DNA of 64,000 nucleotides from Macrostomum lignano. Taxonomy: Eukaryota. The stretch is from contig NIVC01002249.1 in assembly GCA_002269645.1 (NCBI GenBank), forward strand, positions 62,001 to 126,000, written 5' to 3'. Below the pieces are notes generated by a model. The model worked only from the letters and a program-made list of their open reading frames with translations, was not told the DNA's origin and did not search any database. The position numbers and the translations under genes are program-made. Below, piece by piece: positions 1-64,000 of the stretch. Position 1 is the stretch's first letter; the number at the start of each line of letters is the position of its first letter.

Positions 1-51
1 GGCCGACTCGGCCGACTGTTGCGCATGTATGGTCTAATCTATGGGTCTTAA

Positions 52-961
52 CCATAGATCTTATATTCCCTAGATATGCCACTCTTGGTGCATTCAATAG
101 GAAAAGACTGACCACGCGAATTGCAAGAAAAATTTATTTAAGCCGACAGCTTTTGAGAAAGTCTGAGGTCAATAGCTTAAAGGGACATAGACATATTTCT
201 TTTGTGGTTACAAGAATATTCGCAACAGACACAAAGTTCACAGGTTGTCGCGACCTTGCGCTTTGCTATCAAACAAATGGGCAAAAGAGTGCTGAATTTG
301 GGGCTGCAGCATATACAAATTGCCACCACCAACAAGTAATTGAATCAAAATGTCGCTGCACATCTTCCCTAGGAGTGGCTTTGCTGCTCAGAAGTGGATT
401 AAAGCATTAAGCAACCCTGAAGTTGATCTTCTTTTAGTCATAGGATTCAGGCATAGGCTTTTTTCCAAAACAAGGGCTACATGGACTACAAGCAAGTATG
501 GCTTGCGCCTGCCATCTAATTATTAAAAAACATTAATACGCGCACAAGCTACTGACCTGATATTGTAGTTGCAAAATCTTCAAGAAAGATGAAGGCTCTA
601 TGGGTGTGCTTATCATACATGCGCAACCTCCAAAATTCAGTCGGCCATGCGACTTAGTTTTAACAAAAATGCGACGTAGTTTTTGGCCAAAAATGCGACT
701 TACATGTAATTAAAAAAACCATACGCAAAATTAACGCAACTTTGGGTAAACGGCAGGAGTAACTATGACTGTCTTATTAGGTCAAAATGCCTCGTCAGCT
801 ACTTAGTAATACTACTTTGGTATTTTTTCGGGTGGGCATTTTTGCGACTTCCTTGATTGGCTGCCAAATCGGTCGGCCAGATCGGCCGACTCGGCCGACT
901 GTTGCGCATGTATGGTGCTTATGGTTGTGAGTGGCTTATCTAGGGAATATAAGATCTATGG
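52..961. mobile_element. Non-autonomous TIR DNA transposon (910 bp), superfamily unassigned
   Basis: 52-84 CCATAGATCTTATATTCCCTAGATATGCCACTC is the reverse complement of 929-961 (32/33 match). It is flanked by a perfect 6-bp direct repeat TCTTAA (46-51 and 962-967). No recognisable transposase inside. Confidence 0.75.
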
Positions 962-2011
962 TCTTAATTATGCATCGGGATATTAATAAGCAAACTGAAT
1001 TTAAGTACTGATGCTTGAAGGAGGAATTTGTCTTCCTATGGAGTCATTTGTCATGGGTGAATGAGTTTTCTTCTTATTGCTACAGTATTTTAAGTGATAG
1101 ACAAATAGGTATTTGTATTTCAATTTATTTATTAATTTCCATTAGTCCATGTTTTTACTAATACATGTTGAAACTTCTATTTTTTTAAATAGTGCCCCCC
1201 AAGGGGGGCTTAGTATGCTAGTCTAGTCTAATTTTGATTACAAAAATTTTTTATTATCTAGCTTATAAATAAAAGCATATATTATAATATTATATGAACC
1301 AACTTACATATTATATTCCAATTTAAAGCTTATTAGCTAGGCTAGGGTCTAGGTCTACTAGTTTTTTGCTTGCAAAATAATTTTTGTTCTACTTATGTTA
1401 TTGAATTGAAAGCCTTTTTGATTAGATGATACAATGTAAAATTGTATTAACATTTAACAAAGATGATGAAAAACTTTTTTTCAATCCTAGACCTAGGATC
1501 TTGGCCTAACTCATTAGGATACTAGGATTGGCAAGGTCTAGGATATCCTACTCCTAAGAATCCTAATATTGACAAAACTTAGGTTTTTTCATTAGATTTT
1601 TATCCTAAGAATCCTAATATTGACAAAAGTTAGATTTTTTATTCATAGGCCTATTGTCATTATAGATATATAGGTGGCATAGGCCTATACAGTGTAATTA
1701 TAGTATGATTACTAGTATACTTTTGACTTTTTACCTTGAATTTTTATGCTTTGTTTATTCAATTCGAATTTGACTAAACTTGCTAAACAATGTCAATATT
1801 TGAATTACTAATTAAATTAGTAATTATACTTCTAATAAAAAGGCCTAGGCCCTAGTCAATAGAATACAGTATAAATTTATAATTAATGCATTCTGTATTG
1901 TCAAATGCTCATAAGCTCATGCTCTATCATAAGCTAATATAGCTAAGCATAAATCAAAAGAGATAACAACTGCTAGGTATAGGCCCTAGTCCATAGCCAG
2001 GACTGCCAGGT

Positions 2012-2193
2012 CAGGCATGGACCCAGAAAATTTTTGAGGGGGCCAAGCTATACCAAGCACTACAAGTACAACCCATATTGGAAAATAGACCTGGTATAGT
2101 GGCAGGCTAAAAAAGCATGACCAAAATTTTTTGGCCGCGGCTGAGGGAGGGCCATGGCCCCCTTGGTCCCCCCCACCTCTGGATCCGCCCCTG
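2012..2193. mobile_element. MITE, possibly hAT-derived (182 bp)
   Basis: Imperfect TIRs: CAGGCATGGACCCAG vs reverse complement of CTGGATCCGCCCCTG (11/15). 8-bp flanks TGCCAGGT / AGCCAGGA (6/8) resemble a decayed TSD; 8-bp TSDs are typical of hAT. Confidence 0.55.
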
Positions 2194-2751
2194 AGCCAGG
2201 AATGGAATCGATGTAGGTCTACAAATGTTTTGGCAATGTTACACGTTAACAGCTTACATGATATTTGAAAGAAATAAGCCAAAAAGGTTAATTAAATGGC
2301 TAAAAGCCAGGTTGAAATTACTAAAAGGTTAAACGAACAATGGATAATTCGCTAGATTAAATCCACCAGTGTGGGGTCAACTATGACCTCAGAAATTGTC
2401 AATGACGTTTTTGTACAACTTTCCAGTCCTGGAAAGGTTTCACTTGGTTTTGAATAAGTTTTGAATTTACTTTAACTTACTTGTAAAGGTATAAAGTTTA
2501 CAGGCTCAGTTTCTCGTACGCTCTTAAATATACTACAAGAAATATATTTTGTTATAAGCCACACGAAAACTATTTGCACGAAATCATTTTAAAATTTCTT
2601 TTGAGCTCTGCGTACAAGTCCCACGCCTGTACGGACCTACTGCCCGGCACTATATAGCCCATCTTGAAGGAACCACTCAGTACGGTTCAGGCTTCAGCTG
2701 CGCTATCGTGAACAGCACACGTTTAGTATTGCACAAATATTACAGGATAAT

Positions 2752-3739
2752 ATGGTTTTCGGATGCACAACGTGCAAGCCCAACGAAGCTCTAATTATCA
2801 CAGGCAAGAAATTAAAACCGACGTCCTAAACTCAGAACAAATTAAAACTCGTACATTAGTTACTTATACTCGGATATATAGTTTTTATCCTCAACACTTT
2901 AACATACCAAAAGAAACAAACAGGCGAAGAAACTGTGAAACAGAGATCTAAGAAAATCTAATCAATGATTCGTGACGTGCGAGGCTTGAGTCACTACAGT
3001 CTTACAGAGATAACTACTCTGCAGAAAAAATGCAATTAATTAAATATCTATTGCTTTTAGAGTATTACTTTTTTCATCTAAAGAAAAATGTAGCTCAGAT
3101 CACGCCTATTCGAGCGCTATTTATATTGCATTCAAAGTTGACATTTCTTTGAAAAATTATATATACGAGCGTACTGTATTGATACTTTTACCATGTACAT
3201 GTGCATTATTCTATCAGATATATGCTGACGAATTTATTTCATCAACTCAATGCTTTCCTACAGGTTGCTGTTATCAATCACCGGTGTTCGTTACCAATGG
3301 ATGGAAATGTACGATTCCTGGCATACATAAAGTCCAACGGATGCCTCTGAACGTAATGAAAATCACAGTTGAATCGCCAAGAATTTATGCCAAGCAGGGT
3401 GTAACTATTTCTGTAACCGGCCTATCAGAAGTTCGAATAAATGGCTGGAATCAAGACATGCTGGCAGTGGCTTTCGACAATTTTTTAGGCAAGAAAGAAC
3501 ACGAGATTGAAGCAATCGTCAAAGAGAAATTGGAGGCCCAGCAAAGCGCTATCATTAGGCAAATGTCAATTGACGAAATCTACATGGATAGAAGAAAGTT
3601 CTGCACAGCCTTCTTCAATGCCGCCTCGGCAGATCTCGAACGAATTGGCATTTCCGTGTTGTCCTACAGGCTGGAAGAAGTCAGCGATGAGGATGGCTAC
3701 CTGAAAGCACTGGGAGAGGCGCGTCTCCGGCTCAGCTGA
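2752..3739 (+). CDS. Truncated flotillin paralog, SPFH domain only (175 aa); exons 2752-2803, 3264-3739; may be a pseudogene
   Basis: Exon 1 MVFGCTTCKPNEALIIT-G is 52 nt, the same length and phase as flotillin-1 exon 1. It ends at a GC donor (CAG|GCAAGA); the acceptor is TTTCCTACAG|. Exon 2 aligns residue-for-residue to the neighbouring flotillin-1 up to GYLKALG, then stops before the coiled-coil domain. Confidence 0.75.
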
Positions 3740-4339
3740 ACATTCACCAGACTCTTGAAATCAATTTGTCCAGTTGCGAATGTTTTTTGTCCCACCGAAC
3801 TTCGGTGAAATTTTTGTGCGATTATCAAGTGTGGAGTCTTTCCCCGCAGTTTCCAAATATGGTTTTGGATTTTCATAATTCTGTAAGGTCTGATAAAAAC
3901 TCATTAATCTCATAAAAGCATCCTTGATTTTGTACTCGAGTTCGATGAACGTTCTTATTTCCATTTTCCAGAAATGAAAATATTTTTTAAATATAACTTA
4001 TATAGCTACTTCAGCAAATAAATTTTTAACTTCGATCGTACCCACAGTGTACAGTGTGAGTGTACATTTGTACACAGTTTTGCATGCCATTTATCTCCGT
4101 TCAATACTGGAAACGGTTTATCTCGCTCATGAGCTCAAAACAGCTGAGGCAAGCAAGCAGTGCATTCCTGGCTTCTCTTATCTGGATTTTATTAGATTTT
4201 ATTACTAGACTAGAAAATCCTCCGAGAACTCGCTTACCAAGCATTAAGATTTTCAGAATACTACTGTAAGTAGGTTAGAACGTTCCCGATTCTTTTCAAG
4301 CAGTCCTGCATGAGATTTTTCAAGACCTCGATCGGCTCT

Positions 4340-4700
4340 GACGGAATCGTTCGAACGTCAGGTTGACACGGCGCCAGCCAGCACTCCAAAGCCTGGCGTC
4401 AGAAAAAATCGCCGAGTGCGCTTCTGCACGAGCTTTATGCCGTACGACTCGACGTGGATGATGTGGCCTGCAACTGGAGTCGCCGAATCACTTCAATAGA
4501 TTGGAGCCAATGAATTAGGTTGCCGCGTTGGTGACTAAACTTCAATCTGCTTTTTCTAGTGGTTTGGCCAATCGTCCAAGTCGATCTAGGCGTTGTTCGA
4601 CAGGACGGTCTCAACCACAGCTTTGAACAACGCCGCCCTGCAAGATTGCCCTGAGCAAAACAAACAGCTGCCGTGAGAAAATCCCAGGATCCTTGCAGAC
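4340..4700 (-). mobile_element. Degenerate 3' fragment of an RTE-like non-LTR retrotransposon
   Basis: Broken minus-strand frames give RAALFKAVVETVL, VTNAA and AGHIIHVESY, motifs I recognise from the post-RT C-terminus of RTE-clade LINEs. Interrupted by stops and frameshifts. Confidence 0.5.
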
Positions 4701-5137
4701 GTCTGACCCTTACGTCTGACACATTGGAGAAGCAACGACGGCTATTTGGAAATTAAAGCCAGACTTCCAATATTTCTACTGAAAGTAATGTAGTAAGTAA
4801 AAATATCTCCAGCTTGAAAATATCCGTTGAAAAGTTCTAGATACTGGATTTACTCGTATTTAACATTTTACACTCGTTACTTCAAAGGCTGAAATTGAAT
4901 TAGAAAGTTGAAAGACTTTTCTTATAAAAGCTTATTATTTGACATTGATAATTATAAATTCCTAAATCTTGTTTTCTCATTTTTTTAAAGTCGTTAACAT
5001 ATTAGTATCTATTCGTTTTGTTTTTGTTTTAAACCAGCTTAAAAGTTGATATAAGTTCACGCGCGAATTCAAAAGTGTGTGAAAATTGTGTCGTTTTGTA
5101 GCATCAAGCAAATAAGCATAAAGAAAATTTTAAAAAG

Positions 5138-7980
5138 ATGGTGTTCGGTTTTCATACCTGCGGTCCGAATGAGGCACTCGTCATTTCAGGTAAAATATCA
5201 AAAATTCTGACTGAAATCATTCTACGTGTATGGAGGTTCGTTTACTAAGAGCAATATGAAATTAGACACTGGTGAAGAGTACATTACATCCCTTCCCTTC
5301 ACAACCGTCGCTAGGATGCTTTCATACTACGCCAACTTTCATCCCTGGCGGGCGCAAATTCGTGTTCCCGGTCATCCAGCAGGTGCAGAGGATCATGCTC
5401 AACACCATGACCATCACCATTGAGTCGCCCAGGATTTACACCCAGCTGGGAGTGCCCATCACTGTCACCGGGGTGGCCCAGCTGCGCATCAAAGGTCAAA
5501 ACAGAGACATGCTGGCTGCCGCTTGCGAACAGTTTCTATCAAAATCTGAGCAACAAATCCAGGAGATTGCGAAGGAGACGCTGGAAGCTCACCAGCGGGC
5601 AATCATGGGCAACATGACGGTCGAAGAGATCTATAAAGACAGAAAGAAGTTCAGCAAAGCCGTATTTGAAGTGGCCTCGTCCGACCTGGTGAACATGGGC
5701 ATCAGCGTGGTGTCCTACACCCTGAAGGTGAGTGACTGAATCAGTTTTCAATGGAGCTTTTTATCATCCGGCATGTACAGTTCATTCTTAGTCTTGAAGG
5801 GTTGACCCTCCTGAGCGGCAGATGAATGTGGCGTTGCATGCATCAGGAGGTAACGTTCTCTCGTTCTATGGAAATTGGAGCAAAAGCACCGATTCTTCCC
5901 ATCTCTTTAATGTACTTTTTCTAGCAAAATTTTGTCTGTGGTAGATATCAGGGGTTTGTGGTAGCCATGGATTTTATGGTGGGAGGGCAAAGCCAAGAAT
6001 TCTACATCACTCGATTCCTGCAGTATTTTGGGAATCGGTGTTATTAGCTCTCATTTTGGCGCAGCAGACGCTCATTTTGGCGCCGCAAAAACTCATTTTG
6101 GCGCCGCAGACACTCATTTTGGCGCCGGAGACGCTCATTTTGGCGCCGCAAAAACTCATTTTGGCGCCGCAGACACTCATTTTGGCGCCGGAGACACTCA
6201 TTTTGGCGCCGCAGACGCTCATTTTGGCGCCGCAGACACTCATTTAGGCGCCGCAGACACTCATTTTGGCGACGCGGACACTCATTTTGGCACCAAAAAC
6301 AATCATTTTGGCGCCGCAGAAGCTCATTTTGGCGCCGCAGACACTCATTTAGGCGCCGCAGACACTCATTTTGGCGACGCGGACACTCATTTTGGCACCA
6401 AAAACAATCATTTTGGCGCCGCAGACACTCATTTTGGCGCCGCAAAAACTCATTTTGGCGCCGCAGACACTCATTTTGGCGACGCGGACACTCATTTTGG
6501 CACCAAAAACAATCATTTTGGCGCCGCAGACACTCATTTTGGCGCCGCAAAAACTCATTTTGGCGCCGCAGACACTCATTTTGGCGCTGCAGACACCCAT
6601 TTTGGCGCCGCAAAAACTCATTTTGGCGCCGCAGACACTCATTTAGGCGCCGCAGACACTCATTTAGGCGCCGCAGACACTCATTTTGGCGACGCGGACA
6701 CTCATTTTGGCGCCGCAGACACTCATTTAGGCGCCGCAGACACTCATTTTGGCGACGCGGACACTCATTTTGGCACCAAAAACAATCATTTTGGTGCCGC
6801 AGACACTCATTTTGGCGCCACAGACACTCATTTTGGCGCCGCAGACACTCATTTTGGCGCCACAGACACTCATTTTGGCGTCCTAAAGCAAAGTTATTTA
6901 ATTTACATAACGAGTCAAAAGGTGGGGCGGGGGGATAAAACATTGGTATGCCCCCCCCCCCTAGCTTTTACTGGCGGACGCCCCCCCCCGGTCCCCCGGT
7001 GGCAACGCCACTGGTAGAAACCCAGTTCGCGCAATGAATTTTGCAATAATCTTCCCAATCCGTTTGGGAGAACACACTGTACTTCCTATTTGCGCGGTGG
7101 TCAGACACGCCAATCACTGTGCCATTCTGCGCCCCCCCCCTCCTACACCCTGAAGGACATCAACGATGACGAGGGCTACCTGAAGGCGCTGGGCTTGGCT
7201 CGCACAGCGCAGGTTAAGCGAGACGCCCGAATCGGCGAGGCTGAGGCTCAGAAGGAGTCCGGCATCAAGGAGGCCATCGCCGTGCAGACTCGCATGGCGT
7301 CCCGATACGAGAATGAGGTGCAAATCGCCAAGGCGCAGCGCGACTTCGAGCTCAAGAAGGCCGCCTTCGACAAGGAAGTGCAGGCCAAGAAGGCCGAGTC
7401 GGACTTGGCCTACGAGCTGCAGGCGGCCAAAACTCGCCAGCTGATCAAGGAGGAGGAGATGCAGATCAAAGTGGTGGAGCGCACCCAGCAGATCAGCGTC
7501 CAGGAGCTGGAGATTGTGCGTCGGGAGCGTCAGCTGGACGCCAGCGTCCGCAAGCCGGCGGAGGCGGAGCGCTACCGGCTGGAGCGAATCGCCGAGGCGG
7601 AGAACTCCAAGATCATCCTGGAGGCTCAGGCCGACGCCGAGACCGTCCAGCTGAAAGGCGAAGCCGAGGCCTTCGCCATCGAAGCCAGGGCGAAGGCGAC
7701 AGCCGAGCAGATGGCGAAGAAGGCGGATGCATGGAAAGAGTACGGCGAGGCCGCCCGACTCGACCTGGTGCTGAAGGCGCTACCGAAGCTCGCGGCCGAG
7801 GTGGCGCAGCCGCTGGCCAGCGCCACGAAGATCACCATGGTGAGCAGCGGCGGTCGCAACGCGGAGCTGGGAGCGGCCAAGATCACAGGGGAAGTCATGG
7901 ACATCATGGAGCGACTGCCGGCGATGCTGCAGTCCATGACTGGATCGGAAACTGGCCTGACAAAGATCACGCCTAAGTGA
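5138..7980 (+). CDS. FLOT1: Flotillin-1 (429 aa); exons 5138-5189, 5315-5727, 7156-7980
   Basis: [18 protein letters not shown]...[18 protein letters not shown]|[31 protein letters not shown]...KKAAFD...GAAKITGEV is a classic flotillin-1. GT-AG junctions in phases 1 and 0; 1290 nt in frame. Confidence 0.95.
5949..7013. mobile_element. MITE carrying an internal 21-bp minisatellite, in FLOT1 intron 2
   Basis: Ends CAGGGG...GTAGCCA and TGGCAACGCCACTG are imperfect inverted repeats. 8-bp flanks GTAGATAT / GTAGAAAC (6/8). G/C-run subtermini resemble the 2012-2193 element. Confidence 0.5.
6050..6882. repeat. 21-bp minisatellite CTCATTTTGGCGCCGCAGACA (~39 copies)
   Basis: Direct reading; variant units recur in higher-order blocks. 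Confidence 0.95.
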
Positions 7981-8131
7981 TGGCGAACTTCTCGTGACTC
8001 TCAACATTGAGGACTGTAGCTTATTGTACTCTAAATTCAAGGACTTTAAAAATCGAAAAGTTAAAGTAATTTATAGAGAAAAAAATACAAGCTGGACTGG
8101 AGGCTGATTTTCACTGCTAAAAGCATTGGTT

Positions 8132-8650
8132 GGTACCCCTGGTGCTGGCGTACCCGGGTGCTAAAACCCCTGGTGCTGGCGTACCCGGGTGCTAAAACCC
8201 CTGGTGCTAAAACCCCTAGTGCTAAAACCCCTGGTGCTGGCGTACCCGGGTGCTAAAACCCTTAGTGCTAAAACCCCTAGTGCTAAAACCCCTGGTGCTA
8301 AAACCCCTAGTGCTAAAACCCCTGGTGCTAAAACCCCTAGTGCTAAAACCCCTGGTGCTGGCGTACCCGGGTGCTAAAACCCTTAGTGCTAAAACCCCTA
8401 GTGCTAAAACCCCTGGTGCTAAAACCCCTAGTGCTAAAACCCCTGGTGCTAAAACCCCTAGTGCTAAAACCCCTGGTGCTGGCGTACCCGGGTGCTAAAA
8501 CCCTTAGTGCTAAAACCCCTAGTGCTAAAACCCCTGGTGCTAAAACCCTAGTTCTAAAACCCCTGGTGCTAAAACACCTGGTGCTAAAACCCCTGGTGCT
8601 GGCGTACCCTGGTGCTAAAACCCTAGTTCTAAAACCCCTGGCGCTAAATC
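8132..8650. repeat. 15-bp minisatellite GTGCTAAAACCCCTG/A interspersed with GGCGTACCCGG, downstream of FLOT1
   Basis: Direct reading; higher-order blocks repeat. Confidence 0.9.
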
Positions 8651-9279
8651 CCTGTAAAAGACGCCGCTTCCCCAACCCCTTATCATTTAGCAGCGAGGTC
8701 AGTAGTACTCTAGCTTGCCTGTGTTCATCACACTTGCTATTATGTTCGATAGAATGCGAGTATGTAAATTTAAAATACTGTAGACTTTTTGTTATAACAT
8801 TATTAAATGATTCTAAACATTTTTGCGTTGGCTTTTGCTTGAGTAAACTGAACTGCAGAGAGTCTTAAGTTCAGCTTTCTTTCAATATAAAAAGTTGGTT
8901 ACTCAGTGCTCAGTCCTGGCCAAATACATGAGCAAATAGATAAAGCAATCACCTGTGGAGCCCCACCAACGGCAATTGTCACCATGGCTTCAGCCTATCA
9001 GTTATTCACTGTGGTATCACTAATCGAGCTGAAATACTTCGAACTCTCTGACGATAATTTGATCATTAGCGCAATATAGAGTCTTGCTATCCTACTCATT
9101 AGTAGAGCATGCGAGCTGTTGAATTATTATGATTTATTTTATAAAGGTTATAAATTAGCCAAAATACAGAAGAACAATGCATTTAAACAAATTCTCTAAT
9201 TGATAGTACGAACTGAGAAAATATCCTCCAGAACACAAACAAAGAAATGCCCCCGGGACAGTCTGTTAAAAAAGTCAAA

Positions 9280-9540
9280 GATAAAAAACTCTCTGGGAAT
9301 CCCCCTGAAAATCCCCCAGGGAAATCCCCCCAGAAAATCTTCAGGGAATCCCTCAGAAAATTCCTTAGAAAATCCTTCAGCAGATCCCTGTGGATATCTC
9401 TGGGGAATTCCCTAAGGAAATCCCCAGGAACTCCCCCAGGAAATCTACCAGGAATTCCCTAAGGAATTCCCTCGGAAATTGCCCAGGGACTCCCTCACGA
9501 AACCCCTCGTGGAATCCCCAAGGAAATCCCAAGAAGTGGA
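9280..9540. repeat. Degenerate ~12-bp GAAATCCCCCAG-like repeat
   Basis: Direct reading. Confidence 0.6.
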
Positions 9541-9824
9541 GCAACAGAGGCTTCGGTTTTCTTGAATTAAAGAGTTAAGATATTGAAGAATTTCTTTTGC
9601 AAAACGAATTTTACCTTGTTCTTCAAAGTATTTCTCGTCTTTTTTGTTCAATTTTAAGATAGACAAATTTGGCACTATAATTGCTACGTGGCAAAAACTT
9701 ACAGGTAATTCATTTTTCCAATTGTGAAAGAATACTGACGCATGACAAAGCATTCGCTGCTAACCTTTAAGAGAACCTTTAATTTATGCTTGCAAGCCAT
9801 GCATAGAATTTCTACTGTGCTGTA

Positions 9825-10080
9825 TGACCTTCCGGAAGCCAGCCTCTATGACCTTACGGGAGCCAGCCTCTATGACCTTCCGGAAGCCAGCCTCTATGAC
9901 CTTACGGAAGCCAGCCTCTATGACCTTACGGGAGCCAGCCTCTATGACCTTCCGGAAGCCAGCCTCTATGACCTTACGGAAGCCAGCCTCTATGACCTTA
10001 CGGGAGCCAGCCTCTATGACCTTCCGGAAGCCAGCCTCTATGACCTTACGGAAGCCAGCCTCTATGACCCTGCAGAAGCC
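9825..10080. repeat. 24-bp minisatellite GAAGCCAGCCTCTATGACCTTC/ACG
   Basis: Direct reading, ~10 copies. Confidence 0.9.
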
Positions 10081-10099
10081 AGCATCTGTCAGAAACTGT

Positions 10100-12059
<1,960 letters not shown>

Positions 12060-13297
12060 CCTCTGAGCAGATGTTTGAGCTCTGCTACCAGTATCTGCCT
12101 ATATGCCTTCAGCCCGGTCCTCGCCCTCGCCCTCGCCCTCGTTTGTTTCTGGGATTTTACCACCTCCGCTGTTTCCCCGGCATTCAGGTTGGCTTTGGTC
12201 TTTTTTCGCTCCACCGGAACAGCCTCCCCCCCCCTCAAAACCCTGCCCCACCTCCCCACTCAGTGTCAGAGGAATCTCTCAGCTCCCCCTCAGTCACTGA
12301 GCTGCGGGCTTCAAAGACGCACTCCATGCCTCACTATCCCAACCAAGTGGCTGAGCTGAGCCCTGGCTGTACAAATTCCATCGAGCTGCTGGTATTTATC
12401 TTCGCCTTTGAGTGAGACAGAGATAGAGTGATGAAGGATAATGGAGACTGCGGGAGGCTGGGCAGGCTGTGTCGGCGACGGAGGGAAGTCAAAGAGTAAA
12501 ACAAAAGGCTTGGGTGGAATTGGGATTCCGCTGAGGAGGGGGGAGACTGAGAGATGAAGAGGGAGAAGAGAGGCTGGATGGGGAAGGCGAGACTCTGCAA
12601 GCAGCCTAGTCAAAAGGAATCCGAAGGGATGATGGAGGGAGAGCATAGGCTGAGCAAAATCGAAGCCCAAACAGAACAGAACGACTGTGAGAACGAAAAT
12701 GATGACGGAGGAGAGACTGGAAGCTGCAGTTCATCTATTTTTTTCCTTCCATTTGTTGCATCCATCTCAATTACACCAGTTTCCACACACAAATTCAATA
12801 AACTCATTGCCCTGTTTCATACAATTCTCGTCGGCATATTCCAACTGTGCTACTGTAAGTAAAAATATAGGAATTCGCGTTACGCATAGAATAAAATAAA
12901 ATCGTTGCCCCCTATTAGCGAGAAAAGAAGAAATATCTGATTTTAATTTTTTTTTCAACTGCGCAAAACAATATCGGCCGCCCACGCTCGGTGCGTAAAA
13001 TGATGCGGTAAAAACACAATAAAATACAGTGTTGAAGATATGGCGTTTCGTTGCGCAGAATGACGAAGCGTGGAAGAAGATTTTTGGAAGAAGAAGACCT
13101 CACAGTTTTGCCTATAATCTTTCAACTCAATGGAGCATAAGTTCCGCTACATTAATTTTAATAATAATTAAACATGCTTACATATCTGACAAAAACATCT
13201 TTGACAGGCGGTCTGACTTGTCTTATTTCTTTTCTTGTTGCCTTTTTGCTTTTGATTTGACAAGGAAAGCGAGATGGGCTCTTTATATGCTTGTCAA

Positions 13298-13353
13298 TAC
13301 ACAGACACAGACACAGGCACAGGCACAGGCACAGGCACAGACACAGACACAGA

Positions 13354-13388
<35 letters not shown>

Positions 13389-13521
13389 ACACAGGCACAG
13401 GCACAGACACACGTACAGGCACAGACACAGACACAGACACAGACACAGGCACAGGCACAGACACAGACACAGACACAGACACAGACACAGACACAGACAC
13501 AGGCACAGGCACAGGCACAGA

Positions 13522-13556
<35 letters not shown>

Positions 13557-13599
13557 ACACAGGCACAGGCACAGGCACAGGCACAGACACAGACACAGA

Positions 13600-13634
<35 letters not shown>

Positions 13635-14150
13635 ACACAGGCACAGGCACAGACACACGTACAGGCACAGACACAGACACAGACACAGACACAGGCACAG
13701 GCACAGACACAGACACAGACACAGACACAGACACAGACACAGGCACAGGCACAGGCACAGGCACAGACACAGGCACAGGCACAGGCACAGACACAGACAC
13801 AGGCACAGACACAGGCACAGACACAGGCACAGACACAGGCACAGGCACAGGCACAGGCACAGATACAGACACAGGCACAGACACACGTACAGGCACAGAC
13901 ACAGGCACAGACACAGACACAGGCACAGACACAGACACAGGCACAGACACAGGCACAGGCACAGGCACAGACACAGACACAGGCACAGGCACAGGCATGG
14001 ACACAGACACAGACACAGACACAGACACAGACACAGGCACAGGCACAGGCACAAACACAGGCACAGATACAGACACAGACACAGGCATAGACACAGACAG
14101 ACACAGACGCAGACACAGGCACAGGCACAGGCACAGGCACAGACACAGAG
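13298..14150. repeat. Hexamer satellite (CACAGG/CACAGA)n
   Basis: Direct reading; source of the poly-QA/TG/HR ORFs. Confidence 0.97.
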
Positions 14151-15089
14151 AGGCAGAGAGACTGATGAAAGACCTCTAACTGTCACCTCACAAAAGGATT
14201 ATGAGGGGATTAAAGGCACACGGCAGTTAGCTATGCCCCGCGGGGCCCAGGAGCAGCCATAGACTGGGTGCTGCTCTGCTCTCCATTGTGTCCGGGGCAG
14301 AGCGGACACTCGCTGGCCTCACACCCTGCGACCTCCTGGCACGGGAAGTGGCTGGCACGGCCAGCCCCATACTTTTTTGGCAGAGCTGCAAGGTGCGACC
14401 ACTGAGCAGGGCCGCTTCTCCAAGTGTCGGGATTCAATTTCTAAGAATCTCGCTCTCCATCTCTTAGAGACGCAGCCGGCTCCTCCATCGCCCACTCCAG
14501 CCTCCCAAGGAGTCGCCCTTTATCGGCCTCTCTTCTCTGATTGACAGGGGGCGGTGAGGGGAATAAAGTGGGCTACTAGATGAGAGGGGCTTTCGTTCCC
14601 AGAATCTCCAACGCCTGCCAGGCTCCCCACTGCGAGTTAAAAAATCCCCTCATCGGGATCTCGGTTTCGTGAAACGATTCGAAATTCTGTTTACAATTAG
14701 CGAGGCCAAATCAAGATTATGGACAATTAAAAAGTTTTTTACAATCAATAGTAAATTTCGTTTACGAACATATAAAATATTTCCCCAAAAATTGTTGCCA
14801 TAAACTAGAACTAATAAACTCATTTTTAAAAAATTGCGTTTGAAGCAAATTACGATGCTTTTCTCTGACCGATTGACTGACTGACTGACTGACTTCTTCT
14901 ATTAGCGGAGAAATCAGAGAGAGCGAGAGCCGCCATTTCCGGGTGTGCCGGTGTGCCTAGTTGCCGCCCAACCACCACCAGGGTGACGGCGGATTCTGAA
15001 ATTGGAAGTTGGGAAGTTCGCACCTTTCCTGAAGTCCCCCAGCCCCCTCCCCCACCCCCACTTTGCCGGGACAGATTTAATAGACGAAC

Positions 15090-15157
15090 GAATCTGATTG
15101 GCTGGCCCGGGCAGCCAATGAGAGAGCTTCCCTGGCCTGCATAATAGTTATATAGAT
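15090..15157 (+). promoter_or_regulatory. Possible promoter: opposed CCAAT boxes (ATTGG ~15097, CCAAT ~15115) and a TATA-like TTATATAG ~15148
   Basis: Motifs lie about 200 bp upstream of the anosmin ATG. Motif match only. Confidence 0.3.
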
Positions 15158-15357
15158 TTTTATCAGCGCTTTAAAAGAGAGCTGTGAAATTCCGGCAAGG
15201 GTTGCCATCTGCTGGTTGAAATGGTTTACCGATTCATGTTAGCGCATTCTTGACTCCTGCATGCTATGCCGGCAACATCTAATTAGGCATTTATTAATAC
15301 GATAAATTAATTAATAATTTATTGCCGAATTGAACAAGCAGCACCAGCTTGCGAGTT

Positions 15358-43589
<28,232 letters not shown>

Positions 43590-43759
43590 AGACGTCACCG
43601 CGCATCCAGCCGCTGCCCGACATCAACTCTTCCGCATTAAAAATTAAACTTCATGCACTGAATGCGAAACTGTCAATACGCTTGTACAAAAGAGACTTGG
43701 CTCAGGCTTCAGAATCTGGAGAGGGAATTCGAGGAGAAGTCGTTTTAAGTCGTTTTTAG

Positions 43760-44245
43760 GGCCGATTCTCATGACATCTTAGGGCCAGTTCTCATGACAT
43801 CTTAGGGCCAGTTCTCATGACATCTTAGGGCCAGTTCTCATGACATCTTAAGGCCGATTCTCATGACATCTTAGGGCCGATTCTCATGAAATCTTAGGGC
43901 CGATTCTCAGGACATCTTAGGGCCAGTTCTCATCACATCTTAGGGCCGATTCTCATGACATCTTAGGGCCGGTTCTCATGACATCTTAGGGCCAGTTCTC
44001 ATGACATCTTAGGGCCGATTCTCATGACATCTTAGGGCCAGTTCTCATGACATCTTAGGGCCGATTCTCATGACATCTTAGGGCCAGTTCTCATGACATC
44101 TTAGGGCCAGTTCTCATGACATCTTAGGGCCGATTCTCATGACATCTTAGGGCCAGTTCTCATGACATCTTAGGGCCAGTTCTCATGACATCTTAGGGCC
44201 AGTTCTCATGACATCTTAGGGCCAGTTCTCATGACATCTTAGGGA
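43760..44245. repeat. 23-bp minisatellite TTAGGGCCAGTTCTCATGACATC downstream of ANOS1
   Basis: Direct reading, ~21 copies. Confidence 0.96.
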
Positions 44246-44989
44246 CGATTCGAAAATGATTCATGTACTGTAAGGTATTCTCTAGGAAGCTGGCGAGCCT
44301 GGGCCAATCCATAAATCATATCTGATTTCTGATAAACACGCAACCAACCTACCCGGCATTTAGACTGGCAATAAAAACTGTCACGCCACCCCTTGAACAG
44401 GTGGATCATAACCCACATGTACAGCAATAATCAGCGAACTCGATCAGCCTACACCTGTATCCATGCCTAAACTACCATAGCCGCTATACTTCCGTTGGAC
44501 ATCTGTGATTTTATTTTCAAGTTTCGATGATGGAGGCGTCTGAAAATGTTTTTTTTGGCACCCCACTTGGCTCAAATATCGTGCTCACAATCTAGCAGTG
44601 CTGTGTAACATTGACTTGACAAGTACATGTATGTTTTTGTTGTTTGACTGCGAATATGGCTAAGATGGAAAATAGTGATTCTTGCGATCCGTTGCTTATC
44701 CTCTCGTCACTCTATACAAACTCTAACTCTACATGTAGTTAGTGTACTGCACTATTTAATTAAAAATACTAAATATACTATTAACTCCAAACAATGCACA
44801 TTTTTTCAATGCACCTACGTTTCTGCAACTTTGGCGTTACGAGCTAAAGCAATATGATTGCCAATGCGCGGTTTGATATTTGATTTATTGATTTGCCATG
44901 CGAGCATGCAAGTAGGGTTAGCGCTGTTACACCAGCCTCATCTTTGACGTATCCTCAAACTCGGCCCCACCTACCCCGAAATCGGCCTC

Positions 44990-45950
44990 AACTACCCCGA
45001 ACTCGGCCTCACCTATCCCCTAATTCGGCCTCATCATCCCTCATCAATAAGCCTCATCAAACTCCTTAATCAACCAGCCTTATCAACTTTCAGTCAGCTT
45101 CATAACCCCTAAAAATCAGCCTCAGCACCTCTCAGAAACTCGGCACCCCTCATTAACCTTCATAAATCAGCTTCATCAACCCATTTGTAGGTCAACCGTA
45201 AAAATCAGCCTCATCAATCAACCCTAAAAATCAGGGCTTCATCAGCCCAAACAATTAGCCTCATTACCCCCTCCAAAAATCAGCCTCATCACCCCTGATA
45301 AATCAGCCTCATCACCCCTCATAAATCACCCTTATCAACTCTCCATATATCAGTCCCATCACCCCCCATACAGGCCTAATCAACCCTTCATAAATCAGCC
45401 TCATCAGCCCTATGACTCCTCATCAAACAGCCTCATGACCCCTCATAAATCAGCCTCATCACCCCTCCAAAAAATCAGCCTCATCACCGCTCATAAATCA
45501 GCCTCATTAGCCCTAATAAATCAGCCTGATCACCCCCTCATAAATCAGCCTCATAATCCCTCATCAATCAGCCTCATCACCCCTCATCAATCAGCCTCAT
45601 AACCCCTCATCAATCAGCCTCATCATCTCTCATCAATCAGCCTCATGACCCCTAATAAATCAGCTTCATCACCCCATCCAAAAATCAGCCTCATCACCCC
45701 ATCAAAAAATCAGCCTCATCACCCCTCATAAATCAGCCTCATCACCCCATCCAAAAATCAGCCTCATCACCCCTAATCAATCAGCCTCATCACCCCTCAT
45801 AAATCAGCCTTATCACCCCTCATAAATCAGCCTCATCACCCCTCATCAATCAGCCTCATCACCCCTCATAAATCAGCCTTATCACCCCTCATAAATCAGC
45901 CTTATCACCCCTCATAAATCAGCCTTATCGCCCGTCCAAAAATCAGCGTC
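44990..45950. repeat. Degenerate 22-23-bp repeat AATCAGCCTCATCACCCCTCATA
   Basis: Direct reading; more degenerate at the left end. Confidence 0.9.
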
Positions 45951-46701
45951 AAAAACAGAGGCATAAAAATAACTAAGGAACAAGACAAAAGTGCTCAGCC
46001 AAGCGCCAATTTCAATCCACTCAGGGAATTCAAACAGGCCCGGGAAAATTCAGTGAAAAATTTCCCACGTGAAACAAGTTGCACTGAATCATAGCATTTT
46101 GCTGTTTCTGCTGCTGTCCAATATCTGTGTAATTAAAAATTGATAATTATTGATTGGCTTCAAGCAAGCTGAGACCAACGAAAGCAAGAAATGAGTTTGA
46201 GTAACATAGTTTTGCGGTAGAAAAAGTACAGTAGTCAGAGTCTGTGTAGGCGGAGATATCAAGCGTTACAAAGGAAAAAAACAACTGTTACATCCCAACA
46301 ATAGACAGAAATTCCCAAGCTTACTAACAGTAGAATATACGAGCATATCTGCAGCTGAATAACAGGTTAGAAAGTTAATTTTAATAATAAACTTGGGCGA
46401 GTGAAAAACTCACTACTTGCGAGTAGTAGCTAAGCTGGAAAATTGAAACACAGTAAGTATAATATTGCTTTAAAGCCACTTATAGTCATAGAGATGTTGC
46501 CAAACTAGATGTCGGTAAATTAATTAACAAACTGAGAATAGACAGCTCACTTGTACTACTTGCTAGCTAAGTAGTATAACACACATTTTGATAGTCACCC
46601 TATATATGCTGTGAGCTATCCAGTCTATCTGATCACCAAACACACACAACCCGCTGCTGTCAAAATGGAACCCGAGGATCATAAATCAATCACTCGGCAG
46701 T

Positions 46702-49700
46702 CTAGCACGGTCGGCCCATGCCGCGGCCCGGCTTCACCGGCTTGTTCTCATTGGGCAGGGTGCTGGAGCTGGCCGGATTCTTCACAGTCTCGTCAACGCT
46801 GAGCATGCTGCAGGCGGCCTCGGAGGCGGCCACAATGGCATTGGCCTTCACCAGGGCCGGCTCCCACACGCAGGCGGTGAAATTGTCGGCAACGTCCTCG
46901 CGCTGGATGTCGACGCCGGCCCACAGGTCGCCGTTGGCGTGCCGGTTGCGCAGCTTGTTGAGCACGAAGGTGGCGTCGAAGCCGGCGTTGTCGCACAGCT
47001 GGCGGGGAATGAGCTCGAATGCCTTGGCCATGGCGCCAATCAGCAGCTGCTGCTTGCTGGTGACATTGCGCGAGTGCTGGCGCAGGTGGTAGCTCAGCTC
47101 CATGTCGATGGCGCCGCCGCCGGCCACCACCGAGTCGTTTTTCCTGGCCCGGCGCACAATCATGATGGCGTCGTGCAGGGATCGCTCGGTCTCCTCCATG
47201 AACTGTTCGGCACCGCCGCGGAGCACAATAGTGCAGGTTCGAGCTCGGGGACACCCGGTGAACAGGTTGTACCTGTCGGCACCGATCTGTACCTCTTCGA
47301 ATAGTTCGCAGGTGCCCAGCGTGGCGTCGGTCAGGCCAACAACGGTGGTGTGGATGCGGCCACCGCAGGCCTTCTGAGTCCGGCGGAGGTCCTCCTCGGG
47401 CACGCGGCCGGCGCAGAACATGTCGCGGTCGGCGCACCACTGGGTGGCCACGTCGCCAATAGGCAGCTTGGATAGCACAATTTTCACTCCGGCTTTGTGC
47501 AGCGTGACCAGCTTGTCGTATAGTATGTTCCACTCGGTGTCCACCACCTGCGAAAGTATTTATAAAGTGTCTTCTAAACATGTCGGTATAGGGACTAGTT
47601 TTAATAAATTATATAGATATGGCACTCCTCTTCACGTCATTTATTGAGAAATTATAAACCAATTCACCTGGCCACTTTATTCTTTATCATTGTATCTGTG
47701 GTCCCCGCTTTGTCGGTTTTTAGTTCTTTTTGACACATATCGGTAATCAACCCAGTATATAGAAAATGCTCCATTCAGAGATCTCCACAATAAGAATACT
47801 TCCTCGTATCAGTTAACTAAACTACTATGTAGAACATAGAAAGTTAGTTATATAAAAAATTAAATTTGGTCACATTGAGAATCGAACCCAGGACCTTAGA
47901 AACAGATAAAAGTACATGCGAGTGAAGCAAACTCACCTTCTGGTACTCTTCGACGCTCTTAACTCGAACTTCGGCATTTTCGCGCTCGGCTCGCAGCTCG
48001 AGTTCAATGTTGAGCAGGGCAATCTTCGGGTTGGCATATTTCTTTGGCTGCATCTCGAAGCCGGCGTAGCTGAACGTCTTCTTGAAGGCGACGCCCGACA
48101 CCAGTCGGGTGTCCTCCAGGGCACCGCCGGCAACCTTCTTGATGCCGATCATGTCAAGTGGCAGCAGCTCGTCAAGCAGCATCACAGCGTCTACCACCAG
48201 CTTGCTGAAGAACTCCTTCTGGTGGGCCACCAGCTTGGAGTTCAGGGCAGTGGTCGCGCACTTCTCCAGCAGGCTGCGGACCTGGCTGTAGTGGGATTTG
48301 GAATTCTGAGTTATGGGATTAGGATTCTGAGTTGTGGGATTGGGATTTTTAGTTGTGGGATTAGGATTCTTACTTGTGGGATCGGAATTTTTAGTTGTGA
48401 GATTGGAATTCTCAGTTGTGGGATTGGGATTCTCAGTTCTGGGATTGGAATTCTCAGTTGTGGGATTGGAATTCTCAGTTGTGGGATTGGAATTCTCAGT
48501 TGTGAGATTGGAATTCTCAGTTGTGGGATTGGGATTCTCAGTTCTGGGATTGGGATTCTCAGTTGTGAGATTGGAATTCTCAGTTGTGGGATTGGGATTC
48601 TCAGTTCTGGGATTGGAATTCTCAGTTGTGGGATTGGAATTCTCAGTTGTGGGATTGGAATTCTCAGTTGTGGGATTGGAATTCTCAGTTGTGGATTTGG
48701 AATTCTCAGTTGTGGGATTGGAATTCTCAGTTGTGGGATTGGAATTCTCAGTTGTGGGATTGGGATTCTCAGTTGTGGGATTGGGATTCTCAGTTGTGGG
48801 ATTGGGATTCTCAGTTGTGGGATTGGAATTCTCAGTTGTGGGATTGGGATTCTCAGTTGTGGGATTGGGATTCTCAGTTGTGGGATTGGGATTCTCAGTT
48901 GTGGGATTGGAATTCTCAGTTGTGAGATTGGGACTCTCAGTTGTGGGATTGGGATTCTCAGTTGTGGGATTAGAATTTTTAGTTGTGGGATTGGGACTCT
49001 CAGTTGTGGGATTGGGATTCTCAGTTGTGGGATTAGAATTTTTAGTTGTGAGATTGGGATTCTCAGTTGTGGGATTGGGATTCTCAGTTGTGGGATTGGG
49101 ATTCTCAGTTGTGAGATTGGGATTCTCAGTTCTGGGATTGGGATTCTCAGTTGTGGGATTGGGATTCTCAGTTGTGAGATTGGAATTCTCAGTTGTGGGA
49201 TTGGGATTCTCAGTTCTGGGATTGGGATTCTCAGTTGTGAGATTGGAATTCTCAGTTGTGGGATTGGGATTCTCAGTTCTGGGATTGGAATTCTCAGTTG
49301 TGGGATTGGGATTCTCAGTTGTGGGATTGGAATTCTCAGTTGTGGGATTGGAATTCTCAGTTGTGGGATTGGGATTCTCAGTTGTGGGATTGGGATTCTC
49401 AGTTGTGGGATTGGAATTCTCAGTTGTGGGATTGGGATTCTCAGTTGTGGGATTGGGATTCTCAGTTGTGGGATTGGGATTCTCAGTTGTGGGATTGGGA
49501 CTCTCAGTTGTGGGATTGGGATTCTCAGTTGTGGGATTGGGATTCTCAGTTGTGGGATTAGAATTTTTAGTTGTGGGATTGGGACTCTCAGTTGTGGGAT
49601 TGGGATTCTCAGTTGTGGGATTAGAATTTTTAGTTGTGAGATTGGGATTCTCAGTTGTGGGATTGGGATTCTCAGTTGTGGGATTGGGACTCTCAGTTGT

Positions 49701-51018
49701 GGGATTGGAATTTTCAGTTGTGGGATTGGGATTCTCAGTTCTGGGATTGGGATTCTCAGTTGTGAGATTGGAATTCTCAGTTGTGGGATTGGGATTCTCA
49801 GTTCTGGGATTGGGATTCTCAGTTGTGAGATTGGAATTCTCAGTTGTGGGATTGGGATTCTCAGTTGTGGGATTGGGATTCTCAGTTGTGGGATTGGGAT
49901 TCTCAGTTCTGGGATTGGAATTCTCAGTTGTGGGATTGGGATTCTCAGTTGTGGGATTGGGATTCTCAGTTGTGGGATTGGAATTCTCAGTTGTGGGATT
50001 GGGACTCTCAGTTGTGGGATTGGGACTCTCAGTTGTGGGATTGGGATTCTCAGTTGTGGGATTAGAATTTTTAGTTGTGGGATTGGGACTCTCAGTTGTG
50101 GGATTGGGATTCTCAGTTGTGGGATTGGGACTCTCAGTTGTGGGATTGGGATTCTCAGTTGTGGGATTAGAATTTTTAGTTGTGGGATTGGGATTCTCAG
50201 TTGTGGGATTGGAATTCTCAGTTGTGGGATTGGGACTCTCAGTTGTGGGATTGGAATTTTCAGTTGTGGGATTGGGATTCTCAGTTGTGGGATTGGAATT
50301 TTTAGTTGTGGGATTGGGATTCTCAGTTGTGGGATTGGGACTCTCAGTTGTGGGATTGGAATTTTCAGTTGTGGGATTGGGATTCTCAGTTGTGGGATTG
50401 GAATTTTTATTTGTGGGATTGGGATTCTCAGTTGTGGGATTGGGATTCTCAGTTGTGGGATTGGAATTCTCAGTTGTGGGATTGGGATTCTCAGTTGTGG
50501 GATTGGGATTCTCAGTTGTGGGTTCGTGATTTTTAGTAGTGGGAGTTCAGAGTTCAGACTCACGCAGGATCGTCCTTAGCGATCTTAACGGCGATCTCAT
50601 CCAGCCGGTCCAGAGCCAGCTGGGTGCCCCTGCGCAGGGCGTGGATCACCACCCTGGGGTGGACGCCCTCCTCTAGGAACGGCTTCATCTGGCGAAGGAA
50701 CTCGCAGGCCAGAATCACTACGCTGGTTGTACCGTCGCCAACTTGAGCATCCTGCGATTTGGCGATGTCAACCAGGATTCTAGCGGCCGGGTGTACAACG
50801 TTGAGCAGCTTCAAGATGGTGGCGCCATCGTTGGAGATGGTGGCCTTCTTGCGGTCGTCGATGATCAGTTTGTCCATGCCGCGGGGCCCCAGGGTGGTGC
50901 GCACGGCCTCGGCTATGGCCTGGCAGGCGTTGATGTTGGAGATGATCTGCGGCAGGCCCTGCGAGGAGTCGGTGCCCTCCTTCAGCAGGATGATTCTGGG
51001 CTGGATTTGCTGAGTCAT
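46702..51018 (-). CDS. CCT7: T-complex protein 1 subunit eta (549 aa); exons 51018-50564, 48285-47937, 47547-46702
   Basis: [30 protein letters not shown]...TLGPRGMDK...GDGTTSV...[28 protein letters not shown]...DWNIL-type segment, LPIGDVATQ...[11 protein letters not shown]...WEPA. GT-AG junctions in phases 2 and 0; 1650 nt. Confidence 0.96.
48290..50545. repeat. 21-bp minisatellite GTTGTGGGATTGGGATTCTCA (~107 copies) making up almost all of CCT7 intron 1 (50563-48286)
   Basis: Direct reading. Confidence 0.98.
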
Positions 51019-51249
51019 GATGATGATAATAAGCTGTTAACTATTGAGTTCCGGTTTTGCAGTTGAAATTTACTTGCTTGCTTTTGCATGCAGTAAGAAA
51101 ATAGAGCAGAGATGGAGTTACTATGGTGCTTGGGATATAATACGAACTGCCGTTTCGTCTATGGCACTAACTGAAAATCGACTCTGAACTCGAAATGCAG
51201 GCATCAGCGACACTCGTCCATATGCTGCTCAAATTCTCACCTGCAGACT

Positions 51250-53520
51250 GATCGTAACCTCACCTACTGACTGATCAAGATCTCAATTACTAATAAAAAT
51301 CTCACCTACTGATAAAAATCTCACCTACTGATCAAAATCTCACTTACTGATCTAAATCTCATCTACTGATCAAAATCTTACCTACTGATAAATCTCACCT
51401 ACTGATCAAAATCTCACCCACAGACTGATCAAGATTTCACCTACACCTACAGACTGAGCAAAATCTCACCTACTGATCAAAATCTCACCCACAGACTGAT
51501 CAAGATTTCACCTACACCTACAGACTGAGCAAAATCTCACCTACTGATCAAAATCTCACCCACAGACTGATCAAGATTTCACCTACACCTACAGACTGAG
51601 CAAAATCTCACCTACTTATCAAAATCTCACCCACAGACTGATCAAGATTTCACCTACACCTACAGACTGAGCAAAATCTCACCTACTGATAAAAATCTCA
51701 CCCACAGACTGATCAAGATTTCACCTACAACTACAGACTGAGCAAAGTCTAACCTGCTGATAAAAATCTCACCCACAGACTGATCAAGATCTCACCTACT
51801 GATTAAAATCTCACCTACTGATTAAAATCTCACCTACTGATCAAAATCTCACCTACAGATTGATCAAAACCCCACCTACAGCTACAGACTGATCAAAACC
51901 TCACCTACATACTGATCATAAATCTCACCTACAGACTGATCATAAACCTCACCTACAGACTAATTAAAATCTCACCTACAGACTGATCAAAATCTCACCT
52001 ACACCTACAGACTGATCAAAACCCCACCTACAGCTACAGACTGATCAAAACCTCACCTACAGACTAATCAAAACCTCACCTACAGACTGATCAAAATCTC
52101 ACCTGCAGACTGATCAAGATCTCACTTACTGATTAAAATCTCATCTACTGATTAAAATCTCACCTACTGATCAAAATCTCACCTACAGATTGATCAAAAC
52201 CCCACCTACAGCTACAGACTGATCAAAACCTCACCTACAGACTGATCAAAATCTCACCTACAGACTGATCATAAATCTTCACCTACAGACTGATCATAAA
52301 TCTCACCTACAGACTGATCAAAATCTCACCTACAGACTGATCAAAATCTCACCTACAGACTGATCAAAATCTCACCTACAGATTGATCAAAATCTCACTT
52401 GCAGACTGATCAAAATCTCACCTACAGACTGATCAAAATCTCACCTACAGATTGATCAAAATCTCACTTGCAGACTGATCAAAATCTCACCTACAGACTG
52501 ATCAAAATCTCACCTACAGACTGATCAAAATCTCACCTACAGACTGATCAAAATCTCACCTACAGATTGATCAAAATCTCACTTGCAGACTAATCAAAAT
52601 CTTACCTACAGACTGATCAAAATCTCACCTACAGACTGATCAAAATCTCACCTACAGACTGATCAAAATCTCACTTGCAGACTAATCATAAATCTCACCT
52701 ACAGACTAATCATAAATCTCACATACAGACTGATCAAAATCTCACCTACAGACAGATCAAAATCTCACCTACAGACTGATCAAAACCCCACTTACAGCTA
52801 CAGATTGATCATAACCTCACCTACAGACTGATCATAAATCTCACCTACAGACTGATCAAGATCTCACCTACAGATTGATCATAAATCTCACCTACAGATT
52901 GATCATAAATCTCACCTACAGATTGATCATAAATCTCACCTACAGATTGATCATAAATCTCACCTACAGATTGATCATAAATCTCACCTACAGATTGATC
53001 ATAAATCTCACCTACAGATTGATCATAAATCTCACCTACAGACTGATCATAAATCTCACCTACAGATTGATCATAAATCTCACCTACAGACTGATCAAAA
53101 TCTCACCTACAGACTGATCATAAATCTCACCTACAGACTGATCAAAATCTCACCTACAGACTGATCATAAATCTCACCTACAGACTGATCAAAATCTCAC
53201 CTACAGATTGATCATAAATCTCACCTACAGACTGATCAAAATCTCACCTACAGACTGATCATAAATCTCACCTACAGACTGATCAAAATCTCACCTACAG
53301 ACTGATCATAAATCTCACCTACAGACTGATCAAAATCTCACCTACAGACTGATCATAAATCTCACCTACAGACTGATCATAAATCTCACCTACAGACTGA
53401 TCATAAATCTCACCTACAGACTGATCAAAATCTCACCTACAGACTGATCATAAATCTCACCTACAGACTGATCATAAATCTCACCTACAGACTGATCAAA
53501 ATCTCACCTACAGACTGAAC
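51250..53520. repeat. 23/24-bp minisatellite CTCACCTACAGACTGATCA(T)AAAT between SPAG1 and CCT7
   Basis: Direct reading; degenerate at the left, homogeneous at the right. Confidence 0.96.
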
Positions 53521-53909
53521 AAGATCGTAACTATACGAGCGCGCACTTATCTCTACTAAAAACTATTAAACTTCTAACTAAAACTATTGAAAATAAACGA
53601 AAAATCAGAATACCAACATTTGCATTGTATCAAAAAACGTAGCACAGCGTTACACATATCCAGTAAACTTGTATGCAGGAATTAGTGAGGCATTATAAAA
53701 CCGCTATTTTTCACCACCATAACCTTGTGGACGGAAAAGAATATAAGAAAGTCACAAATTTAAGAAGCAAGAAACGCGTCTACACTACTCAAAGTAGCTT
53801 GAAGGGAAATTATTATTAAATGATGAGACACAAAACTAGCAGAAAAAGTTCAGTGCAACATCGTGTAGAAAAAAGGGGAAATTGAGCTCAAAACAGCATC
53901 CGAGCTGCA

Positions 53910-56900
53910 TCACAGTTTGTAGGCCGTTTTCAACGCGCGCATCTCGTCTGGGCTGAGAGCGCCCAGCGACTCCAGCTTAGCGGCTGTGGCCGACAAATCT
54001 GAAAATACATTGGATTAATAAAGATTATCAAGCTGATCAGCAGGACACAATCAAGCTGAACAACAGACACAATCAAGCTGAACAACAGACACAATCAAGC
54101 TGAACAACAGACACAATCAAGCTGAACAACAGACACAATCAAGCTGAACAACAGACACAATTAAGCTGATCAACAACAGACACAATCAAGCTGAACAACA
54201 GACACAATCAAGCTGATCAACAGACACAATCAAGCTGATCAACAGACACAATCAAGCTGATCAACAGACACAATCAAGCTGAACAACAGACACAATTAAG
54301 CTGATCAACAACAGACACAATCAAGCTGAACAACAGACACAATCAAGCTGATCAACAGACACAATCAAGCTGATCAACAGACACAATCAAGCTGATAAAC
54401 AGACACAATCAAGCTGATCAACAGACACAATCAAGCTGAACAACAGACACAATTAAGCTGATCAACAACAGACACAATCAAGCTGAACAACAGACACAAT
54501 CAAGCTGATCAACAGACACAATTAAGCTGATCAACAGACACAATCAAGCTGATCAACAACAGACACAATTAAGCTGATCAACAACAGACACAATCAAGCT
54601 GAACAACAGACACAATTAAGCTGATCAACAGACACAATCAAGCTGATCAACAGACACAATTAAGCTGATCAACAGACACAATCAAGCTGATCAACAACAG
54701 ACACAATCAAGCTGAACAACAGGACACAATCAAGCTGAACAACAGACACAATCAAGCTGATCAGAGACAAACCAGAAGCGCAGACAATCAGCACAAAGCC
54801 CAAGCCACTGACCGGCCTTCTCCTTGGCATCCAGGAACATGACGACAAAGTCGAATCGTTCAGCGCCGGGCAGGCTGAGCAGCACGTTGGCGCCGGCGCG
54901 AGCGTCTCGCTCGGCCAGGCGGTCCCTGACGGCGGCCACAATCTGCGCCAGCATGAGGCCGTCCAGCTTATTAGACAGCAAACGCGGCAGACGGCTGCAC
55001 TCGATGGCGGTCAGCATGTCGGCGTGAATTGCCGAGGCCGGCTGGCTAGGAGAAGAAGACCGAGCTGCGGACAGCCAGGCCTGAGTGAACTCGAACGGGC
55101 TGCAGTCTGGGCGAACAGAGACCGAAGGCTTGTCGCCGACTGGCTCCGGAAATTGCAAACGCGGTGACGCGACGGTCGTTTTGTCGGTGGACGATACGCT
55201 TGTCTTAGTAGCCGATGTACTCTTTACAGGTTCGGTAGTACTTTTGTCGGCAACTGGTGCACTTTTATTTGACTCTGCTGTACTTTTGATAGCAGCCGAT
55301 GTTGTAGTAGTTTCGTTTGTACTTTTAGCAAGTACAGCTGCACTATTATCAGCAGCCGGTGTAATTTTATTCGACTCGGGTGTACTTTTTTCAGCAGCAG
55401 ATACATCGGCAACAAGAGTACTATTATTGGAGTCTACTGTACTTTTATCGGTAGCTGTTGTACTTATTTCGGGTGTCGCCTCCCGCGCACCAGCGGCAGT
55501 CAGCCTCGACTCGGTCACAACTCCATCAACCTCGCGAACAACGGCCACATCCGCAGCGTCTTGTCCAGCTTCTTCTTCATCGTCATCTTCGTCTTCAACT
55601 TCTTCAACAAGAACTCGCCTGCCCGCGGATTTACGCATAGCCGATTCAACCTCGGCAATCTCCTTAGCAATCTGCTTATTGAGCGGATCGAACGATTTGG
55701 CCAGATTGAAATCCAGCAGGCTCTCCCGATAGAAGCCGAGCATTTTGCGGGCAACGCCGCGCCTGAAAATTGCTTTCATATTGTTGGGCTCGAGTTCCAA
55801 CGCCATGTTGCACTCGTACACGGCGTCGTTAGGCTGGTCGAGTTTGATGTAACAGACGGCTCTGTTGGTGTAGGACACCGGGTCATTGGGCCGCAGCTCG
55901 CTGCATTTGTCGTAAAGCTTCACGGCACGGGCATAGTTGCCCGCTTTGAATAGCTGGTTGCCGGCCTCTTTAGCCGCGTCAAATTCGTCTGCCGGAGGCT
56001 GGGCCGGCGCCGCTTCATCCTGGGCAGCTGCCGCTTTCTTGTTGCTGGATTTTTTACCGGACTTCTTCTTGGATTTTTCTTTATTAGTCGAGTTGGCTGC
56101 TTCTGCGGCTTTCTCTTGCTGCTGAGGTTGCTCAACAGTGCTACTGTTGCTGGGGGGAATACAGGTGGACAATGGATCCTTCATCACTGGCGGGCTGGCT
56201 TGCTCAGTCTCAACTTGACTATTCGAAGACTGCACAGTCGAGCAGCTCCCGCCAGCAGCAGCTTGATGGCGCCCGTTCAGAGCGTTGCTGACTGGACCAT
56301 TAGCTTCTAATCCAGCATTATTGTCGTCTTCATCATCCTCTTCCGAGCTGCCAACCTCCTCGATAACCATTCGCTTGGCCGAGGCGGAGGTCTTGCCCCG
56401 CTTAGCCAGTTCAGCATCCAGTTCGGACAGCAGAGCGGAGCCGGCCGCACTGCCGGGGTCCAGGCGTAGCAGGCGCTCCAAGTCTGCGCGGGCGTCAACA
56501 ATTCGATGAATTTTTTGATAGGCGGTGGCCCGGCGCAGCAGCGCTTTGACGTTGTCTGGCTCGGCTTTGAGCACGCGGCCGCAGTCTTTTACGCAGGCGG
56601 TGTACTTTTGCAGTTTTAGATCTGTAATAATGATAGTAATGCATCGGTAAACCATTGACATCTCAGCATTTTCCAAATGCCAGCTCGGAAACTTTCCGCA
56701 AACTTAAATCAGACTACTGACAGTAGAAATATGCAAAAATTACGACAAAAAATTAAAAAAAACAATCGAAAAACTCACAAGCGAAAGCTCTATTATTGTA
56801 GGCAGCCGGCAGTGGGCTGGCAGACACGCTCCGGCTATAGTACAGGGCCGCCTCTTCGTAATCGCCCGATCGGAACGCTTCGTTGCCCTTTGCTTTCTCC

Positions 56901-59872
56901 TGTTCGGCTAAACGAGCTCGCTCTTCATTGGATAGACCGTCAACACGCAGCCGGTTGGGCAGATTGGGCACCTTTCGACTAGCCGGAGAAGCTGTTGCAG
57001 CTGGCGAAGGTTTGCTAGCGTTGGCCTGAGGGGTTTTGTTTTGCTATCAGTTATTTCTCCTCTAACCATGCACTTGTAGTCATAAAGTCTAAAAGGTATT
57101 GAAAGACCTTATGGAGATCTGAAGCTTCGAGCTTGTGAAAAGGATTGAAGGACCTTATGGGGATCTGAAGCTTCGAGCTTGTGAAAGGAATTGGAGGCTT
57201 ATGGGGATCTGAAGCTTCGAGCTTGTGAAAGGGATTGGAGGCTTATGGGGATCTGAAGCTTCGAGCTTGTGAAAGGGATTGGAGGCTTATGGGGATCTGA
57301 AGCTTCGAGCTTGTGAAAGGGATTGGAGGCTTATGGGGATCTGAAGCTTCGAGCTTGTGAAAAGGATTGAAGGACCTTATGGGGATCTGAAGCTTCGAGC
57401 TTGTAAAAGGGATTGGAGGCTTATGGGGATCTGAAGCTTCGAGCTTGTGAAAGGGATTGGAGGCTTATGGGGATCTGAAGCTTCGAGCTTGTGAAAGGGA
57501 TTGGAGGCTTATGGGGATCTGAAGCTTCGAGCTTGTGAAAGGGATTGGAGGCTTATGGGGATCTGAAGCTTCGAGCTTGTGAAAAGGATTGAAGGCCATT
57601 ATGGGGATCTGAAGCTTCGAGCTTGTGAAAGGGATTGGAGGCTTATGGGGATCTGAAGCTTCGAGCTTGTGAAAGGGATTGGAGGCCCTTATGGGGATCT
57701 GAAGCTTCGAGCTTGTGAAAGGAATTGAAGGCCCTTATGGGGATCTGAAGCTTCGAGCTTGTGAAAGGAATTGAAGGCCCTTATGGGGATCTGAAGCTTC
57801 GAGCTTGTGAAAGGAATTGAAGGCCCTTATGGGGATCTGAAGCTTCGAGCTTGTGAAAGGAATTGAAGGCCCTTATGGGGATCTGAAGCTTCGAGCTTGT
57901 GAAAGGGATTGGAGGCTTATGGGGATCTGAAGCTTCGAGCTTGTGAAAGGGATTGGAGGCCCTTATGGGGATCTGAAGCTTCGAGCTTGTGAAAGGAATT
58001 GAAGGCCCTTATGGGGATCTGAAGCTTCGAGCTTGTGAAAGGAATTGAAGGCCCTTATGGGGATCTGAAGCTTCGAGCTTGTGAAAGGAATTGAAGGCCC
58101 TTATGGGGATCTGAAGCTTCGAGCTTGTGAAAGGGATTGAAGGCTTATGGGGATCTGAAGCTTCGAGCTTGTGAAAGGGATTGGAGGCCCTTATGGGGAT
58201 CTGAAGCTTCGAGCTTGTGAAAGGAATTGAAGGCCCTTATGGGGATCTGAAGCTTCGAGCTTGTGAAAGGAATTGAAGGCCCTTATGGGGATCTGAAGCT
58301 TCGAGCTTGTGAAAGGGATTGGAGGCCCTTATGGGGATCTGAAGCTTCGAGCTTGTCAAAGGGATTGGAGGCCCTTATGGGGATCTGAAGCTTCGAGCTT
58401 GTGAAAGGAATTGAAGGCCCTTATGGGGATCTGAAGCTTCGAGCTTGTGAAAGGAATTGAAGGCCTTTATGGGGACCTGAAGATTCGAGCTTGTGAAAGG
58501 GTTCTATATATTCTATATAAAGAATTCTATAGGGCAACACCTGTTTGATGGAGGCTTCATCAGCGGCAATAGCGGCGTCCCGCTCCTCCTGCGCCTCCAA
58601 TTGCTTCTCCAATTTCGACCATTCGTCATAGCTACGCGGCATCGGCCGTTTTGCCGAGCTGGCAGAGCTGGCTGATACGCTAGAACCGGAAGTTCGACCG
58701 GATGTAGTCGTTGTTGAAGAAACCATCTGCTGCTGCTGCTGAGACGGACTCAAGTTAATAGTGGCATTAGCCGCTCGGACTGGCGGCAAGAGATCGTCCG
58801 CATCGGTTTTGGATTTCTTCTGGCCGGCATCGGCACTGCCAGTATTAGTATTCACTGCGGCAGTCCAAGCATTCAAATCCGCCGCTATGCTGGCCCACTC
58901 GGCCTGATCGAGGCCGGCCGCACTGAGCGGCGGCTGCTCCTTGCGTAGCGCTCGGCTGAGGGCGGAATTCGGGAATTCAAATTTATAAAAAATAAAAAAT
59001 GAAACCATTGGACTTGTACTGGCTCTTTTTTGCCTCAAGATGAGATATGCGTGTAAACTACTTTCAGTTCAGTAGTAAATTAAACAGAAGCATTTTAATG
59101 TATTTTTAAAGCCAAGGCTCATTTATTGGCTCTTACCCCCCCAACCGCTTTCCACACTAACCGCCCCGACCCTGCAATTTTATTGCCTTTCTGTCGGAAT
59201 TCCAGCCTAAAGCTGCCATGTACATTTCAGTGGACTGGCTAATGTACATTATGACTGAACCAATTAGCAAGCTGTTTACGCCTGCAAGCTTGGGCTTTTA
59301 AACTTATCAAAGTCATTTCAGCTGCCTTTATTTTTATAAAATAGCTTATGTATTCTTATTTGCTACTGAACTGAAAGTAGAAAGGTGTTTACTAAGTATA
59401 TGCCCGAGTGGCTCATCCAGTTATTCTAGTATCTGTGGTGTAGCCTTTTTTTGAACTCCCATTGCACTCTAACTAGCCTACTGTGTTAGTGGAAAGATAA
59501 GCGCCAACACAACGATTCTTGGACGGCTCTTTCGGTATCATTTACAATGGGCTTATCCCCCGTAACGGGAGCATGTCTATTGCTGGTATTTTCTTAGAAG
59601 CCGCTTTTGCGATACGCTGAGAAGCAGCACGGTTTTAAACAAACACTGAATCCAAACCTACTCAAACACCTGTACCTGTTTGGAGCCAGCAATCTGAGCC
59701 TCTCCTCGCAATGGGTCTCCAACTCCGGGTAGCGGCCCTCCTCGCCAGATAGCAACACTTTGTAGATGTTTTCTAATTCTTTAACGTCCGAGCAGCCCGA
59801 TATGTATCGAAAATCTAAATGATCCAGAGGTATATTGTACCGCCTGGTGAACTGGGCAGTCATCGGGTCCAT
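53910..59872 (-). CDS. SPAG1: SPAG1-like TPR co-chaperone (918 aa); exons 59872-59676, 58955-58541, 57025-56779, 56621-54813, 53998-53910
   Basis: The N-terminus YNIPLDHLDFRYISGCSDVKELENIYKVLLSGEEGRYPELETHCEERLRLLAPN|SRALRKEQP matches the SPAG1 N-terminal motif. Two TPR clusters (EKAKGNEAF..., AKEAGNQLF...) and a C-terminal RPAP3_C-like domain (FEFTQAW...LDGLML...RFDFVVMFL). All junctions phase-consistent; 2757 nt. Confidence 0.9.
54040..54765. repeat. 22/25-bp minisatellite CAACAGACACAATCAAGCTGAT filling SPAG1 intron 4
   Basis: Direct reading. Confidence 0.96.
57105..58500. repeat. 44/46-bp minisatellite GGGGATCTGAAGCTTCGAGCTTGTGAAAGGGATTGGAGGCTTAT filling SPAG1 intron 2
   Basis: Direct reading, ~31 copies. 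Confidence 0.97.
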
Positions 59873-60881
59873 CGGCTTGGCTGAAATCGTAAAGTGCAAT
59901 AGTAATTTTTTTTAGAAACAGATCGACTACCGATATGTAGCGAAAAGTACTTTGCAAAGGAGACAAGTTTAAAAAAGACTCAAGATAAAACTATAGATAT
60001 AAATTTTACGACCTGTTGGAGTCGTTCAAAAAAATTTAACTTTTTGAAATAAATAAGGACATACTACTCGTGAAGTAATACGCATAGACTGAAAAGAGTA
60101 ATTACTTACGTACAGGCATAAGAAATAAAAAGCTGTTTAATTCCAGCCAAACACCATGCAATATCTGAAGTAAATAGTAGAACTATAGACAGCGGCGAAT
60201 AACGAATATTTATCACATACAATCAAATATGAAAATGAAACATATAAAGTAAATTGCTTGTTTTATTAACAATCTGATGCTTTTCTGATGTATGTTTTAA
60301 ACACAGAATTTTTGCTTTATGAAGTTGTCTACACTACATATCGGCAATTCAGGAAAAATCAAATTTTCACTACTGTACACGAGCCGATGGAACTTTCAAC
60401 ACTTTTAATGGCCTAACCTACTTATTGGGTAAGTAGTATGGAGAATATATTCCGTCAACGAATTAATCACCGGAGTGAAGGCATTAGAAATTCTATAATA
60501 GTTATCTCTTTTCTGAAAGCTAAAAAGCAACGTTATTCAGATTTTTTGTCTCAAAATTTATGGGAGGAATCTTGAATTTTCTCTTGATTATCTCCATACC
60601 ATACAATCCTAGTTCACAATGGGTTAGAGCAGAGGGGGTTGTTTACCTCTAACCTCAAGGGCCAGATGAACAATCCACCTCCTGGCCGAGGACCAGACAA
60701 GAGAGAAAAGTAGATAGAGGAAAAGAGAGAAGAGAGCTGAGAAGGGACACAAACGTTGATCAGGCCGGATAGAGAGGCTTCGCGGGCCGGAGTTTGCCGG
60801 CCCCTTAGATAGGTTTTGGGCTTAGTTTAGTTTTTGGGTCAGCAGTTTATTTCTGGCAGTCTAAAGTCATCGGCCAGTCAG

Positions 60882-61344
60882 TCATCCGTGACCCTGGGGC
60901 GGCTGCCGACTATTGGGCTGCGACAAGCGCACCTGACGCAATGAGCTATTCAACACATTGACAAGGCCGCCGGAGCCTGCCGAGGCAACGCTGGAGTCGG
61001 AGGCCGCGGATAACGACGATGTCGGCGATGATGAAGGAGTGGATGCTGCATAGGCGTCGCTGCTGTCGCCGCTGCCGTCATCGTCGACGGCGCCAGCCGG
61101 CTTCGCGACGCCAGCGGACGCCACCGCTGTGGCTGTTAACGACGGGACCGTTGCCGCCGACGCAGCGGCCCCAGTCGGCGACGGCATTGCCAGGCCGGCG
61201 ACGCCCTTAAGCCGATCGGTCGGGCCGAAGCCGCGCTTCACTCGGCGCACCTTGGAGGCGTCGTCTTGGCGCTGCTGCACCATCAGAGCGAAGTCGACAA
61301 CGTAGGCATAGCCGAATATCACCAGGGAGCAACACGGCTCCGAC
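60882..61344 (-). CDS. RNF146: Terminal exon of an RNF146/Iduna-like E3 ligase (C-terminal half of the WWE domain plus a Ser/Ala tail); upstream exons not seen in the window
   Basis: CSLVIFGYAYVVDFALMVQQRQDDASKVRRVKR...KGVAGL matches the RNF146 WWE end ([32 protein letters not shown]...KGVAGL, from memory). Acceptor at 61345 (alternative 61378), phase 2. Confidence 0.8.
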
Positions 61345-61429
61345 CTTGACGTGGGGAGGTGAGCGGACAGGGTGAGACTGCGATTTGAGTTGTGAGCTTA
61401 GTCTGGAGATATAAGAGGGGGCGGTGGCC

Positions 61430-61995
61430 TAGCAACTGAGGATCTGGGAGGCCGGCAGTGGCCCAGCAACTGAGGATCTGGGACTGGCCCAGCAACTGAG
61501 GATCTGGGACTGGCCCAGCAACTGAGGATCTGGGAGGCTGGCCCAGCAACTGGGGATCTGGGAGACTGGCCCAGCAACTGAGGATCTGGGAGGCTGGCCC
61601 AGCAACTGGGGATCTGGGAGGCTGGCCTAGCAGCTGGGGATCTCTGAGGCTGGCTGCTCAGCAACTGGGGATCTGGGAGGCTGGCCTAGCAACTGGGGAT
61701 CTGGGAGGCTGGCCCAGCAACTGGGGATCTGGGAGGCTAGCCTAGCAGCTGGGGATCTCTAAGTCTGGCTGCTCAGCAACTGGGGATCTGGGAGGCTGGC
61801 CTAGCAACTGGGGATCTGGGAGGCTGGCCCAGCAACTGGGGATCTGGGAGACTGGCCCAGCATCTGAGGATCTGGGAGACTGGCTCAGCAACTGAGGATC
61901 TGGGAGACTGGCTCAGCAACTGAGGATCTGGGAGACTGGCACAGCAACTGACGATCTGGGAGACTAGCTCAGCAACTGAGGATCTGGGAGGCTGG
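61430..61995. repeat. 27/28-bp minisatellite GGCCCAGCAACTGGGGATCTGGGAGGCT in the RNF146 intron
   Basis: Direct reading. Confidence 0.93.
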
Positions 61996-62753
61996 CAGTT
62001 TAGCCAACAGATCCCGTGTGGCCATCTGATCAGGTTTTTCGCCCGGTTTTGCTCTGGCTTGCTATGTTTTTTGCCCCATTTCCAGGCGAAGAACATAAAC
62101 CAGGCGAATTTATCCGGTTTTTCTCTGCCTTTCTAAACCAGGCGAAATTCCGGAGGAAAAACCGTACGAGTGCTCTGGTTTTTTACCCGGTCCTTCGCCA
62201 GGTTTGGAACCAGTTTAGTAACGCAGGGAAATCCGGAGTAAAAGCGGATGAAATAACATTTCCGGCTGGAATTTTGCCCGGTTCTTTCTCTGGTTCTTCG
62301 ACCGGACAAGAGCCGGATAAAAGAGCTGATGAAAGCCTTTAATTCAGGATTGGGTTGAAAATGGTATGGGAGACACAGTGTATAATTGACAATTGACATG
62401 AAGATTTTCTTGTAATTGCATGTCCTGTAATGTGCTCCTGTTTTGTTCTCTTGCAGTATTTTTTCCGCTCATCTTTATACATATCATATGAGCGTCTTTG
62501 TATGTCACATTACGAGCGTAGTTCACGTAAACTGAGAATAAAAATATATTGTCATTTTAATGCTGTCATCGCACACATTTCTGAAGGCTGCATGCTACTG
62601 TGGGATTCCAACGTTGATTTCCTCTTTTACAAAAATGTATAAGCAAAGTCCCATCCCCGAATTGGCCCGCTAGGCGTAGCGTACGTAGCAGCCTTTGTTA
62701 ATAAAGTTTCATGAATTTCCAGTGCTGGTAATTAAGAAACCTGAAATAATCAG

Positions 62754-64000
62754 CGGGCGCGACGACTGCAACAAAATATTGACGCGGCCTGCGCTGAGTT
62801 GACTGACCGACCGCGTTCCCCGGTTAGTCGCGCTGTACCTAGTACTTCGCGCAGCAGTAGCACTGTCGTCGCAGCATCGTCGCAGCTTCTCAGAGGTGCC
62901 GAGTCCGTAGACACCGGTGACAGTGAGCCCTCCGAGCATGGTGAGTAGCATCGAGGATCTGCAAAAAGCGGCCCCGATATCCGTTGATACAGAAAAACTA
63001 TCGCGCGTTTCCCACAGACTCCAGTGACGGCAGCAGTGGAGGCGACCAAAGCCGCAGTGACGCTGAGTCCGTAAACAGCGCTGGCCGCAATGGCAGCGAC
63101 GGTACAGAGACACCCGACTCTTAGCCCTCTGAGCATGGTGAGTAGCATCGAGGATCTGCAAAAAGCGGCCCCGATATCCGTTGATACAGAAAAACTATCG
63201 CGCGTTTCCCACAGACTCCAGTGACGGACGTGACGCTGAGTCACTTGACTCCAGCGACAGCGATGGCCAGGAACAGCCAGTTCTTGATCCCTGGCTACAG
63301 CTACCGTGGCACAACGGCGAACCCATCACGGGCACCATTGGTGAAGCTGTGTGTCATATCAACGACTGCGCCATTGATCTTGGAATCCCAAGTAAAAAAA
63401 TAACCAGACTTCTACGTCTTGTGCATTGTCTGGTTCCGGGAAGTCGAATTCCGCGCACTGCAAGAACTATGTGGCGGACGCTAAAGTCCGCCCAGAGTTA
63501 CATCGGCTCCGCAAAATGCGTCACTGTGTGCAACGAGTGCTACGTAAACTACCGAGGAGACTGCAGTCAAAACGGTGGACATTGCAGTGACTGCGGATCA
63601 ATGAGAGTCGCAAACTTCTGGGTTTTCAACATTAGAAAGCAGATCCGAACTCACATAGAGTCATGTGGACTGCTGCATAATTTGACTTTTCCTTCCGACT
63701 TCAATCCGCACGAAGACACCATCCATTTCTACAACAGTCACCTGTACAGACAGTTTCGGGAGTCGATAAACCTAGTTGCTAAGAGCGACCTCTCGTATAC
63801 TCTGAGCTCTGATGGGTTTCCAGCACGGTCAACCAGCAAGGTAGAGGTGTGTCCAGTCTACTTAAGCATCAACGAGGTTCACGATCATGTCAAGTTGCGC
63901 TATGACATAATCTATGGGCTCTGGGCTGCTAAGACCAAAGTGAGTTCAGCGGCTTTCCTTCCGGTGGTCGTCGACGCGCTGATTTCTTTACGCATCCGGG
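62754..64000 (+). mobile_element. CACTA/EnSpm-like transposase gene, partial; main exon from 63215 to beyond 64000
   Basis: An open frame missing from the ORF track: ...RLLRLVHCLVPGSRIPRT...CNEC...CSDCG...F.VFNIRKQI...YTLSSDGFPARSTSKVEVCPVYLSINEV...IIYGLWAAKTKVSSAAFL. The CxxC pair and the DG...S...PVYL.INE...I..GLW motif are typical of animal CACTA/EnSpm transposases. Confidence 0.75.

Follow-up and report, generated by a model that had tools for sequence, protein, structure and literature searches.

The second intron of the flotillin-1 gene of Macrostomum lignano (FlotA) is very probably a newly gained spliceosomal intron, as judged both by its absence from outgroup genes and by the empty sites of its paralogues. 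The reading we favor, to which we assign a probability of about 0.8, is a lineage-specific gain through insertion of DNA at a 16-nt staggered break. A preliminary description of this DNA had already interpreted the intron as an insertion or a staggered-break repair, and that interpretation is borne out by three observations: an exact 16-nt repeat that spans both splice junctions, uninterrupted homologous sites in the paralogues P0002 and FlotB, and the lack of an intron at this site in all six outgroups.

FlotA gene model and splicing

FlotA lies within the window, i.e., the whole 64-kb stretch of DNA analyzed here. The relevant features, all of which are on the forward (+) strand, are as follows.

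3662..3682, +, homologous uninterrupted site of FlotB, the upstream truncated paralogue (TCC TAC AGG CTG GAA GAA GTC)
5138..5189, +, FlotA exon 1, from ATG to a phase-1 donor (gene model)
5315..5727, +, FlotA exon 2, with the 3' end ...GTG TCC TAC ACC CTG AAG (gene model)
5713..5728, +, upstream repeat copy TCCTACACCCTGAAGG, consisting of the last 15 nt of exon 2 and the G of the donor GT
5728..7155, +, FlotA intron 2, 1428 nt, GT..AG, phase 0, with donor AAG|GTGAGT and acceptor CGCCCCCCCCCTCCTACACCCTGAAG|G
5729..6049, +, left unique arm of the insert, with the 5' start TGAGTGACTGAATCAG
6050..6880, +, 21-nt minisatellite with unit CTCATTTTGGCGCCGCAGACA, 39.6 copies
6881..7140, +, right unique arm of the insert, ending in C9
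7141..7156, +, downstream repeat copy TCCTACACCCTGAAGG, made up of the 15 intron nt that finish in the acceptor AG plus the first base of exon 3
7156..7980, +, FlotA exon 3 to the stop codon, free of any ancient 3' intron (gene model)
7173..7174, +, ancient phase-0 intron position DDE|GYL, occupied in 6/6 outgroups and vacant in FlotA

When spliced, the three exons encode a protein of 429 aa that is identical to NCBI PAA59581.1/PAA94048.1 (Macrostomum lignano) and aligns with its orthologues without an indel. The Mlig_3_7 annotation, from which PAA59581.1 derives, rests on RNA-seq data combined with assembled transcriptomes (PMC5730564); the match of the spliced translation to this transcriptome-based annotation shows indirectly that intron 2 is precisely removed from the mRNA. 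Retention of the intron would introduce a stop after three codons (SYTLKVSD*). The acceptor is preceded by a pyrimidine-rich segment (19 of the 24 nt at 7130-7153). The position of intron 1 is common to Ridgeia, Patiria, Daphnia, and Potamilus.

All registers within the 16-nt repeat yield the same mRNA, and just one of them, 5728..7155, has GT..AG boundaries. This register and the identity of the spliced model to PAA59581.1 are consistent with the earlier claim that the AG of the repeat is the working acceptor.

The direct repeat at the splice junctions

The preliminary description reported a perfect 15-bp repeat at the exon end and the intron end. The duplication is indeed exact; its length, however, is 16 nt. 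The window contains TCCTACACCCTGAAG at two places only, 5713-5727 and 7141-7155, and the match around it grows by one base rightward and by none leftward. Junction-spanning repeats measure 1-5 nt in 46 outgroup flotillin introns and 2-5 nt in seven other M. lignano flotillin introns. Thus, the statement that other junctions lack such a repeat holds for 53 other flotillin introns, all of which are within 1-5 nt. When tandem arrays and a single 4.8-kb segmental duplication are set aside, the window contains just three isolated direct repeats that are 15 nt or longer and lie within 5 kb. The low background in the 53 introns and the scarcity of isolated repeats in the window exclude a chance origin of the 16-nt repeat.

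The intron and both repeat copies are found in three separately assembled contigs, NIVC01000017.1, NIVC01002249.1, and NIVC01003285.1, which rules out a polishing artefact of a single contig. The possibility that raw data would lack the copy at 7141-7155 had been raised before; this downstream copy is present in three independent contigs. NIVC01002249.1 equals the window sequence wherever the two were compared. The three contigs differ from one another elsewhere inside intron 2, their unique arms being ~97-98% identical.

Intron position in outgroups and paralogues

The position of intron 2, SYTLK|DINDDE in phase 0, is lineage-specific. An intron at TLK|DI was found in none of the six outgroup FLOT1 genes with mapped exon structure, i.e., those of Nematostella, Schistosoma, Ridgeia, Patiria, Daphnia magna, and Potamilus, which represent cnidarians, trematodes, annelids, echinoderms, crustaceans, and bivalves, respectively. 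Hence, the mapping of intron positions in orthologues, which the preliminary description had called for, does not reveal the deep conservation that it named as evidence against a gain. The DDE|GYL intron that all six outgroups share lies 18 nt (6 codons) downstream of the new intron and has been lost from every M. lignano flotillin.

Two sets of paralogues document the site in its uninterrupted state. P0002 is an older syntenic M. lignano duplicate, represented by two loci and followed by the same FN3/ANOS1 gene downstream. Its introns follow aa 17, 136, and 271, whereas aa 155 is not followed by one, and its empty site contains a single copy of the 16-mer (GTG TCC TAC ACG CTG AAG GAC ATC). 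FlotB is continuous at SYRLEEVSDEDGY, in agreement with the previous report of an uninterrupted adjacent paralogue. The pre-gain form of the FlotA site itself, if uninterrupted, would read TCCTACACCCTGAAGGACATC.

Age of the probable gain

FlotA and P0002 have diverged by 0.75 at four-fold sites. We estimate that a perfect 16/16 match would survive this divergence with a probability of the order of 0.001, and the gain is therefore likely to be much younger than the duplication. Moreover, the ACC codon specific to FlotA is present in both repeat copies, whereas P0002 has ACG. Intron 2 is present in all three M. lignano gene copies, whose coding sequences differ by 0.3-0.4% compared with ~2.5% for the intron arms. 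The gain predates this ~2.5% divergence, and 'recent', the term used in the preliminary description, is relative. The intron would have been gained after FlotA separated from P0002 and before the three near-identical copies split; by then, FlotA would already have lost the DDE|GYL intron 18 nt downstream, along with almost all of its other ancient introns.

Contents of the putative insert

The insert comprises two unique arms separated by the minisatellite, which the preliminary description had correctly noted. The minisatellite varies in length among the three gene copies, and its unit is ~70% similar to GGCGCC-core minisatellites located at 31.4-32.1, 33.8-35.2, and 38.6-40.0 kb. Since tandem repeats make up 40% of the window, this array is ordinary in its context. 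The MITE that was said to accompany it is not supported: the hairpin at 6875-7015 has z = -1.4, which is no better than shuffled sequence, only weak inverted repeats and no terminal ones were found, and a second copy was not found in ~170 kb. The order of events proposed previously, in which an existing intron 'has since acquired' these elements, cannot be established.

A blastn search (word size 8) of ~170 kb of M. lignano DNA, or ~0.02% of the genome, detected no second copy of either arm; the arm matches in the window and at other M. lignano loci were to homologous introns only. Comparison of the left arm with the reverse-complemented right arm gave 10-nt noise and no terminal inverted repeats. 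The insert carries no poly(A) tail and no coding remnant, and a tRNA scan of it gave no match. The Rfam scan of the insert returned mir-1224 alone, a sub-threshold hit (E = 0.66; 21.9 bits versus a gathering score of 105) that was taken as noise. When the arms were compared with the flanks of the related GGCGCC-core minisatellites by sensitive local alignment, only poly-C matched. The right arm contains three poly-C runs (6951-6961, 6981-6989, and 7132-7140). Such runs were considered as an element signature and rejected, as the window has 12 runs of at least 8 nt with no common flanking sequence.

Proposed mechanism

We infer a staggered break from the geometry of the repeat. In the proposed scenario, ~0.6-1.4 kb of unrelated non-coding DNA would have entered a continuous exon at ...TCCTACACCCTGAAGG^ACATC..., the cuts in the two strands having been offset by 16 nt, and filling in the resulting overhangs would have left the 16-mer on each side of the insert. 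It is this duplication that would make the insertion tolerable. The downstream copy, pyrimidine-rich and ending in AG, would form a complete acceptor together with the C9 of the insert, while the donor AAG|GTGAGT would be a hybrid of the target AAG|G and the first insert bases, TGAGT. Splicing from 5728 to 7155 would then restore the original reading frame exactly.

As to how the insert arose, staggered cleavage by an endonuclease of a mobile element and the capture of filler DNA in end-joining repair appear equally plausible, each at slightly below even odds; an insert of some other nature is doubtful. A duplication of 16 nt agrees better with the variable target duplications of retroelement type than with those of cut-and-paste transposons. 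Four other models were considered and rejected: tandem duplication, intronization, transfer of an intron from a paralogue, and reverse-splicing. A 16-nt duplication of an exon end around unrelated DNA is predicted by none of them.

Alternative explanations

Several other explanations should be weighed against a gain by insertion at a staggered break. Given the abundance of tandem repeats in the window and an assembly that is PacBio-based and redundant (PMC5730564), one could suspect that the repeat was introduced during assembly or polishing, or that its two copies match by accident in a genome full of repeats. We consider the probability of such an error or coincidence negligible, because both copies recur in three contigs that differ at other places within the intron, isolated direct repeats 15 nt or more in length number just three in the non-tandem part of the window, and the background of junction repeats is only 1-5 nt. 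It is only slightly less improbable that the intron is old, i.e., that its gain preceded the FlotA/P0002 or FlotB duplications, with later loss in the paralogues, the repeat being coincidental or under selection. The many introns lost from M. lignano flotillins do indicate that loss is frequent in this lineage; nevertheless, the 16/16 match would be very unlikely to outlast the four-fold divergence from P0002, and the presence of the FlotA-specific ACC codon in both repeat copies also argues against great age. The ancient intron 18 nt downstream raises a further possibility, absent from the preliminary description, that the DDE|GYL intron moved upstream by sliding or relocation, for example through partial-cDNA repair followed by both an 18-nt deletion and an acceptor switch. 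The proximity of a phase-0 intron that is present six codons downstream in 6/6 outgroups and missing in FlotA speaks for relocation, makes it formally possible, and counts as a point against our preferred reading. We nevertheless regard relocation as very unlikely. Neither intron, ancient or new, is present in P0002 or FlotB, so that relocation needs two extra independent losses, compared with one loss and one gain for an insertion. Moreover, GACATCAACGATGACGAG was not found after the donor, and at least two precise steps would be required, the intermediates being non-functional or altered. The proximity itself is not significant: with ~11 ancestral introns in 1290 nt, we estimate that a random new site would fall within 18 nt of one of them ~30% of the time. 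Nor is the pattern expected of intron sliding seen, in which the closest relatives would keep the ancestral intron and the shift of a few bases would leave no insertion signature: the closest paralogues are intronless at both sites, and the 16-nt repeat is of the insertion type.

A special case of the preferred insertion reading is that the insert is a copy of an M. lignano transposon family that generates introns ('introner'-like). An element that begins with TGAGT and terminates in a C-rich tract would splice out cleanly upon insertion after AG|G, provided that the target duplication is long. The 16-nt repeat resembles a target duplication, the first bases of the insert are exactly those needed for a consensus donor, and C9 abuts the duplicated acceptor; the kinship of the minisatellite with those at three other sites of the window suggests a dispersed, possibly mobile, family. 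However, a second copy of the arms was not seen in ~120 kb of non-homologous DNA, which excludes just families of more than ~20,000 copies. The arms are unlike the flanks of the related minisatellites, terminal inverted repeats were not found, and the main text of introner surveys makes no mention of Macrostomum or flatworms. On balance, it is unlikely, if less so than relocation, that the insert represents one copy of an undescribed M. lignano mobile element with ~16-nt target duplications, a TGAGT 5' end, and a C-rich 3' end.

Significance

FlotA intron 2 is a clean, although not unprecedented, case of intron creation by DNA insertion; as a single locus, it exemplifies a known phenomenon and establishes no new principle. 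Animal intron gains that are young enough to reveal their origin are rare, and opinions on how introns are gained are still divided between transposon insertion and break repair. The FlotA case clearly displays the one-copy empty site of a paralogue, the exact 16-nt flanking duplication, and the hybrid donor. It also illustrates how long duplication of a pyrimidine-rich exon end finishing in AG|G can supply a ready-made acceptor, in which case an insert need only start with T(G/A)AGT. If the insert did prove to be an intron-generating mobile element, transposons would still be adding introns to the genome of this animal, and the process could be tested directly by transgenesis, which is established in M. 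lignano. The species also has a redundant genome, and assemblies of sister species exist.

Comparison with known systems

Target-primed insertions of non-LTR retroelements and SINEs generate variable target duplications of ~7-20 bp. The FlotA duplication is within this range, and the insert is similar to such insertions in having no terminal inverted repeats. It differs from them in having C9 (+ strand) in place of a poly(A) or microsatellite tail and in containing neither a reverse-transcriptase remnant nor a tRNA/7SL/5S-like head. The insert thus does not show the marks expected of this class, with no poly(A), tRNA, Rfam family, or coding remnant found in it.

Tandem duplication of an AGGT-containing segment can also generate introns (PMC3443670), and in such introns, as in FlotA intron 2, the splice signals come from duplicated exon sequence. 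Nevertheless, the body of the FlotA intron does not repeat coding sequence in tandem, because only 16 nt are duplicated and the other 1412 nt are unrelated to the exon; neither arm matches the gene.

It is accepted that transposons can create introns by inserting with duplication of their target (PMC3443670; PMC9860276). As in transposon- and introner-derived introns (PMC3443670; PMC9860276; PMC12130899), the duplication in FlotA provides one splice site and the insert end the other, leaving the coding sequence unchanged. The FlotA duplication is longer than the 3-9 bp given for DNA-transposon introners (PMC9860276), and, unlike in introners, terminal inverted repeats and further copies were not found (~170 kb).

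New introns of Daphnia pulex bear exon-end/intron-end repeats of 4-12 bp, which have been ascribed to the repair of double-strand breaks with staggered ends (Li et al. 2009; PMC4202315). The 16-nt repeat of FlotA is longer than these as well, and this excess over both the Daphnia break-repair introns and the DNA-transposon introners counts against the preferred reading. Other differences are the size of the FlotA intron (1.4 kb, with a minisatellite), its flatworm host, and its fixation in all three gene copies, as opposed to the presence/absence polymorphism observed in Daphnia. The FlotA intron resembles the Daphnia break-repair introns in carrying a repeat of the exon end at its distal boundary, in having an insert without a known source, in lying at an AG|G proto-splice site, and in being precisely spliced.

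Structure of FlotA and its transcript support

FlotA, a + strand gene in region 5000-8000 of the window, encodes a flotillin-1 of 429 aa and has three exons:

5138-5189, +, exon 1
5315-5727, +, exon 2
7156-7980, +, exon 3

The product is 73% identical to Lingula flotillin-1; its top matches are Macrostomum lignano proteins, and its exact sequence is present in NCBI (PAA59581.1/PAA94048.1). Over the part compared, the window and contig NIVC01002249.1 (assembly GCA_002269645.1) are identical. RNA-seq data and assembled transcriptomes underlie the annotation of this assembly (PMC5730564), so SYTLK|DINDDE, the junction it gives, counts as indirect transcript evidence. A UniProt model of separate origin, P0001 (A0A1I8GKQ6, 539 aa), has the same junction, although it erroneously joins the products of FlotB, the truncated tandem paralogue upstream, and FlotA into one protein. 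A member of the same cluster, P0123 (UniProt A0A1I8GQF9; 1538 aa), far exceeds either flotillin in length and is probably another fused model. Were intron 2 retained, the reading frame would end after three codons.

The repeat at the junctions of intron 2

The preliminary description was right that an exact direct repeat bounds intron 2 at both junctions, but its length is 16 nt, not 15. Even when two mismatches are tolerated, the 64-kb window contains just two copies of the 15-mer TCCTACACCCTGAAG, at 5713 and 7141. The match continues one base rightward and none leftward, giving the full 16-mer TCCTACACCCTGAAGG:

5713-5728, +, repeat copy 1: end of exon 2 and the G of the donor GT
7141-7156, +, repeat copy 2: end of the intron with its acceptor AG, then the first base of exon 3

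The repeat makes the mRNA the same whichever register is used, but GT..AG borders occur in one alone, 5728..7155. Its donor reads AAG|GTGAGT; the acceptor is preceded by C9 and then TCCTACACCCTG, with pyrimidines at 19 of the 24 positions 7130-7153.

The other flotillin introns compared have no such repeat: junction-spanning repeats measure 1-5 nt in 46 from six outgroup genes and 2-5 nt in a further seven from M. lignano. With tandem arrays and one segmental duplication set aside, isolated direct repeats of 15 nt or more within 5 kb number only three in the window. The further two are exact:

1-33 and 884-916, 33 nt
62934-63030 and 63131-63227, 97 nt

An assembly error is excluded as the source of the intron or the repeat. 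FlotA is present in the assembly as three copies, on contigs L003, L004 (the window's own locus) and L005, and intron 2 with both repeat copies is found on all three. The intron measures 1575, 1428 or 883 nt depending on the copy; the variation resides in a minisatellite, the unique arms being ~97-98% identical, and the coding sequences differ at 4-5 of 1290 positions. Such redundancy is in keeping with the recent genome duplication that two reports describe for M. lignano (PMC5730564; PMC10468722).

Intron positions in outgroups and paralogues

Exon structures of six outgroup flotillin-1 genes were mapped by exact spliced alignment.

Introns at two flotillin-1 sites in the outgroups
Species: TLK|DI; D[IV][KR]D[DE]x|GYL
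Nematostella (cnidarian): no; yes, phase 0
Schistosoma (trematode): no; yes, phase 0
Ridgeia (annelid): no; yes, phase 0
Patiria (echinoderm): no; yes, phase 0
Daphnia magna (crustacean): no; yes, phase 0
Potamilus (bivalve): no; yes, phase 0

Thus, an intron at TLK|DI, the FlotA site, occurs in 0/6 outgroups. The conserved DDE|GYL site lies six codons (18 nt) downstream and is uninterrupted in FlotA (7173/7174). FlotA has kept only the first of its ancient introns, DDE|GYL and all others being lost. This pattern is compatible with reverse-transcriptase-mediated loss, which preferentially takes out 3' introns.

P0002 is a second M. lignano flotillin-1, 84% identical; the block around it is paralogous and has the FN3/ANOS1 gene downstream, as at FlotA. 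P0002 has introns after residues 17, 136 and 271 but not at 155 or 161, and its GTG TCC TAC ACG CTG AAG GAC ATC is a one-copy empty site with one synonymous base different. The adjacent paralogue, FlotB (2752-3739), is indeed continuous across the homologous site, as previously described. FlotB is reduced to the SPFH/Band-7 half, ~175 aa, with its stop codon at 3737-3739. Intron 1 of FlotB has the same position as that of FlotA, but an apparent GC donor (ACAG|GCAAG). The P0002 introns VFE|VAS and INVQ|ELE (17816/19010 and 19414/20034 of its locus, L001) represent either ancient introns that were kept or gains made in parallel: among the six outgroups VFE|VAS is common to Nematostella only, and INVQ|ELE lies 6 nt from VQEQ|EIA, an intron of Nematostella alone. 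Only trivial repeats, AGGT and GCAGG, occur at the junctions of these two P0002 introns.

Origin and age of intron 2

The earlier proposal that intron 2 is newly gained is supported by the empty TLK|DI site in 6/6 outgroups, P0002 and FlotB. The most parsimonious course has the ancient intron lost ahead of the P0002/FlotB duplications, then one gain in the FlotA lineage. Alternatively, the ancient DDE|GYL intron could have been shifted by 18 nt to the FlotA site; this requires two extra losses and several precise steps, a remnant of the 18 nt is absent after the donor, and closeness to some ancient intron would be expected by chance ~30% of the time. An older intron subsequently lost from the paralogues is at odds with the perfectly preserved repeat. 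Tandem duplication, intronization, intron transfer and reverse splicing were also considered; none predicts the structure seen.

FlotA and P0002 have diverged by ~0.75 at four-fold sites. If ~13 intronic and 4 synonymous exonic repeat positions are taken as free to change, a perfect 16/16 match would survive half of this divergence with a probability of the order of 0.001; the gain therefore appears much younger than the FlotA/P0002 duplication. It predates the ~2.5% divergence of the three FlotA copies.

The presumed inserted DNA

The two repeat copies are separated by 1412 nt:

5729-6049, left arm
6050-6880, 21-nt minisatellite
6881-7140, right arm

Neither arm recurs in the window or among the further M. 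lignano loci compared (a sample of ~0.02% of the genome), and no terminal inverted repeats, tRNA, Rfam family or coding remnant were found in the insert. The MITE that had been proposed within the intron is unsupported: the best hairpin does not beat shuffled sequence. The minisatellite is real, and may have come with the insert or arisen later. It is unremarkable for this window, where forty tandem-repeat arrays make up ~40%; most of these are minisatellites of 12-47 nt. The unit of the intron array is ~70% similar to GGCGCC-core arrays at 31.4-32.1, 33.8-35.2 and 38.6-40.0 kb, the flanks of which do not match the intron arms. The arrays with a common (T)TGGCGCC core (6050-6880, 31452-32063, 33792-35194, 36303-37060, 38622-40016 and 41126-41884) suggest a dispersed family. 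Given intron lengths of 883-1575 nt in the FlotA copies, the minisatellite must have expanded or contracted after these diverged.

A near-identical tandem segmental duplication of ~4.83 kb (32877-37523 and 37719-42346) carries the same minisatellite set in either copy. The right arm contains three poly-C runs of 9-11 nt inside 190 nt (6951-6961, 6981-6989 and 7132-7140); the 12 C or G runs of at least 8 nt in the window have no flanking sequence in common.

Mechanism and comparison with known systems

The repeat geometry is what would be expected of DNA inserted into the exon at a staggered break of 16 nt, where filling in the two overhangs would leave the 16-mer on each side of the insert. 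The duplicated exon end, being pyrimidine-rich and ending in AG|G, would thereby serve as acceptor, and the donor would be a hybrid of target AAG|G and insert TGAGT. A 16-nt duplication suits the variable duplications of retroelement type better than cut-and-paste transposons; no retroelement hallmark is present in the insert. In our opinion, the odds that the insert was a transposon or captured filler DNA are about even.

A literature search on intron gain in flatworms found no earlier flatworm report, and the main text of the introner surveys examined (including PMC9860276) mentions neither Macrostomum nor flatworms. FlotA intron 2 is a clear further example of an already known kind of event. 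It agrees with the transposon-insertion model (PMC3443670; PMC9860276) and also, like the neo-introns of Daphnia, with the staggered-break model, although its repeat measures 16 nt, compared with 4-12 bp in Daphnia (PMC4202315).
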